Assembly: GCA_017403155.1 (NCBI GenBank)
Contig: JAFQOP010000014.1
Location: 121,677-185,676 of the forward strand
Length of the DNA: 64,000 nucleotides
From: Clostridia bacterium
Lineage (GTDB): Bacteria > Bacillota > Clostridia > Oscillospirales > CAG-272
Reading direction: 5' to 3'
In this document: one piece after another, positions 1 to 64,000 of the stretch
How positions within the stretch are numbered: the stretch's first letter is position 1
Layout: every line of letters begins with the position of its first letter
Notes under the pieces: model-generated
Databases searched by the model: none
What the model saw: only the letters and a program-made list of their open reading frames with translations
Told to the model about the DNA's origin: nothing
Made by a program: the position numbers and the translations under genes

Positions 1-3
1 CAA

Positions 4-828
4 ATGGCAGAATGTACACATGACTGTTCTAATTGCTCCGAGAAATGCTCTAAGGAGTCTCTTCTCGCACCACTGAATAAGGCTAGCCGAGTAAAGCACG
101 TTATCGGTATCGTAAGCGGCAAGGGAGGCGTTGGCAAATCCCTCGTTACCTCCATGCTTGCTGTAACCATGCAGCGCCGCGGATACAAGTGCGCTATACT
201 CGACGCGGATATAACAGGTCCTTCTATTCCTAAAGCCTTCGGCTTGAAGCCCGGCTCGGTTATGGGTAGCGACCTCGGTATGTTTCCTCCCGTTACCAAG
301 ACGGGTATCGAGGTTATGAGCGTAAATCTACTCATGGATGAGGAAACTAAGCCCGTCGTATGGCGCGGCCCCGTTATCGCGGGTACTGTAAAGCAGTTCT
401 GGACCGACGTTGTCTGGAACGAGGTTGATTATATGTTTGTCGACATGCCTCCCGGAACGGGTGACGTCCCCCTTACCGTTTTTCAGAGCCTTCCTCTTGA
501 CGGTATAGTTATCGTAAGCTCCCCCCAGAGTCTTGTATCTATGATTGTTGAGAAGGCTGTCAATATGGCGGCGCTAATGGATATTCCTGTTCTCGGACTC
601 GTTGAGAACTACAGCTATCTTGTTTGCCCCGATTGCGGTAAGGTTATAAAAATCTACGGTGAGAGTAATATTGATAAGCTTGCCGAGGCACACGGCACCG
701 AGCTTCTTGCAAGGATTCCCATCGACCCCAGCCTTGCCTCCCAGTGCGACAACGGTGTTATAGAGCTGTTCGAGGGAGATTACCTCGATAGAGCGGCAGA
801 TATCATCGAGGCTAAGCTAAATAAATAA
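4..828 (+). CDS. Mrp/NBP35 (ApbC-like) Fe-S cluster carrier ATPase
   Basis: 274-aa ORF. Deviant Walker A GKGGVGKS, Cys-rich N-terminus CTHDCSNCSEKC, and a CPDC motif typical of the Mrp/NBP35 family. Confidence 0.85.
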   Translation: MAECTHDCSNCSEKCSKESLLAPLNKASRVKHVIGIVSGKGGVGKSLVTSMLAVTMQRRGYKCAILDADITGPSIPKAFGLKPGSVMGSDLGMFPPVTKTGIEVMSVNLLMDEETKPVVWRGPVIAGTVKQFWTDVVWNEVDYMFVDMPPGTGDVPLTVFQSLPLDGIVIVSSPQSLVSMIVEKAVNMAALMDIPVLGLVENYSYLVCPDCGKVIKIYGESNIDKLAEAHGTELLARIPIDPSLASQCDNGVIELFEGDYLDRAADIIEAKLNK

Positions 829-877
829 TCCTCTTATATAAAGGAGGCGGAGCATAATCCGCCTCGGTTATAAGATA

Positions 878-916
878 AAGAGAGAACAAAAGCTGAATTG
901 TTCTCTCTTTTTTTAT
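878..916 (+). terminator. Intrinsic terminator after mrp-like gene
   Basis: Stem AAAGAGAGAACAA / TTGTTCTCTCTTT followed by a T-run. A second GC-rich hairpin (GAGGCGGA/TCCGCCTC, 844-865) lies just upstream and has no T-run. Confidence 0.7.
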
Positions 917-930
917 TTACCGTCTCTTTT

Positions 931-963
931 TTGACATATTATTTAGCTTTGCGGTGCTAGAAT
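931..963 (+). promoter_or_regulatory. spoIIG-type promoter: TTGACA - 21 nt - TAGAAT, with a 0A-box-like TGTCAAA on the opposite strand over the -35
   Basis: TTGACA at 931-936 and TAGAAT at 958-963, so the spacer is 21 nt instead of 17. TTTGACA is the reverse complement of TGTCAAA, which matches the Spo0A box TGTCGAA at 6/7 positions. Confidence 0.45.
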
Positions 964-994
964 GATAGGGAAAACAAAAGATGGGGGCACGGCG

Positions 995-1843
995 ATGGAA
1001 ACACTGTATGCTGATATATATTTTCTTATAAACTTTACAGTAGACATCTTATCTCTCCATTTTGCTGCCGCATTTGCAAAGGTTCCTATATCAAAAATCA
1101 GACTGATCCTTCTTTCGTCGGCATTTTCAGGTCTTTCGCTTCTTTTTGTAATATTCGTCGAATCGTTATGGATTACGGTTATAGGTAATCTTGCAGTTGC
1201 GTTTTCTCTTATTTTTGCATCCGCGAGACATATTGGTGTTCTTCGAAGGTTCAAGCTTGCTCTGGCGTTTTATGCATTGATGACGCTCATTGGCGGTATA
1301 GTAACGTTCATCTATAATCTTATATTCGAGCATTTTCCAATGGAAGAGTACGGAGGTGGTGTGAACCGCGGACTTCTTTTGGTTGCACTAACAATACTTC
1401 TGGCGTTTGGTGTAATCAAGATGCTTCTTTTTCTGTTCTCGGGAAGTACAGCAGAAAAACATGCCGACGTCGAGCTTGAGCTTCTAGGCTGTAGCGTCAG
1501 GCTTTTTGCCTTGATAGACAGCGGTAATCTTCTTCGCGATCCAATGGACTCAACTCCTGTGATGCTTATAAAGGAGAGGGCGGCAAGAGAGCTCTTTTCG
1601 GGCGGTATACCCGATTTAAAGCTCGGTGTGCCGAAGGAGCTCGAAAAGTACGTTAGAATCATACCGACAAAAGGGAAGAGCGGCAACATCATTGAATACG
1701 GAATACGCCCCAGAGCCGCATACGTATATAAAAATAAAAGGAAGTTCAAGCTCAGAATAATTTTTATAATTGATTATGAAGAAGGGAGCTTTGGCGGCTA
1801 CGACGGATTGATCGGCACGTCAGCATTAGGTGGGATTGTATGA
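995..1843 (+). CDS. spoIIGA: Sigma-E processing peptidase SpoIIGA
   Basis: Polytopic N-terminal half. C-terminal aspartic protease motif [17 protein letters not shown]. Lies immediately upstream of, and overlaps (ATGA), the pro-sigma-E gene. Start set at ATG 995 ([14 protein letters not shown]) because the 962 ATG sits inside the predicted -10 box. Confidence 0.9.
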
Positions 1844-2541
1844 GAATTAAGAATATTTTATTGAGGATAAAGGAATTTTTTCTTAGTATTCGTGCGACTC
1901 GCGCATATTACGTGAATGGAGCAGAAACCTTACCACCGCCGCTTGAAGAGGAGCTTGAGGAGTATTATATTGATACAATAACCGACCCGAGCTCGCGCGA
2001 TGTTCTGATAGAGCACAACCTCAGACTGGTGGTTTACATAGCAAAGAGATTTGAAAATACGGGAGTAGGTATCGAGGAGCTTGTATCCACGGGCACGGTA
2101 GGGCTTATCAAGGCTATTACAACCTTCAACAGAGACAAAAAAATAAAGCTTGCAACCTATGCCTCCAGATGCATTGAAAACGAGATACTCATGTTTATCA
2201 GAAAAAATTCCTCCAAGAAGAAGGAGGTATCGATAGATGAGCCTCTCAGCGTGGATTGGGACGGCAACGAGCTTCTTCTCTCAGACGTGCTGAGCACAGA
2301 TATAGACTCGGTTTCCCGAGGACTTGAGGACGACGAGGAAAAAATAATTCTCCGCGAAGCCGTTAAGGGGCTCGGAGAACGGGAGAGGATTATTGTTCAA
2401 ATGCGCTTCGGTCTTGACGGATACCGCGAGATGACTCAGAAGGAGGTAGCCGATGCACTAGGCATCTCGCAGAGCTATATTTCTCGTCTTGAAAAGAAGA
2501 TAATGCGAGACCTGCGCAAAAAAATAGAAGAAAAGATATAA
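1840..2541 (+). CDS. sigE: Sporulation sigma factor sigma-E (pro-sigma-E)
   Basis: 233 aa. Pro-sequence followed by [13 protein letters not shown], the hallmark of pro-sigE/sigK. Sigma-70 regions 2 and 4 are present, and the gene follows spoIIGA. Confidence 0.9.
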
Positions 2542-2557
2542 TTTTTTAAAAAAAGTA

Positions 2558-2586
2558 TTGAAATTTTGAAAAATGTATGTTATAAT
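2558..2586 (+). promoter_or_regulatory. Sigma-A type promoter upstream of rpmE
   Basis: TTGAAA (2558-2563), 17 nt spacer, TATAAT (2581-2586). Confidence 0.5.
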
Positions 2587-2629
2587 GAGTAGCAATTAAA
2601 ATGAATAACTATGTGAAGAGGTGTTAAAA

Positions 2630-2836
2630 ATGAAGGCAGGAATACATCCCGAATATAAGGAAGCTACCATTAGATGTGCTTGCGGCGAGACTGTTCTTAC
2701 CCACTCCGTCAAGGGTGATATGAACGTCGAAATCTGCTCCAAGTGCCATCCTTTCTATACAGGTAAGCAGAAGTTCGTAGATGCTGGCGGACGCGTTGAC
2801 AAGTTCAAGAAGCGTCTTGCAAAGGTAGGCAAGTAA
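2630..2836 (+). CDS. rpmE: 50S ribosomal protein L31 (Zn-ribbon type A)
   Basis: [20 protein letters not shown]...[22 protein letters not shown] lies 8 nt upstream of ATG 2630, so the GTG at 2621 is unlikely to be the start. Confidence 0.95.
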
Positions 2837-2844
2837 TACTACGC

Positions 2845-2891
2845 AAAAAGAGACAGGATAGTTCGATGAGGATTATCCTGCTCTTTTTTCA
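2845..2891 (+). terminator. Intrinsic terminator after rpmE
   Basis: Stem GAG(A)CAGGATA / TATCCTGCTC followed by TTTTTT. Confidence 0.6.
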
Positions 2892-2916
2892 TTAAAAGCA
2901 CGAAAGGAGAGCTATT

Positions 2917-4188
2917 ATGTCGGATGAAAAAATCGAGCGTGCCGTGCTTGTGTCAATCGCCGCCTCCTCGTCTCATGTGAGAGAGTGTGAGCTAAGCCTT
3001 GATGAGCTGGAGAGACTTTTGTCCACTGCGGGCGCATCAGCCTTTTGCAAGGTTATACAGATAAAGGAATCCTTTGACCCGAGAACCTGCCTTGGCAAGG
3101 GTAAGGTGCAGGAAATAGCTGAGATATGTAAGAATAACGGTATAGGGCTTGTCGTATTTGACTTCGAGCTCTCACCGATGCAGATTAGAAATCTGGAGGC
3201 TGATTTCGGTGGAGATGTGCGTGTCCTTGACCGCAGCATGCTTATACTTGACATATTCGCCCTCCACGCAACGAGCGGCGAGGGAAAGCTCCAGGTCGAG
3301 CTTGCGCAGCTGAAGTATTCCGCACCCCGTCTTGTCGGTCATGGCACAGAGCTGTCCCGTCAGGGTGGCGGAATCGGTACCAGAGGCCCCGGTGAGAGCA
3401 AGCTGGAAACAGACAGACGTCACCTTCACGAGAAAATAAATTCTCTCGAGGCGAGACTTCGCGAGCTGGAGCACAACAGAAGCGTGATGAGAGCTAAGCG
3501 CGACCGCTCGGGTATACCGAAAATAGGTATTGTTGGCTATACTAACGCAGGAAAATCCACCCTGCTGAACAGAATTACGGATGCTGGTGTTCTTTCGGAA
3601 GACAAGCTTTTTGCCACTCTTGACCCAACGACGAGAAAGGCAACTCTTCCGAGCGGTGAGACCGTTCTCTTTACCGATACGGTCGGCTTTATCAGAAAGC
3701 TGCCGCACCATCTTGTAAAGGCATTTAAGTCAACGCTCGATGAGGTTGTATATTCGGATGTGCTTCTTATTGTCTCCGACGTAAATGACCCCGAGGTCGG
3801 TGAGCATCTAAGAGTAACGGAGGAGGTAATTTCCGATCTTGGTGCGGGTGATAAGCCCCGAATTTACGTTTATAATAAATGCGACGCCCTTGACAACTGT
3901 GCTCAGCATGTTGAGCCGCGCGAGGATACGGTTATGATATCAGCCAGGACGGGCTACGGCATGGAAGAGCTTTTTACTTTGATATCCGATATGCTGTCCA
4001 GACTAAAAAAGGAATATACGCTTCTCGTTCCTTATGCAGAGCAGGCGTGTGTCAGCTCGATGTATGATAAATATTCCGTTTTGTCGACCGAGTATCTTGC
4101 AGAAGGCGTGCTTGTCAGGGTCGTCCTCGATGAGCGCGGCAGAGGACTGTATGGCGGCTATATCGTCACCTCTGACGGGGAGGTATAG
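2917..4188 (+). CDS. hflX: GTPase HflX
   Basis: 423 aa. HflX N-domain with coiled-coil (GEGKLQVELAQL, GPGESKLETDRR). G-domain with GYTNAGKST and DTVGF. Confidence 0.9.
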   Translation: MSDEKIERAVLVSIAASSSHVRECELSLDELERLLSTAGASAFCKVIQIKESFDPRTCLGKGKVQEIAEICKNNGIGLVVFDFELSPMQIRNLEADFGGDVRVLDRSMLILDIFALHATSGEGKLQVELAQLKYSAPRLVGHGTELSRQGGGIGTRGPGESKLETDRRHLHEKINSLEARLRELEHNRSVMRAKRDRSGIPKIGIVGYTNAGKSTLLNRITDAGVLSEDKLFATLDPTTRKATLPSGETVLFTDTVGFIRKLPHHLVKAFKSTLDEVVYSDVLLIVSDVNDPEVGEHLRVTEEVISDLGAGDKPRIYVYNKCDALDNCAQHVEPREDTVMISARTGYGMEELFTLISDMLSRLKKEYTLLVPYAEQACVSSMYDKYSVLSTEYLAEGVLVRVVLDERGRGLYGGYIVTSDGEV

Positions 4189-4190
4189 AT

Positions 4191-4808
4191 ATGCAGAGCT
4201 ATACTACCGTAAGGGGAGAGGGCGTTTTTGAATACGAGGACAGAAGGTCTGTATTTATTGGAACTGCCGTTCCCGTCAGCACAGAGTCTGATGCTATCAG
4301 ATTTATCGAATTTATAAAGAAGAAATATCCCGATGCGCGTCATCACGTCTATGCATACGTCCTGCGCGAAAACTCCATAATGCGCTTCTCGGACGACAGG
4401 GAGCCGCAGGGAACGGCGGGTATGCCTGTGCTTGATGCAATACGTAAGCGCGGATGCACGGATACCGCCGTGGTTGTAATAAGATATTTCGGTGGAACGC
4501 TCCTCGGCACGGGCGGACTCGTCCGAGCATATTCTGCCGCAGCTGTCGGTGCACTCGAAAGGGCAGAGATAATTACCTACGATATATATAGGGAGCTTAC
4601 CGTTACCGTAAGCTACTCCGATTATCAAAGGATTCTGCCGCTTATAGAAGAAAAATCCTTAAGAATTCTTGATACGTTGTATGCGGACAACGTTATAATA
4701 AAAGGAAGAATTCAGCGCGACAGTACCGAAGAATTTGTAAAAGGTATCGGCGAAATAACGTCGGCAAGGGGCGAAATATCTCTCGGCGAAGAAATTTTTG
4801 ATTTTTAG
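4191..4808 (+). CDS. yigZ: IMPACT/YigZ family protein
   Basis: 205 aa. Motif DDREPQGTAG...VVVIRYFGGTLLGTGGLVRAY is characteristic of UPF0029/YigZ. Confidence 0.8.
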   Translation: MQSYTTVRGEGVFEYEDRRSVFIGTAVPVSTESDAIRFIEFIKKKYPDARHHVYAYVLRENSIMRFSDDREPQGTAGMPVLDAIRKRGCTDTAVVVIRYFGGTLLGTGGLVRAYSAAAVGALERAEIITYDIYRELTVTVSYSDYQRILPLIEEKSLRILDTLYADNVIIKGRIQRDSTEEFVKGIGEITSARGEISLGEEIFDF

Positions 4809-4875
4809 CAAAATAAAAAAGTGTTTTTTGTAAATTATCCGTATATTATAGATGTGAAGAAAGGAGGAGAACTAT

Positions 4876-6636
4876 ATGATCAGCAGAGAAACAGTAGACG
4901 AGGTACTGCGGCGAAATGATATTGAGTCGGTTATAAGTCCCTACGTCACTCTAAAAAGAGCAGGCTCTAATCTCAAGGGCTTGTGTCCCTTCCATAACGA
5001 AAAAACTCCCTCCTTCGTTGTATATCCGGCTGACAACAGCTTCTTCTGCTTTGGATGCAGCATAGGTGGAAATGCAATCACCTTTATCAGGCAGATAGAG
5101 CACCTTGATTATCCCGATGCGATAGAATTTCTTGCCAAGAAGGCGGGCATCACCGTCGTACGTGACGAAACCACTGGGTACAGGCAGGAAACGGGCATAA
5201 GAAAGGACAGGCTTCTTCGCATGAACGTAGATGCGGCAAGATTCTTTCACAACTCACTCAAGGCAGATAACCCGGGAGCGCGTGCGTGCCTATCGTACTT
5301 TATGGACGAGAGAAAGCTCGAGATGTCAACAATCAAGCACTTCGGACTGGGATATGCTCCGGACAGCTATGATGCAATGCTGAAGCATATGACGTCTCTC
5401 GGATATACGCCCGATGAGCTTGTTGAAGGCTTCTTTGCGGTAAAGAGCAAGAAGGGAAGCTACTTTGATAACTTCCGCAACCGTGCAATTTTTCCGATTT
5501 TTGACGTAGCGGGCAATGTCATTGCCTTCGGCGGTAGACGCCTCGACCCCAATGATAATCCCAAATACCGAAACACGATGGACACCGTAGTGTATAAAAA
5601 GTCGAGACACGTATACGCACTGAACTTTGCCAAGAATTTCTGCCGGGAGAACCTTATTGTGTGCGAGGGCTACCTAGATGCGATATCCCTCCATCAGGCA
5701 GGAATTAACAACGTTGTTGCCAGCCTTGGTACCGCATTCACATCAGAGCAGGCAAGACTGTTATCAAGGTATACCAAGAAGGTATTTCTGTGCTTTGACT
5801 CTGACGAAGCGGGGCAGAAGGCAACCGCAAGGACGCTGAAGATTCTTCCCGAGGCGGGAATAGAAACTGTGGTTATCGAGATTCCCGGAGAAAAGGACCC
5901 CGATGACTACGTAAAGACCTATGGCAAGGATAAATTTCTCGAGCTTATTCACGGTGCAAAGAGCAAGTTTGAATACAATATGGAAAAGATACTTGCTCCC
6001 TTTGATCTTAACAAGCCGCAGGATAAGGTAAATGCTCTTGGGAAACTGACGGATTTAATTTCCGAGGTTTATTCCAAGGCAGAACGCGACATTTACATAC
6101 AAGTCGTTTCGCAAAAACTCGGTGTGAATTCCAAAAGCTTGAAGGAGGACGTTGAGAAAAGCGTAAGACGTGCGACGGCAAAGCATAAGAAGGAGGAGAG
6201 CACAAAGCTGCGCCAGTCAGGGCTCGGCTATGCCGATAAGGTTAATCCCGATTATGCAAAGGCACCCGGTGTCGCAGGATATGAGGAGGTCGTTCTGGGA
6301 ATGCTCCTTCTGTATCCAGAGCACCGTAAGCTCGTACGCGACGGATCCCTTTTGACAGATGAGGATTTCTTTACCGAATTTAACCGAAGGGTTTTCGGTT
6401 ATATTATGAGTATAGATGCCGATGATGGGGAAGCGAATGATATAAACGAGCTTTTCACCCCCGAGGAGGTTGGCAGAATAACTCAGATAAAAAATGAGAG
6501 AATGAAGCTCAGCGACAATGGCAAGGAAGTATTTCTTGAGGCGCTGGATATGCTTCATGCCTCTCTCGAAAAAAAGCAAACCGAGGGCATCACAACGATT
6601 GATGCACTCACAAAATTCATCAATGGAAAAAAATAA
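4876..6636 (+). CDS. dnaG: DNA primase
   Basis: Zn-finger CPFHNEKTPSF...CFGC, TOPRIM segment (VCEGYLD, DSDEAG), located upstream of rpoD (MMS operon arrangement). Confidence 0.95.
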   Translation: MISRETVDEVLRRNDIESVISPYVTLKRAGSNLKGLCPFHNEKTPSFVVYPADNSFFCFGCSIGGNAITFIRQIEHLDYPDAIEFLAKKAGITVVRDETTGYRQETGIRKDRLLRMNVDAARFFHNSLKADNPGARACLSYFMDERKLEMSTIKHFGLGYAPDSYDAMLKHMTSLGYTPDELVEGFFAVKSKKGSYFDNFRNRAIFPIFDVAGNVIAFGGRRLDPNDNPKYRNTMDTVVYKKSRHVYALNFAKNFCRENLIVCEGYLDAISLHQAGINNVVASLGTAFTSEQARLLSRYTKKVFLCFDSDEAGQKATARTLKILPEAGIETVVIEIPGEKDPDDYVKTYGKDKFLELIHGAKSKFEYNMEKILAPFDLNKPQDKVNALGKLTDLISEVYSKAERDIYIQVVSQKLGVNSKSLKEDVEKSVRRATAKHKKEESTKLRQSGLGYADKVNPDYAKAPGVAGYEEVVLGMLLLYPEHRKLVRDGSLLTDEDFFTEFNRRVFGYIMSIDADDGEANDINELFTPEEVGRITQIKNERMKLSDNGKEVFLEALDMLHASLEKKQTEGITTIDALTKFINGKK

Positions 6637-6656
6637 ATTTAAGGATGGTATAAAGA

Positions 6657-7721
6657 ATGGCTAACGACAAAATTCAGGCAAACGAAATCATCGATGCGAA
6701 GAATGATGGCGGTATTCTTAATTCCGAGTTTATGAAGGCTCTCGAGGATATCGATTATGACATAGCTCAGGTCGATATTGATTCCGCATCTCCCGAGGAG
6801 ATTGACGGTGATGCATTCAAGGAGCTCGAGAAGGACGTCGAGACCTATGAGGCGGAAAAGATGGAGAAGTTCATCTCCTCCGAGGGACTCGCTATTGACG
6901 ACCCCGTCCGTATGTATTTGAAGGATATCGGCAGAATTCCTCTGCTTACACCCGAGCGCGAGAAATATCTTGCAGAGCAGATTGCTATCGGCTCCAAGAG
7001 CGCAAAGGACGAGCTCATTGAAGCAAACCTCCGCCTTGTTGTAAGCATAGCAAAGCGCCACGTAGGAAAGGGAATGTATTTCCTTGACCTTATCCAGGAG
7101 GGCAACCTCGGACTTATCAAGGCAGTAGAGAAGTTTGATTACAGCAAGGGCTACAAGTTTTCCACCTATGCTACCTGGTGGATAAGACAGGCAATAACCC
7201 GTGCGATTGCTGACCAGGCAAGAACCATACGTATTCCCGTACATATGGTTGAAACAATCCATAAGGTATCGAGAACAGCACGTCAGCTTCTTCAGGAGCT
7301 TGGCAGAGAGCCCACCACCGATGAGATTGCAGAAAAGCTCGGCATGACCCCCGAGAAGGTTCGCGAGATCATGAAAATAGCACAGGATCCCGTTTCTCTT
7401 GAGACTCCCATAGGTGAGGAGGAGGATAGCCATCTTGGCGACTTCGTCGAGGACAACGATTCTCCTGCCCCCTCCGACAGCACCTCTTATTCATTCCTCC
7501 GCGATCAGCTTTGTAACATTCTCAAGACCCTTACCCCCAGAGAGGAGCAGGTAATCAAGCTGCGCTTCGGTCTTGAGGACGGCCGCCCCAGAACTCTCGA
7601 GGAGGTTGGCAAGCAGTTCCAGATAACCAGAGAGCGTATAAGACAGATTGAGGCAAAGGCACTTCGCAAGCTCAGACACCCCTCAAGGTCAAAAACTCTA
7701 AAGGATTATCTTGCAAATTGA
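6657..7721 (+). CDS. rpoD: Primary RNA polymerase sigma factor (SigA/RpoD)
   Basis: Region 2 motif [27 protein letters not shown] and region 4 [20 protein letters not shown]. Confidence 0.95.
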
Positions 7722-7762
7722 CGAATTTCTTTGTTAAAAATACAGTATTCAACGAAAAAACC

Positions 7763-7791
7763 TTGACATTCATACATTTATATAGTAAAAT
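7763..7791 (+). promoter_or_regulatory. Sigma-A type promoter upstream of lipoprotein gene
   Basis: TTGACA (7763-7768), 17 nt spacer, TAAAAT (7786-7791). Confidence 0.45.
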
Positions 7792-7830
7792 AAATGAGTA
7801 AAAGAATTCGTTTTGGAGGTTTCCTTTCGG

Positions 7831-9045
7831 ATGAAAAGAATATTAAGTCTGCTTTTGTGCCTCACCGTGCTTGTTCTTACCTTGGCAAGCTGTGGCGCAG
7901 ATGAGTTTGAAGACGGTCCTGCATACAGTCAGAAGACTGATGAGCTCGGTACCGTAAACGTAACGCTTTATATAATCAAAGGCGATGACATGAGCGATAA
8001 CGCCGAAGACACCGTAAGGAGACAGATCCTTGCTACCACGGAGAGCGAGCTTAATACTAAGCTCACCGTTGAGTATCTTACTCTTGCAGAGTATGAGACA
8101 AAGGTTACCGCTGCAATTGCGGAAAAGGGTGTTGTTGTCCCCGTAGAGGAGGAAACCGACAAGGCTCCTTCTACCGAAGGTGCACAGCACGAGGGGGGTG
8201 CTCCCGAGGCTCCCGAAGCTCCTGAGGAAGAGGAGGAAAAGCCCGTACCCGACGGAATGATCGTTCTCGTTCATTCTTCTGCATTTATGGATACTATCAG
8301 CAGCACGGGCAAGCTCGTTGACATAAGCGAGTATCTCGCTACTAAGAGCTTCGGTACTCTTAACAACGGTCAGACGATTCCCACAGCGCTTCTTAGTGCC
8401 GCGAAGAATGCAGACGGCAAGCTCCTTGCGCTCCCCAACAACCGCGTTCTCGGTGAATACACCTACCTCTCGATAAACAAAGAGGTAGCTATGCAGCAGC
8501 TTAAATATAGCGAGGATACTCTGAAGTCTTACAATTCCTATGCTGATACAATAAAGCTTCGTCAGGACATGGAAGCCTTGGGCATCAATCCCAATCTTTA
8601 CGTATCTGTTGTTCCCGGTACATATGCAACGAGATATGAGCTTGAGGCAAGCGGAAATTTCTGTAAGTCTATTGCAGTTCCCACTATCACCAGAGATGAT
8701 GCATTCGACTCTGCCTTTGCAATTGTTAACACGGGCGACGACAGAGTAAATGAGCGCGCTATGAAGATCATATACGAGCTCAATACCAATGCATCTCTTC
8801 GTAACCTCCTCCAGTTCGGTGTTGAAAACACGAATTACACTGTAATAACAGAGAAGGATGAGGTCACTGATGAGATAATTTATTCCAACATCATACTCGA
8901 GACAGATGATGATAAGTACAGAATGAATTACCTTTACACCGGTAATGTCTTTGTGCTTGATTTCTGCGAGGAGATTGGCTGGAATGCAGAGCGTAAGGAA
9001 GTTGGTCTTGCGCAAAATGCAGAGGTTATATTTAAAGCTAACTGA
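7831..9045 (+). CDS. Lipoprotein of unknown function (solute-binding-protein-like) with acidic Pro/Glu linker
   Basis: Signal peptide plus lipobox MKRILSLLLCLTVLVLTLASCG, and GGAGG upstream of ATG 7831. Low-complexity segment EGGAPEAPEAPEEEEEKP. No catalytic motif recognised. Confidence 0.7.
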   Translation: MKRILSLLLCLTVLVLTLASCGADEFEDGPAYSQKTDELGTVNVTLYIIKGDDMSDNAEDTVRRQILATTESELNTKLTVEYLTLAEYETKVTAAIAEKGVVVPVEEETDKAPSTEGAQHEGGAPEAPEAPEEEEEKPVPDGMIVLVHSSAFMDTISSTGKLVDISEYLATKSFGTLNNGQTIPTALLSAAKNADGKLLALPNNRVLGEYTYLSINKEVAMQQLKYSEDTLKSYNSYADTIKLRQDMEALGINPNLYVSVVPGTYATRYELEASGNFCKSIAVPTITRDDAFDSAFAIVNTGDDRVNERAMKIIYELNTNASLRNLLQFGVENTNYTVITEKDEVTDEIIYSNIILETDDDKYRMNYLYTGNVFVLDFCEEIGWNAERKEVGLAQNAEVIFKAN

Positions 9046-9061
9046 TTAAATAATCAATTAA

Positions 9062-9090
9062 GAAAATCGGGTGCTTTGCTCCCGATTTTC
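9062..9090 (+). terminator. Hairpin/terminator after lipoprotein gene
   Basis: GAAAATCGGG / CCCGATTTTC stem with a 9-nt loop. The downstream T-run is weak. Confidence 0.5.
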
Positions 9091-9116
9091 TATTGAAAAA
9101 AGATGAGAGGCAATGT

Positions 9117-9836
9117 ATGTCTAAAAAGAACAACGAAACTACTGTAAAGGATCTTGTCGAGGTGTTTCTCCCGAAGCTCTGGATAATTATTCTTGCCGGA
9201 GTTGTGCTTGCGGCACTGATGTTTTCCTATTCCTATTTCTTCAAGGCTGATACCTACACCTCCTCCGCGGACGTAAATCTCCAGAAAAAGGGCGGAGACA
9301 ATACCAATGATATCAATGCAACGCAGGAGCTTGTCGCTATCTATGCCGATATAATCGAGGGTGATGTATTCTATACAATGATAAAGCCTCAGATTGAAGC
9401 AAACGGATACAAGGATCTTTCCTATGCAACCTTCAAGAGCCTTGTAACAGTCACACAGAAGGGAGAACTTCCTACGTTCACCGTCAGGGTAACCTCCACC
9501 GATGCAAGACTTTCCTACGTTATCGCCAGTAGCATAGCGCTCAATATTGACGATTATTTGTCGAGCAATATTCTTTCCAATTCGATAAGCTCAAGGATTA
9601 CGGACAATCCCGATATGCCCGAGAAGCCCGATTCGAAGAATACTGTCAGAAATTCGATAATTCTCGGAGTTGTAGGCATGGTGCTTGCTGCAGTTGCCGT
9701 ATGGATTCACGCAAGCTTTGACGTAGTTATCCGCAATGCGAAGAAGATAGAGGACAACCTTGACGTTCCTGTCCTTGGCATTATACCCAGACACGATATT
9801 ACTCTGAACGATAAGGGGGATGCGTCTAATGTTTAA
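9117..9836 (+). CDS. Wzz/CapA/YwqC-type polysaccharide co-polymerase (BY-kinase transmembrane modulator)
   Basis: N-terminal TM (LWIIILAGVVLAALMF), an extracytoplasmic domain, and a C-terminal TM (IILGVVGMVLAAVAVWI). Overlaps the BY-kinase gene by 8 nt. SD GAGAGG lies upstream of ATG 9117. Confidence 0.8.
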   Translation: MSKKNNETTVKDLVEVFLPKLWIIILAGVVLAALMFSYSYFFKADTYTSSADVNLQKKGGDNTNDINATQELVAIYADIIEGDVFYTMIKPQIEANGYKDLSYATFKSLVTVTQKGELPTFTVRVTSTDARLSYVIASSIALNIDDYLSSNILSNSISSRITDNPDMPEKPDSKNTVRNSIILGVVGMVLAAVAVWIHASFDVVIRNAKKIEDNLDVPVLGIIPRHDITLNDKGDASNV

Positions 9837-10575
9837 AAGAAAAAGCAGAGTCCACTCTAATGACAGAATAGATGAGCAGAGACTTCTTGATGAAAACACC
9901 CCGTTTGCTATAACCGAAGCATTCCGTGCCCTCTATACCAAGGTGCTTTATCTTCCCATCGAGGATAAATGCCGCAAGATCGCTCTCACCAGCGCTTTCT
10001 CCGGAGAGGGTAAGACTTATATTTCTATAAATCTTGCAATCACCTTTGCCAAGAACTCCGAGAAGAAAAGGGTACTTCTTATAGATGCTGACATGCGCAA
10101 GCCACGTGTTGCACGTATACTTTCCAAGTACTGTACAGAGGCAGCCGAGGCAGGCGGTCTTTCAGAATATCTTGCAGGTATCAACGACGAGCCCAATATT
10201 GTTGCTACCGATATACCCAATTTTTCGATACTCTTCTCGGGCAAGGAGAGCGCAAATCCCATCGGTCTGATAAATTCTAAGCGCATGAATGAGCTTCTCT
10301 CAAAGTGTGCTGAGCAATTTGACTATATTATATTTGATACTCCTCCTGTAACCGTTGTATCGGATTCAATTCTGTTTGCCGATAAGATAAACGGATATAT
10401 TATGGCAGCAAGAGCAGATTACTCTGATATCAATTCTCTCTCCGATGCGGTTGATGCCATCAGAAACGTTGGCGGAGAGGTTCTCGGTGTCGTTCTTTCT
10501 GCAGTAAATCCCAAAAAATCCCGCGGAGCATATTCTTATAAGGCATACAGTAATAACGGTTATTATTCTAATTGA
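9829..10575 (+). CDS. CpsD/CapB/YwqD-type bacterial tyrosine kinase (BY-kinase)
   Basis: Walker A SGEGKT, Walker A' LLIDADMRKP, Walker B IIFDTPP. C-terminal Tyr cluster YSYKAYSNNGYYSN. Confidence 0.85.
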   Translation: MFKRKSRVHSNDRIDEQRLLDENTPFAITEAFRALYTKVLYLPIEDKCRKIALTSAFSGEGKTYISINLAITFAKNSEKKRVLLIDADMRKPRVARILSKYCTEAAEAGGLSEYLAGINDEPNIVATDIPNFSILFSGKESANPIGLINSKRMNELLSKCAEQFDYIIFDTPPVTVVSDSILFADKINGYIMAARADYSDINSLSDAVDAIRNVGGEVLGVVLSAVNPKKSRGAYSYKAYSNNGYYSN

Positions 10576-10591
10576 TCAGCCGAGGTGCAGT

Positions 10592-11278
10592 ATGAGTGAG
10601 ATAAGACGGGATGTTGTTGATTTTCATTCGCATATTCTACCTTTGGCAGACCATGGCTCCGATTCCGTAGAAACGTCGCTGTTTCAGCTTTCAGAGGCTT
10701 CCTTGCATGCTGTAAGCCGTATAGTTGCTACCCCTCATTTCTATCCCCATAGGCACACTCTCGAAAAATTTTTGTCTCGCAGAGAAAGGGCATATAGTAT
10801 GCTTGCCACGGAGCTTTCGAGCGATGTGCCAGAGATAAGACTCGGTGCCGAGGTCCTCGTTTGCGAGGGTCTTGAGAATTTTGAAGGACTCGAGAGTTTA
10901 TGCATAGAGGGGACTCGCACGCTCCTGCTTGAGCTTCCTTTTTCCGAGTTTCGCGAGGCTTATTCCGACACGGTAAAGAAGATAATCGGGTTAGGGTATG
11001 ATGTATTGCTTGCCCACGTTGACAGATATCCCGCGCGGGATATCGAAAAGCTCATTGACGTTGGCGTCAAGCATCTGCAAATCAATGCTGAATCGATTGA
11101 TAAGCTTTTTAAACCCAAGCATATTTTGAAGTGGGTCAGGGAAGGACTTGTCGTTGCACTCGGCAGTGATATTCACGGCAGGGATAAGAAGGCATACCGA
11201 CATTTTGAACGCGCCCGACAGATAATATCGGAGTCTGTCGATAGCTTTATAAATTACTCTAATGAAATATGGATATAA
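10592..11278 (+). CDS. CpsB/CapC/YwqE-type PHP-family protein-tyrosine phosphatase
   Basis: N-terminal DFHSHILPLADHGSDS plus later His/Asp motifs (ATPHF, LAHVDRY, GSDIHG) typical of PHP tyrosine phosphatases. Confidence 0.8.
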   Translation: MSEIRRDVVDFHSHILPLADHGSDSVETSLFQLSEASLHAVSRIVATPHFYPHRHTLEKFLSRRERAYSMLATELSSDVPEIRLGAEVLVCEGLENFEGLESLCIEGTRTLLLELPFSEFREAYSDTVKKIIGLGYDVLLAHVDRYPARDIEKLIDVGVKHLQINAESIDKLFKPKHILKWVREGLVVALGSDIHGRDKKAYRHFERARQIISESVDSFINYSNEIWI

Positions 11279-11310
11279 AAAGGGTGTATTTTGCACCCTT
11301 TTTCTTTTTT
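11277..11310 (+). terminator. Intrinsic terminator after phosphatase gene
   Basis: AAAAAGGGTG / CACCCTTTTT stem followed by a long T-run. Confidence 0.7.
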
Positions 11311-11415
11311 GTTGCTATAACGGCAGAGAAAAGCATTGCTTAAATAAAGTATAAATCTCCACGTTTTGCAGACACTAACAGTACAAATCTGTAAAATAAG
11401 GAGATTTTTATATAT

Positions 11416-11967
11416 ATGAAGGCTACGGGAATAGTCAGAAGAATCGACGACCTCGGTCGCGTTGTTATCCCCAAGGAAATACGCCGCACAATGCGCATTC
11501 GTGAGGGCGACCCCTTGGAGATTTATACAGACAGAGATGGAGAGGTGATATTTAAGAAATACTCTCCTATCGGAGAAATGCACGCCTTTGCGACGGAATA
11601 TGCCGAAACGCTTCAGAAGACAACGGGAATGCCGATATTTATCTGCGACAGAGATGCGATAATAGCCGTATCAGGTGCCTCAAAAAGAGAGTATATAGAC
11701 AGAAAGATATCCCGTTCTCTCGAGGAGATTATAGACTCTCGCTCTCTTTATCAGCGCGACAGCGGCAAGGAGACAATAGCGCTCACCGACGACGGCGGAC
11801 ATTATGTCAGCTGTGCTATGCCGATTATTGCGGAGGGGGATATTACAGGAGCAGTTATATCCGCTTGGCAATATGACGCGCCCGTGCAGGACAAGGTTTC
11901 CGATGCAGTCGAGTCAAAGCTGATTCAGACGGCGGGGCTGTTCTTGGGTAAGCAGATGGAGAGCTGA
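11416..11967 (+). CDS. spoVT: Stage V sporulation protein T (AbrB-family regulator)
   Basis: MKATGIVRRIDDLGRVVIPKEIRRTMRIREGDPLEIY SpoVT/AbrB swapped-hairpin domain plus a GAF-like C-terminal domain. 183 aa. Confidence 0.9.
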   Translation: MKATGIVRRIDDLGRVVIPKEIRRTMRIREGDPLEIYTDRDGEVIFKKYSPIGEMHAFATEYAETLQKTTGMPIFICDRDAIIAVSGASKREYIDRKISRSLEEIIDSRSLYQRDSGKETIALTDDGGHYVSCAMPIIAEGDITGAVISAWQYDAPVQDKVSDAVESKLIQTAGLFLGKQMES

Positions 11968-11998
11968 AAAAGCGGTTGGCAAAATGCCAACCGCTTTT
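11967..11998. terminator. Bidirectional terminator between spoVT and convergent DUF3048-like gene
   Basis: AAAAGCGGTTGGC / GCCAACCGCTTTT perfect 13-bp stem flanked by A- and T-runs. Confidence 0.75.
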
Positions 11999-13142
11999 AG
12001 CTTTGTACCAAAATCGACGAGGTGATCGAGGCTTTATAATAAGTAATGTATGAGTTGCCGGGGTTTACCTCAAGCACCTCTCCGGAAAGCGAACGAAACA
12101 CAAGCTCACCGCTTTCGGCAGACCACGTAAACTCTACCTGCCTGCCCGAGGATATATAATATCCCTTTCCACCGGAGGAGGTGTCGAATACCGTTTCCCG
12201 GGAGCTTGAGGACTCATAGGTGGTTGAGTTGGCAAAAAGAACGAATACGTTAGTAAAGGACACGCTCTGTCCTGTTAGCATATCCACCTTTTCCTCTCCA
12301 TTCTTGTGGTATGTGTATTTTTGGGTCGTCTCGTTATATACAAGCGACGTAATATTCGTATCGGAGTAGGGAACAGTTATTCTGTTTGCGCCACCTATCC
12401 CATGATTTTCTTCGCCCTCAGAAAATATATAAGGTGCGCTTTTGTATCCGTGCGTATCAAGCGCCAGTTGAGTTCTGTTGAAGGCTATGTTGATAAGATT
12501 CTCGTTTGTAAAAATGCACCTGCCGTCCTCAACATAGTAGCAATCGGCATGCTTGGATATATCAAGCACCGCAGAAATATCCTCATCTACTGAATAAACT
12601 ACACTGTCGTCACATCCATTTGCAACGAGCACGCCGCCCCAATATGCTGTTATGGAGCTAATATAATCTCTTGTAGGTGCTATTGCGCCTATTTTCCATA
12701 TAGTATCAACAGATGAAGAAAAAAACAGCATTCGGGTCGTACCGTCCTCAATAGGAAATTCTATTGCTATATCTGCGTAAGAAAGTCCGTATGATAATGA
12801 TGAGGGGTCGATAACTGTACCGAATGCATTTGAAGTCTTTTCTTCTTCTGTTATATCAAGTCCTGTCAGTGTGTGCTTGAATGTGGGAACAACAGGTGGT
12901 TCTTCGTCCTTTGGAGCTGTGTTTTCGGGCGGCTCCTCGTCTGCATTGCCGCTATCTTGTGGGGGTGGGGTGTTGTTGTTTTGCGATTCGTTCGTTGCTC
13001 CGAGGGACGAATCAGGTTGGTTTGTATGGTTTCCATCTGGCTCGTTTCCGCTTGCTGCGAAAATAACGACAGACACCACCGTCGCTGCAATAAGTAAAAA
13101 GGCGATAAATTTATTTACACCTTTTTTTCTTTTCTCTTCCAT
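11997..13142 (-). CDS. Membrane-anchored DUF3048 (YerB-like) protein
   Basis: N-terminal TM, a Pro/Glu/Asn-rich linker, then a domain with ADIAIEFPIEDGTTRMLFF resembling DUF3048 proteins. The family assignment is from memory. Confidence 0.6.
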   Translation of the reverse strand: MEEKRKKGVNKFIAFLLIAATVVSVVIFAASGNEPDGNHTNQPDSSLGATNESQNNNTPPPQDSGNADEEPPENTAPKDEEPPVVPTFKHTLTGLDITEEEKTSNAFGTVIDPSSLSYGLSYADIAIEFPIEDGTTRMLFFSSSVDTIWKIGAIAPTRDYISSITAYWGGVLVANGCDDSVVYSVDEDISAVLDISKHADCYYVEDGRCIFTNENLINIAFNRTQLALDTHGYKSAPYIFSEGEENHGIGGANRITVPYSDTNITSLVYNETTQKYTYHKNGEEKVDMLTGQSVSFTNVFVLFANSTTYESSSSRETVFDTSSGGKGYYISSGRQVEFTWSAESGELVFRSLSGEVLEVNPGNSYITYYKASITSSILVQS

Positions 13143-13197
13143 ATTAAATTTTTTACCTCCTTACGCGAGCACGCGGCTCTGCGTACGTTTTTAGTGC

Positions 13198-13479
13198 TTA
13201 TACGCGGCGCTCAAGCCACGCGTCAGCGGTTTCAAGCGCGTCGGTAAGACTCGTTGACATTATGTTCTTTTCGGGCATTATTGAGCCCTTGGGAATGAGC
13301 TGTACGACGATCTTGTCGGGAACGGACGTTCCTTTTACTTCTTTCTCGCTCATTATGATCATGTGAACGTGATACTTTGCTGACAAATCGCCGTAGTAAA
13401 GATCATGCTCATGACGAACGAGCGGTCTACCCTTGTATTCAAGGAATTCTTCAGTTGTTACGCCATCAAGGTTTAACAT
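13198..13479 (-). CDS. Small hypothetical protein (93 aa)
   Basis: The ORF has AAAGGAG 8 nt upstream of the ATG at 13479 (MLNLDGVTTEEF...). No motif recognised. The longer 116-aa version in the ORF track lacks an SD. Confidence 0.55.
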   Translation of the reverse strand: MLNLDGVTTEEFLEYKGRPLVRHEHDLYYGDLSAKYHVHMIIMSEKEVKGTSVPDKIVVQLIPKGSIMPEKNIMSTSLTDALETADAWLERRV

Positions 13480-13611
13480 ATCAAATACTCCTTTCGCATT
13501 AGTTTGAAAACGACGGCAGGCTTGTCCGTTTTGTATAAAGAATATCACAAAGGTTGCCTTATGTAAATAGCTTCGACTTTATTCGTGACTGTTTACTTAA
13601 CGCACAATTCT

Positions 13612-14820
13612 CTATACTTTTACAAAAGGCGAGCTTTTGTAAGCGTAGGACGGTGGGGCAGGCTCAGGCTTTGCCAGCTGATACACCTCGTCGGCCTTGT
13701 CGCAGAGCAGCTTTTGCCTTACGACAGCATCCTTAGCGGGTATATCACTCGGCTTGGTTATGAGTGTAATCTTGCCCGTTTTCTTGATTTTTTTGAGTAG
13801 CTCCTGACCGATTATATCCATTGCAAGGACTTGCGTATATTCGGGCTCCGGTCTTACGTCGGAGGAGGTAACGCCGAAATAAGAATACCAGATAGCTCGC
13901 TTTATCCTTGCTTTTGTATATTTCTTTGTTGCACAAAGTTCTATCAGAGAGGGTATGCTTGTTGCCTCGCGCGATTTTGAAACGAGACGGTTATATAAAC
14001 CACCCGCAGCATCGTGGATATCCACATCCGCCTTGGGAGAGCTTAAACGAAATGATGAAATGACAGCTGCATCCAGCTTATCCTGCACCGTGGGCAGCAG
14101 CCTTTTGTTATATGAATCTAAATATACATCAAAAGCAGCTTTTGGAACATATTCCTCGGCAGAATGTATATCTTCGAGTATCAATTTGCGTATTGCGGTA
14201 GCGCTTTGACGGTCAGATGAAACCACGTTTTCTTCGTTGTATCCGCCTCCGTCGCGTAAAATTGTATGAATATCAATCCTGCTGTTTCTGTTCAGAATAG
14301 CCTTGATATATTCAAGAGCCAGAATGTTGTTGGAGCTTGATTCGGGGGCGCGACAGCCAAAGACGTGCTCGTATGCCATAGCGCATATTTTTGCATATCC
14401 TAGCGCAGCAAGCGAGCTGTTGCTCTGCAATCTGTCGAGCTCTTTTTTATATTCATCGGTGAGCATATTTTTTGCCGCCTCGGATAAGAGTGCCGCGTTA
14501 CCGCACTCACTGCCAAATGATATAACGTCAACAACTCCCAGCTTGTCCAGGATTGCAACCGCCGCCGAGGCAAAAAACTCTGCACTTGATGCCGAGTAGG
14601 GGAAGGGGAGCTCAAGCACAAGATTGACTCCCGAGAGCACAGCTGCCTTTGCTCTTTGCCATTTATCAAGTATCGCGAGCTCGGCTCTTTCGGTGTAGTT
14701 GCCGCTCATTACGGCGATAATAGCGCAGTCCTCTCCAAATCTCTCCCGTATTTTCTCTATCTGATAGGCATGACCGTTGTGAAACAAATTATATTCTGCT
14801 ACTATGCCAACAGTCATCAT
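13612..14820 (-). CDS. tmcAL: tRNA(Met) cytidine acetate ligase (YlbM/UPF0348 nucleotidyltransferase)
   Basis: N-terminus VGIVAEYNLFHNGHAYQIEKIRE (HxGH nucleotidyltransferase motif). About 400 aa, typical of TmcAL. Confidence 0.8.
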   Translation of the reverse strand: MMTVGIVAEYNLFHNGHAYQIEKIRERFGEDCAIIAVMSGNYTERAELAILDKWQRAKAAVLSGVNLVLELPFPYSASSAEFFASAAVAILDKLGVVDVISFGSECGNAALLSEAAKNMLTDEYKKELDRLQSNSSLAALGYAKICAMAYEHVFGCRAPESSSNNILALEYIKAILNRNSRIDIHTILRDGGGYNEENVVSSDRQSATAIRKLILEDIHSAEEYVPKAAFDVYLDSYNKRLLPTVQDKLDAAVISSFRLSSPKADVDIHDAAGGLYNRLVSKSREATSIPSLIELCATKKYTKARIKRAIWYSYFGVTSSDVRPEPEYTQVLAMDIIGQELLKKIKKTGKITLITKPSDIPAKDAVVRQKLLCDKADEVYQLAKPEPAPPSYAYKSSPFVKV

Positions 14821-14856
14821 ATATCAAATATCCTCTCTAAAAATTTATTATATTAC

Positions 14857-14885
14857 TTGAATATTTTGCAAAATAGGTGTATAAT
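14857..14885 (+). promoter_or_regulatory. Sigma-A type promoter upstream of ackA
   Basis: TTGAAT (14857-14862), 17 nt spacer, TATAAT (14880-14885). Confidence 0.5.
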
Positions 14886-14915
14886 GGATGCATCACTAAA
14901 ATATAGGAGAAGATT

Positions 14916-16121
14916 ATGAAGGTACTTGTTGTAAATGCGGGCTCCAGCTCACTTAAATATCAGCTTTTCGATACCGCAACAAACGAAGTTCTTGCAAAGG
15001 GTAACTGCGAGAGAATAGGCATTGGCGGCTCGCGCATTATCCATAAAACCGCAGGAAAGGATGAGTTCATCAAGGAAACAGAGCTTGCCGATCACTCTGC
15101 GGCAACGAAGCTCGTCGTTGACACTCTTCTTGACAAGACGGTTGGATGCATTGCATCCGTTGACGAAATCGAGGCAATAGGACATCGCGTTGTGCACGGT
15201 GGACCCTATTTCTCAAAGAGCATGCTTGCTACCGATGAGGTAATGGCAACTCTCGAAAAGTGCACGGCATATGCACCTCTGCATACTCCTGCCAGCGTTA
15301 TGGGAATTAAGGGCTGCATCTCTGTAATGCCCGATAAGCCCCAGGTTCTTGTATTCGATACTGCCTTTCATCAGACAATGGAGAAAGAAGTATATATGTA
15401 CGGTATTTCCTACGATATGTATGAGGAATACGGTATTCGTCGTTACGGTGCACACGGCACCTCTCACAGATACGTTGCCGCAGAGATGATTAAGCTGCTC
15501 GGTGGCAAGGCAGAGGGAACAAAGATTGTGACCTGCCATATCGGTAACGGCTCGTCTATCACCGCTGTTAAGGACGGTAAGTGTGTCGATACGTCTATGG
15601 GCTTTACTCCCCTCGACGGTATCATGATGGGCACCCGTTGCGGAGCAATCGACCCCGCTATCGTTCCCTTCATCATGGAGAAGAAGGGCATGACTGCTGC
15701 TGAGGTTGAGAGCTATCTGAACAAGAAGTGTGGCTTCGACGGCATAAGCGGCGTCGGCTCCGACTCCCGTGACGTTGCTCGCGCAATGGACGAGGGCAAC
15801 GAGCGCGCTAAGCTCGCATTCGATATGCTTTGCTATCAGATAAAGAAGTTTATCGGCGCTTATTCCGCATCTATGGGCGGTGTTGATGCTATCGTATTCA
15901 CCGCAGGAATCGGTGAGCACGTTCCTTACATCAGAGAAAACGCACTTTCGGGTCTTGAATATCTCGGTGTCAAGCTCGACAAGGAGAGAAACACCTTCGG
16001 TCATTCCTCAACTCCCGTAAAGCTCTCTGCGGACGACTCCATGGTTGCCGTGTATATGATACCCACCAACGAGGAGCTCGTTATTGCACAGGATACTGAG
16101 GCAATCGTCAGCGCACTTTAA
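14916..16121 (+). CDS. ackA: Acetate kinase
   Basis: MKVLVVNAGSSSLKYQLF, HRVVHGG, GAHGTSH, TCHIGNGSS, EELVIA motifs. Confidence 0.95.
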   Translation: MKVLVVNAGSSSLKYQLFDTATNEVLAKGNCERIGIGGSRIIHKTAGKDEFIKETELADHSAATKLVVDTLLDKTVGCIASVDEIEAIGHRVVHGGPYFSKSMLATDEVMATLEKCTAYAPLHTPASVMGIKGCISVMPDKPQVLVFDTAFHQTMEKEVYMYGISYDMYEEYGIRRYGAHGTSHRYVAAEMIKLLGGKAEGTKIVTCHIGNGSSITAVKDGKCVDTSMGFTPLDGIMMGTRCGAIDPAIVPFIMEKKGMTAAEVESYLNKKCGFDGISGVGSDSRDVARAMDEGNERAKLAFDMLCYQIKKFIGAYSASMGGVDAIVFTAGIGEHVPYIRENALSGLEYLGVKLDKERNTFGHSSTPVKLSADDSMVAVYMIPTNEELVIAQDTEAIVSAL

Positions 16122-16133
16122 TTATTCACCATT

Positions 16134-16162
16134 GCCCACGGCAAATGCCGTGGGCTTTATTT
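16134..16162 (+). terminator. Intrinsic terminator after ackA
   Basis: GCCCACGGCA / TGCCGTGGGC stem followed by TTTATTTATT. Confidence 0.7.
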
Positions 16163-16225
16163 ATTATACAACGAATCTTGTCGAATGTCAAGAAACGTAA
16201 TATAAATATAAAAATTAATATAGAA

Positions 16226-17305
16226 TTATTTGCTCAGCATATCTGATATATCATCTATCAGTTTATTTATATACTCCGATTGCTCATCAAAGCTCATCGA
16301 GGAGGTGTATATTTTCTCAAGCTCAAAGTGTGCGTCGGACGCCTTTTTGAATTCATCCGCTGCAGCCCAGAGCATCACCTCGCGCTCATGGGTTAAGAAC
16401 TCCAGCCTGCTGCGCTCACTGGAGAGCCCCTTGCTATCAAGTAGCCTTGAGGTGTCTATCACCTCACAATTGTCGTATGGCGGTAGGAGTGCAACAAGAG
16501 CAGTGCTTTGACCGTGGATTTCTATTGCCTCGGTTTTTGTATCATCGAATACGGACGGAAAACGGATGCAGCCCGCACCCTGCCTTGCAAGGCCTTCTGC
16601 AACAGTTGATAAAAACATAAGCTCACTGCCGTATAAGCCAACGCAGTACACCCTTTTTGTTTGCTCTGCAAAGCTCTCAAGCCTTGTAAGTCCGCCCTTG
16701 CCAAAGGCGCTCATAAGCCGTGTGGCTGCTATTTCGTTTTCTTTTTTTATCGGGATATACTTCTCTGCAAGAGGAGAGCAATCTCCCAACAGTCCGCGGA
16801 CTATTTCGTCCCTTACAGCGGTTATCCTGCCCGCAACAGAAAGATAGGAGTATGCAAGCCTATATGCATCCTTTTTCCTTTCGGATAATTCAAGAGCCTC
16901 GTCTCTTTTGCTTTTTAATATATTTATATCCCAGAAGTCACCGAGATTTATAATTTGCTCACATCCGCCGGGCAGGGAAGGATCGACGGCGTGCGGAGAC
17001 GTGCCGTCGAGTACGGCGATTTTTATCTTTCCTTTCTCCAATATTATACCGTCCAGTGATGATGGGTCAGAGGAGCAAAATATTGTCTCCGTTCTTTCGC
17101 ACTCCTCGCTGAGCGTGCTCACTACACGTTTCATGAGCGAGCTTTTTCCCGTGCCGGGACCACCCTTCAGTATATAGATGTGCGAAAATTGCTTTGGATT
17201 AAAAACAGTGTTAAAATAACTCCTGAAGCCGTTATATCCGTTTGCGGCAGCAAAATAGCTTCGGTTCTTGTCGTTTTGTGATAGCATAATCGGTAAATCC
17301 TCCAT
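16226..17305 (-). CDS. P-loop NTPase of unknown function (PRK06851-like)
   Basis: Walker A GGPGTGKS and Walker-B-like KIAVLDGTSPHAVDP. 359 aa. The family name is from memory. Confidence 0.6.
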   Translation of the reverse strand: MEDLPIMLSQNDKNRSYFAAANGYNGFRSYFNTVFNPKQFSHIYILKGGPGTGKSSLMKRVVSTLSEECERTETIFCSSDPSSLDGIILEKGKIKIAVLDGTSPHAVDPSLPGGCEQIINLGDFWDINILKSKRDEALELSERKKDAYRLAYSYLSVAGRITAVRDEIVRGLLGDCSPLAEKYIPIKKENEIAATRLMSAFGKGGLTRLESFAEQTKRVYCVGLYGSELMFLSTVAEGLARQGAGCIRFPSVFDDTKTEAIEIHGQSTALVALLPPYDNCEVIDTSRLLDSKGLSSERSRLEFLTHEREVMLWAAADEFKKASDAHFELEKIYTSSMSFDEQSEYINKLIDDISDMLSK

Positions 17306-17354
17306 TTTCTTTATTTACAGTATATTATTTTGCCTTACTTTTGCTTACATTCGC

Positions 17355-17384
17355 TTGACTTTCGCATACTAAATATTGTATAAT
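17355..17384 (+). promoter_or_regulatory. Sigma-A promoter with extended -10 upstream of coaE
   Basis: TTGACT (17355-17360), 18 nt spacer, TGtTATAAT (-10 at 17379-17384). Confidence 0.5.
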
Positions 17385-17427
17385 ATCTATGTATGTAGAA
17401 ATATATGTAGATTTTGGAGGTGTTATT

Positions 17428-18027
17428 TTGGTAGTTATCGGACTTTGCGGCGGTAGCGGAAGCGGCAAAACCACGGTAAGTGCGCTCTTTGCCAAGCGAC
17501 ACTTTCATATAATAAATGCTGACGAAATCTATCACAATATTACCTCGTATCCCTCGGCGTGTCTGGCTGAGCTTTCTTGCGAGTTCGGCAGGGAGATACT
17601 TACCGACACCGGTGCTTTGAACCGCGCGGCTTTGCGTAAGATTGTATTTGCCGACAGGGAGCGACTCTCTCGGCTGAACAGTATCACGCACAGACACGTA
17701 TTAGACGCCGTGAGGAAAGAAATTAGCGAGAATACAGAAGCTGTACAAGGCTTTGTTGTCGATGCGCCACTTCTTTTTGAATCGGGCTTTGACAAAGAAT
17801 GCACCGCAACGGTTGCCGTAGTGGCAGACAAGGAAACTCGCATTGCAAGAATTATCGGGCGCGACGGAATATCCTATGCTGATGCGGAGCGCAGAATTTC
17901 CAATCAGCTTTCCGACAGCGCTTTGTCACAAAGATGCGACTACGTTATTGTAAACAACTCGACGGTAGAATCGCTTGAGGCTTGCATTGATAAAATTATA
18001 AACGAAATAAATAATAAAAATACGTGA
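17428..18027 (+). CDS. coaE: Dephospho-CoA kinase
   Basis: VIGLCGGSGSGKTT P-loop at the N-terminus. GGAGG lies upstream of TTG 17428. About 200 aa. Confidence 0.85.
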   Translation: MVVIGLCGGSGSGKTTVSALFAKRHFHIINADEIYHNITSYPSACLAELSCEFGREILTDTGALNRAALRKIVFADRERLSRLNSITHRHVLDAVRKEISENTEAVQGFVVDAPLLFESGFDKECTATVAVVADKETRIARIIGRDGISYADAERRISNQLSDSALSQRCDYVIVNNSTVESLEACIDKIINEINNKNT

Positions 18028-18037
18028 GGATAAAATT

Positions 18038-19435
18038 ATGACAGAAAAAACAAACGGACAGAAGATGCTTGAGACACTCTCATACTCAAAGAAGAATATC
18101 TATGAGGAGGCATCTGTTGAAAAGATTAAGGCTATCTCCGACTATTCGGAGGGCTACAAGAGCTATCTCGACAGCTCCAAGACCGAGCGTGAGGCAACCG
18201 AGACCTCTATTGCAATGCTTGAGAAGGCGGGCTACACCGAGTACAAGCTCGGTCAGAGCATTGCCGTAGGAGACAAGAAATATCTCAATCAGCACGGCAA
18301 GTGCCTTATCGCCTTCAGAATCGGAACCGATGACATAGAGCGCGAGGGTATCAGAATCCTTGCAGCGCACATCGACTCCCCCAGAATAGACCTTAAGCAG
18401 ATTCCTATGTATGAGGAGGCAGGTATGTGCTTCCTTAAAACGCATTACTACGGCGGTGTGAAAAAGTATCAGTGGACAGCAATTCCGCTTGCACTTCACG
18501 GTGTTGTCGTAAAGGCAGACGGCGAGGTTGTAAAAATCTCGGTCGGAGAAGGAGAGAACGATCCTATATTCTACATCAACGACCTTCTTCCTCACCTTGG
18601 TGCAAAGCAGTCGCAGGAGCCCCTTGGCACTGCAATCAAGGGTGAGAACTTAAATATTCTCATTGGCGGACTTCCTTACGACGATGACGACGTGTCTGAC
18701 AAGATTAAGCTCACCGCTCTCTCGATTCTCAACGATAGCTACGGAATCACCGAGGAGGACTTCATCAGTGCCGAGCTCTCTCTTGTTCCCGCATTCAAGG
18801 CGCGCGATATAGGCTTCGACAGAGCTCTTCTCGCGGCATACGGTCACGATGACAAGGTTTGCTCCTATCCTGCACTCACTGCACTTACAGATACCGAAAC
18901 TAAAAAGTCGGTTATGGTTGTGCTTGCAGACAAGGAGGAGATAGGCTCTGTAGGTCTTACGGGCATGCAGTCGGACATCCTCGTTGACGTTATAAACGAA
19001 ATCTGCCGTAACCTCGGCAAGAACAGTGCTGTTGTTCGCTCCGCATCCAAATGCCTCAGTGCCGATGTAACAGCGGCTTATGACCCCAACTTTGCCGACG
19101 TATATGAGAAGAGAAACAGCGCTATCGTCTCCTGCGGCACGACTATGAGCAAGTATACCGGTGCAAGAGGAAAGTCCTCAACCAACGATGCATCCGCAGA
19201 GTTTGTTGGCTTTATCAGACGTCTGTTTGCAGAAAACGGTGTTATCTGGCAGACAGCCGAGCTCGGCAAGGTTGATGCGGGCGGCGGCGGAACTGTTGCA
19301 ATGTATATTGCCAACCACAATATCGAGACCGTTGACCTCGGTGTTCCCGTGCTTTCCATGCACGCACCCTATGAGGTAGTTTCCAAGGCAGACGTTTACT
19401 CCACCTACGAGGCATTTGTTGCATTTATAAAATAG
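18038..19435 (+). CDS. M18-family aminopeptidase
   Basis: 465 aa. AAHIDSPRIDLK, HDDKVCSY, ADKEEIGS, SMHAPYE motifs typical of M18 (aspartyl/aminopeptidase 1) enzymes. Confidence 0.8.
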   Translation: MTEKTNGQKMLETLSYSKKNIYEEASVEKIKAISDYSEGYKSYLDSSKTEREATETSIAMLEKAGYTEYKLGQSIAVGDKKYLNQHGKCLIAFRIGTDDIEREGIRILAAHIDSPRIDLKQIPMYEEAGMCFLKTHYYGGVKKYQWTAIPLALHGVVVKADGEVVKISVGEGENDPIFYINDLLPHLGAKQSQEPLGTAIKGENLNILIGGLPYDDDDVSDKIKLTALSILNDSYGITEEDFISAELSLVPAFKARDIGFDRALLAAYGHDDKVCSYPALTALTDTETKKSVMVVLADKEEIGSVGLTGMQSDILVDVINEICRNLGKNSAVVRSASKCLSADVTAAYDPNFADVYEKRNSAIVSCGTTMSKYTGARGKSSTNDASAEFVGFIRRLFAENGVIWQTAELGKVDAGGGGTVAMYIANHNIETVDLGVPVLSMHAPYEVVSKADVYSTYEAFVAFIK

Positions 19436-19519
19436 TAAATAACCTCTTTCCGCAAGCTACACTTTAAGGAGGTAGTGTGAATTATTACAATGTGATGGTC
19501 GAGCCTTTGGTTAATTCAC

Positions 19520-19615
19520 GCGCAAATTTTCGCCATTCGGAGCCTTATTCCGAATAGCCGCCAAAGCGGTTCCGAAAATTTATTAAGCATTTGCGCTGTC
19601 GCCTTCGGGTGACAG
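19520..19615 (+). promoter_or_regulatory. Structured leader upstream of prfA (three-way junction plus C(UUCG)G hairpin)
   Basis: P1 AAATTTTCG (19524-32) / CGAAAATTT (19573-81). P2 ATTCGGA / TCCGAAT. P3 GCCGC / GCGGT. Then an 8-bp stem with a UUCG loop at 19596-19615, ending 2 nt before SD GGAGG. Confidence 0.3.
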
Positions 19616-19628
19616 AATGGAGGTTAAT

Positions 19629-20711
19629 ATGATTTTTGAAAAGCTATCCAGGGCAGAGGATCGATATCGTGAGATAGAGCAGATGATTACTCTGCCCGAG
19701 GTCGTATCAAACAACAAGGAATACTCCAAGCTCATGAAGGAGTATAAGTCCCTGACACCGGTTATAGAAAAATACAGAGAATACAAGGATACTCAAAAGG
19801 CTGCTTCTGAGGCTGAGGAAATGATGCGCGACAGCGCGCTTGAGCCTGAGCTGCGTGAAATGGCAGAGGAGGAATATAAGAGTGAAAAGGAGAGGCTTGA
19901 CGTTCTTTTCGACGAGCTCCGTATTCTCCTCATTCCCAAGGACCCCAATGATTCGCGTAACGTTATCGTTGAGATAAGGCAGGGGGCAGGAGGCGAGGAA
20001 GCGGCACTCTTCGGTGCAGACCTGTATAGGATGTATTCTATGTATGCCGCCTCGCAGGGCTTCAAGACAGAGGTTACCGTGCTCAACGATACCGAGCTTG
20101 GTGGAATAAAGGAAATCGGCTTTATGGTAATCGGTGAGGGAGCATATTCAAAATTCAAGTTTGAGAGCGGTGTTCACAGAGTGCAGAGAATCCCTGTAAC
20201 CGAGTCTAACGGCAGAATTCAGACGTCGACAGTTACCGTAGCCGTGCTTCCCGAGGCGGAGGACGTTGAGGTAGAGGTAAATCCCGCCGATATAAAAATC
20301 GAATCCTGCAAATCAAGCGGTGCGGGCGGTCAGCATATCAACAAGACCGAATCGGCGGTTCGTCTGACGCATAAGCCAACAGGTATTGTGATTGAGTGCG
20401 ACCAGGAGCGCAGCCAGCTCCAGAACAAGGAAAAGGCTCTTAAAATTCTATATACCAAGCTCTATGATATGAAGCAAAGAGAGCAGGATGAGCTCATTGC
20501 CTCTACTAGAAAAAGCCAGGTAGGCAGCGGTGATCGCAGCGAGAAAATAAGGACATATAATTATCCTCAGTCAAGAGTCACCGACCACAGAATCAATAAG
20601 ACTGTATTCAATCTTTCTGCATTTCTTAACGGTGATATGGATGAGATCATCATGGATTTGATTGCGCAGGATACAGCCGAAAGACTCAAAGGTGAAAACA
20701 ATGGAGTCTAA
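19629..20711 (+). CDS. prfA: Peptide chain release factor 1
   Basis: GGQ motif SGAGGQHINKTESAVR and RF1-type PVT tripeptide (RIPVTES). SD GGAGG lies 6 nt upstream of ATG 19629. Confidence 0.95.
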   Translation: MIFEKLSRAEDRYREIEQMITLPEVVSNNKEYSKLMKEYKSLTPVIEKYREYKDTQKAASEAEEMMRDSALEPELREMAEEEYKSEKERLDVLFDELRILLIPKDPNDSRNVIVEIRQGAGGEEAALFGADLYRMYSMYAASQGFKTEVTVLNDTELGGIKEIGFMVIGEGAYSKFKFESGVHRVQRIPVTESNGRIQTSTVTVAVLPEAEDVEVEVNPADIKIESCKSSGAGGQHINKTESAVRLTHKPTGIVIECDQERSQLQNKEKALKILYTKLYDMKQREQDELIASTRKSQVGSGDRSEKIRTYNYPQSRVTDHRINKTVFNLSAFLNGDMDEIIMDLIAQDTAERLKGENNGV

Positions 20712-21747
20712 ATGTACTAAAGTTCTTAAAATAACGGAAAATAATACGGCAGAAATTAAATATGCCGCAGATGTATTATCGCGTGGCGGGCTGGTTGTTT
20801 TTCCTACCGAGACGGTCTACGGACTGGGTGCCGATGCGCTCAACGAGGCTGCCGTACGCAACATTTACGAGGCAAAGGGTCGCCCCTCAGATAATCCTCT
20901 AATTATCCATATTTCCTCCCCCGAAGAGGCGGAGAAATACGCCTATACTCACTCGATATACTATAAGCTTGCAGAGCGCTTTATGCCGGGGCCGCTTACA
21001 GTTGTTATGAAGGCGCGCTCGGTTGTTCCGAGTGTAACTCGCGGAGGTCTTGATACAGTTGCCGTACGTTGCCCGAAAAATGCGCTTGCAAGAGCCCTCA
21101 TTGCGGCATTCGGTCGCCCCGTTGCCGCTCCTTCTGCAAATATTTCGGGCACCCCTTCTCCAACCTCCCCGTCTCACGTAATCAAGGATATGACGGGCAG
21201 AGTGGACGTTATTATCGACGGAGGAGAATGCGACTTTGGTCTTGAATCGACTATCGTGTCGATAAATGACGACGGCTCGCTCATCCTCCTTCGCCCGGGA
21301 AGGATTACGGTAGACGACCTTCTCCTTGTTGTTGATGAGGTGAGAATCGCAGATGCAGTAACAGATAAGCTGCCCGAGGGGGCTGTTGCGCTCTCGCCCG
21401 GAATGAAGTACAAGCACTATGCACCGAAGGCCGATCTTGTGCTATTAGACGCAAGTGACGAAGAATTCGTCGAATTCGTTAGGCAAAACACCGAGGGCAG
21501 GGTAGGGATAATCGCCTACACCGAGCTTATTCCTGAGCTTGACGGATGTGGCAGAGTGTTTGATTTTGGCAGTCGGGATGAGGAGGAGGAGCACGCAAGG
21601 CGTCTTTTCTCAATACTTCGCCTTACCGACGAGGAAAGCCTTGACAAAATTTATGCCCCACTCCCCAGAACCGAGGGAATAGGGCTGGCGCTTTATAACA
21701 GAATGATCCGTGCTTCGGCACATAAAATAATCAGAATGAGACGGTAA
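20701..21747 (+). CDS. tsaC: L-threonylcarbamoyladenylate synthase (Sua5/YwlC/TsaC, long form)
   Basis: VVFPTETVYGLGADA, KGRPSDNPLI, SANISG motifs plus a C-terminal Sua5 domain. Overlaps the prfA stop by 11 nt. Confidence 0.85.
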   Translation: MESKCTKVLKITENNTAEIKYAADVLSRGGLVVFPTETVYGLGADALNEAAVRNIYEAKGRPSDNPLIIHISSPEEAEKYAYTHSIYYKLAERFMPGPLTVVMKARSVVPSVTRGGLDTVAVRCPKNALARALIAAFGRPVAAPSANISGTPSPTSPSHVIKDMTGRVDVIIDGGECDFGLESTIVSINDDGSLILLRPGRITVDDLLLVVDEVRIADAVTDKLPEGAVALSPGMKYKHYAPKADLVLLDASDEEFVEFVRQNTEGRVGIIAYTELIPELDGCGRVFDFGSRDEEEEHARRLFSILRLTDEESLDKIYAPLPRTEGIGLALYNRMIRASAHKIIRMRR

Positions 21748-21752
21748 AAATA

Positions 21753-23972
21753 ATGGCAAGGAAGAAAAAAACTGCCCAGGAAGAGACAATTGTAGCTGCT
21801 GAACCAACCGTTCAGCTTATTACAGAGACACTTGAAAAGAACTATATGCCCTATGCGATGAGTGTCATCGTATCCAGAGCAATTCCTGAGATAGACGGCT
21901 TCAAGCCCTCACACAGAAAGCTTCTTTATACTATGTATAAGATGGGACTTCTCAAGGGTCATAAAATCAAGAGTGCAAACATCGTCGGTCAGACTATGCA
22001 GCTCAACCCTCACGGCGATGCCTCGATATATGAGACGATGGTGCGACTCACAAGGGCGCACGAAGCTCTTTTGCACCCATTTATCGACTCCAAGGGCTCG
22101 TTCGGAAAGCACTATTCGCGCTCTGATCCCCCTGCAGCTTCAAGGTATACAGAGGCAAAGCTGGACGAAATATGCCAGGAGCTTTTTTCGGGCATAGATA
22201 AGAATGCGGTTGACTTCGTACCTAACTATGATAACACAACAACAGAGCCTGTTCTTCTTCCCACAACCTTCCCGAATATACTTATCTCTCCCAACCTCGG
22301 TATTGCGGTAGGTATATCGAGCTCTATCTGCTCGTTTAACCTTTCCGAGATATGCGACGGAACTATCGCGCTCCTCAAGAATCCAAATACCACAATAGAT
22401 CGTCTGCTCGATATAATCAAGGCGCCCGATTTTCCCGGCGGAGCCAAGATTATATATGACCGCGACCAGATGAAGAAGATCTATGAAACGGGATACGGCA
22501 GCTTCAAGCAGAGAGCTACCTACGAATTCGATAAAAAAGAGAACACAATAAATATCACACAGATTCCTTATTCGTCGAGTGTTGATGCCATCATCAAAAA
22601 GGCAAAGGAGATGGTAAAGCTCGGCAAGCTTCGCGAGGTCTCCGACGTTAAGGACCTTACGGATATCAACGGTCTGAAGCTTGCAATTTCACTCAAAAAG
22701 GATGCCGGCGTTGAGCTTGTAATGCAGAAGCTGTATGCTGCAACGGAGCTGGAGAACAACTTCGACTGTAATTTCAACGTCCTCGTCGGAGGCACTCCGT
22801 ATCAGCTGGGTGTCAAGGATATTCTCCTGGAGTGGATAAAGTTCAGGGTCGAGTGCGTACGGCGCGAGATTACCTACGACCTGCAGAAGAAGAGGGAAAA
22901 GCTCGAGCTGCTTGAGGGTCTTACCAAAATCCTTCTCAATATCGATCTTGCTATTAAGATAATTCGCAAGACCGTAAAGGAGGAGGACGTTGTTCCCAAC
23001 CTCTGTAAGGGCTTCGGCTTAAACCAGAGGCAGGCAGAGTACGTAGCGGATATCAAGCTTCGTCACATCAACAGAGAATATATTCTCAACAGAGCCAAGG
23101 AAATTGACGGACTTCGTGCCGAGATTGCCGATATGGAGGAAACTCTCAGGGACGACATCAAGCTCAAGTACGTTATCATTTCATCCCTCCAGACGGTTAA
23201 GAAGACCTACGGTCAGCCTCGCCGCACCGAGCTTATCGGCAAAGAGGAGGTTGTAGCGCCTGCGAAGGATATATTCTTTGAGAATTATAACTGCAAGCTC
23301 ATCCTTACAAGAGGCGGATATTTCAAGAAGCTCTCGATGCAGGCGGCGCGCGGTGCCGACGAGCATAAGCTCAAGGAGGGCGACTTTATAATCTACGAGG
23401 AGGATACGGATAACCGCGGTGATATTCTGTTCTTTACCGACAAGGGGCAGATCTACCGTGCCAAGGTTGCCGATTTCGAGCTTTGCAAGGCATCGCACAT
23501 GGGCGACTATATCCCCTCCAAGCTTTCTATGGAGGACGACGAGCACGTTGTCTACTGCAAGATGGTGTATGAGCTTAATCCCAAGCATCATATGATTTAT
23601 ATATTTGAAAACGGTAAGGGACTGCGTGTTTCTCTCGGAGCCTATGAGGCAAAAACCAAGCGCCGTAAGATATCCGGCGCGTACTCCTCTGTATCGCCTC
23701 TGGCGGGTGCCGTCTACGAAGGGGATAAGCCTATCAAGATATTTATTCGTTCGGTAGGAGGGAAGGGCATGCTTATAAAGAGTGACCTTGTCCCCGAAAA
23801 GACAACAAGAACGGCAGCAGGTGTACAGATTATGCAGCTGCCAAAGAAGGGCGGCAAGGTTGACCTTGTTACCGATAGAATAGACGATATAGGTGACGAT
23901 GCAGCAAAATGCCGCAAGCTGGCTATTCCGTCTACGGGTGTTGCGCTCAACCAAATGACCTTTAAGTTTTAA
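21753..23972 (+). CDS. Type IIA topoisomerase subunit A (ParC/GyrA-like), no adjacent B subunit
   Basis: 739 aa. KPSHRKLLY, NPHGDASIYETMVRL, and the catalytic Tyr in AASRYTEAKL. Confidence 0.85.
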   Translation: MARKKKTAQEETIVAAEPTVQLITETLEKNYMPYAMSVIVSRAIPEIDGFKPSHRKLLYTMYKMGLLKGHKIKSANIVGQTMQLNPHGDASIYETMVRLTRAHEALLHPFIDSKGSFGKHYSRSDPPAASRYTEAKLDEICQELFSGIDKNAVDFVPNYDNTTTEPVLLPTTFPNILISPNLGIAVGISSSICSFNLSEICDGTIALLKNPNTTIDRLLDIIKAPDFPGGAKIIYDRDQMKKIYETGYGSFKQRATYEFDKKENTINITQIPYSSSVDAIIKKAKEMVKLGKLREVSDVKDLTDINGLKLAISLKKDAGVELVMQKLYAATELENNFDCNFNVLVGGTPYQLGVKDILLEWIKFRVECVRREITYDLQKKREKLELLEGLTKILLNIDLAIKIIRKTVKEEDVVPNLCKGFGLNQRQAEYVADIKLRHINREYILNRAKEIDGLRAEIADMEETLRDDIKLKYVIISSLQTVKKTYGQPRRTELIGKEEVVAPAKDIFFENYNCKLILTRGGYFKKLSMQAARGADEHKLKEGDFIIYEEDTDNRGDILFFTDKGQIYRAKVADFELCKASHMGDYIPSKLSMEDDEHVVYCKMVYELNPKHHMIYIFENGKGLRVSLGAYEAKTKRRKISGAYSSVSPLAGAVYEGDKPIKIFIRSVGGKGMLIKSDLVPEKTTRTAAGVQIMQLPKKGGKVDLVTDRIDDIGDDAAKCRKLAIPSTGVALNQMTFKF

Positions 23973-23974
23973 TT

Positions 23975-24003
23975 AAAAAAAGAGGGCTCAGCCCTCTTTT
24001 TTT
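23975..24003. terminator. Bidirectional terminator between topoisomerase gene and response regulator gene
   Basis: AAAAAAAGAGGGC tca GCCCTCTTTTTTT. Confidence 0.8.
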
Positions 24004-24706
24004 AATTCTTTGTATCAAAGGTATATCCAACGCCCCAAACCGTCTTAAGTGACCACTTGTCCGATACACCCTCGAGCTTTTCGCGCAGTCTTTTAACGTG
24101 CACGTCAACAGTTCTTGAGTCACCGAGGTAGTCAAAGCCCCAGACCTTGTCAAGCAGCTGATTTCTGGTAAATACTCTGTCGCAGTTGGATGCAAGGAAG
24201 TAAAGCAGCTCCAGCTCCTTGGGAGGAACGTCAACAGCCTGACCGTTTATCTTGAGCTTGTACTTCACTAGGCTGATCTCGATATTCTCGAACTTCACAA
24301 CCTCGTCGTCGTTCTTTTTTGTGTGTGCATTATAGCGGCGGAGCACTGCCTTAATTCTCGCCGAGAGCTCCTTCATATCGAAGGGCTTAACGATAAAGTC
24401 GTCCGCGCCAAGCTCAAGTCCGAGCACCTTGTCAAAGACCTCTCCCTTTGCCGTTATCATAATAACGGGCTTGGAGGAAATTTCGCGGATCTCGCGGCAT
24501 ACCTGCCAGCCATCCTTTTTGGGCATCATTATGTCAAGCAGAACAAGATCGGGCTCATAGAGCTTGAAGCAATTGAGTCCCTCAATACCATCGTTGGCAC
24601 ACTTAACCTTGTAGCCCTCGTTTTCAAAATAAAGCTTGAGCATACCGCAGATATTAACGTCGTCGTCAACAATTAAAAGCTTAGTATCCATTTTTTGTCT
24701 CCTCAA
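24002..24706 (-). CDS. OmpR/PhoB-family response regulator (no cognate histidine kinase adjacent)
   Basis: Receiver domain (LLIVDDD, DLVLLDIMMP, ITAKG) plus a winged-helix C-terminus (RTVDVHVKRLREKL, VWGVGY). Confidence 0.9.
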   Translation of the reverse strand: MRRQKMDTKLLIVDDDVNICGMLKLYFENEGYKVKCANDGIEGLNCFKLYEPDLVLLDIMMPKKDGWQVCREIREISSKPVIMITAKGEVFDKVLGLELGADDFIVKPFDMKELSARIKAVLRRYNAHTKKNDDEVVKFENIEISLVKYKLKINGQAVDVPPKELELLYFLASNCDRVFTRNQLLDKVWGFDYLGDSRTVDVHVKRLREKLEGVSDKWSLKTVWGVGYTFDTKN

Positions 24707-24747
24707 ATTATTAACTTTGTTAAAAAACTTAAAAACTTAACAATTCA

Positions 24748-24776
24748 ATTATATAGCAAAAATATGTTATTGTCAA
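24748..24776 (-). promoter_or_regulatory. Consensus sigma-A promoter for the response regulator gene
   Basis: On the minus strand: TTGACA (24776-24771), 17 nt spacer, TATAAT (24753-24748). Confidence 0.55.
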
Positions 24777-24850
24777 GAATAAATTATTAACAATTTATGT
24801 TTTTTTGTTATAAAACATTTAACAGAAAAGGAAGAAGTAGAACAAAAAAC

Positions 24851-24879
24851 TTGATTTATTTGTCTTTATATGCTATAAT
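24851..24879 (+). promoter_or_regulatory. Sigma-A promoter for LysR-family gene
   Basis: TTGATT (24851-24856), 17 nt spacer, TATAAT (24874-24879). Confidence 0.5.
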
Positions 24880-24910
24880 GTATAAGAATACGAATAGAAG
24901 GTGACGTATT

Positions 24911-25834
24911 TTGAATATTTTACACATGAAATATGCTGTCGAGGTTTCAAAGCTCGGCTCACTAAACAAGGCGGCAGAGGTGTTGCTCATTGCACAACCT
25001 AACATAAGTCGCTCAATAAAAGAGCTGGAGGCAGATCTCGGCATCAGAATTTTTAAGCGCTCGGCAAAGGGAATGGTTTTGACTCCCGAGGGTGAGGAAT
25101 TCATAGGATATGCAAAAAGCATATTGAAGCAGATTGACGACGTTGAACAGCTGTATAAGCACGGCGCACCGAAGAAGCAGAAGTTTTCTATAAGCGTGCC
25201 GCGCGCATGCTATATATCGGACGCCTTTGCCTCCTTTTCAAAGAGTATCTCGGCTGAGCCCGCGGAGCTTTTCTACAAGGAAACCAACTCCCAAAGGACA
25301 ATCAGCAACGTTCTTGAGAAGGATTACAAGCTCGGAATAATCCGATACGCAGAGAGCTATGACAGATTCTTCAAGTCTATGCTGGAGGAAAAGGGGCTGT
25401 CTTATGAGATGATAGCAGAGTTCTCATACGTCCTGATTATGAGTGAGAATAACCCTCTTGCAAAAAAGGATATAGTGACATTTGAGGACCTGCCTCCTTA
25501 TATTGAAATAGCGCATGCCGACCCATACGTTCCGTCTCTGCCCTTATCAAAGGTTGTTAAGGACGAGCTGCCGGATAATATTGACCGCAGGATTTTTATA
25601 TTCGAGCGTGCGAGTCAGTTCGATCTTCTCTCTGAAAATTCGCAGACATTTATGTGGGTTTCACCTGCATCGCAGAAGATTTTGGACAGATACGGTCTTG
25701 TACAGAAGAAATGCGTAGATAACAAACGTGTTTATAAGGACGTACTTATATATAAGGAAGGGTACAAGCTTACAAAGCTGGATAAGGCGTTTATCACAGA
25801 GCTATGTGAGTCGAAGCGTAAGTATCTCCAATAA
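24911..25834 (+). CDS. LysR-family transcriptional regulator
   Basis: N-terminal HTH MNILHMKYAVEVSKLGSLNKAAEVLLIAQPNISRSIKELE, about 300 aa, TTG start. Confidence 0.85.
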   Translation: MNILHMKYAVEVSKLGSLNKAAEVLLIAQPNISRSIKELEADLGIRIFKRSAKGMVLTPEGEEFIGYAKSILKQIDDVEQLYKHGAPKKQKFSISVPRACYISDAFASFSKSISAEPAELFYKETNSQRTISNVLEKDYKLGIIRYAESYDRFFKSMLEEKGLSYEMIAEFSYVLIMSENNPLAKKDIVTFEDLPPYIEIAHADPYVPSLPLSKVVKDELPDNIDRRIFIFERASQFDLLSENSQTFMWVSPASQKILDRYGLVQKKCVDNKRVYKDVLIYKEGYKLTKLDKAFITELCESKRKYLQ

Positions 25835-25849
25835 TCTTTAAAAATAATG

Positions 25850-25864
25850 CTCTCTGACAGAGAG
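25850..25864. repeat. Perfect inverted repeat CTCTCTG-A-CAGAGAG (function unknown)
   Basis: Read directly from the sequence, 16 nt after the LysR stop codon. Confidence 0.6.
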
Positions 25865-25925
25865 GCTAATGCAATGATTTTGCCTGACAACCTCCTTTTT
25901 AAAGAATACAAGTTAATACTGACTA

Positions 25926-25967
25926 AAAAGCAGTTTCGCTAATACGGTGAGACTGCTTATTTTTATT
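25926..25967 (+). terminator. Intrinsic terminator after LysR-family gene
   Basis: AAGCAGT / ACTGCTT stem followed by ATTTTTATT. Confidence 0.6.
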
Positions 25968-25976
25968 GATATGCGG

Positions 25977-26002
25977 TATATCGATTGCCAATATATCGAT
26001 AT
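25977..26002. repeat. Two copies of TATATCGAT (ATCGAT-centred palindromes) 15 bp apart
   Basis: TATATCGAT at 25977-25985 and 25992-26000. The second copy extends to ATATCGATAT. Confidence 0.6.
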
Positions 26003-26030
26003 GAATAATACTGATATAACAATTTAATAA

Positions 26031-26067
26031 TTCCCAAAGGGTTAAAAGTGTGATAAAATTTTAACGA
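26031..26067 (+). promoter_or_regulatory. Candidate rex promoter (TTCCCA-17-TGaTAAAAT) overlapped by a degenerate Rex-box-like site GTGTGAT-N6-TTAACGA
   Basis: The extended -10 TGATAAAAT lies at 26051-26059. The site at 26048-26067 resembles the Rex operator TTGTGAA-N6-TTCACAA (left half 5/7; right half 5/7, or 6/7 against the clostridial TTAACAA variant). Confidence 0.35.
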
Positions 26068-26088
26068 ACTATATGGGAGGTGTGAAAA

Positions 26089-26706
26089 TTGAAGTTAAAC
26101 AGTGTTCCGAGGGCAACACTCGGAAGGCTTCCGCTTTATTTAAGCTACCTGAAGAGTCTATCGGAAACAAGTGCAACGGTTTCCGCCACCTCGATAGCAA
26201 GGGGGCTTTCTCTCGGTGACGTACAGGTGCGCAAGGACCTTGCCATTGTCAGCGGAGCAGGGAAGCCCAGAGTCGGCTATATAACAGCAAAGCTGATAAA
26301 TGACATTGAACGTCACCTTGGATACAAAAATATTACCGAGGCAATTCTCGTCGGTGCAGGAAAGCTTGGACGGGCACTCCTTGACTATAACGGCTTCGAG
26401 GAGTTTGGAATAAGTATTATTGCAGGATTTGACTGTAATGAACGAACAGTTCGTATAGGCAACGGCACAACGGCAATTCTTCCCATCAAGGAGCTCGACC
26501 GTATCTGCTCGGAGAATGACATCAAGCTCGGTATAATTACTGTTGGGCAGGGGTCTGCTCAAGAGGTATGTGACAAGATGGTGGAATGCGGCATTAAGGC
26601 GATATGGAATTTTGCACCGTGTCAATTGATTGTGCCCAAAGAAATCGTGCTCAAGCAGGAGAATCTTGCACTTTCCTTAGCATATCTGAAAAATTCAATT
26701 AGTTAA
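26089..26706 (+). CDS. rex: Redox-sensing transcriptional repressor Rex
   Basis: PRATLGRLPLYLSYL winged-helix N-terminus plus a Rossmann domain GAGKLGRALL. 205 aa. TTG start with GGGAGG SD. Confidence 0.9.
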   Translation: MKLNSVPRATLGRLPLYLSYLKSLSETSATVSATSIARGLSLGDVQVRKDLAIVSGAGKPRVGYITAKLINDIERHLGYKNITEAILVGAGKLGRALLDYNGFEEFGISIIAGFDCNERTVRIGNGTTAILPIKELDRICSENDIKLGIITVGQGSAQEVCDKMVECGIKAIWNFAPCQLIVPKEIVLKQENLALSLAYLKNSIS

Positions 26707-26728
26707 TTATTTTAGGAGGACATAAAAA

Positions 26729-29425
26729 ATGGAACTCAAAACTTATCCGATCGTTGACAGTGTCGAAACACTTCACGAGGCAATCAAGCGTGTCAGAGCG
26801 GCACAGAAGATTTATGCTACCTACACCCAGGAGCAGGTTGACAAAATCTTCCTTGCAGCTGCGTCTGCGGCAGACAAGGCGAGAATTTCTCTCGCAAAGC
26901 TCGCGGTCGAGGAGACCGGAATGGGCATTGTAGAGGACAAGGTAATCAAGAATCACTATGCAGCAGAGTATATCTACAATGCTTACAAGGACACAAAGAC
27001 CTGCGGTGTAATCGAGGAGGACAGTGCGTACGGTATCCAGAAGATCGCTGAGCCTATCGGTGTTGTTGCGGCAGTTATTCCGACAACCAACCCCACCTCC
27101 ACCGCTATATTCAAGTGCCTTCTTGCGCTCAAAACCCGTAATGCAATTATAATCAGCCCCCACCCCAGAGCAAAGGGCGCTACCATCGCAGCAGCAAAGC
27201 TCGTTCTTGAGGCGGCAGTTGCGGCAGGCGCACCCGAGGGTCTTATCGACTGGATAGACGTTCCCTCTCTCGAGATGACTAACACCGTAATGAAGGAGTC
27301 CGACATAATCCTTGCTACGGGTGGTCCCGGAATGGTTAAGGCTGCATACTCCAGCGGCAAGCCCGCGCTTGGTGTTGGTGCAGGTAACACCCCCGCAATC
27401 ATCGACGAAACCGCAGACATCCTTCTTGCGGTAAACTCCATCATACATTCCAAGACCTTCGATAACGGAATGATTTGTGCGTCCGAGCAGTCTGTAATTG
27501 CACTTGATTCGGTATATGACGCAGTTAAGGCTGAGTTCGCTGCAAGAGGATGCTACTTCCTTAACCCTGCAGAGACCGAAAAGGTAAGAAAGACTATAAT
27601 CATCAATGGCGCTCTTAATGCAAAGATCGTTGGTCAGAAGGCTGCGAGAATCGCAGAGCTTGCAGGCGTAACGGTTCCTGCAGGTACCAAGATCCTTATC
27701 GGTGAGGTTGAGAGCGTTGAGCTCTCCGAGGAGTTTGCGCACGAGAAGCTCTCTCCCGTCCTTGCTATGTACAGAGCAAAGACCTTTGAGGACGCACTTG
27801 ACAAGGCTGACAAGCTTGTTGAGGACGGTGGCTTCGGTCACACCTCCTCCCTTTACATCAACGAGATAACCGAGAAGGAAAAGCTCGCAGCATACGCAGC
27901 AAGAATGAGAACCTGCCGCATACTTGTTAACACCCCCTCAGCCCACGGAGGTATCGGAGATCTTTACAACTTTAGACTTGCTCCCTCGCTCACCCTTGGC
28001 TGTGGCTCGTGGGGAGGTAACAGCGTATCCGAAAACGTTGGTGTGAAACACCTTCTTAACATCAAAACCGTAGCTGCAAGGAGAGAAAATATGCTTTGGT
28101 TCAGAACACCTGAAAAGGTTTATATCAAAAAGGGCTGCCTGCCCGTAGCTCTCGATGAGCTCAAGACGGTAAGAGGCGCGAAGAGAGCCTTTATCGTTAC
28201 CGATACGTTCCTTTACCAGAATGGATATACCAAGCCCATTACCGATAAGCTCGACCAGATGGGAATACAGCACACCACCTTCTTTAACGTTCAGCCCGAT
28301 CCCACCCTTGCAAATGCTACCGAGGGCGCAGCACAGATGAGAGCCTTCCAGCCCGATACCATTATCGCTCTTGGCGGCGGCTCTGCTATGGACGCAGGCA
28401 AGATTATGTGGGTGCTTTACGAGCATCCCGAGGCAGACTTTATGGATATGGCTATGAGATTCATCGATATCCGTAAGAGAATTTATACCTTCCCGAAGAT
28501 GGGAGAAAAGGCGTATTTCATAGCAATCCCTACCTCAGCAGGTACGGGCTCCGAGGTTACTCCCTTCGCAGTTATCACCGACGAAAAGACAGGTGTCAAG
28601 TATCCTCTTGCTGACTATGAGCTTCTTCCCAATATGGCAATTATTGATACTGACTTCCATATGTCTGCTCCTCGCGGACTTACAGCAGCATCGGGCATTG
28701 ATGCTGTAACTCACGCAGTTGAGGCATATGCGGCTATGCTTGCCACCGACTATACCGACGGACTTGCTCTCCGTGCTCTCAAGGTAATCTTTGAGTACCT
28801 TCCCAGAGCCTATGACAACGGACAGACCGACGTCGAGGCACGTGAGAAGATGGCTAATGCCGCAACTATGGCTGGTATGGCGTTTGCCAACGCATTCCTC
28901 GGTGTATGTCACTCCATGGCACATAAGCTCGGCGCTTTCCATCACCTTCCTCACGGTGTTGCAAACGCACTTATGATCGAGGAGGTTATCAGATTCAATG
29001 CTGCAGAGGCTCCCGCAAAGATGGGTACCTTCTCGCAGTATGACCATCCCCATACTCTTGCAAGATATGCAGAGATTGCCGATTATCTCGGACTTGGCGG
29101 CAAGAACAACAGCGAAAAGCTCGAGAATCTTATCGCGGCTATCAACAAGCTGAAGGCTCGCGTAGGTATCAAGGAAACCATCAAGGATTACGGTATTGAT
29201 GAAGAGGATTTCCTTCTTCGCCTTGACGATATGGTAGAGCAGGCGTTTGACGATCAGTGCACAGGTGCCAACCCCCGTTATCCTCTTATGTCCGAGATCA
29301 AGCAGATGTATCTCAACGCATATTACGGCAAGCACTTCGTAGAGGAGAAGATGCCTCTTACCGACCTCGACGTACACACACCCGATCCTATAAAAACTCC
29401 CTATCGCAGGGGCAAAAAGGCGTAA
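26729..29425 (+). CDS. adhE: Bifunctional acetaldehyde-CoA / alcohol dehydrogenase
   Basis: 898 aa. N-terminal ALDH domain (FDNGMICASEQS) and C-terminal Fe-ADH domain (GGGSAMDAGK, HSMAHKLGAFHHLPHG). Confidence 0.95.
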   Translation: MELKTYPIVDSVETLHEAIKRVRAAQKIYATYTQEQVDKIFLAAASAADKARISLAKLAVEETGMGIVEDKVIKNHYAAEYIYNAYKDTKTCGVIEEDSAYGIQKIAEPIGVVAAVIPTTNPTSTAIFKCLLALKTRNAIIISPHPRAKGATIAAAKLVLEAAVAAGAPEGLIDWIDVPSLEMTNTVMKESDIILATGGPGMVKAAYSSGKPALGVGAGNTPAIIDETADILLAVNSIIHSKTFDNGMICASEQSVIALDSVYDAVKAEFAARGCYFLNPAETEKVRKTIIINGALNAKIVGQKAARIAELAGVTVPAGTKILIGEVESVELSEEFAHEKLSPVLAMYRAKTFEDALDKADKLVEDGGFGHTSSLYINEITEKEKLAAYAARMRTCRILVNTPSAHGGIGDLYNFRLAPSLTLGCGSWGGNSVSENVGVKHLLNIKTVAARRENMLWFRTPEKVYIKKGCLPVALDELKTVRGAKRAFIVTDTFLYQNGYTKPITDKLDQMGIQHTTFFNVQPDPTLANATEGAAQMRAFQPDTIIALGGGSAMDAGKIMWVLYEHPEADFMDMAMRFIDIRKRIYTFPKMGEKAYFIAIPTSAGTGSEVTPFAVITDEKTGVKYPLADYELLPNMAIIDTDFHMSAPRGLTAASGIDAVTHAVEAYAAMLATDYTDGLALRALKVIFEYLPRAYDNGQTDVEAREKMANAATMAGMAFANAFLGVCHSMAHKLGAFHHLPHGVANALMIEEVIRFNAAEAPAKMGTFSQYDHPHTLARYAEIADYLGLGGKNNSEKLENLIAAINKLKARVGIKETIKDYGIDEEDFLLRLDDMVEQAFDDQCTGANPRYPLMSEIKQMYLNAYYGKHFVEEKMPLTDLDVHTPDPIKTPYRRGKKA

Positions 29426-29444
29426 GCAAAAGGAGGCATGAAAA

Positions 29445-30194
29445 ATGAAACTTGACAGAGTAATTGCAGTAAGAAACAACAAGACCGTATATCGTGACGG
29501 TGATAGATGCATAAAGGTATTTAATGCGGAATATTCCAAGGCAGACGTGCTTAACGAAGCACTTAACCAGGCAAGGATCGAGGAGACTGGACTTAACATT
29601 CCCAAGATTCTCGAGGTTACCATGATTGACGGCAAGTGGGCAATAATCTCCGAGTTTATAAAGGGAAAGACGCTCGCTCAGCTTATAGAGGAGAATCCCG
29701 AAGAAAAGGAGAAGTATATAGAGCTTCTCGTTGATTTGCAGATGCTCACACATAGCAAGACCTGCCCTCTTCTTAACAAGCTCAAGGATAAGATGAGCCG
29801 CAAGATTGCCATGACCGAGCTTGATGCAACCACTCGCTATGACCTTCATACTCGCCTTGAGGGGATGCCTAAGCACAATAAGGTATGCCACGGAGACTTC
29901 AACCCCTCCAACATAATAATCACCGAGGATGGCATGCCCTATATTATTGACTGGGCGCACGCAACTCAGGGAAATGCATCGGCAGACGTTGCTCGCACCT
30001 ACCTCCTCTTCTGGCTTAACGGAGATATCGCCGGAGCAGAGCTCTATCTGGACACCTTCTGTAAGAAGAGCGACACAGCAAAGCAGTATGTCCAGAAGTG
30101 GATGCCCATTGTAGCCGCATCTCAGTCTGTAAAGGGCAATGAGAAGGAGCGCGAGTTCCTTATGAGCTGGGTCGGCGTTGTTGACTATCAATAA
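29445..30194 (+). CDS. APH/choline-kinase-fold kinase (putative protein kinase of the hydrogenase locus)
   Basis: 249 aa. Lys in CIKVF, catalytic loop CHGDFNPSNIII (HxDxxxxN), and metal-binding IDW. Confidence 0.7.
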   Translation: MKLDRVIAVRNNKTVYRDGDRCIKVFNAEYSKADVLNEALNQARIEETGLNIPKILEVTMIDGKWAIISEFIKGKTLAQLIEENPEEKEKYIELLVDLQMLTHSKTCPLLNKLKDKMSRKIAMTELDATTRYDLHTRLEGMPKHNKVCHGDFNPSNIIITEDGMPYIIDWAHATQGNASADVARTYLLFWLNGDIAGAELYLDTFCKKSDTAKQYVQKWMPIVAASQSVKGNEKEREFLMSWVGVVDYQ

Positions 30195-30209
30195 GCTATT
30201 TCTAAAATA

Positions 30210-30239
30210 ACAGATACAGAGCATCGCCTCTGTATCTGT
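30210..30239 (+). other. Perfect 12-bp stem-loop without U-tract (possible processing or partial attenuation site)
   Basis: ACAGATACAGAG catcgc CTCTGTATCTGT, between the kinase gene and the ferredoxin genes. Confidence 0.5.
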
Positions 30240-30270
30240 ACCAAAATAAAATAAAGTGAGGTAAATAGTT

Positions 30271-30513
30271 ATGCTTAAAATCACAGTATGTATAGGAAGC
30301 TCCTGCCATATCAAGGGATCAAGACAGGTAGTAGAGCAGCTTCAGTATCTTATAGCCGAGAACAACCTCGGTGACAAGGTTGAGCTCGGCGGCACCTTCT
30401 GTATGGGTAAGTGCCAGCTCGGAGTTTGCGTTACCGTAAACGATACCTTCCATTCGGTTACTCCCGAGAACGTTGGCGACTTCTTTGCCAAGGAAGTTCT
30501 CGCAAAGGTATAA
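30271..30513 (+). CDS. Thioredoxin-like [2Fe-2S] mini-ferredoxin (NuoE/HydC-like), copy 1
   Basis: 80 aa. Cys pattern C7-x4-C12 ... C44-x3-C48. Confidence 0.7.
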   Translation: MLKITVCIGSSCHIKGSRQVVEQLQYLIAENNLGDKVELGGTFCMGKCQLGVCVTVNDTFHSVTPENVGDFFAKEVLAKV

Positions 30514-30516
30514 AAT

Positions 30517-30780
30517 ATGCTGTTCGTTCAGGTATGCGTTGGCTCGTCCTGCCACCTGAAGGGCTCGCAGGATATAGTTGAGCTGCTGCAGAAGGCAGTC
30601 GAGGAGTATCATATTGATGACGACGTTGTTCTCTCCGGCAGCTTCTGCATAGGGAAGTGCAATCGCATAGGTGTTACCGTTCAGATAAACGATGACGTCC
30701 ATGTCGGAGTAACCAGGGATAACTTCAGGGAGTTTTTCAAGAAAAATATCCTTGACGAAATCAAGAACGAAGGGAAGTGA
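30517..30780 (+). CDS. Thioredoxin-like [2Fe-2S] mini-ferredoxin, copy 2 (tandem paralogue)
   Basis: 87 aa. Same C7-x4-C12 ... C44-x3-C48 spacing, and an N-terminus nearly identical in pattern to copy 1 (VC[IV]GSSCH[IL]KGS). Confidence 0.7.
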   Translation: MLFVQVCVGSSCHLKGSQDIVELLQKAVEEYHIDDDVVLSGSFCIGKCNRIGVTVQINDDVHVGVTRDNFREFFKKNILDEIKNEGK

Positions 30781-30784
30781 ACCC

Positions 30785-32464
30785 ATGGCAAATTGCCTTA
30801 CACTTAAAAAGTCAAATTGTAAGAACTGCTATAAATGCATTCGTCACTGTCCTGTAAAGGCTATCCGATTCTCGGGCAACCAGGCGCATATAATTGGTAA
30901 TGAATGCATACTTTGCGGTCACTGCTTCGTTGTTTGTCCGCAGAATGCCAAGGAAATAGTTGACGGCACCGAAAAGGCAAGAGTTCTTTTACATAGCGGA
31001 GATCCGGTAATTGTCAGCCTTGCTCCGTCCTTCGTTGCAAATTACGACGGAGTTGGCATAGAATCTATGCGCCGAGCACTAAAGCAGCTCGGCTTTTACG
31101 ACGTTGAGGAGACTGCAATCGGAGCAACGATAGTAAAGAAGGAATATGAAAGAATGCTGCGTGAGGAGGAAAGAGATATAATTATAACCTCCTGCTGTCA
31201 TTCCATCAACCTGCTTATACAAAAATATTTCCCCACAACGCTTGAATATCTCGCTGACGTTATGTCACCTATGCAGGCTCATTGTCTTGATATCAAGAAA
31301 AGAATTCCGAACGCAAAGACCGTGTTCATAGGTCCTTGCGTTGCAAAGAAGGATGAGGCGGAATACTATGAGGGAATAGTTGATGCCGTTCTCACCTTCG
31401 AGGAGCTTTCCGAATGGCTGAAGAGTGAAAGAATCACTCTGGAAAAGGAGCTCGACACAACAGCACAGAGTCGCGCACGCTTCTTCCCGACCACGGGCGG
31501 CATTCTGAAAACCATGACCGAAAGATTGTCCGACTATACCTATATAGCTCTCGACGGTGTCGAAAACTGTATGTCTGCGCTGAAGGATATTGAGGAGGGC
31601 AGAATACATAAGTGCTTCATCGAAATGTCTGCCTGCGTTGGCAGCTGCATTGGCGGTCCCGTTATGGAAAAGTATCACCGTTCTTCTCCCATTAAGGATT
31701 ATATTTCTGTATCCGATTACGCAGGAGAGCAGGATTTTGACGTTCAGCAGCCTTCTGCCGCAAGCTTGAAAAAGCATTTTTCAATGATTGAGCACAAGCT
31801 CGCCACCCCGTCCGAAAACGAGATAATGACTGTGCTTCGCCAGATGGGCAAGTTTAAACCGTCAGATGAGCTTAACTGTGGCTCCTGCGGATATAACTCC
31901 TGCCGAGAGAAGGCTATTGCAATAATTCAGGGCAAGGCTGAAAGCTCAATGTGTCTGCCGTTTCTGAAGGATAAGGCAGAGAGCTTTTCTGATACGATAG
32001 TAAAGAATACGCCCAACGGACTTATTGCCCTCAATGAGAATCTTGAGGTTCAGCAAATAAATGCTGCAGCACGTAAGATTATGAATATAAGATCCGAAAG
32101 CGACGTTCTTGGAGAGCCCGTGGTGCGCATTCTTGATCCAACCGTATATATGCAGGTAAAAAGCACAGGTAGAACCGTGCGTGATCAGCGTACATATCTT
32201 GCCGAATACAAAAAGTATATCAAGCAGACGGTAGTATACGACAGCGAGTCGCGTATGCTTATAGGCATTATGCGTGATATCACCGATGAAGAGGCAGAAA
32301 GAGAAAAAAAGGCAAGGATAAATAAGCAGACAGTAGAGGTAGCGGACAGCGTTGTAGAGAAGCAGATGAGAATAGTCCAGGAGATAGCATCACTGCTCGG
32401 TGAAACGGCTGCCGAAACGAAGATCGCTCTCACAAAGCTGAAGGAGTCTATCGACGATGAATGA
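30785..32464 (+). CDS. hydS: Sensory-type [FeFe] hydrogenase-like protein with C-terminal PAS domain (HydS, group C-like)
   Basis: Two Cx2Cx2Cx3CP ferredoxin motifs. H-domain motifs TSCCH, GPCVAKKDE, EMSACVGSCIGGP. Extra CGSCGYNSC...C motif, then a PAS-like segment (TPNGLIALNENLEVQQINAAARKIMN) and a coiled-coil tail. Confidence 0.8.
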   Translation: MANCLTLKKSNCKNCYKCIRHCPVKAIRFSGNQAHIIGNECILCGHCFVVCPQNAKEIVDGTEKARVLLHSGDPVIVSLAPSFVANYDGVGIESMRRALKQLGFYDVEETAIGATIVKKEYERMLREEERDIIITSCCHSINLLIQKYFPTTLEYLADVMSPMQAHCLDIKKRIPNAKTVFIGPCVAKKDEAEYYEGIVDAVLTFEELSEWLKSERITLEKELDTTAQSRARFFPTTGGILKTMTERLSDYTYIALDGVENCMSALKDIEEGRIHKCFIEMSACVGSCIGGPVMEKYHRSSPIKDYISVSDYAGEQDFDVQQPSAASLKKHFSMIEHKLATPSENEIMTVLRQMGKFKPSDELNCGSCGYNSCREKAIAIIQGKAESSMCLPFLKDKAESFSDTIVKNTPNGLIALNENLEVQQINAAARKIMNIRSESDVLGEPVVRILDPTVYMQVKSTGRTVRDQRTYLAEYKKYIKQTVVYDSESRMLIGIMRDITDEEAEREKKARINKQTVEVADSVVEKQMRIVQEIASLLGETAAETKIALTKLKESIDDE

Positions 32465-33629
32465 TTTGTGTGCGGATATAGGCTACAAGAGTATTAACCA
32501 CGTCGGCGAGGAGCTTTGCGGCGACCACGTAGATATTGTCGAGGGTGGCTTAAATTCCACCGTCATCGTGCTTGCAGACGGGCTTGGCAGCGGAGTAAAG
32601 GCTAGTATTCTTTCGACCCTTACGGCTAAAATTATTTCAACTATGATGGCTGCGGGACTTGCTCTCGAGGAGTGTGTTTCCACTATTGCGGCAACGCTAC
32701 CCGTATGCTCGCTTCGCGGTGTTGCATATTCCACCTTTACAATAATTCTGCTTCAAAACAATGAAATTGCCGAGATAATACAGTATGACAATCCTCACGT
32801 TATCCTCATAAGGGGCTATGAGCTGTATGACTATCCTAAGACCGAAATGAACATCGGAGGCAAAAAAATATACAAGACCACAATAAAGCTCGAGGAGGAC
32901 GACGTATTCATCGCTATGAGCGACGGTTGCCCTCATGCCGGAATGGGAGGTAAGTATAACTTCGGTTGGAAGAGAGAGGATATTGCCGAATATATGAAGG
33001 CGCTCGTTGCCGGAGGATATACTGCGAAGAACCTTTCTACTATGCTGGTTGATGAATGCGACAAGCTATACGGTCATAAGCCGGGTGACGATACGACCGC
33101 ATGCGTTGTTAAGATAAGAAAAAGAGAGCCGATGAATATTCTCTTCGGTCCTCCCTCAAATCGAGATGACGCAAACCGCATGATGTCCCTCTTTTTCTCG
33201 AAGGAGGGCAAGCATATTATATGCGGTGGAACAACATCCTCAATAGCGGCAAAATACCTCGGAAAGCAAATAAGGACGAGCCTTAGCTTTGAGAGGAGCG
33301 ACGTTCCTCCCATTGCGTATATAGACGGTATTGACCTTGTTACCGAGGGTGTAATCACTATGAACAAGGTAATCCAATATGCAAAGGACTACCTCGGTGA
33401 GAACGAGCTGTATGAGGAATGGAACTTCAAAAAGGACGGAGCCTCACTGATAAGCCGACTGCTGTTCGAGGAGGCAACAGATATAAACTTCTATGTGGGT
33501 AGAGCGGTGAACCCCGCCCACCAGAATCCCGACCTTCCCATTAATTTCAATATAAAAATGAACTTGGTCGAGGAGCTGTCCGCTTGCCTCAAGAAGATGG
33601 GCAAGCGAATCAAGGTCAGCTACTTTTGA
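32457..33629 (+). CDS. SpoIIE/PP2C-family protein phosphatase with uncharacterised C-terminal domain
   Basis: CGDHVD, LADGLGSGVKAS, MSDGCPHAG, GDDTTACVV motifs in residues 1-225. Residues 226-390 carry no motif I recognise. The start overlaps the hydS stop by 8 nt. Confidence 0.8.
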   Translation: MNDLCADIGYKSINHVGEELCGDHVDIVEGGLNSTVIVLADGLGSGVKASILSTLTAKIISTMMAAGLALEECVSTIAATLPVCSLRGVAYSTFTIILLQNNEIAEIIQYDNPHVILIRGYELYDYPKTEMNIGGKKIYKTTIKLEEDDVFIAMSDGCPHAGMGGKYNFGWKREDIAEYMKALVAGGYTAKNLSTMLVDECDKLYGHKPGDDTTACVVKIRKREPMNILFGPPSNRDDANRMMSLFFSKEGKHIICGGTTSSIAAKYLGKQIRTSLSFERSDVPPIAYIDGIDLVTEGVITMNKVIQYAKDYLGENELYEEWNFKKDGASLISRLLFEEATDINFYVGRAVNPAHQNPDLPINFNIKMNLVEELSACLKKMGKRIKVSYF

Positions 33630-33643
33630 TTAAGGAGGTTAAA

Positions 33644-35074
33644 ATGCGTAAATTTGATACAAAGGTACAGCACTTAAAATATAAGGTTTTAAGGGAGGTT
33701 GCCCGCCTTGCATGGGCAGATAAGCTTCTCGAAAATCTGCTCGATATCCCCAAGACGCTGGTTCCCGGCAAGGAAGCAACAATGAGATGCTGTGTTTACA
33801 AGGAGCGTGCGATTCTTTCCGAGAGAGTAAAGATTGCTATGGGAGGCGACCCCAACAATCATAACGTAATCGAGGTTATTGAGATCGCCTGCGACGAATG
33901 TCCTGTCGGCGGATATGAGGTTACCAACGCGTGCAGAGGTTGCCTTGCAAACCGCTGTGAGGACGTGTGCAAGTTCGGTGCAATCAGCTTCGACCAAAAT
34001 CACGTAGCCCACATTGACAAAACGAAATGTAAGGAATGCGGTGCATGTGCAAAGGTTTGCCCCTTCACTGCAATAGTCAGCCGCAAGCGCCCCTGCCAGA
34101 ACGCCTGCAAGGTAAAGGCTATAACCATGAATGCGGATAAGTCTGCAAAGATAGATAATTCCAAATGCATTCAGTGCGGTGCTTGTGTATATACCTGCCC
34201 GTTCGGTGCCATTGTAGACAAGTCGTATATGGTGAACACAATCGATATACTCAAGAAGAGCGAGCGCGCGGGAAAGGGAGGTAACTATAAGGTATTTGCT
34301 GTTGTAGCACCGTCTATCTCCAGCCAGTTCTCATATGCCAAGCTCGGTCAGGTGATTACAGGACTGAAGCAGCTCGGCTTCCACGACGTTATTGAGGCGG
34401 CACTCGGTGCCGATATGGTGGCGATGGCTGAGGCTCGTGAGCTTTCTGAGAAGGGCTTGCTTACCAGCTCCTGCTGTCCTGCCTTCGTTCAGTACATAAA
34501 GTCTAATTTCCCGAGCCTTGTGGAGCATATTTCGCATAATATGTCTCCTATGGCAGTTCTTGCAAAATATATAAAGGAAATAACCCCCAATGCCAAGGTT
34601 GTCTTTATCGGTCCGTGCACCGCCAAGAAAGCTGAGGCACAGCTCGAGGAGGTTAAGCCCTACGTTGATGCGGTCCTCACCTTTGAAGAGCTTCAGGCAC
34701 TCTTTGACAGCCGTGATCTTGACCTTTCCACACTTGATGAGGGAGTGCTTGACAATGCATCCTACTTCGGGCGAATTTTCGCACGTAGCGGAGGTCTTAC
34801 CGATGCTGCGGCAGAGGCTATGAAGGAGCAGGGCATTGACTTCGAAATCAAGCCCGTTGTCTGTGACGGAATTGAGGCATGCCGAGTTGCACTTCTCAAG
34901 CTGAGCAAGGGACTCCTTGACGGCAACTTTGTCGAGGGTATGGCATGCATAGGAGGCTGTATCGGCGGCGCAGGATGTCTCACTCACGGAGAGAAGAGCA
35001 AAGCTGAGGTTGACAAGTACGGCAAAGAGGCGTATGAGAAAACCATAAGCGATGCAATATCGATACTGAAATAA
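33644..35074 (+). CDS. hydA: Catalytic monomeric [FeFe] hydrogenase (multi-cluster N-terminus, group B-like)
   Basis: Canonical H-cluster motifs TSSCCP, GPCTAKKAE, EGMACIGGCIGG and several 4Fe-4S motifs (CKECGACAKVCP, CIQCGACVYTCP). AGGAGG lies 5 nt upstream of ATG 33644. Confidence 0.85.
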   Translation: MRKFDTKVQHLKYKVLREVARLAWADKLLENLLDIPKTLVPGKEATMRCCVYKERAILSERVKIAMGGDPNNHNVIEVIEIACDECPVGGYEVTNACRGCLANRCEDVCKFGAISFDQNHVAHIDKTKCKECGACAKVCPFTAIVSRKRPCQNACKVKAITMNADKSAKIDNSKCIQCGACVYTCPFGAIVDKSYMVNTIDILKKSERAGKGGNYKVFAVVAPSISSQFSYAKLGQVITGLKQLGFHDVIEAALGADMVAMAEARELSEKGLLTSSCCPAFVQYIKSNFPSLVEHISHNMSPMAVLAKYIKEITPNAKVVFIGPCTAKKAEAQLEEVKPYVDAVLTFEELQALFDSRDLDLSTLDEGVLDNASYFGRIFARSGGLTDAAAEAMKEQGIDFEIKPVVCDGIEACRVALLKLSKGLLDGNFVEGMACIGGCIGGAGCLTHGEKSKAEVDKYGKEAYEKTISDAISILK

Positions 35075-35076
35075 GT

Positions 35077-35108
35077 AAAAAGCGGTGAGTGAATGCCCAC
35101 CGCTTTTA
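35077..35108 (+). terminator. Intrinsic terminator after hydA
   Basis: AAAAAGCGGTG / CACCGCTTTT stem with a T-run. Confidence 0.75.
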
Positions 35109-35133
35109 TATGTTTATTTTTAGCTTTTATCTA

Positions 35134-35162
35134 TTGAAAAAGAAAAGCAAATGTGATATACT
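35134..35162 (+). promoter_or_regulatory. Sigma-A promoter upstream of ychF
   Basis: TTGAAA (35134-35139), 17 nt spacer, TATACT (35157-35162). Confidence 0.5.
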
Positions 35163-35207
35163 AATTGAAGTATACGTAATTTTTTTCGATTAAAAGGAGA
35201 CTAATAT

Positions 35208-36302
35208 ATGAAGCTTGGTATCGTAGGACTTCCCAACGTTGGAAAGAGCACGCTCTTTAATGCTATAACAAACGCAGGCGCCGAGTCAGCAAACTATCCC
35301 TTCTGCACGATTGACCCGAACGTAGGAGTAGTAGCAGTACCCGACAAGAGGCTTGACAAGCTTGCCGAGATGTACAACCCCGAGAAATACACCCCCGCTG
35401 TTATCGAATTTGTTGATATTGCAGGACTTGTTCGCGGTGCGTCAAAGGGAGAGGGGCTTGGTAATAAATTCCTTGCCAACATCAGAGAGGTTGATGCTAT
35501 CGTACACGTTGTCCGTTGCTTTGTAAACGATGATATTATCCACGTTGAGGGCTCTATTGATCCTCTTCGTGACGTTGAAACAATAGATATTGAGCTTATT
35601 CTCTCCGACCTTGAGATAGTTGAGCGCGCCATAGAGAGAACCACCAAGGCTGCAAAGAGCGACAAAAAGCTCCTTGAGAAGCTTGAGGTGCTCGAGAAGG
35701 TGAAGAAGTGGCTCGAGGAGGGTAAGTGCGCCAGAGGTCTCGCTCTTGATGATGAGGAGCGCGCTCTTATCGAGGAATCCAGGCTCCTAACCCTGAAGCC
35801 TATTATCTACGTTGCCAACATAACCGAGGACGAGGTCGCAGGCGATTACGAAAACAATGAGGGATACAAGAAGCTTGCCGAGCACGCAAAGAGCGAGGGA
35901 AGCGAAATTATCGCTGTCAGCGCACAGATAGAGGCAGAGCTCGCCGAGCTTGAGGGCGAGGAGAAAATGAGCTTCCTTGCAGACCTGGGTATCGAGGAGA
36001 GCGGACTTGATAAGCTCATCAAGTCGGGATACTCCTTGCTCGGTCTCATCAGCTTCTTAACAGCAGGTCCCAAGGAGGTCCGCGCCTGGACAATAAAGAA
36101 GGGCACGAAGGCGCCCGGTGCGGCAGGCAAGATACACACCGACTTCGAGAGGGGCTTCATTCGTGCCGAGGTTGTTTCCTTTGACGATCTTGTTCGTGAG
36201 GGAGACCGCACAAAGGTAAAGGAAAAGGGGCTGCTTCGCAGCGAGGGCAAGGAATACGTGATGAAGGACGGAGATATCGTCGAATTTCTCTTCAACGTTT
36301 AA
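35208..36302 (+). CDS. ychF: Redox-regulated ribosome-binding ATPase YchF
   Basis: [25 protein letters not shown], and a C-terminal TGS-like [16 protein letters not shown]. Confidence 0.95.
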
Positions 36303-38529
36303 TTTCATACGCCTGCGGATAATAAACAATCTCCGTATTTTTATAATACTCAAGTATATCCTGCGGTATAGCAAAATTCGTGCTTCCCAGAATAATCCTT
36401 TTGATTTCGGGGTAGATGTGGACTAGCTTCTCACCGTAATAACGTGCGCCGTGGCGCCCAAGTATCAGGGTTTTGCAGCCCTCGAGCAATGGGAGTGCCA
36501 CGGCTCTTGTTTTGTCATCCAGCATACCGGAGGATAGATACGTTATTGCATCATCCTCGCTGATAAGACAAAATGCAACCTTGCCGTCAGCTAGATCTCT
36601 GTAAGCAGGATACATCATAACCTCGCCAAGCTCAAAGAAATCACCTATATCATAGAATACAAGATGCGTTGTGCTGTATTCAAACGAGTCAATAAGCTCC
36701 CTTGCAAGAGCCCGCTCTCGCTCTACCTTAGGTAAGGGAAGATATATACTGTCAACGTATATATTTGAGCAAAGCTTGCTTGCCGAGGTGGATATTGATG
36801 GGGAATAGCCCGTATATATAAGGTTGTCAAGCTCACGTAGCTTCAATGACTTTACACTGTCAATAAGGTCGTAGGTTGACGTGCTTGTGGCGGAGCTTAT
36901 ATCAATTACAGTGCTCTCGTTATCCGTGGATATGTAGATAAGCTCGTTTGTTCCGTTGCACTCATAGTATATTTTCTCATCCCCTTTTGTATATGCATTA
37001 AGTCCAAAGGGAATTGCGTTGATCAATACAAAACATGATAAAAGAACTAACAAATAGTTTCGCTTTCGCTTTATTTTTACAAACAAAAACAGCACAGCAA
37101 GAAGTGTTAGTGCGACGGCAACAACAGTTACAATAGTATAATCTGCCGCAACATAAATTCCGTTTATCGAAGAAAACAACGATACAAGTCGAATTATCAT
37201 CTCTCCGACAGCCTCAACCAGCTTGCCAAGCCCGGCAGCACCTCCAAGGAGTATCGCAACAATACCAAGATACATGTACCCCTCGGTCAGAAGAGTTACT
37301 ATCGGGGAGAAAACGATTGCAACGACTGATATCGAGCCGAAGCTGAGATTCGATATCAGGACGGTTGCTGTTATTGCGAATACAGATATAATTATCGGGC
37401 TTAAAAGCCGATAAATTCTTGCTAACAATCGGTTAGAGCTATCATTTCTTTTCTCCGACATTTCGACGTAGACAAGCAAACCGAATGTTGAAAGAGCTGA
37501 AAGCCATAAGGAAATATCGTAAATAGAATAGGGCGCTGCAAGGCAAATCAGGCTCACCGAGATAAACAATGACGTAACAGAGTCTGACTTGCTCGCCAAC
37601 AGAAACAATATATCGGATATTATAAGCATAATCGAGGCGCGAACGACCGATACAGGAAAACCCGTGAGCGCAGTATATGCAATGCATAGAATTATCTCGG
37701 CAATCTTGCGTGCCTTTTTCCTGACACGGAGAGCGAGAAGGAGTCGGTTGACTCCGTACATAAGTATAACGAGATGCATTCCGCTGATTGCGAGAGTGTG
37801 GGTTGCACCTAGCCTTGTAAAAGCATGCCGTGTTAATCCGGAAAGGTGGTCTCTCTCACCGAGTAACAGCGCAACTAGAAGCCCGCCGCCGACCTCTCCC
37901 GTGATAGACGTAATATATGAGGCTACGCTGTCTCGTCTCTCGGATATCCAGCGCTCAAGGCCTCCGACGGAATTTCCTGAAACAGTGCAGGAGCTAAGGT
38001 CAACTATCTCTGCGGAGAATCCGCGAGCGCGATAATAGCCTCTGGAATCAAAATCGGAGCTATTCTCTATATCGGCAATTCTTCCGACAAGAGTTATTGC
38101 GGAATATTCCTTAATATCCTGCGTAAGGTCCTTTTCAATATATGCAATAACCTTTCTCTTTGTTTTTTCTCCGTTGATAGAATGAGTCAACAGCTCGGTG
38201 CTGTATCCGTATGAGCGCTCGTTAACGCTGGTTACGGTAGCAATTATCTCGCACTCCTCCGTATCCTCATACCTTGTATACAGATTGAAATATAAATTAA
38301 AATAAAGCGTGGAGATAAGAAACGAAATCAAAAGTGCCGTCGAGAGTGCAATCACCGTTGCTCTTTTTATATATAGCTTAATAGGGGAGAATATAAGAAC
38401 AAGTGCCACTGTCGCAAAAATCGAAACGAGTATAACAGATAGCACCAGTGGAATACCCGAAAAAATGACAAAGCCGCTAAGAAAGATACAAAGTATCAAA
38501 CTTAGCGGTCTTTTGTCGAAAACGTTCAT
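36292..38529 (-). CDS. comEC: ComEC/Rec2-family DNA internalisation channel protein with degenerate C-terminal metallo-beta-lactamase-like domain
   Basis: 745 aa, polytopic. Competence-domain motif GATHTLAISGMH. The C-terminal approx. 230 aa lack HxHxDH. Confidence 0.8.
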   Translation of the reverse strand: MNVFDKRPLSLILCIFLSGFVIFSGIPLVLSVILVSIFATVALVLIFSPIKLYIKRATVIALSTALLISFLISTLYFNLYFNLYTRYEDTEECEIIATVTSVNERSYGYSTELLTHSINGEKTKRKVIAYIEKDLTQDIKEYSAITLVGRIADIENSSDFDSRGYYRARGFSAEIVDLSSCTVSGNSVGGLERWISERRDSVASYITSITGEVGGGLLVALLLGERDHLSGLTRHAFTRLGATHTLAISGMHLVILMYGVNRLLLALRVRKKARKIAEIILCIAYTALTGFPVSVVRASIMLIISDILFLLASKSDSVTSLFISVSLICLAAPYSIYDISLWLSALSTFGLLVYVEMSEKRNDSSNRLLARIYRLLSPIIISVFAITATVLISNLSFGSISVVAIVFSPIVTLLTEGYMYLGIVAILLGGAAGLGKLVEAVGEMIIRLVSLFSSINGIYVAADYTIVTVVAVALTLLAVLFLFVKIKRKRNYLLVLLSCFVLINAIPFGLNAYTKGDEKIYYECNGTNELIYISTDNESTVIDISSATSTSTYDLIDSVKSLKLRELDNLIYTGYSPSISTSASKLCSNIYVDSIYLPLPKVERERALARELIDSFEYSTTHLVFYDIGDFFELGEVMMYPAYRDLADGKVAFCLISEDDAITYLSSGMLDDKTRAVALPLLEGCKTLILGRHGARYYGEKLVHIYPEIKRIILGSTNFAIPQDILEYYKNTEIVYYPQAYEIKR

Positions 38530-38556
38530 GATAGACTCCGAGTGAACTTATTTTGA

Positions 38557-39486
38557 TTAATCCTTGTAAAGATACTCGCAGCCCTTGGGAATTATAAAAT
38601 TAGCACCGTTCGGAACAGCGGTGAATTCGATGTTTTTCGCGCCCTTGATCTCGCCGTCGATACATACGGCAATCGGCTCGTCGAATTCCATCTTAAAATG
38701 AGATATTGATTTATAGCTTATAAGCTTTTGTGCGCGCTTGTTTTTTAGATGCGTACCCTTTTTGTATGAGCCGACAAGCGTCAAAAATTTAAACAGAGAA
38801 ACCTTGTCGATTGCGCAGAGATCAAACCTTCCGTCGGAAAGGTGTGCCTCTGGGGTGGCACAGAAGCCGCCGCCACAGAATTTTCCGTTTCCGATAGCGG
38901 TCAGTGTAAATATCTTCTCTACAATCTCACCGTCATCAAAGATAAGCTTCATCTTCGTACCTATCTTCTTGAATGCCATAACTATTATGCCAGCAATATA
39001 TGAGAAGCGCGCAGGGACAAACCAATGCTTCTTGAGTCTGTCCGCTTCCTTTACAACACCGCAGTCAAATCCGATGTTGACCATATTCACCGAATAATAA
39101 TCGTTGCATCTGATAAGGTCGATGGGCATAGAAGTGCCGTCAATCTGCGCATCAATATCCTCAAAGAGCTTTTTGTTAGAGAAGTTTCTGACAAAATCGT
39201 TGCCGGAGCCGCTCGGTATAACACCAAACTCGACGTTATCGTTGCAGGGGGCTCCGTTAATGATCTCATTGATAGTGCCATCACCGCCAATGCAGATAAA
39301 GCGCTGCTTCTCCTGGGAAATACGAACCATTGAAGCAACGTATTCGGGAGCATCGCCGGGCTGTGTTGTGTAGTATATGTGATAGCTCAGGCTGCGCTTC
39401 TGGCAAGCCTTTTTTATAAGATCCTCAAGATTGTGATACTTGCGCTTTCGACCCGACTTGGGATTTAGAATGAAATGATATATCAT
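38557..39486 (-). CDS. Diacylglycerol/lipid kinase (YegS/DagK family)
   Basis: NPKSG, CIGGDGTINE, IPSGSGNDF motifs. 309 aa. Confidence 0.85.
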   Translation of the reverse strand: MIYHFILNPKSGRKRKYHNLEDLIKKACQKRSLSYHIYYTTQPGDAPEYVASMVRISQEKQRFICIGGDGTINEIINGAPCNDNVEFGVIPSGSGNDFVRNFSNKKLFEDIDAQIDGTSMPIDLIRCNDYYSVNMVNIGFDCGVVKEADRLKKHWFVPARFSYIAGIIVMAFKKIGTKMKLIFDDGEIVEKIFTLTAIGNGKFCGGGFCATPEAHLSDGRFDLCAIDKVSLFKFLTLVGSYKKGTHLKNKRAQKLISYKSISHFKMEFDEPIAVCIDGEIKGAKNIEFTAVPNGANFIIPKGCEYLYKD

Positions 39487-39561
39487 AATTCCTCCGAGGG
39501 GAATACGTCTTTTGACAAACTGGTCACTGTCCTTATATTTAAAATGACAATAACTGTTATA

Positions 39562-39590
39562 ATTATAACAAATTTCGACAGCTTTGTCAA
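39562..39590 (-). promoter_or_regulatory. Consensus extended -10 sigma-A promoter for the lipid kinase gene
   Basis: On the minus strand: TTGACA (39590-39585), 17 nt spacer, TGtTATAAT (-10 at 39567-39562). The -10 lies inside the 16-bp palindrome TGTTATAATTATAACA (39555-39570). Confidence 0.55.
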
Positions 39591-39627
39591 GATGCTCTTA
39601 TTTTACGCGCAAAATTAAAGCAAAGAA

Positions 39628-40863
39628 CTATTTTTTTGCAGCTGCACGTATGAAGTCATAGTATGCCTTCGCCGCTTGCTCTGTCTTGTTGGTGCCAAAT
39701 GTGTAGTATCTTTTGCCGACAAGGTCCTTGGGCAGATAGTCCTGGAGCACGAAGTGATTCTCGTATTCATGAGGGTATTTATAGCCCTTGAAGAGGGGAG
39801 AGCGCAGATGCTCGGGAATTTCAAGTCCCTTGCCTTGATTTATATCCTCGCATGCCGCGTGATATGCCATATATGCGGAGTTAGACTTAGGTGCGGTTGC
39901 AAGCATACATACTGCATTAGCAAGCGGAATGCAAGCCTCGGGCATACCGAGCTGCTTCGCACTCTCTGTGCAGGAATATGTTATACTTGCTGCCAGTGGA
40001 TAAGCAAGTCCGATATCCTCGCTGGCAATGACGAGAAGACGTCTGCATGCAGATAAAAGGTCGCCGCCTGCAAGTATCTTTGCAAGATAGAATATCGCTG
40101 CATCGGGGTCTGAGCCGCGGATTGACTTCTGCAAGCAGGAGAGAAGGTCGTAGTGGACGTCTCCATCTCTGTCATAGTGTCCGACAACGTCGGGAATAAG
40201 GCTCTTAACACTCTCTATGTCAAACTCTTTGCCACAGATATAAAAAGCATTCTCCAGAATACCGATGCTCATTCTGACATCTCCGCCCGCCGCGCCTGCA
40301 ATTGCGAGGAGCACCCTTTCGTCTGCCGTTTTATTATCCGAAAAATCATTGTTAAGTATTTCAAGTGCACGAACAAGAGTAGGAACACAGTCCTTTGGCG
40401 TCACCGACTTAAATTCAAAGACAGAGGATCGGGAGAGCAGGGCATTGTAAACACAGTAATACGGATTCTCCGTTGTGGAGGCTATCAGTGTGATTTTGCC
40501 GTTCTCCATAAATTCAAGAAGCGACTGCTGCTGCTTCTTGTTGAAATACTGTATCTCGTCAAGATATAAGAGAGTTCCGTTCTCCGAAAGCAGACTTTCG
40601 CTTCCCGCAATTACCTCCTTGACATCTGCCAGCGAGGCGGTCGTTGCATTCAGCTTGTATAGCTGCATTCCGGACATTTTTGCAATTATATTGGCTATTG
40701 TTGTTTTTCCTGTACCGGGAGGGCCAAAGAAAACCATATTAGGTATTCTTCCGTTCTCGGTCAGCTTTCTTAAAATTCCGTTTTTTGATACAAGATGCGT
40801 CTGACCGGCAATTTCATCAAAGGTTGTTGGACGCATTCTGTCTGCGAGTGGCTTTAGTGTCAT
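39628..40863 (-). CDS. rarA: Replication-associated recombination protein A (RarA/MgsA AAA+ ATPase)
   Basis: [22 protein letters not shown], and the C-terminal MgsA domain motif (IRGSDPDAAIFYLAK). Confidence 0.9.
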   Translation of the reverse strand: MTLKPLADRMRPTTFDEIAGQTHLVSKNGILRKLTENGRIPNMVFFGPPGTGKTTIANIIAKMSGMQLYKLNATTASLADVKEVIAGSESLLSENGTLLYLDEIQYFNKKQQQSLLEFMENGKITLIASTTENPYYCVYNALLSRSSVFEFKSVTPKDCVPTLVRALEILNNDFSDNKTADERVLLAIAGAAGGDVRMSIGILENAFYICGKEFDIESVKSLIPDVVGHYDRDGDVHYDLLSCLQKSIRGSDPDAAIFYLAKILAGGDLLSACRRLLVIASEDIGLAYPLAASITYSCTESAKQLGMPEACIPLANAVCMLATAPKSNSAYMAYHAACEDINQGKGLEIPEHLRSPLFKGYKYPHEYENHFVLQDYLPKDLVGKRYYTFGTNKTEQAAKAYYDFIRAAAKK

Positions 40864-40875
40864 TGTTGCTCCTGG

Positions 40876-43023
40876 TTACGATATAGTAGAGTTATCGTGT
40901 AAAATGTATTTGTTGAGCTCCTCTCGAAGTCCGAGATGCTCGGAGTGGGAGAGGTTGGGGTCTTTTTGTACTATTTCTTTTGCAGCTGAAAAGGCTGTGT
41001 TGAATAGCTCACTGTCGTTACACAGCGAGGCTAGCTTAAAACTAAATCCACCGCTCTGGCGAAGTCCGTCATTGTCGGAGGAAGCGAAGAAGTCGCCGGG
41101 GCCGCGAAGTAAGAGATCCTTCTCCGCAATTTCAAAGCCGTCGTATGTTGTTCGCATAACCTCAAGTCTGGATGCGGAAGCCTCTGCGCCGCCGCCTGAT
41201 ACAAGAACGCAGTAGGATTTTTTGCTTCCTCTGCCGACTCTTCCGCGCAGCTGATGCAGCTGAGACAGACCGAAGCGTTCAGCGTTTTCAATAATCATAA
41301 GTGTAGCATTCGGCACGTTGACGCCGACCTCTACGACGGTTGTGGATACAAGCACCGAAATTTCCCCTCTCGAAAAGGCTGCCATAACTGCATCCTTTTC
41401 CTTCGCCTTCATTCTTCCGTGCAAGCATGCAACCTCAATATTACCTAACTTCTGCCGTAGATTTTCTGCATGCTCTACTGCATTTTTAAGATTTAGATCC
41501 GTTGCTTTTGTCCGGGAGAGCTCTGTCAGCGAGACGGGCTCAAATGCTGTATCAAGCTCATCGTCCCGTCGTTCTATAGACGGGCAAACAACGTAGCATT
41601 GACCGCCGAGGGCAACCTGCTTCTTTATAAAATCGCAAAGTCTGTCCCGATAGCTCTCATCTACGACGAAGGTATCCACCCTCTGCCTTCCGCTCGGCAT
41701 CTCCGTTATTCTTGATACGTCAAGATCTCCGTACATTGTAAGCGCAAGTGTTCTTGGAATAGGGGTTGCGCTCATTACCAGCATGTGAGCCCTCTTTGCC
41801 TTATCCTTGAGCACTGCTCTTTGGTTAACGCCGAAGCGGTGCTGCTCGTCTGTTATGATAAGCCCGAGATTTGCAAAGCTGATTTTGTCCGAGAGCAGTG
41901 CATGCGTGCCTATAACAATGTCGCACACACCGCTTTCTATATCGGCATATATTCTCTTTTTCTCCTTTGCCGTCGTAGAGCCCAGAAGCAGCTCGGTTTT
42001 TATTCCTAGCCTTTCATAAATCGCAGAGAGCTCCTTGTAATGTTGCCTTGCCAGAATTTCGGTAGGCGCCATAAGAGCCGCTTGATATTTTGATGATGCA
42101 CAGATATACATAGCAATCGTCGCACATACCGTTTTACCCGAGCCGACGTCGCCGACAATTATTCTTGCCATAGGCTTTATTCCGCCCTCATCACCGAGGA
42201 CGGTGTCACGGTATACGTCGTTGACCGCATTTTTTTGTCCGCGTGTTAGCTCATAGGGGATAATATTCAGAAGAGGAGCAAGATCGCATGGGTTGAATTT
42301 TACTCCCTCTGTCCTCTTTTTATATTGTGATGCCATCGAGATGCCAAGACCGAAGCAAAGCATTTCGTCAAACGCAAGGCGTCTCATAGCTCTGGCCAGA
42401 GCCTCGGCATCGGCAGGAAAATGTATGTTCTTCAGAGCATAGTTGAGGTTAGCTAATCCGTTTCTAAGCCTTATCTCCTCGGGGAGGTAGTCGACGGAGG
42501 AGGGCAAATATGCATCAAGCGCTGCCCTGGTAGTCTTTTCGACGAATTTTGAGCTTATGCCCTGGGTAAGAGAATAGATAGGCACGAATTGAGCCAGCTC
42601 GATTCCATCAACGTACGGCTCGTATTTTGGATTTGTAAGCTGCAATGTCCTTTTTTGTCGGGTCAGCTTACCCCAAAAACGGAACTGCGAGCCCGTGTGA
42701 AAAGTATCCTTGACAAACGGTGCATTAAAAAAGGTGACCTCACACACTCCACTCTCGTCAAATGCCCTGAATTTTGATATTGTCAGTCCCTTGCGAATTG
42801 CAGCACTTTTGACCTCGGATGCCACCGTCAGCAAAAATCCGTAGGAATTTTCGGTGTCAGCATATGCCAGAGGCAGAACGTTGCCGCGCTCCTCATACAT
42901 CCGCGGAAAATTGAAGACAAGATCTCTGACTGTATTAAGTCCGAGCCTTGCCAGCTGCTTTTCTCTCGTTGGGCCAACTCCCGCGATTTCTCCGACGGGG
43001 CTTGTTGGGTTTAACACCTTCAT
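40876..43023 (-). CDS. recG: ATP-dependent DNA helicase RecG
   Basis: Wedge domain plus SF2 helicase motifs GDVGSGKT, DEQHRFG, SATPIPRT, HGRM, QLHQLRGRVGRG. Confidence 0.95.
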   Translation of the reverse strand: MKVLNPTSPVGEIAGVGPTREKQLARLGLNTVRDLVFNFPRMYEERGNVLPLAYADTENSYGFLLTVASEVKSAAIRKGLTISKFRAFDESGVCEVTFFNAPFVKDTFHTGSQFRFWGKLTRQKRTLQLTNPKYEPYVDGIELAQFVPIYSLTQGISSKFVEKTTRAALDAYLPSSVDYLPEEIRLRNGLANLNYALKNIHFPADAEALARAMRRLAFDEMLCFGLGISMASQYKKRTEGVKFNPCDLAPLLNIIPYELTRGQKNAVNDVYRDTVLGDEGGIKPMARIIVGDVGSGKTVCATIAMYICASSKYQAALMAPTEILARQHYKELSAIYERLGIKTELLLGSTTAKEKKRIYADIESGVCDIVIGTHALLSDKISFANLGLIITDEQHRFGVNQRAVLKDKAKRAHMLVMSATPIPRTLALTMYGDLDVSRITEMPSGRQRVDTFVVDESYRDRLCDFIKKQVALGGQCYVVCPSIERRDDELDTAFEPVSLTELSRTKATDLNLKNAVEHAENLRQKLGNIEVACLHGRMKAKEKDAVMAAFSRGEISVLVSTTVVEVGVNVPNATLMIIENAERFGLSQLHQLRGRVGRGSKKSYCVLVSGGGAEASASRLEVMRTTYDGFEIAEKDLLLRGPGDFFASSDNDGLRQSGGFSFKLASLCNDSELFNTAFSAAKEIVQKDPNLSHSEHLGLREELNKYILHDNSTIS

Positions 43024-43152
43024 ATGAGATCTCCTTTCTCCGTTATATGTTTATTTTACACTATTTCTTCTGCCATTTCAATAAAAATATAAAAATAAAT
43101 GACTGAAATGAGCAGAATTTTAACTATATTTTGTAAAAATATTTTTTAATTC

Positions 43153-43181
43153 TTTACAACACTATATATTTGTGCTATAAT
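43153..43181 (+). promoter_or_regulatory. Sigma-A promoter upstream of gdpP
   Basis: TTTACA (43153-43158), 17 nt spacer, TATAAT (43176-43181). Confidence 0.45.
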
Positions 43182-43278
43182 ATAAAATAATTAAAATGGA
43201 TAAATGTTCGAATTCAAAAAAGATCATTGATGAACTCTGAAAAGCTCAAATTCATCTGATCGGAAAGGACAGTACTAC

Positions 43279-45282
43279 ATGTCTAGGAAAACGTTTTTTT
43301 CTGAGAAAAACAGGGTGCCGTTTGCATCCCGTCTTGACTTTGCAATATCTATTGTGCTAGCCTGCCTGAATATCGCACTTTTTGCGATACTCTCCACCTT
43401 TGTCAGCAGTGTTGAGCCGATATTCTTTGCGCTCATACTTATTGCCTTGTATCTTATTGAGATTGCTTTGCTTGGCATCAGACGCGCAGGAAGGGCAACA
43501 ATGTATCCCACAACGGATATATACGATCTTCTGAACGAGGAGGGCAGCGTTGTACTGAAAAACAATCACTCGCCCTTTATCGTCCTTAATTCGCACGGAA
43601 TAATTCTCTGGCACAACGAAGCGACCCGCTCGATTCTTCCTTTCCCCGAGAGCGTGATAGGCGATAGCATCGAATCCCTTTTTGATTCCGAAACCAAGGA
43701 GGCCATCTTTGCTTCAGCTCCCGTCTCCATCGGAAAGAAGATTTATGACGTTGAGGGCTTCAAAATATCCGAGGCAGGAGACGGACTGCATGCAATATCC
43801 CTCACCGACGTAACCGACCTTCGCGAGGCAGAGCGACGCTACAACGACGAGCGTGTTGCTGTTGCTTATATCGCTATTGATAACGTCGAGGATGTGCTTC
43901 AGTATATTCAGGAGAAGTTCCACGATGCGGTATCCGTCGTTGACTCCAAGCTCAAGGAATGGGCTGCATCGGTAAACGGAGTTATAAAATCATACGACAA
44001 CGATAAGTATATTATGTTCTTTGACTCTATGTATCTCGATGCTTGCATAGCTGACAGGTTTGCAATACTTGATACGATAAGAGAAACGAGAGTTGGCGAC
44101 GGAATATCCGTTACCGTGTCTATCGGTGTCTCTAGAATTGCAGGCTCGCTTGCCGAGAGAGAGGCGGCAGCAAGAGAGGCGATAGATATGGCACTCCAGC
44201 GCGGAGGAGACCAGGCGGTTTATAAAACCAAGGATACAACCGAGTATTTCGGCGGACGAACCAAGGCGGCATACAAGCGCTCAAACGTTCGCTCAAGAAC
44301 CTTTACCGCTGACCTGAGCGCAAGAATGGCACGTGCCGACAACGTAATCGTTATGGGTCACCGATTTGGAGACTTTGATTCATTTGGAGCCTCCGTAGGA
44401 ATTGCCAGACTCGGTATGCTCTGCGGTGTTAAGACAAATATTGCCGTCGATATGCACGACAAGAACCTCTCCCCGTGCATCAAGCTCCTCCAGGCTCACG
44501 AGACCTATGAGCAGATTTTTGTAGATAATGCAGAGGGACTTGATCTTGTCGGTCCCGACACACTTATTATCCTCGTCGACCACAACAGCATCGGCAGGGC
44601 ACAGTTTGAAAACATTGCAAGAAAGGTCGATAACATCGTTGTAATCGACCACCATAGAACGAATGATGTACTCTCGCCCGAGATTAAGCTCTCATATATC
44701 GAGCCGTCGGCTTCAAGCGCGTGTGAGCTCGTCAGCGAGATGCTTGAAAATGCGATAAGCTCCCAGAACCTTCTCAAGGAGGTTGCGGATATGCTTCTTG
44801 CAGGTATTCTCCTTGACACCAAGCAGTTTACCAGGAACACGGGCACGCGTACCTTCAGTGCAGCACAGTATCTGAGGGGCGCAGGCGCAAGTCCACAGGA
44901 CGTATACAACCTTTTCAAGACCTCCCCGAGCGATCTTGCCAAGGAGGCACGATTCCACACTCAGATCACCATCTATCGCTCTAACGTAGCGATTTCCTGC
45001 TGTGAGGGTGATACTGATGAGAGCTACCGAATAATCGCGTCGAAGGCTGCGGACAAAATGCTGACTCTGCAGGGAATCGAGGCGGCATTTACACTTGTAA
45101 GAATTGGTAACCATATTCATATATCCGGTCGCTCCAACGGCACGATAAACGTTCAGCTTATTCTTGAGAAGCTCAACGGCGGCGGACACTTTGACGTTGC
45201 GGGAGCGCAGGTTATATCAGAATCAATAGAAAACGTGCTTGACACATTGAAGGCAAGCATTGACGATTACTTTGAAGCATAA
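43279..45282 (+). CDS. gdpP: Cyclic-di-AMP phosphodiesterase GdpP (TM-PAS-degenerate GGDEF-DHH/DHHA1)
   Basis: Two N-terminal TMs, a PAS-like region, a GGDEF-like region, DHH motifs (GHRFGDFDSFGA, VDHN, VIDHH) and DHHA1 GGGH. Classic gdpP-rplI-dnaB synteny. Confidence 0.9.
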   Translation: MSRKTFFSEKNRVPFASRLDFAISIVLACLNIALFAILSTFVSSVEPIFFALILIALYLIEIALLGIRRAGRATMYPTTDIYDLLNEEGSVVLKNNHSPFIVLNSHGIILWHNEATRSILPFPESVIGDSIESLFDSETKEAIFASAPVSIGKKIYDVEGFKISEAGDGLHAISLTDVTDLREAERRYNDERVAVAYIAIDNVEDVLQYIQEKFHDAVSVVDSKLKEWAASVNGVIKSYDNDKYIMFFDSMYLDACIADRFAILDTIRETRVGDGISVTVSIGVSRIAGSLAEREAAAREAIDMALQRGGDQAVYKTKDTTEYFGGRTKAAYKRSNVRSRTFTADLSARMARADNVIVMGHRFGDFDSFGASVGIARLGMLCGVKTNIAVDMHDKNLSPCIKLLQAHETYEQIFVDNAEGLDLVGPDTLIILVDHNSIGRAQFENIARKVDNIVVIDHHRTNDVLSPEIKLSYIEPSASSACELVSEMLENAISSQNLLKEVADMLLAGILLDTKQFTRNTGTRTFSAAQYLRGAGASPQDVYNLFKTSPSDLAKEARFHTQITIYRSNVAISCCEGDTDESYRIIASKAADKMLTLQGIEAAFTLVRIGNHIHISGRSNGTINVQLILEKLNGGGHFDVAGAQVISESIENVLDTLKASIDDYFEA

Positions 45283-45298
45283 GGAGAAATAGGTAACA

Positions 45299-45742
45299 AT
45301 GAAGGTAATTTTACTTTGTGACGTAAAGGGGCAGGGCAAGAAGGACCAGATTATCAACGTATCGGACGGATACGCACGCAACTTCCTCTTTCCTCAGAAA
45401 AAAGCAATTCCTGCCGATGCCAAGGCTACGAGCGAGCTGAAGAGCAAGGAGGAGGCAAAGCAGTACAAAATTAACGAGGAGATCAAAGCGGCACGCGCTC
45501 TGGCAGACAGAATCAAAGCCGTTACCGTCGAGATAAAGATGGAGCACGGACAGGACGGCAGGCTCTATGGCTCCGTTACAGCCAAGGACATTGCCGAGGA
45601 GCTCAAGCGCATACTCTCCGTTGACATAGACAAGAGAAAGATTCAGCTAAGGGATCCTATCAAGGCATACGGCACATATACAGTAGACATAAAGCTTTTG
45701 CCCGAGGTCAGCGCGAGCTTCACCGTTAAGGTAGGCAACTAA
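45299..45742 (+). CDS. rplI: 50S ribosomal protein L9
   Basis: [36 protein letters not shown]. Confidence 0.95.
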
Positions 45743-45774
45743 TCACATTTTCATTCAGATAGGAGATAGCTTCA

Positions 45775-47142
45775 ATGGATTCATCGAGCCTTATTAGGCA
45801 AATGCCCATTGCTGTCCAGGCAGAGAAGGCATTGCTGGGCGCGCTTATCAAAAAGCCGGAAACCTATGATATAATAGGTGGCTTGATAAGCTCGGATGAC
45901 TTTTATTTAGTAGAGCATCAGCACATATATTCCGCTATCTCGGCAATGTATTCGCAGAGCAAGGTCATCGACCACGTAACTCTGGTAAATACGCTTGTCG
46001 AGCTTGGCAAGATGGACGAGGCGGGCGGAGTACAGTATATAGTGGATCTTGTTAACGTTGTACCCGCAACCGCAAACGTAAAGGATTATGCCAGAATCGT
46101 CAAGGACAAAGCTATTCTTCGCACGCTTATCAACGTGTGTGAGGATATCAGCAACACCGCCTATGACGAAGCGGAGCCCGTTCAGGCTATAATCGACAAC
46201 GCAGAGCAGGCGATCTTCAACATTTCCCACAATAACGAAACTAAGGATTTCAGGCATATAAGAGATATTCTCCAGAACGTTTACAGAGATATCGAAACTC
46301 TCTCGGAAACGGGCGGTGCTGTAACGGGATCCAAGACGGGCTTCTCCGCGCTTGACAGAATGCTTATCCAGATGGGTAAAGGAGACCTTGTTATTGTCGG
46401 TGCACGTCCCGGTATGGGAAAAACCTCGTTTGCGCTGAATATTGCCACCAACGTTGCAAAAACTAAAAAGGCGGTTGCAATATTCTCCCTCGAGATGTCG
46501 GGCGAGCAGCTTGTAAACCGTCTTCTCTCGAGCGAGGCACTCATAGACTCATCAAAGCTCAGGACGGGTCAGCTGAAGCCCGAGGATTGGGATAATCTCG
46601 CCTCAGTCACCTCGATGCTCTCGGGATGTGATATCTATATCGACGACACCTCTGCAATCAATACCACGCAGATGAAGTCAAAGCTGAGGAGAATACCGAA
46701 TCTCGGACTCGTAGTTATCGACTATATAGGACTTATGGAAACTACCTCAAAGTCGGATAACCGCGCTCAGCAGGTCGGTGAGATATCCCGAAATCTTAAA
46801 ATCATGGCAAAGGATTTCGGTATTCCTATCGTTTGCTGTGCACAGCTAAACCGCGGAACCGAATCGAGAACCGGAGACACAGGAAAGAAGCCCACGCTTG
46901 CTGACCTTCGTGACTCGGGATCTATTGAGCAGGACGCAGATATTGTTCTGTTCCTTTACCGTGATGAATATTATAACGATATCAAGGGCACCAACAACCA
47001 GGATCCCAATGCACCAAGCTCTGCCAATACAGCGGAGATTATCGTCGCCAAGAACAGACACGGCTCTGTTGGCAACGTAAAGATGGGCTGGGTTGGTCAG
47101 TTTACAAAGTTCAGATCACTTGAGGAAGATATACAGCCTTGA
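45775..47142 (+). CDS. dnaB: Replicative DNA helicase
   Basis: PIAVQAEKALLGALI N-domain, Walker A GARPGMGKTSF, Walker B VVIDYIGLM, AQLNRG. Confidence 0.95.
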   Translation: MDSSSLIRQMPIAVQAEKALLGALIKKPETYDIIGGLISSDDFYLVEHQHIYSAISAMYSQSKVIDHVTLVNTLVELGKMDEAGGVQYIVDLVNVVPATANVKDYARIVKDKAILRTLINVCEDISNTAYDEAEPVQAIIDNAEQAIFNISHNNETKDFRHIRDILQNVYRDIETLSETGGAVTGSKTGFSALDRMLIQMGKGDLVIVGARPGMGKTSFALNIATNVAKTKKAVAIFSLEMSGEQLVNRLLSSEALIDSSKLRTGQLKPEDWDNLASVTSMLSGCDIYIDDTSAINTTQMKSKLRRIPNLGLVVIDYIGLMETTSKSDNRAQQVGEISRNLKIMAKDFGIPIVCCAQLNRGTESRTGDTGKKPTLADLRDSGSIEQDADIVLFLYRDEYYNDIKGTNNQDPNAPSSANTAEIIVAKNRHGSVGNVKMGWVGQFTKFRSLEEDIQP

Positions 47143-48587
47143 TTAATAAATTAAACGCGATTTTTTCAAGCAAAAACGGACTTTATGCACTTTCGCAGAT
47201 AGAAAAGGCAATAACCGAGTTTGATATGCAGCCGCTTCTTGACGGCGGTGCTGTCGTCGGTCTTTCGGGCGGTGCGGATTCGGTTATGCTCCTCCTCGCG
47301 CTCTCCAGACTTAAGCTGGAGGGAAGGGTTGGTCGAATTGTCGCAGTTCATATAAATCATATGATACGTGGCGAGGAGGCCGACCGCGACGAGGAGTTTT
47401 GCAGAAGTCTTGCGGCAAGGCTTGATGTTCCGTTTCGCTCATACAGAATCGACATTCCGCATATTGCCGAGCTTAGAAAAAAGGGAATTGAGGAAACCGC
47501 AAGAGACGAGCGATACCGTGTGTTTTTTGAGACCGCTAGAGAAGAGTGGCTTCGCTCTGTTGCAATAGCCCATAATGCTACGGATAACCTCGAGACAATT
47601 CTTATCAATATAATGCGAGGCGCAGGTATAGATGGGGCGGCGGGAATACCTCCCGTAAGAGATAATATTATTCGTCCGCTCATCAATCTTACCAAAGCAG
47701 AGATTACATCTCTTTTGAATTCCTCGGATATTCCGTACGTTACAGATTCAACCAACGAGTCTACCGAATATTCAAGAAACTACGTGCGCCTTGAGATACT
47801 ACCGAGGCTTTGTCACCTCTCCCCCGAGCCGGAAAAAATGGCGAGCCGTTTATCAAGAAATCTTCGCTCCGATGCAAGCATTCTTGATGAGATTACTTCT
47901 GAGTACGTATCACTTCATTATAGAAACGGAAGAATACCGCAAGAAGAATTGAAGAAGCTGAAAAAACCGTTTCTTTTCAGAGTTTTAAGAGAAATTTTGA
48001 AGCAGAACTTCAATTGCAGTATAGAATATACTCATCTTGATGCAATTTGGTCAGGACTTGAAAAGTGCGAATTTTCATACTCCTTGCCGGGTATGCTTCG
48101 CTTCACAATAAAGGACGGATACGCATTTCTCGAGGATGACAGGCGTGACGCGCAGAGCACAGAGTCGATTCCGGAAACTGCGCTCAAGGAAGGGATAAAT
48201 ACCGTCGAGGGCTTCTCTTCAGTTATAATCCTATCGGATACGCCAGACTTTGAAAGTTATTCAAATGTTTACAAAATATCTATATCAGCCGCTATTCCGT
48301 CTGATATAATAAATGACGGGCTTATGCTTCGAGGCAAGCAAGATGGCGATTGCTACACCTACGGTGGAAGCACGCGCAAGCTGAAGAAGCTTTTTAACGA
48401 CAGAAATATCCCAACCGATATGCGAGGCCTTGTTCCCGTTATTCTCGACAAAAAGGGAATAGTATGGGTTGCGGGCTTTGGTGTGAGAGGTGAGGGTGAG
48501 CTCGAGCGGCAGACCTATATTGCCATCGCAGAGCCGCTCAGTGTCAACTCGGCATTTAAAAAGTTTTATATAACCGAACGCAAATAA
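47139..48587 (+). CDS. tilS: tRNA(Ile)-lysidine synthetase
   Basis: PP-loop SGGADS and AHNATDNLETIL. A TTG start overlapping the dnaB stop is assumed; a downstream start cannot be excluded. Confidence 0.85.
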   Translation: MINKLNAIFSSKNGLYALSQIEKAITEFDMQPLLDGGAVVGLSGGADSVMLLLALSRLKLEGRVGRIVAVHINHMIRGEEADRDEEFCRSLAARLDVPFRSYRIDIPHIAELRKKGIEETARDERYRVFFETAREEWLRSVAIAHNATDNLETILINIMRGAGIDGAAGIPPVRDNIIRPLINLTKAEITSLLNSSDIPYVTDSTNESTEYSRNYVRLEILPRLCHLSPEPEKMASRLSRNLRSDASILDEITSEYVSLHYRNGRIPQEELKKLKKPFLFRVLREILKQNFNCSIEYTHLDAIWSGLEKCEFSYSLPGMLRFTIKDGYAFLEDDRRDAQSTESIPETALKEGINTVEGFSSVIILSDTPDFESYSNVYKISISAAIPSDIINDGLMLRGKQDGDCYTYGGSTRKLKKLFNDRNIPTDMRGLVPVILDKKGIVWVAGFGVRGEGELERQTYIAIAEPLSVNSAFKKFYITERK

Positions 48588-48625
48588 ATTCAGCACTTGT
48601 ATTCAGAAAGGCATGGAAATACTTA

Positions 48626-50809
48626 ATGAATTCTAAAGGAAAAAGAATCCTGACAATCGTAATCGCAGTTGTTGCGGTTTTTGTAATCTTCTCGATGCTT
48701 TCAGGTCTGTATGAGCAGCAAACCGCGCTCACCTACGGAGAGGTTCAGGAACTGTTGGGCGAGGATGCTGTCACATCCTTCGTTGTAAACGACAGCGGTG
48801 TTCTTGAAATTAAGGCATACACGCCCAAGCGTGATACCGAGGGAAACTTTATATATGATGGCTCCGGTGCAACCAGAAGGCTTGTTTTTGAAAGAAACAG
48901 TGACGGTGAACGTTACGTTTCTTCGTATACCTTCCAGGTGGGCTGGTCATTCCAGCTTGAAAGGCTTTGCACAGAAGCAGAAAAAATTATTGACAGGGGC
49001 GGAAATATCACCACCTATGACGTAAGACCTCTTGCGGACAATTCCTGGTGGCAGATGCTTCTTCCTTATGTTATTATTGCAATCGTTTTCTTCCTTATCT
49101 GGTTCTTTATGCTTCGCCAGGCTCCGGGCAGCGGCAAGATGAACAGCTTTGCAAAATCCAAGGCTAAGCTCACCGACGACAAAAATGCCGTTAAATTTGC
49201 CGACGTTGCAGGCGCGGACGAAGAAAAAGCAGAGCTCGAGGAGGTTGTTGAATTCCTGAAGAATCCCTCCAAGTTTATCAAGCTCGGTGCGCGCATTCCG
49301 AGGGGTGTCCTTCTTGTTGGCCCTCCCGGCACGGGTAAGACTCTTCTTGCCAAGGCTGTCGCAGGCGAGGCTGGAGTTCCTTTCTTCTCAATATCAGGCT
49401 CCGACTTCGTTGAGATGTACGTCGGTGTCGGTGCATCCCGTGTGCGCGACCTTTTTGACAACGCAAGAAAAACAAACGCTAGCATTATATTTATTGACGA
49501 GATAGATGCAGTAGGTAGACACAGAGGCGCAGGTCTCGGTGGCGGACACGACGAGAGAGAACAGACTCTCAATCAGCTCCTCGTAGAGATGGACGGATTT
49601 GGCACGAACTCGGGTGTTATCGTTATCGCAGCAACCAACCGCCCCGATATACTTGACCCGGCTCTCCTGCGTCCGGGTAGATTTGACCGCAGAGTTACCG
49701 TTAATTACCCCGATATGAAGGGCAGGGAGGCAATTCTTCGTGTCCATTGCCGCAACAAGCCTCTCGAGGAGGGAGTAGATCTCGGCAAGATAGCGCAGAC
49801 CACCATAGGATTTACAGGTGCAGAGCTTGCTAACCTTATGAACGAGGCGGCTCTTCGCGCAGCCAAGAAGAATAAGGCACTCATTGGTATGGATGATATC
49901 GAGGAGTCGTATATGAAGCTTCTGCTCGGTCCTCAGAAGAAGGCAAAGGTACGAACCGATGAGGACAACAAGCTTTGCGCTTATCACGAGGCAGGTCATG
50001 CAGTTGCCTCCTATTATTGCAAGCACACCGACCCGGTTAAGCATATAACCATAGTTCCTGCAGGAAATGCAGGAGGCGTTACCCTCAGCGTCCCCACAGA
50101 GGATAGAATGGGTGCCTCCAGAAACCAGATGATTGACCGCATTGTTATGTCCCTCGGCGGCAGAGTTGCTGAGGAAATAGTTCTTGAGGACATCTCTACG
50201 GGTGCCTCGGGCGATATACAGCAGGCGACGAGAATTGCACGCAATATGGTAACCAGATACGGTATGAGTGCAAAGCTCGGCACAGTACTATACGGCTCAG
50301 AGCATTCCGACGATGCGGTATTCCTCGGCAGAGACTTCTCCTCCGGACAGAATTATTCCGAGAAGACCGCGGCGGATATTGACGACGAGATCAGAGCAAT
50401 CATCGGCTCCTGCTACGATAAATGCAAGGAAATTCTCACCGAAAATATCCGCAAGCTTCATTTCGTAGCAGAGTTCCTTCTCAAGAATGAATCGATGGAT
50501 GCCGATCAGTTCAAGGCTGCAATGGAGATGGATGATCCAACCGTTGAGTCCATTGAGGAAATCGCACGAATGAGGAAGGAAAAGAGCGACGAGGAAAACA
50601 AGACCGCTCATGACCTCAACAAAAAGAAGGAGGATGAGGAAAGACGCAGGGCTGAGGAAGAGGCAAGAATTGCTCTTGAGGCAGAAAAGCGCAAGAGTGA
50701 GGGCGTCTTCTCAAGCGACGAGTTCTTCCGCACCGTTTGGCAGGCTCCTCCCAAGTCCGATAAGAAGGATGAGGGCGAGGGCGACGATTCTCCTAAGGAT
50801 GACGAATAA
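48626..50809 (+). CDS. ftsH: ATP-dependent zinc metalloprotease FtsH
   Basis: Two TMs, AAA motifs GPPGTGKT and [11 protein letters not shown], and Zn motif HEAGHAV. Long charged C-terminal tail. Confidence 0.95.
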
Positions 50810-50814
50810 TTTTG

Positions 50815-50846
50815 AAGGACGGAGCACCTGCTCCGTCCTTTATTCT
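50815..50846 (+). terminator. Intrinsic terminator after ftsH
   Basis: AAGGACGGAGC acct GCTCCGTCCTT followed by TATTCTT. Confidence 0.7.
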
Positions 50847-50874
50847 TGACTTTGAATGCTGTTGCTGATATAAT
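50846..50874 (+). promoter_or_regulatory. Sigma-A promoter upstream of FliB-like gene
   Basis: TTGACT (50846-50851), 17 nt spacer, TATAAT (50869-50874). Confidence 0.5.
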
Positions 50875-50905
50875 ATATAAAAAAGTAAAGCAATGAGGTT
50901 TTAGC

Positions 50906-51805
50906 ATGAAAATATATGCACCGAGCTACTACAAGGAGTTTAAATGCATCGCTGACAAATGCAAAAAAAGCTGCTGTATCGGTTGGGAGATTGACGTTGA
51001 CAAGATATCGTTAGGGAAGTATCAATCTCTTACAAGCGAGTACGGAAGGATAATTGCACAATCTATATCGTCACAGGTGTATACACACCACTTTATACAA
51101 GATGAGGAAAAAAGATGCCCACATCTCGATGCCACGGGCTTATGCAGGATAATTACCGAGCTCGGCGAGGATTACTTATGCGATATCTGCCGCGAGCATC
51201 CGCGCTTTTATAACAATACTCCCGGAGGACGTGAGGCAGGACTAGGCATGTCCTGCGAGGAGGCGTGTCGAATTATTCTGAGCTCTGACGGATATGATGA
51301 ATTTATAGAGCTTGGCGAGTGCGAGGGAGAGGCCGAGCCCTTCCTCATTAACCCGCTGCCTACGAGGGCGGAGGTATTTCGTATTTTAAAATCCTCGGCT
51401 CCTTACGAAGAAAAGCTGGCTAAAATATCGGAGCGCTTTAAGGTATCCTTATCAATAAACACCAAAAGGAAATGGAGAAGAATTATCAAGGAGCTCGAAT
51501 ATTTAGACCCGACGCACAGAGAGTTTTTTTCCTGCTTTTCGGCAGATATTCCAACACCGATAAATCTGGAAAAGCAGCTTGAGCGAATGCTTGCATACCT
51601 GGTTTACAGACACGTTAGCGTCGAGGAGTCTGTTGACGGCATGAGATGCGCGCTCGGATTTGCTCTTTTTTGCGAGCGGCTTCTTTGCTCGGTTATGATG
51701 AAAAACAAGACGATGAAGCTCGAGGATGCGGCGAGAATAATCTCCGCAGAGCTTGAATACTCGGAGGAGAATACAGATAGTATAATGATGGAATTCCTCT
51801 TTTGA
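50906..51805 (+). CDS. Cys-rich FliB-family protein (flagellin lysine-N-methylase-like)
   Basis: N-terminal YYKEFKCIADKCKKSCCIGWEIDVD plus a second Cys cluster CPHLDATGLCRI...CDICREHPR. The family assignment is from memory. Confidence 0.6.
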   Translation: MKIYAPSYYKEFKCIADKCKKSCCIGWEIDVDKISLGKYQSLTSEYGRIIAQSISSQVYTHHFIQDEEKRCPHLDATGLCRIITELGEDYLCDICREHPRFYNNTPGGREAGLGMSCEEACRIILSSDGYDEFIELGECEGEAEPFLINPLPTRAEVFRILKSSAPYEEKLAKISERFKVSLSINTKRKWRRIIKELEYLDPTHREFFSCFSADIPTPINLEKQLERMLAYLVYRHVSVEESVDGMRCALGFALFCERLLCSVMMKNKTMKLEDAARIISAELEYSEENTDSIMMEFLF

Positions 51806-51811
51806 AATTAA

Positions 51812-51852
51812 AAATCCCGTACAGAAAAAACTGTACGGGATTTGATTTTTTT
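51812..51852. terminator. Bidirectional terminator between FliB-like gene and decarboxylase operon
   Basis: AAATCCCGTACAG aaaaaa CTGTACGGGATTT, flanked by an A-run and a T-run. Confidence 0.8.
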
Positions 51853-53252
51853 TATACGGGATGGACTCCGTTTGCTTTGTCAGCGTTGGTGTCAATTCTG
51901 TATTTCTGCTGCTTTCTCCACTCGAAGAACTTGATTGCAACCTGCTCGAAGAGCGCGAGAGAAAGAAGGTCCTCATCCTGCTCGCGGTAGGGAGCAACTC
52001 TCGAGTTAAGAGAATCAATTTCGGGAGGAATCTTGTCAGCGGGACGGTAGTCGATTATCTCGTCGTCGCCGATAATCTTCTTCTTGAATTCCTCGGATAT
52101 AGCGGCAGGGCATTTGCCGTACTCACCGCGCACAAGACCGCGGAATTCCTTGGTAACTCTGGAGTATCTTCCGTCCTCGGCAAAGAGTACGTTGTTTACT
52201 GCCTGCGTACCTACTATCTGGGAGGTAGGAGTAACAAGAGGGGGATATCCTGCATCCTGTCTTACGTTTGCAACCTCCTCGAGAACCTCGTCGAGCTTAT
52301 CGAGCTTTCCTGCCATTTTAAGCTGAGAAATGAGGTTTGAAAGCATTCCACCGGGAACCTGGTAGCGGAGTGCATTTACGTCAACCTTGAGCACCTTGGG
52401 GTCAATAAGACCGGATGCTATATACTGCTCGCGAATCTTGTTGAAATGCTTTGCAACAACGTCGAGCTTTGCAAGGTCAAGACCGGTGTCATAGGGTGTG
52501 CCCTGGAGGGTAGCAACAAGCGACTCGGTAGGAGTATGAGAGGTACCCATTGCAAGAGGAGAAATAGCGGTATCAACACTGTCAACGCCTGCTTCTATTG
52601 CCTTGAGAAGGGTCATCGAGCCAAGTCCTGCAGTGTAGTGACAGTGAAGGTTCACGGGGATGCTTACGCTGTTTTTGATGGTTTTGACAAGCTGATATGC
52701 TTCATACGGCTTGAGAAGACCCGACATATCCTTGATACAAATGGAGTGTGCACCCATCTCCTCGAGCTGCTTTGCATACTGTGCAAAGCCCTCGTTGGTA
52801 TGGAAGGGGGAGGTGGTGTAGGAAATCGCAGCCTGAACATGTCCGCCCTCCTTGATAGTAGCCTTGATGGCTGTTTCAAGGTTTCTGGCATCGTTAAGTG
52901 CATCAAATATGCGGATTATATCAATTCCGTTTGCGATAGACTTCTGAACGAAGTATTCAACAACGTCGTCAGCATAGTGACGGTAGCCGAGAATATTCTG
53001 TCCGCGGAAGAGCATCTGGAGCTTGGTATTCTTTACGTGTTGTCTGATGGTACGGAGTCTTTCCCAGGGATCCTCGTGGAGGAATCTGAGGCAGGAATCG
53101 AATGTAGCGCCGCCCCAAGCCTCAAGAGAATGATATCCAACCTTATCCATATCCTCAAGCACGTCAATCATCTCGTCCGTTGTCATGCGGGTTGCCGCAA
53201 GGGACTGATGAGCGTCTCTGAGGACAGTTTCTGTAATTAAAACTTTTGACAT
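51852..53252 (-). CDS. Oxaloacetate decarboxylase alpha / transcarboxylase 5S-type carboxyltransferase (no biotinyl domain)
   Basis: ITETVLRDAHQSLAATRMTTDEM TIM-barrel carboxyltransferase N-terminus. 466 aa, ending without an AMKM biotinyl domain. Confidence 0.85.
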   Translation of the reverse strand: MSKVLITETVLRDAHQSLAATRMTTDEMIDVLEDMDKVGYHSLEAWGGATFDSCLRFLHEDPWERLRTIRQHVKNTKLQMLFRGQNILGYRHYADDVVEYFVQKSIANGIDIIRIFDALNDARNLETAIKATIKEGGHVQAAISYTTSPFHTNEGFAQYAKQLEEMGAHSICIKDMSGLLKPYEAYQLVKTIKNSVSIPVNLHCHYTAGLGSMTLLKAIEAGVDSVDTAISPLAMGTSHTPTESLVATLQGTPYDTGLDLAKLDVVAKHFNKIREQYIASGLIDPKVLKVDVNALRYQVPGGMLSNLISQLKMAGKLDKLDEVLEEVANVRQDAGYPPLVTPTSQIVGTQAVNNVLFAEDGRYSRVTKEFRGLVRGEYGKCPAAISEEFKKKIIGDDEIIDYRPADKIPPEIDSLNSRVAPYREQDEDLLSLALFEQVAIKFFEWRKQQKYRIDTNADKANGVHPV

Positions 53253-53274
53253 CTTATCTTATTTTCCTTTCAGT

Positions 53275-54906
53275 TTAGAAATAGCTAAGGAATACACCCG
53301 CCGCAACGGCAGAGCCGATAACACCGGCAACGTTCGGTCCCATTGCATGCATGAGAAGGAAGTTGGAGGGATCCTCCTTGCGTCCCACGTCCTGGGCAAC
53401 TCTTGCCGCCATAGGAACAGCGGATACACCTGCCGAGCCGATAAGGGGATTGATCTTTCCGCCCGTGAGCTTACACATGATTTTACCGACAAGAAGACCG
53501 CCGCAGGTAGAAATTGCGAATGCACAAAGACCGAGGGCAATGATCTTGAGAGTATCAATGCTAAGGAAGTTAGCTGCATTTGCAGTAGCACCGACAGAAA
53601 CGCCGAGGCAGATTGTGATAATGTTGCACAGCTCGTTCTGTGAGGTCTTGGAAAGTCTGTCCGTAACGCCCGAAACGTTGAAGAGGTTTCCAAGCATAAG
53701 GAAGCCTACGAGGGGCGCTGCATCGGGAATGATAAGAGATACGATAAGGGTGACGAGAATAGGGAAGACAACCTTCTCAACGGTAGATACGCTGCGCAGA
53801 TTTGTCATTCTTATTGCTCTTTCCTTCTTTGTGGTGAGCAGTCTCATGAAGGGAGGCTGAATAATCGGGATAAGAGCCATGTAGGAGTATGCGGCTATTG
53901 CAATAGCGCCGAGAAGCTCGGGTGCGAGCGTCTTGGTAACGAGAATAGCCGTAGGTCCGTCCGCGCCTCCTATAATGCCAATCGAGGCAGCCTGCATGGG
54001 AGAGAAGCCGAGGAAGAGTGCCGCAAAGAATGCAACGAATACTCCAAACTGAGCACCTGCACCCATGAAGAGGGATTTTGGATTGGCGATAAGGGGAGAG
54101 AAGTCGGTCATAGCACCAACGCCCATAAATATAAGCGAGGGGTAAATGCCGAGCTTAACACCAAGGTAGAGGAAGTCGATAAGACCGCCCTTGGTTACAA
54201 CCTCTGCTACCATCGTCTTAAGTCTTATAGTGACCGCACCGTCCTCGAGCTTTGCAACAGAGCCGAGTGTTTCGTTGAAGATAACCTTGTAGTCAACGTC
54301 AACGCCCTCAAGTCCAAGGGTCGCAAAATCGAAGGAGCACATACCGTTGCTGACGGTATAAAAATTGTCATGTATAGCAGGGGTTATCTGTGATATAAAC
54401 TGTTCAATCTGAAGTGAAAGCGCAGTAGACGTAGCTGCATCCTGCGAAAGAACGTTTATGTAGTAAATATTTCCGTTAAGATGATACGTTTCGGCAGGAA
54501 GTGTTGCGAGGAACTGCTCGACCTCTTCCACGAGGCCTGCTGCCTCTATAGCGGTCATATTTATAGTTCCAACACCGTTTTCAAACGTAATATAGGCTTC
54601 ACCGATACTGTCTACGAATTGATTGAACTGTGTACTGAGTACACCTACTGCCTCTCCGGCATTATCAAAGGTAATATAGTAGGTATCGTAGAAGAAGTCG
54701 GTATTTATAAGGTTTGCACCGGGAAGGTTGGCAAGAAGCATACCGAACGCAATGGGCAATAGAAGAAGGGGCTCAAATTTCTTAACTACCGCAAGATAAA
54801 AGAGCACACCTATAATTGCGTACATTACAAGGTATTGCCACCAATTTTCCTGTGCAAACAATTTTGAAATTCCCGTAGTAGCAAGGAAATTTTTAATTGC
54901 TTCCAT
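53275..54906 (-). CDS. Na+-translocating decarboxylase beta subunit (OadB/MmdB/GcdB family) with expanded loop
   Basis: [68 protein letters not shown]. 543 aa, against roughly 375-435 aa for members I recall. Confidence 0.9.
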
Positions 54907-54932
54907 AATATATTGGTACCTTTATCCTTTGA

Positions 54933-55343
54933 TTAGTTGAGAGTTACAAGTACGTCGTTTGCGGATACGCTTGCGCCCTTCTGAACATTGACAGATGCAA
55001 CAACACCGTCCTGAGGAGCAGGAATGTCATTCTCCATCTTCATTGCCTCGAGCACGCATACAACGTCGCCCTTCTTAACAGACTGACCGACACTTACCTT
55101 TACCTCGAGGATTGTACCGGGCATGGGAGAGGTTACCTTTGCCGCGCCCTGTGCGCCTGCGGGAGCAGCGGGCTTAGCAGCAACGGGAGCTACAGGAGCT
55201 GCAGCAGGAGCTGTGGGAGCTGCGGGGGTAGCAACGGGTGCGGGAGTATATACGGGAGCTGCGGGAGCGATTCCGCTCGCATCAGCCTCTTCAACGATTA
55301 CGTCGTAGGTGTTACCGTTTACGGTAATAGAATATCTTTTCAT
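54933..55343 (-). CDS. Biotin carboxyl carrier protein (MmdC / 1.3S-like)
   Basis: Ala/Pro-rich linker and biotinylation motif LEAMKMEN. Confidence 0.9.
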
Positions 55344-55368
55344 AACAAAAATCCTTTCAAATTACATA

Positions 55369-55713
55369 TTAAACTCTTCTGAATGAAACGACTTTGAACT
55401 TCGTTCCCGAGGATTCGGCCTCCGCCATAGCTATAGCCGCTGCGATTACCGCAACTATCTCCTCGTCAGCTGCGGGAGTGGGTGCTGCTGGTGCGACGTA
55501 TACAGGTGCGTCCTCTTTCTTTTCTGCCTTCTTCTTAGACTGACCCGAGAAAACAAACTTGAAGATCATAAGGCTCAGAAAAATAGTAAATAGAACAGAA
55601 AATACAGCAGTCATACCGAGAAGCACCATCTCACCGCCGAACATAAGCTTTTGCCCTGCGTCCTCAATGGGCTTTGAGTAGTCGATACCTGCGCTTAAAA
55701 GCATTTTAAACAT
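55369..55713 (-). CDS. OadG/MmdD-family small membrane subunit
   Basis: 114 aa. A single TM, then an Ala/Pro-rich segment and the IVAVIAAAIAMA motif typical of OadG. Confidence 0.75.
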   Translation of the reverse strand: MFKMLLSAGIDYSKPIEDAGQKLMFGGEMVLLGMTAVFSVLFTIFLSLMIFKFVFSGQSKKKAEKKEDAPVYVAPAAPTPAADEEIVAVIAAAIAMAEAESSGTKFKVVSFRRV

Positions 55714-55728
55714 ATCGTGCCTCCTGTA

Positions 55729-57165
55729 TTAAAGGGGAAGTACCTTGCGGCAGCTCTCCTTAACAGAGCCCTTAGCAGTGAGCATGAGGAGTGCGGAGCA
55801 GATTCTTGCACGAAGCTCGTTTACACTGATTATATCGTCTATCTCGCCGCTTGCAGCAGCAACTGCGGGGGAGGAAACGGTTTCCTTCCACTCACTGACA
55901 AACTCATCTCTGGACTTATCGGCAGTGATGTGCTCATTCCAAGCAAAGGCAACACCGCACTCAGCCGTAAGAGCGCCTATCTCGGATTTGTTTGTAGCAT
56001 AAACGAGGTCGGCGCCGAGTGCCTTGGAGCCGAGAAGAACAAAGGATGCACCGATCGCGTGACCGATTATTACAGTTACCTTGGGAACGGACGCGGTGGC
56101 ATAAGCATATGCCAGGGAGCCAAGCTCCGAGGAGAGGTAAGGATTCTCGTTTTCTTTTTCAAATATTACACCGCAGGAATCCACGAGTGTAACTATGGGA
56201 AGGGAATACGCGTTGCAGAAGCGAATAAACCTGGTAAGCTTCTTTGCCACAGAAACGGTAAGTCTGCCCTCATCCTTTGAATAAGAGGTAGCGATGATAC
56301 CGCACTTAACTCCGCCTACGGTCGCAAGAACGGTAGATGCTGCAGGCTCATAGTCATGGGAGAGCTCGTAGAAAAGACCGTTATCCGTAATTACGGAGAT
56401 AGCCGAGAGAGCCTCTCCTGCAAAATCGAGGTCTCCGAGCTTTCTGTTCAGGTTGTCTGCGCATTCGTTAACAGCAATTCCTCTGGTATTGTTGTCGGGT
56501 AGGAAGGAAATGAGACTTCTGATATAGCCTGCGCAGGAGGGAGCCTCAGCGGTATATGCCACAATAGCATCCTGCGCGTTCTCCTTGCCGGTAAAGGCAG
56601 GGGAGTTTACGTAAAGGCTTGCATTTTTTTCCTTTATAATTATGTCAAACATTGCCGCGATAGAAGCAGCAAGACCTATGCACTTTCCGCCAACATACGC
56701 AATCTGCGGAACGGCACCCGATGCCTTTGCAACAGAGCTCATGATTCTTCCGTATGCCGCAAGGCCGGCAGTGCCTGCAAAGATGTCGGTTCCGTTGGAG
56801 TTAAAAATTCCAATCACGGGAGCACCGCTCTTCATAGCGAGGTCGTAGAGGTCTGCAATCTTCTTTGCATGACGCTCGTCGATAACTCCGTTCATTCTCG
56901 TTGCATCCTCACAGAATGCAAAGCAAAGCTTGCCGTCAATAGCGCCGTATCCGGTGATTACACCCTCGAACTCATTTGCACTCTCAGTTGTGTAGAAGTC
57001 AGTGATGGCACGCTTGGTGTATGCGCTGGTTTCAACAAAGGTATCCTGATCAAAGAGCATTGCAAGCTGCATCCTTGCCTCGGTACCTTCACCCGCTAAT
57101 ATTGAAGCACGAAGCTCTTCAACGGTAGGCAGGTGGCAGATGTCAGTTTTAGTATATTTATCCAA
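55729..57165 (-). CDS. Acyl-CoA carboxyltransferase (MmdA / PccB / transcarboxylase 12S family)
   Basis: 478 aa, two crotonase-fold halves (GAIDGKLCFAFCEDATRMNG, GGKCIGLAA, ...GHAIGASFV). TTG start; the in-frame TAA 33 nt upstream prevents extension. Confidence 0.8.
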   Translation of the reverse strand: MDKYTKTDICHLPTVEELRASILAGEGTEARMQLAMLFDQDTFVETSAYTKRAITDFYTTESANEFEGVITGYGAIDGKLCFAFCEDATRMNGVIDERHAKKIADLYDLAMKSGAPVIGIFNSNGTDIFAGTAGLAAYGRIMSSVAKASGAVPQIAYVGGKCIGLAASIAAMFDIIIKEKNASLYVNSPAFTGKENAQDAIVAYTAEAPSCAGYIRSLISFLPDNNTRGIAVNECADNLNRKLGDLDFAGEALSAISVITDNGLFYELSHDYEPAASTVLATVGGVKCGIIATSYSKDEGRLTVSVAKKLTRFIRFCNAYSLPIVTLVDSCGVIFEKENENPYLSSELGSLAYAYATASVPKVTVIIGHAIGASFVLLGSKALGADLVYATNKSEIGALTAECGVAFAWNEHITADKSRDEFVSEWKETVSSPAVAAASGEIDDIISVNELRARICSALLMLTAKGSVKESCRKVLPL

Positions 57166-57270
57166 ACTGAATTCCCGATTTGCTTATAGCAAATCTCTCC
57201 TTCCTTTTTAATAACTTGTTAGCAGGGAAAAGGGGACCGCATTAAATTTAGTCCAACTTTCACCAAATAT

Positions 57271-57299
57271 AATATACCATCAAATCGAAAATAAGTCAA
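57271..57299 (-). promoter_or_regulatory. Candidate sigma-A promoter for the decarboxylase operon
   Basis: On the minus strand: TTGACT (57299-57294), 17 nt spacer, TATATT (57276-57271). Confidence 0.4.
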
Positions 57300-57586
57300 T
57301 AGTAAATTATACTTTTATATATCATTATTTTACGCCTTCTTTATCAACGATTTTTTTGAAATTATTCATTAAGGGAATATGGCTTTTTAAAATTTATCAC
57401 ATATCCTTATTACCATTTCTGCCTCGAAATAATTATCGCTTTTATAATGAAAATGATAATTAAAATGCATTTCTTTTTTTCGCTCATAGGTACTCGGTTA
57501 ATTATAAAATCCTGGATGATTAAAGAGTAGAGAAAAACGTTTTTTTCTAAAATAATTTAATAAAAATCTTTTTTTATAAAAAAGGA

Positions 57587-57615
57587 TTGAATTTTAACTA
57601 TAGGTGTGCTATACT
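57587..57615 (+). promoter_or_regulatory. Candidate sigma-A promoter for cdaA
   Basis: TTGAAT (57587-57592), 17 nt spacer, TATACT (57610-57615). Confidence 0.45.
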
Positions 57616-57662
57616 AAAATATATAAATATATTTTTGTAACTTTCCGTGAGGTATACTATAC

Positions 57663-58532
57663 ATGCATCCTGATTCACTTACACAGACCGGGAGCACCGA
57701 CTTTTTTTTCAAGCTCGGTGAGGCTCTCAGGGTCTTTCTGGATAATCCGATAATACATTTACTCGATATACTCATCCTCGCCTGCGTTCTTTTTGTTGCA
57801 GTGCGCTTTATACGCGGAAGAAAGGCGGGCGTTCTTCTCATTGGCATATCCGTTCTTCTTCTCATAATGGGAATTGCACATCTGTGTGGCTTCTCCGCCA
57901 CAAAGATGGTATTCGCCCAGTTCTTCAGCGTTGGAATTGTTGCACTTGTTATAATATTCCACCCTGAAATCAGAGAAGCACTTGAGCGCGTAGGAAACGG
58001 CTCAATCAGCGGTATAATGAGCTTCGGTGATCAGAGAAAGAAGCAGGAGCAGTATACAAAGATAATTGAGGACGTCTCCGTCGCAGTCGGCGAGCTCTCC
58101 AGCACAAAGACTGGTGCGCTCATAGTTATTGCAAGGACTATAAACCTTGACGAGGTTACAAACACGGGCGTAAAACTCAACTCCGAGGTTTCCTCCTTCC
58201 TTATACGCAATCTCTTCTTTAACAAAGCACCCCTTCATGACGGTGCTATCATTATTGATGACGGAAGAATTGCTGCTGCAGGCTGTCTGCTCCCGCTCAC
58301 AAGGCGCACAGACCTTGACAGCGACGTCGGCACAAGGCACCGAGCCGCAGTGGGTATGAGCGAGGTGAGTGACGCAATAATCGTAGTCGTATCTGAGGAA
58401 ACGGGAACGATTTCGGTTGCGCACGACTGCACACTCACAAGAGGCTACACCTCCGATTCTCTTAGGAAATTTCTTACAAAATCGCTTATTAAAAGACGTT
58501 ACTCCGACGCCAAGGGCGATAAGACAGAATAA
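57663..58532 (+). CDS. cdaA: Diadenylate cyclase CdaA
   Basis: Three N-terminal TMs. DAC domain motifs TGALIVI, HDGAIII, GTRHRAAVG, VVVSEETG. Confidence 0.9.
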   Translation: MHPDSLTQTGSTDFFFKLGEALRVFLDNPIIHLLDILILACVLFVAVRFIRGRKAGVLLIGISVLLLIMGIAHLCGFSATKMVFAQFFSVGIVALVIIFHPEIREALERVGNGSISGIMSFGDQRKKQEQYTKIIEDVSVAVGELSSTKTGALIVIARTINLDEVTNTGVKLNSEVSSFLIRNLFFNKAPLHDGAIIIDDGRIAAAGCLLPLTRRTDLDSDVGTRHRAAVGMSEVSDAIIVVVSEETGTISVAHDCTLTRGYTSDSLRKFLTKSLIKRRYSDAKGDKTE

Positions 58533-58549
58533 TTTTTAACGGTGATGAA

Positions 58550-58660
58550 ATGAAGAAAAAGCTTTTCGGCATTAAAATCGGTACTATAATACAGTTTGCT
58601 TTTTGTCTTGTGCTTGCTTTTGCAATCTGGCTTTTTGTCCAGTACAACGCTTTAACTTAA
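58550..58660 (+). CDS. 36-codon ORF resembling only the N-terminal membrane anchor of CdaR (YbbR)
   Basis: MKKKLFGIKIGTIIQFAFCLVLAFAIWLFVQYNALT. Located 17 nt after cdaA, where cdaR normally lies, with a weak SD GGTGA. No YbbR repeats follow. Confidence 0.35.
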   Translation: MKKKLFGIKIGTIIQFAFCLVLAFAIWLFVQYNALT

Positions 58661-58705
58661 ATATTTTTTCGCGCGGTGCTTCTTGCCCCGTGCATTGAGG
58701 TTTAA

Positions 58706-60325
58706 ATGAGTTCAAACACTCGGATTTTAATACTAAATAATATTAAACTTCCACTAAACGCCTCCCCAAAAGAGGCGTTTTCTCTTGCTAAAGCGCGTCT
58801 TACCTCCATCGGAATAAGCGCACGCGAGCTGAAGCTATCAATATACAAAAAGAGCATAGATGCACGCAAGAAGAGCGATATAAAGCTTGTATATTCTATC
58901 TCCGCTGCAGGAGAAATACCTAATCTCAGCGACAGCATGCTGGCAAGAATCAGCGCCACACTTCTCCGCAGCGAGAATTTGTTTGATTTTGACACGGGCA
59001 CAGAAGAGCTGGGAGCACCACCTCTTGTTGTAGGCTCGGGTCCCTGCGGACTTTTCGCTGCACTTATGCTTGCTGAGCGCGGCTACAGACCTATTCTTAT
59101 AGAGCGCGGCGGAAGCATTGCCGACAGGCGCGCTGCCGTCGATACGTTCAAGAGGCTCGGTATTCTCGACCCTGATACGAATATACAGTTCGGTGCAGGA
59201 GGCGCGGGCACCTTTTCAGACGGTAAGCTCGTCACCAGAGTCAACGATCCGCTCACGAGCTATATTCTCAAGAAATTCGTTGAGTTCGGTGCTCCCGAGG
59301 AGATACTTTATCTTGCCAAGCCGCACGTCGGAACCGATATTCTCTCTGAAATTATCGATAAAATGCTCAAAAGGCTCGAGGAGCTTGGCGCACAGGTGCG
59401 CTACAACACAAAATATCTCTCATCCTACAAGCTGACAGATAAGAGTGTAGCAAGAACAACCGCAGGTGATATTGAATACGGTGCGCTTATATTGGCAATA
59501 GGACACAGCGCTCGCGATACGTATGAGTCTCTTCTATCCTCCGGCTATGCCATTGAGCCGAAGCAAATATCCGTCGGAATGCGAATAGAGCACAAGGCGG
59601 CAGATATCGACAGAGCAATGTTCGGAGAGCAGGCAGGGCACCCATCTTTGGCACACGCAGAATACAATCTATCCACAAATACTAAAAAACGAGGCGTATA
59701 TACCTTTTGTATGTGCCCGGGTGGCGAGGTCGTTGCGGCTGCAAGCGAGGAGGGCGGTGTTGTAGTAAACGGCATGAGTCAGCACGCCCGAAGCGGTGAA
59801 AATTCAAACTGTGCCGTCGTATGCTCCGTGTTCAAGGAGGACTACGGCGCATCGCCTTACCGGGCGATTGCGTTCCAAAGAGAAATAGAAAAGAATGCAT
59901 ATTTAGCGGGAGGCGCTGATTATTCAGCCCCTGTAATTACTGTAGGCGATTTTCTTTCGGATAGCTGCAAAAGGGAACCGTATTACGTTATGCCGACGTA
60001 TAGGGACGGAAATCACGTAAAGCTGGCATCCCCCTCGGAATATCTGCCGAGCTTTGTAACAAAAGAAATAAAAAATGCCCTTCTGGATTTCAACAAAAAA
60101 ATCGAGGGCTTTGCAGCAGACGGCGCTGTTCTTACAGGCGCCGAAACCAGAACAAGCGCGCCCATCCGAATATTAAGAGACGAAAGCACGCGAGTAGCCG
60201 TAGGACGTAACAACGTTTATCCTGCAGGTGAAGGCGCAGGCTATGCGGGCGGTATTACAAGCGCAGCGATAGACGGCATCAGGACTGCTATCGCAATTAT
60301 GAAACGATTTAAGCCAAACGGGTGA
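58706..60325 (+). CDS. FAD-dependent oxidoreductase (COG2509-like)
   Basis: Dinucleotide-binding VVGSGPCGLFAAL...ERG. 539 aa. C-terminal GEGAGYAGGI motif. Confidence 0.75.
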   Translation: MSSNTRILILNNIKLPLNASPKEAFSLAKARLTSIGISARELKLSIYKKSIDARKKSDIKLVYSISAAGEIPNLSDSMLARISATLLRSENLFDFDTGTEELGAPPLVVGSGPCGLFAALMLAERGYRPILIERGGSIADRRAAVDTFKRLGILDPDTNIQFGAGGAGTFSDGKLVTRVNDPLTSYILKKFVEFGAPEEILYLAKPHVGTDILSEIIDKMLKRLEELGAQVRYNTKYLSSYKLTDKSVARTTAGDIEYGALILAIGHSARDTYESLLSSGYAIEPKQISVGMRIEHKAADIDRAMFGEQAGHPSLAHAEYNLSTNTKKRGVYTFCMCPGGEVVAAASEEGGVVVNGMSQHARSGENSNCAVVCSVFKEDYGASPYRAIAFQREIEKNAYLAGGADYSAPVITVGDFLSDSCKREPYYVMPTYRDGNHVKLASPSEYLPSFVTKEIKNALLDFNKKIEGFAADGAVLTGAETRTSAPIRILRDESTRVAVGRNNVYPAGEGAGYAGGITSAAIDGIRTAIAIMKRFKPNG

Positions 60326-60425
60326 AACCAAGACCGTAACAAATTCGGGGCAAGCATGTCTTGCCCCCACCGAAGATGATAATAAAATGGAAGGCGGGCG
60401 AAAGCCCAACCGGTTAATAATAAAA

Positions 60426-62618
60426 ATGACACAAAAAGGAATCAAAACAAAGGAGAAAAAGTGGATTCTCAAATCAAATGAGAGTCCGTCCGCTCTTTCA
60501 GCAAAAGAGCGCATTGCCTCAACCCTGAGGATAAATCCCATCATTGCCGAGCTTCTCTACAATCGCGGCTACACCGACCCTAAGGCTGCAAAAACCTTTC
60601 TCTACATGGAGAGCGAGATTCTCTCGAATCCCTTTGAGATGAAGGATATGAAAAAGGGTGTCGATCGCGTGAAGAGGGCTATTCAGAACAAAGAAAAAAT
60701 TACAATCTACGGAGATTATGACGTAGACGGAGTCACAAGCGTGTGCACTCTATATCTTTATCTGAAGTCCAAGGGTGCAACCGTTGACTACTACATCCCG
60801 AACCGAGCAGGCGACGGCTACGGTGTCTCTACTCAGGCGATTGATATGCTGAAGGCGCAGGGCACAAGCCTTATAATTACGGTCGACACGGGCATTACTG
60901 CTATTGAGGAGGTTGAATATTCCAACAGCATCGGCGTAGATTTCCTCATCACCGACCACCATGAATGCCGCGAGAAGCTTCCGAATGCATGCGCCATAAT
61001 CAATCCACACAGACCCGATTGCCGCTATCCCTTCAAGGAGCTGGCAGGCGTCGGAGTCGTATTCAAGTTTATAAGTGCATATGAGGAGCGCCACGGCTCC
61101 TGCTCGCGCATAGAAGCGGCAACCCGTATATTTGCGAGCTATGCCGACCTTGTTGCAATAGGCACGATTGCCGACGTTATGCCAATAAAGGGAGAAAACA
61201 GAATTATAGTAAGCTACGGACTGAAAATGATTGAAACCACCAACCGTCCCGGGCTTACGGCTCTTATGGATGCCGCTGCATCAAAGCCCGACGCAGCTCG
61301 TCCGGAAAGAAAGAAGCGCAGAACAAAGATTACAACAGGCTACATAGGCTACACCCTCGCCCCCAGGATAAATGCTGCAGGCAGAATACGCAGTGCAACT
61401 ATGGCTGTCGAGCTCTTCCTCGCTGAGGATAGGGAAGTGTCTGCCGAAATTGCCGAGGAGCTCTGCAAGGCAAACAAGGAACGTCAGGCAGAGGAAAACA
61501 AGATCATGATGGAGGCTTATGAGAAGATCGAGGCGCAGGAGCTTGACAAGGATACAATCATAGTTCTTGATGCTGACGGATGGCATCACGGTGTTATCGG
61601 TATAGTTGCATCCCGTATAACCGAGAAGTATTCCCGTCCGACGATTCTTGTTTCCTTCGAGAAGGAGGGAGACGAAATAAGCGACGATGACGTCGGCAAG
61701 GGCTCGGGCAGAAGCATTAAGGGGCTCAACCTTGTTGATGCGCTCTTCCACTGCTCCGATTATCTTGTAAAATTCGGCGGACACGAGCTTGCCGCAGGTC
61801 TTTCCGTCACAAGGAAAAATCTCCCCATATTCAGACGGATGATAAACGAATATGCCAACAGCAATCTTTCCGATGAGGATATGATATCAACGCTTGAGGC
61901 GGATTGCAGCGTAGAGCTCGGTGAGGTAAATCTCAACCTTGCAGAGCAGCTTCAGATACTAGAGCCCTTCGGCGTAGGCAACCCCGTGCCAAACTTTGTT
62001 ATGTACGGCTTGACGGTCAACGAAATTTCTCCCGTCAGTGACGGCAAGCACACCCGTTTTTCATTCGGCGACGGAAAGCACTCCCTCTCTGCAATGTTCT
62101 TCTCCAACTCTCCTGCCTCATTAGGCATATACAACGGCGACAGAGTGGATATTATATTCAACATTGACATCAATGAGTGGATGGGACGCAGGTCCGTCCA
62201 GCTTATAATAAAGGATGTCCGTCCCTCGGAGAAGCAGGATGAAATCAATGCCACCGAGGAGGCAGAATTTATCCGTATATGGAACGGCGGACAGTTTACC
62301 AAGGAGGACGGCTATCTTCCCGACAGAGAGGACTTTGCCCAGGTTTATCGCTATATTGTCAGCTGCATCCGCGGCGGAAACGATACACTGGCACACAGAG
62401 ATATGATATTCGGACTCGCTCGTGTTCACGACGCAAGGCAGATTGGCTACGTAAAGCTCAAGGTCATCATAAAGGTGTTTATTGAGCTTAATCTTGTCGG
62501 TATAGAGGAGCTTGAAAACGAAGTGTATCGCTTCCGCGTCCATTACAGCACCTCTAAGGCTGACCTTGAAAAATCAACTCTTTTGAGAAGAATCAAGGGA
62601 CAGCTCACAGTAAAATAA
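60426..62618 (+). CDS. recJ: Single-stranded-DNA-specific exonuclease RecJ
   Basis: DHH motifs (YGDYDVDGVTS, ITVDTG, ITDHH) and DHHA1 (GGHELAAG). recJ-relA synteny. The start (60426 vs 60387) is uncertain. Confidence 0.9.
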   Translation: MTQKGIKTKEKKWILKSNESPSALSAKERIASTLRINPIIAELLYNRGYTDPKAAKTFLYMESEILSNPFEMKDMKKGVDRVKRAIQNKEKITIYGDYDVDGVTSVCTLYLYLKSKGATVDYYIPNRAGDGYGVSTQAIDMLKAQGTSLIITVDTGITAIEEVEYSNSIGVDFLITDHHECREKLPNACAIINPHRPDCRYPFKELAGVGVVFKFISAYEERHGSCSRIEAATRIFASYADLVAIGTIADVMPIKGENRIIVSYGLKMIETTNRPGLTALMDAAASKPDAARPERKKRRTKITTGYIGYTLAPRINAAGRIRSATMAVELFLAEDREVSAEIAEELCKANKERQAEENKIMMEAYEKIEAQELDKDTIIVLDADGWHHGVIGIVASRITEKYSRPTILVSFEKEGDEISDDDVGKGSGRSIKGLNLVDALFHCSDYLVKFGGHELAAGLSVTRKNLPIFRRMINEYANSNLSDEDMISTLEADCSVELGEVNLNLAEQLQILEPFGVGNPVPNFVMYGLTVNEISPVSDGKHTRFSFGDGKHSLSAMFFSNSPASLGIYNGDRVDIIFNIDINEWMGRRSVQLIIKDVRPSEKQDEINATEEAEFIRIWNGGQFTKEDGYLPDREDFAQVYRYIVSCIRGGNDTLAHRDMIFGLARVHDARQIGYVKLKVIIKVFIELNLVGIEELENEVYRFRVHYSTSKADLEKSTLLRRIKGQLTVK

Positions 62619-62632
62619 ATTGCGAGATTATT

Positions 62633-64000
62633 ATGTATAAAGAATTACAACCGTTGCTCGACGTAATCGAGAATAACGACAGAACCTACGACTTTGACAA
62701 AATTAAAGAGGCATTTCTGTATGCAGAGCAGCTCCATGCGGGGCAGTTTCGCCTCAGCGGCGAGCCTTACATCTGCCATCCCGTTGCAGTTGCAACGATA
62801 GTTGCCGAGCTCGGTCTGGATACCGACTCTATATGTGCGGCTCTGTTGCACGACACGGTTGAGGATTGCGCTGAAAAAACGAGCCTCGAGGTGCTTACCA
62901 AAATGTTCGGCACCGACGTCGCCATGCTTGTCGACGGCTTAACCAAAATAATCCAGGTGCAGGTCGCAGACAAGGAGGAGGCACATATCGAGAACATCCG
63001 TAAGATGCTTCTCGCTATGAACAGAGATATCCGTGTCATCTTTATCAAGCTTTGCGACAGACTTCATAATATGCGTACCCTCGGTGCCAAGAGGGAGGAG
63101 CGTCAGCGCGCCATTGCGCTTGAAACGATGTATATCTATGCGCCCCTTGCTCACCGTCTCGGTATCCAGAAGATTAAGCAGGAGCTTGAAAACATAAGCC
63201 TATATTATCTTGACAGAGTTGGCTATGACGAGGTGCAGAGCTCTATTGAACGCAAGTACGGTCAGAGCAGAGATTTCCTTCATGAGGCAAAAAAGATTAT
63301 CAATGACAAGCTGACGGAAAATAACATCAGCTTCTATCTTGAGGGCAGAATCAAATCGGTTTACAGCCTCTACCGCAAGATGTACGTTTTCAACAAGGAG
63401 TTTGACGAAATATACGACTTCTACGCCCTTCGCATCATCGTTGACACAGAGCTTGAGTGCTATACGGCGCTCGGTCTTGTTCACGAGCTTTTTAAGTCTG
63501 TGCCGGGCAGATTCAAGGACTACATCTCAACTCCCAAGCCTAACCTTTACCGCTCTCTTCATACTACCGTAATAGGCAGAAGCGGTATCCCCTTTGAAAT
63601 CCAGATAAGAACCAGACTTATGCACCAGGAGGCTGAGTACGGTATCGCCGCACACTGGAAGTATAAGTCGGGCGAGCGCGCGGATTCAAGCATTGACGAA
63701 AAGCTGATGTGGATATCCAAGCTCCTCGAGTCAGATGACAACACTCGCGACCCCGATGAGTTCATGCGTTCCTTTAAAACAGATATATTCCACGACGAAA
63801 CCTTTGTATTTACACCAAAGGGTGATGTCATATCCCTTCCTCTCGGTGCAACTGTAATAGACTTTGCCTACGCGATTCATTCAGCTGTCGGCAACAAGAT
63901 GATGGGCGCCAAGGTAAACGGTGTTATCGTACCCATTGACAAAATACCGCAAAACGGTGATATAATTGAGATAATTACCTCCTCGTCCTCCAAAGGTCCC
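62633..64000 (+). CDS. relA: Bifunctional (p)ppGpp synthetase/hydrolase RelA/SpoT (5' partial; continues beyond the window)
   Basis: My translation from ATG 62633: HD domain (GEPYICHPVAVA, LLHDTVED) and synthetase domain (YRSLHTTV...FEIQIRT...AAHWKYK). The reading frame is open to position 64000. Confidence 0.9.
   Translation, partial: MYKELQPLLDVIENNDRTYDFDKIKEAFLYAEQLHAGQFRLSGEPYICHPVAVATIVAELGLDTDSICAALLHDTVEDCAEKTSLEVLTKMFGTDVAMLVDGLTKIIQVQVADKEEAHIENIRKMLLAMNRDIRVIFIKLCDRLHNMRTLGAKREERQRAIALETMYIYAPLAHRLGIQKIKQELENISLYYLDRVGYDEVQSSIERKYGQSRDFLHEAKKIINDKLTENNISFYLEGRIKSVYSLYRKMYVFNKEFDEIYDFYALRIIVDTELECYTALGLVHELFKSVPGRFKDYISTPKPNLYRSLHTTVIGRSGIPFEIQIRTRLMHQEAEYGIAAHWKYKSGERADSSIDEKLMWISKLLESDDNTRDPDEFMRSFKTDIFHDETFVFTPKGDVISLPLGATVIDFAYAIHSAVGNKMMGAKVNGVIVPIDKIPQNGDIIEIITSSSSKGP

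Follow-up and report, generated by a model that had tools for sequence, protein, structure and literature searches.

A predicted split-alpha oxaloacetate decarboxylase operon with a conserved, divergent 12S-like carboxyltransferase in a gut Clostridia genome

We analysed a 64,000-nucleotide stretch of DNA (hereafter, the window) from a Clostridia bacterium whose genome is 1.5 Mb in size and 87% complete. An ORF check of the window identified five minus-strand ORFs at 51852–57165, which were assigned to families using Pfam and NCBIfam profiles. The gene order, 5' to 3' on the minus strand, is carboxyltransferase (CT), OadG-like protein, BCCP, beta subunit, and OadA/5S-type CT, and the intergenic gaps are 15, 25, 26, and 22 nt. 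An earlier note on this DNA had described a five-gene set at these coordinates with gaps of 15–26 nt and a parts list combining oxaloacetate decarboxylase (OAD) and transcarboxylase components around one carrier; the coordinates and gaps agree with ours, and the profile assignments bear out the hybrid parts list. The features are as follows (window positions).

57271–57299, minus strand: promoter-like site upstream of the CT gene (TTGACT, 17 nt, TG-extended TATATT)
55729–57165, minus strand: divergent 12S/PccB-type CT, 478 aa, TTG start (PF01039)
55369–55713, minus strand: OadG/MmdD-like membrane anchor (gamma), 114 aa (PF04277)
54933–55343, minus strand: free BCCP, 136 aa, with EAMKME (PF00364)
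53275–54906, minus strand: OadB-type beta subunit (carboxybiotin decarboxylase/Na+ pump), 543 aa (PF03977, TIGR01109)
54190–54711, minus strand: insert of approximately 170 aa in the beta subunit, seen as a gap in the family-profile match
51852–53252, minus strand: OadA/5S-type CT without a biotinyl domain, 466 aa (PF00682 and PF02436, NF008985)
51812–51843, bidirectional: intrinsic terminator hairpin at the operon end, 13 bp stem with T-runs on both sides

The promoter-like site, read from 57299 to 57271, was the top-scoring match of the region (10/12) and lies inside an AT-rich gap of 497 bp as the sole good candidate for the operon. No Rfam elements were found across 51000–58700. With one promoter-like site and one terminator, all five genes are predicted to be transcribed as one unit.

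The 466-aa OadA/5S protein matched NF008985, "oxaloacetate decarboxylase subunit alpha", with 737.6 bits against a cut-off of 718. Its closest solved structure was the CT domain of V. cholerae OadA (2nx9, 509 bits), and the scores against PycB (5ks8) and the transcarboxylase 5S subunit (1rqb) were 472 and 471 bits, respectively. The metal and carbamyl-lysine motifs RDAHQS, KDM, and HCH were intact in the alignment to 2nx9, and this protein was the best conserved of the subunits (84–94% identity among orthologues). It stops after the carboxyltransferase domain (PYC_OADA) and, as the earlier note had claimed, lacks a biotinyl domain of its own, and the biotin carrier is encoded by a separate gene; the alpha-fused biotin domain of the classical Klebsiella and Vibrio enzymes is missing, and the split form is known from Firmicutes instead. 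The BCCP (PF00364, 80.9 bits) comprises an N-terminal assembly motif, a Pro/Ala linker, and a biotinyl domain whose EAMKME includes AMKM. No other biotinyl domain was found in the whole genome, in line with the single carrier proposed before.

The gamma subunit scored 59.2 bits for PF04277 (cut-off 27) and fell under the NCBIfam cut-offs (oadG_fam, 32.2 vs 36.05; MmdD, 28.6 vs 150). A Lys-rich segment and a Pro/Ala linker join its single TM helix to an amphipathic helix at the C-terminus (EEIVAVIAAAIAMAE). The beta subunit matched PF03977 (504 bits), TIGR01109 (497.7 bits against a cut-off of 190.6), and Salmonella OadB (6iva, 380 bits), and keeps E40, D203, Y229, R304, N311, N373, G377, S382, R389, and N412 (Salmonella OadB numbering), which are essential or Na+-site residues in the Salmonella protein (PMC7274780). 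Its profile match falls into two blocks, residues 26–69 and 237–542, on either side of the insert (residues ~70–236), which the earlier note did not include and which separates the first conserved segment from a conserved helix; in orthologues, the beta encoded within the operon is between 395 and 543 aa long. The OadA motifs, the beta residues, and the gamma TM helix and C-terminal helix expected of a Na+-translocating OAD were all found. Judged from sequence, OadA, BCCP, beta, and gamma are a full split-alpha sodium pump with its key residues intact, and the Na+ specificity of the beta subunit is predicted from the conserved residues.

With regard to the 12S-like CT, the similarity to characterised enzymes was lower. 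The protein, the sole PF01039 member found in this genome, matched PF01039 with 228 bits and TIGR01117 (mmdA) with just 276 bits against a cut-off of 998.8. Its closest solved relatives were PCC-beta (1vrg, 211 bits) and 12S (1on3, 201 bits), and only 38 bits were obtained against GcdA (1pix). The public gene call begins at Met32 and gives 447 aa; the 31 residues ahead of Met32 are conserved in homologues, with K3, K6, P13, and L18 invariant, which supports the TTG start. Oxyanion hole 1 is G164-L165, and across the clade the residue after G is T, L, S, or C; the equivalent of hole 2 is A373-S374, and V376 occupies the position of PccB-D422. The canonical pairs in all characterised enzymes are G-G and G-A (bioRxiv 10.64898/2026.02.06.704326), so the canonical glycine oxyanion holes expected of a 12S-type CT are not present here. 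Purifying selection acts on the CT. Conservation along the protein peaks in the residues around hole 2, on the biotin side (1.5th percentile of entropy), whereas the PGFxPG equivalent is conserved to an average degree only and position 2 of hole 1, which faces the acyl-CoA, varies. The strong conservation of the CT and its conserved active-site loops would argue against a purely structural role.

The operon had previously been framed as unusual, a framing that did not hold. The order CT-G-BCCP-B-5S is kept in approximately 70 of the 80 related loci, which come from distinct species-level genomes, all of them uncultured animal-gut Oscillospiraceae-like genomes; moreover, beta-less cognates of cultured Clostridia are already in the literature, and OadA/5S proteins without a biotin domain constitute the known family NF008985. 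Wherever a locus extended far enough for its neighbours to be seen, the CT was accompanied by BCCP and 5S. The in-operon beta gene has been lost at least 5 times within the clade, with one 34-aa remnant. A second beta gene adjoins pyruvate kinase in the genome studied here, and an additional beta was found elsewhere in 4 of the 5 genomes with a beta-less operon that were searched. CT-less G-BCCP-B-5S operons occur in the same genus and order, which indicates that the OAD part works as a module. As far as gene content and similarity indicate, the operon is a variant of a known system, and the puzzle is its conserved 12S-like CT.

To place the CT in a metabolic context, we searched the genomes for partner pathways. 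A GTP-type PEPCK, which can supply oxaloacetate, is encoded in this genome and in 18 of the 24 genomes of the genus; pyruvate kinase is encoded too, so the PEPCK-OAD route is not obligatory. KS was not found in 23 of the 24 genus genomes, including this one, the sole exception being an outlier without this CT, and FabD followed the same pattern. Neither biotin carboxylase (ACC) nor crotonase (ECH_1) was found in any of the 24, the 41 genomes searched from the genus and order gave no match to methylmalonyl-CoA mutase (PF01642), and a search of this genome for three families of CoA-transferase returned none. The genome is 87% complete, yet relatives at 95–99% completeness show the same absences.

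We then sampled the order with 301 genomes, each at least 90% complete. The divergent CT was carried by 82 of them, of which 38 had neither KS nor biotin carboxylase, 36 had the two together, and 8 had KS alone. Its frequency was 24% in KS-negative and 31% in KS-positive genomes; across the 301 genomes, the presence of the CT is independent of KS and fatty-acid synthesis. Half of the 8 carriers with KS and without biotin carboxylase also have a second CT. An AccD-like match was found in G236, G241, and G284, adjoining KS in the first two, and G273 encodes a canonical 12S-type CT (787 bits) in addition to the divergent one (280 bits). The situation expected for an ATP-independent supply of malonyl-CoA, namely a host that makes fatty acids without a biotin carboxylase, was not what we found. 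Because the partner pathways were not found and the CT is equally common without fatty-acid synthesis, neither a second donor nor ATP-free malonyl-CoA for lipids explains the CT here.

The analysis shows which genes are present, how the operon is organised, which residues are conserved, how the system is distributed, and which partner pathways the searched genomes lack; from this we infer complex formation, Na+ coupling, a direction of flux, and a role for the CT as follows. The operon probably encodes a membrane-bound biotin enzyme that mainly performs Na+-translocating oxaloacetate decarboxylation, of the split-alpha Enterococcus type and with a transcarboxylase-like soluble core. PEP and CO2 would be converted to oxaloacetate by the GTP-dependent PEPCK encoded elsewhere in the genome, and the OadA/5S protein (466 aa) would move the carboxyl group onto the biotin of the free BCCP and release pyruvate. 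The BCCP would be held at the membrane by binding of its N-terminal strand motif to the amphipathic helix at the C-terminus of the OadG-like protein, and the beta subunit would decarboxylate the carboxybiotin and export Na+. Together with PEPCK, such a pump would conserve more energy than the pyruvate kinase reaction by itself. As for the 12S-like CT, it would be part of the same complex and dock the same biotin, and in this lineage it would neither supply malonyl-CoA for lipids nor let methylmalonyl- or glutaconyl-CoA enter the system. Most likely, it was inherited as a core subunit of a transcarboxylase-type assembly and has kept its predicted biotin-binding site; at most, it may equilibrate the carboxyl group with acetyl-CoA/malonyl-CoA.

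The main alternative, which we regard as possible but rather unlikely, is a bifunctional transcarboxylase and pump, in which the CT is fully active on acetyl-CoA and carboxybiotin derived from oxaloacetate is split, at a branch point or by a switch, between ATP-free formation of malonyl-CoA and Na+ export. The gene set equals 12S + 1.3S + 5S, and in the examined loci the CT always came with BCCP and 5S. The active-site loops of the CT are conserved, and a hydrophobic residue at the position of PccB D422, such as the Val found here, accompanies acceptance of acetyl-CoA (PMC7835884). In addition, the cognate operon of C. bescii is regulated by FapR (PMC7071700), and the C. thermocellum cognate is a source of malonyl-CoA in a curated model (PMC5414155). 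Against these points, nothing that would use up malonyl-CoA was found: neither KS nor FabD was detected in 23 of the 24 genus genomes, some of them 95–99% complete. The lack of association with fatty-acid synthesis in the 301 genomes, the ordinary ACC already present in 36 of the 82 CT carriers, and the second CT in half of the 8 carriers with KS and without biotin carboxylase also weigh against it, as do the two oxyanion holes, both of which deviate from the pairs of all characterised enzymes. A membrane-tethered transcarboxylase, one of the readings in the earlier note, agrees with the gene linkage, the CT always accompanying BCCP and 5S with beta being dispensable, and falls short as regards a sink for the product, since KS, FabD, and biotin carboxylase were not found in the genus.

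It is improbable, in our estimate, that the CT has given up thioester carboxylation and been repurposed, either as a soluble, uncoupled carboxybiotin-decarboxylating "relief valve" that bypasses the Na+ pump at a high gradient or as a regulatory subunit that senses acetyl-CoA. Such a role would agree with the biotin-side loop (hole 2) being the most conserved while the acyl-CoA-side elements are altered or variable, with the independence of the CT from any acyl-CoA pathway, and with its persistence where the operon has lost beta. The proposal is pure inference, however; another beta is still present in most of the genomes with a beta-less operon, and the conservation pattern fits an ordinary active site equally well. 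We know of no precedent for it among 12S-type CTs. If true, a 12S/PccB-type CT would have taken on a new function in about a quarter of the sampled genomes (82 of 301) of a major gut order.

The earlier note also suggested a single pump with two alternative donors, oxaloacetate and an acyl-CoA. Such a dual-donor decarboxylase, a merged Oad/Mmd complex in which 5S would deliver the carboxyl group of oxaloacetate and the 12S-like CT that of methylmalonyl-, malonyl-, or glutaconyl-CoA, is very improbable: although the CT-G order presumably mirrors mmdA-mmdD of the Veillonella operon, the top NCBIfam match of the BCCP is MmdC (121 bits), and beta belongs to the shared decarboxylase beta family, no metabolic source of a thioester was found (mutase, 0 of 41 genomes; crotonase and biotin carboxylase, 0 of 24 genus genomes; the three CoA-transferase families not found in this genome), the MmdA, MmdC, and MmdD equivalog cut-offs were missed by wide margins, similarity to GcdA was negligible, the CT remains in the operon after loss of beta, and a CT with beta and BCCP but without 5S was never seen in the loci examined.

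The preferred reading, a Na+-translocating OAD with an inherited CT, can be set against known systems. One is the split-alpha Na+-translocating OAD of Enterococcus faecalis, for which PMC8100219 cites Repizo et al. 2013. Its subunits are OadA, the OadD carrier, OadB, and OadH. As in that enzyme, OadA here has no fused biotin domain, the small carrier is separate, the OadB-type beta has the essential residues, and a small gamma-type subunit is present. The operon differs in that it opens with the 478-aa 12S-like CT, its beta has the ~170-aa insert, and it lacks a citrate-lyase context, oxaloacetate most likely coming from PEPCK.

The operon shares the same three types of soluble component with the Propionibacterium transcarboxylase (12S + 5S + 1.3S, EC 2.1.3.1), 5S and a small carrier being encoded alongside 12S, and the short N-terminal VNG..Y.V.V assembly motif of the BCCP resembles that of 1.3S. 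It differs in the methylmalonyl-CoA pathway, which was not found here (mutase, 0 of 41 genomes), in the non-canonical oxyanion holes of its CT, and in encoding a TM anchor and a Na+ pump beta subunit alongside the soluble parts.

Methylmalonyl-CoA decarboxylase of Veillonella (MmdABCDE) and glutaconyl-CoA decarboxylase (GcdABCD) resemble the operon in encoding together a CT of the acyl-CoA type, a small anchor, a biotin carrier that is free, and a pump subunit beta, and the beta family TIGR01109 is common to all three; the Mmd and Gcd systems have no 5S/OadA subunit. We rejected identity with MmdABCDE (TIGR01117, 276 vs 998.8; NF047903, 121 vs 200; NF047902, 28.6 vs 150) and with GcdABCD (GcdA 1pix, 38 bits; crotonyl-CoA pathway not found, with ECH_1 in 0 of 24 genus genomes).

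An ACC/PC-fusion transcarboxylase of Entamoeba and Giardia converts oxaloacetate and acetyl-CoA to pyruvate and malonyl-CoA. It would be comparable in that an acetyl-CoA-side CT and a pyruvate-side CT are paired, independently of ATP, through one biotin carrier in an anaerobe; it differs in being a single soluble eukaryotic fusion protein that feeds fatty-acid elongation.

Going by their published descriptions, the clusters of C. thermocellum, C. cellulolyticum (Ccel_1736–1738), and C. bescii, made up of CT, gamma-like, BCCP, and OadA genes, are similar in combining a 12S-type CT with a carrier and a CT of the OadA type. No beta gene is listed for them and their hosts make fatty acids, whereas here beta is in the operon and the genus is without fatty-acid synthesis. 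In C. thermocellum, Cthe_0699–0701 are listed as oxaloacetate decarboxylase (PMC3561251), the Cthe_0699 protein was detected in the membrane fraction (PMC3039559), and Clo1313_1523–1526 were recruited in a model as a putative malonyl-CoA transcarboxylase (PMC5414155). The C. bescii operon B5X54_RS07175–07190 has a FapR site, is derepressed in a fapR mutant, and is regarded as a putative malonyl-CoA biosynthesis unit (PMC7071700). This published link of the beta-less cognates to malonyl-CoA weighs against the preferred reading, since the CT of this family may be an active enzyme in other hosts and perhaps also in this one.

We analyzed the operon at 51852–57165 on the minus strand, where five open reading frames lie at exactly the coordinates assigned by the earlier note, in the order CT-G-BCCP-B-5S and with intergenic gaps of 15, 25, 26, and 22 nt. 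The features are as follows.

57299–57271: one promoter-like site, at the upstream end of the five-gene set
Minus strand, CT: 478-aa protein, 12S-like carboxyltransferase (PF01039)
Minus strand, gamma (G): 114-aa protein, OAD_gamma (59 bits; cut-off, 27)
Minus strand, BCCP: 136-aa biotinyl carrier protein with the EAMKME motif
Minus strand, beta (B): 543-aa protein, OAD_beta (504 bits) and TIGR01109 (498 bits)
Minus strand, OadA/5S: 466-aa protein, HMGL-like and PYC_OADA, without a biotin domain
51812–51843: one strong bidirectional terminator, at the downstream end of the five-gene set

The 5S-type protein lacks a biotinyl domain of its own, and the BCCP contains the sole biotinyl domain found in the 87%-complete genome of the window. 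No Rfam match to a riboswitch or other RNA was found in the 497-bp AT-rich leader. The public gene call of the CT starts at Met32 and gives a protein of 447 aa. The 31 codons upstream of Met32 (57072–57165, starting from TTG at 57165) are conserved in homologues, and the database model is therefore probably truncated at its start.

The OadA/5S protein passes the model NF008985, "oxaloacetate decarboxylase subunit alpha", with a score of 737.6 against a cut-off of 718. Its best alignment was obtained with the CT domain of V. cholerae OadA (509 bits), and the RDAHQS, KDM, and HCH motifs are intact. The N-terminus of the carrier, [16 protein letters not shown], exhibits the association-domain strand motif, which 1.3S shares. 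The in-operon beta retains residues E40, D203, Y229, R304, N311, N373, G377, S382, R389, and N412 of Salmonella OadB, among which E40, D203, R304, N311, S382, and N412 are essential according to mutagenesis (PMC7274780). The gamma protein possesses one TM helix followed by a C-terminal amphipathic helix, and the C-terminal helix of gamma is the alpha-recruiting element in the Salmonella enzyme (PMC7274780). All components of the decarboxylase are thus present, and it looks functional. In the in-operon beta, residues about 70–236 (54190–54711) also form an insert about 170 aa long; orthologous betas differ widely in length at this site (395–543 aa in total), and the copy in the window is the longest seen.

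Decarboxylation-driven Na+ pumps give fermenting anaerobes extra energy. A GTP-type PEPCK was found in the genome of the window and in 18 of the 24 genus genomes; no ATP-type PEPCK turned up in any genome searched. Because the decarboxylase part is complete and PEPCK-GTP is present, a route parallel to pyruvate kinase is available, in which PEP would be converted to oxaloacetate with formation of GTP and oxaloacetate to pyruvate with Na+ export. Of the free energy of the PEP-to-pyruvate conversion, a larger share would be conserved by PEPCK and the pump together than by pyruvate kinase. PEPCK-fed, Na+-translocating oxaloacetate decarboxylation of a split-alpha type is the best-supported prediction for the function of the operon. 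Reverse operation of the complex to make oxaloacetate is unnecessary, since PEPCK-GTP is present.

The protein collection contains more than 1,400 relatives of the CT, of which the best 120 are 65–77% identical, and a scan with one genome per species gave 293 genomes with a relative. The best 80 of these 293 consisted entirely of MAGs of uncultured "Eubacteriales", "Oscillospiraceae", or "Ruminococcus", with many sampled from animal gut or faeces (for example of roe deer, yak, sheep, and goat). The CT-G-BCCP-B-5S order was retained in the loci of these 80 wherever the contig was long enough, apart from nine related loci that lack the operon beta; the relatives compared are kin, so these counts are not independent observations. 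The 5S subunit showed the highest identity among related loci (84–94%), and the CT showed 60–73%. The same gene order also occurred in other families of the order (loci L087 and L090). A look-up of the CT in the ESM Atlas returned generic carboxyltransferase clusters only.

In the 5S tree, the nine beta-less loci were scattered within the five-gene clade, which requires at least five independent losses of beta. One of them, L059, contains a 34-aa beta remnant between BCCP and 5S (L059:9209–9310) that looks like a deletion scar. Beta was encoded elsewhere in four of five genomes with beta-less operons that were searched. The genome of the window itself encodes a second beta outside the window (369 aa, C5:44128–45180; L084:8078–9187), followed on the same strand by a weak OAD_gamma-like ORF of 138 aa (L084:9205–9621) and pyruvate kinase (L084:9627–11042), and beta and pyk are neighbours in a second family as well (L099). 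In this short-beta paralogue clade, Ser replaces the essential R304 (Salmonella OadB numbering) in three of three members. CT-less G-BCCP-B-5S operons occurred in other families and also in the same genus, in the 95%-complete genome G019. Another genome of the genus, G016, contains two operons, CT-BCCP-5S and a separate BCCP-B-5S (L091 and L098), so that carrier and 5S are encoded twice. The branch leading to the CT-linked 5S is very long, at 3.99 changes per site, and the accompanying CT is only 42% identical to that of the window. The neighbours of L089, L091, and L098, which are beta-less or divergent loci, were housekeeping genes and uninformative. A CT accompanied by beta and BCCP without 5S was never observed in the loci examined. 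The conserved core is thus CT-G-BCCP-5S, a transcarboxylase-like set with an exchangeable pump subunit. Among the three readings proposed previously (two carboxyl donors for one pump, a membrane-tethered transcarboxylase, or a switch), the membrane-tethered transcarboxylase is thus the one that fits best as far as gene linkage is concerned.

The CT has affinity to PccB/12S/MmdA-type enzymes (1vrg, 211 bits; 1on3, 201 bits; GcdA, only 38 bits), but its score with the mmdA model is only 276 bits, for which the cut-off is 999. Characterised enzymes have G-G or G-A in oxyanion hole 1 and G-A or G-G in hole 2 (bioRxiv 10.64898/2026.02.06.704326); the CT has G164-L165 in hole 1 and A373-S374 at the equivalent of hole 2. 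Across the clade, hole 1 was G-T (n = 57), G-L (n = 15), or, in a few cases, G-S or G-C. The motif DSGGARIQEG is changed to NSNGTDIFAG and PGFxPG to CGVIFE. The equivalent of D422 in PccB is Val, and a hydrophobic residue at this position accompanies acetyl-CoA acceptance (PMC7835884). In 79 species-level sequences, 19% of the CT columns were invariant. Conservation peaked in the biotin-side window around hole 2, with entropy at the 1.5th percentile; hole 1 was at the 19.5th percentile, and the PGFxPG equivalent was only average. As judged from this conservation, the CT is clearly under selection. An apparent internal stop in the CT of genome G033 was merely its natural C-terminus. Operon-linked CTs in other families of the order have different motifs that are likewise non-canonical. 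The stand-alone CT of genome G043, which has fatty-acid synthesis without biotin carboxylase (BC), is fully canonical.

The leading alternative role for the CT was the supply of malonyl-CoA for lipid synthesis. The operon CT is the only PF01039 protein in the 1.5-Mb, 87%-complete assembly, and no BC was found in any of the 24 genus genomes, many of which are 93–99% complete. Ketoacyl synthase (KS) was not found in these 24 genomes except in one outlier, which lacks this CT, and FabD showed the same pattern. This role was rejected for the lineage, because KS and FabD were missing along with BC from the genus genomes searched, the outlier apart. We also scored the mmdA, KS, and BC models in 301 genomes of this abundant animal-gut order, nearly all of which are at least 90% complete (the 87%-complete genome of the window included). 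The operon type, with its divergent 12S-like CT (195–530 bits), occurred in 82 genomes: 38 without KS and BC, which again argues against lipid supply, 36 with both, and 8 with KS only. The CT was present in 24% of the KS-negative and 31% of the KS-positive genomes. The presence of the CT is thus unrelated to fatty-acid synthesis. Three of the KS-only carriers also have an AccD-like gene (G236, G241, and G284), which adjoins KS in G236 and G241, and a fourth, G273, has a canonical 787-bit CT besides a divergent 280-bit CT. In these four of the eight, another CT is available where ATP-free malonyl-CoA seems needed. Fatty-acid synthase genes without BC were found in 16 of the 301 genomes (G133, G216, G236, G241, G256, G288, and G320 among them), several with an AccD-like gene that sometimes adjoins KS; these 16 are candidates for ATP-independent malonyl-CoA formation via an OadA/5S-type donor. 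Since KS, FabD, and BC were not found even in genus genomes that are 95–99% complete, members of the genus seem incapable of fatty-acid synthesis and probably obtain lipids from the host or the community, which has a bearing on cultivation attempts.

Methylmalonyl-CoA and glutaconyl-CoA were rejected as donors on pathway absence and family scores: methylmalonyl-CoA mutase was found in none of 41 genomes, including 16 other families, and crotonase in none of the 24 genus genomes. CoA-transferase activation of an external dicarboxylate was rejected, as none of three CoA-transferase families was found in the 87%-complete genome of the window. Because these searches were empty, acetyl-CoA is the only evident thioester, and malonyl-CoA would have no consumer. 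The two-donor reading is the least supported.

The 12S-like CT is predicted to be an inherited, selected member of the same complex, which in this lineage serves neither for the supply of lipid precursors nor for the entry of a second thioester donor. The CT may still equilibrate carboxybiotin with acetyl-CoA/malonyl-CoA, may merely scaffold OadA dimers in the manner of the 12S hexamer of transcarboxylase, or may have a new role. The comparison shows a 12S-like subunit under selection in lineages without fatty-acid synthesis or other carboxy-acyl-CoA metabolism. Because it is retained without matching pathways, the two standard explanations are removed and a clear biochemical question is defined.

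In cultured Clostridia, Cthe_0699–0701 (C. thermocellum), Ccel_1736–1738 (C. cellulolyticum), and Cphy_2433–2434 (C. phytofermentans) are tabulated as oxaloacetate decarboxylase (PMC3561251), and Cthe_0699, a "carboxyl transferase", was detected at about 220 kDa when membranes were analyzed (PMC3039559). A curated model of C. thermocellum describes the organism as lacking a standard acetyl-CoA carboxylase and takes the cluster, as a putative transcarboxylase, for its malonyl-CoA source (PMC5414155). The C. bescii operon, [quoted passage not shown], carries a FapR site and was derepressed alongside fatty-acid genes upon fapR deletion (PMC7071700). No enzymology was found in the literature for the clusters of these four species, which are handled inconsistently, as oxaloacetate decarboxylase or as malonyl-CoA-forming transcarboxylase. 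Because these clusters are so annotated and modelled, the combination of 12S-type and OadA-type CTs is not new, and each of the two readings has already been published. The cultured-Clostridia clusters as listed, whose orthology with the CT subfamily of the window is assumed from annotation only, have no beta gene, in contrast to the five-gene operon of the window.
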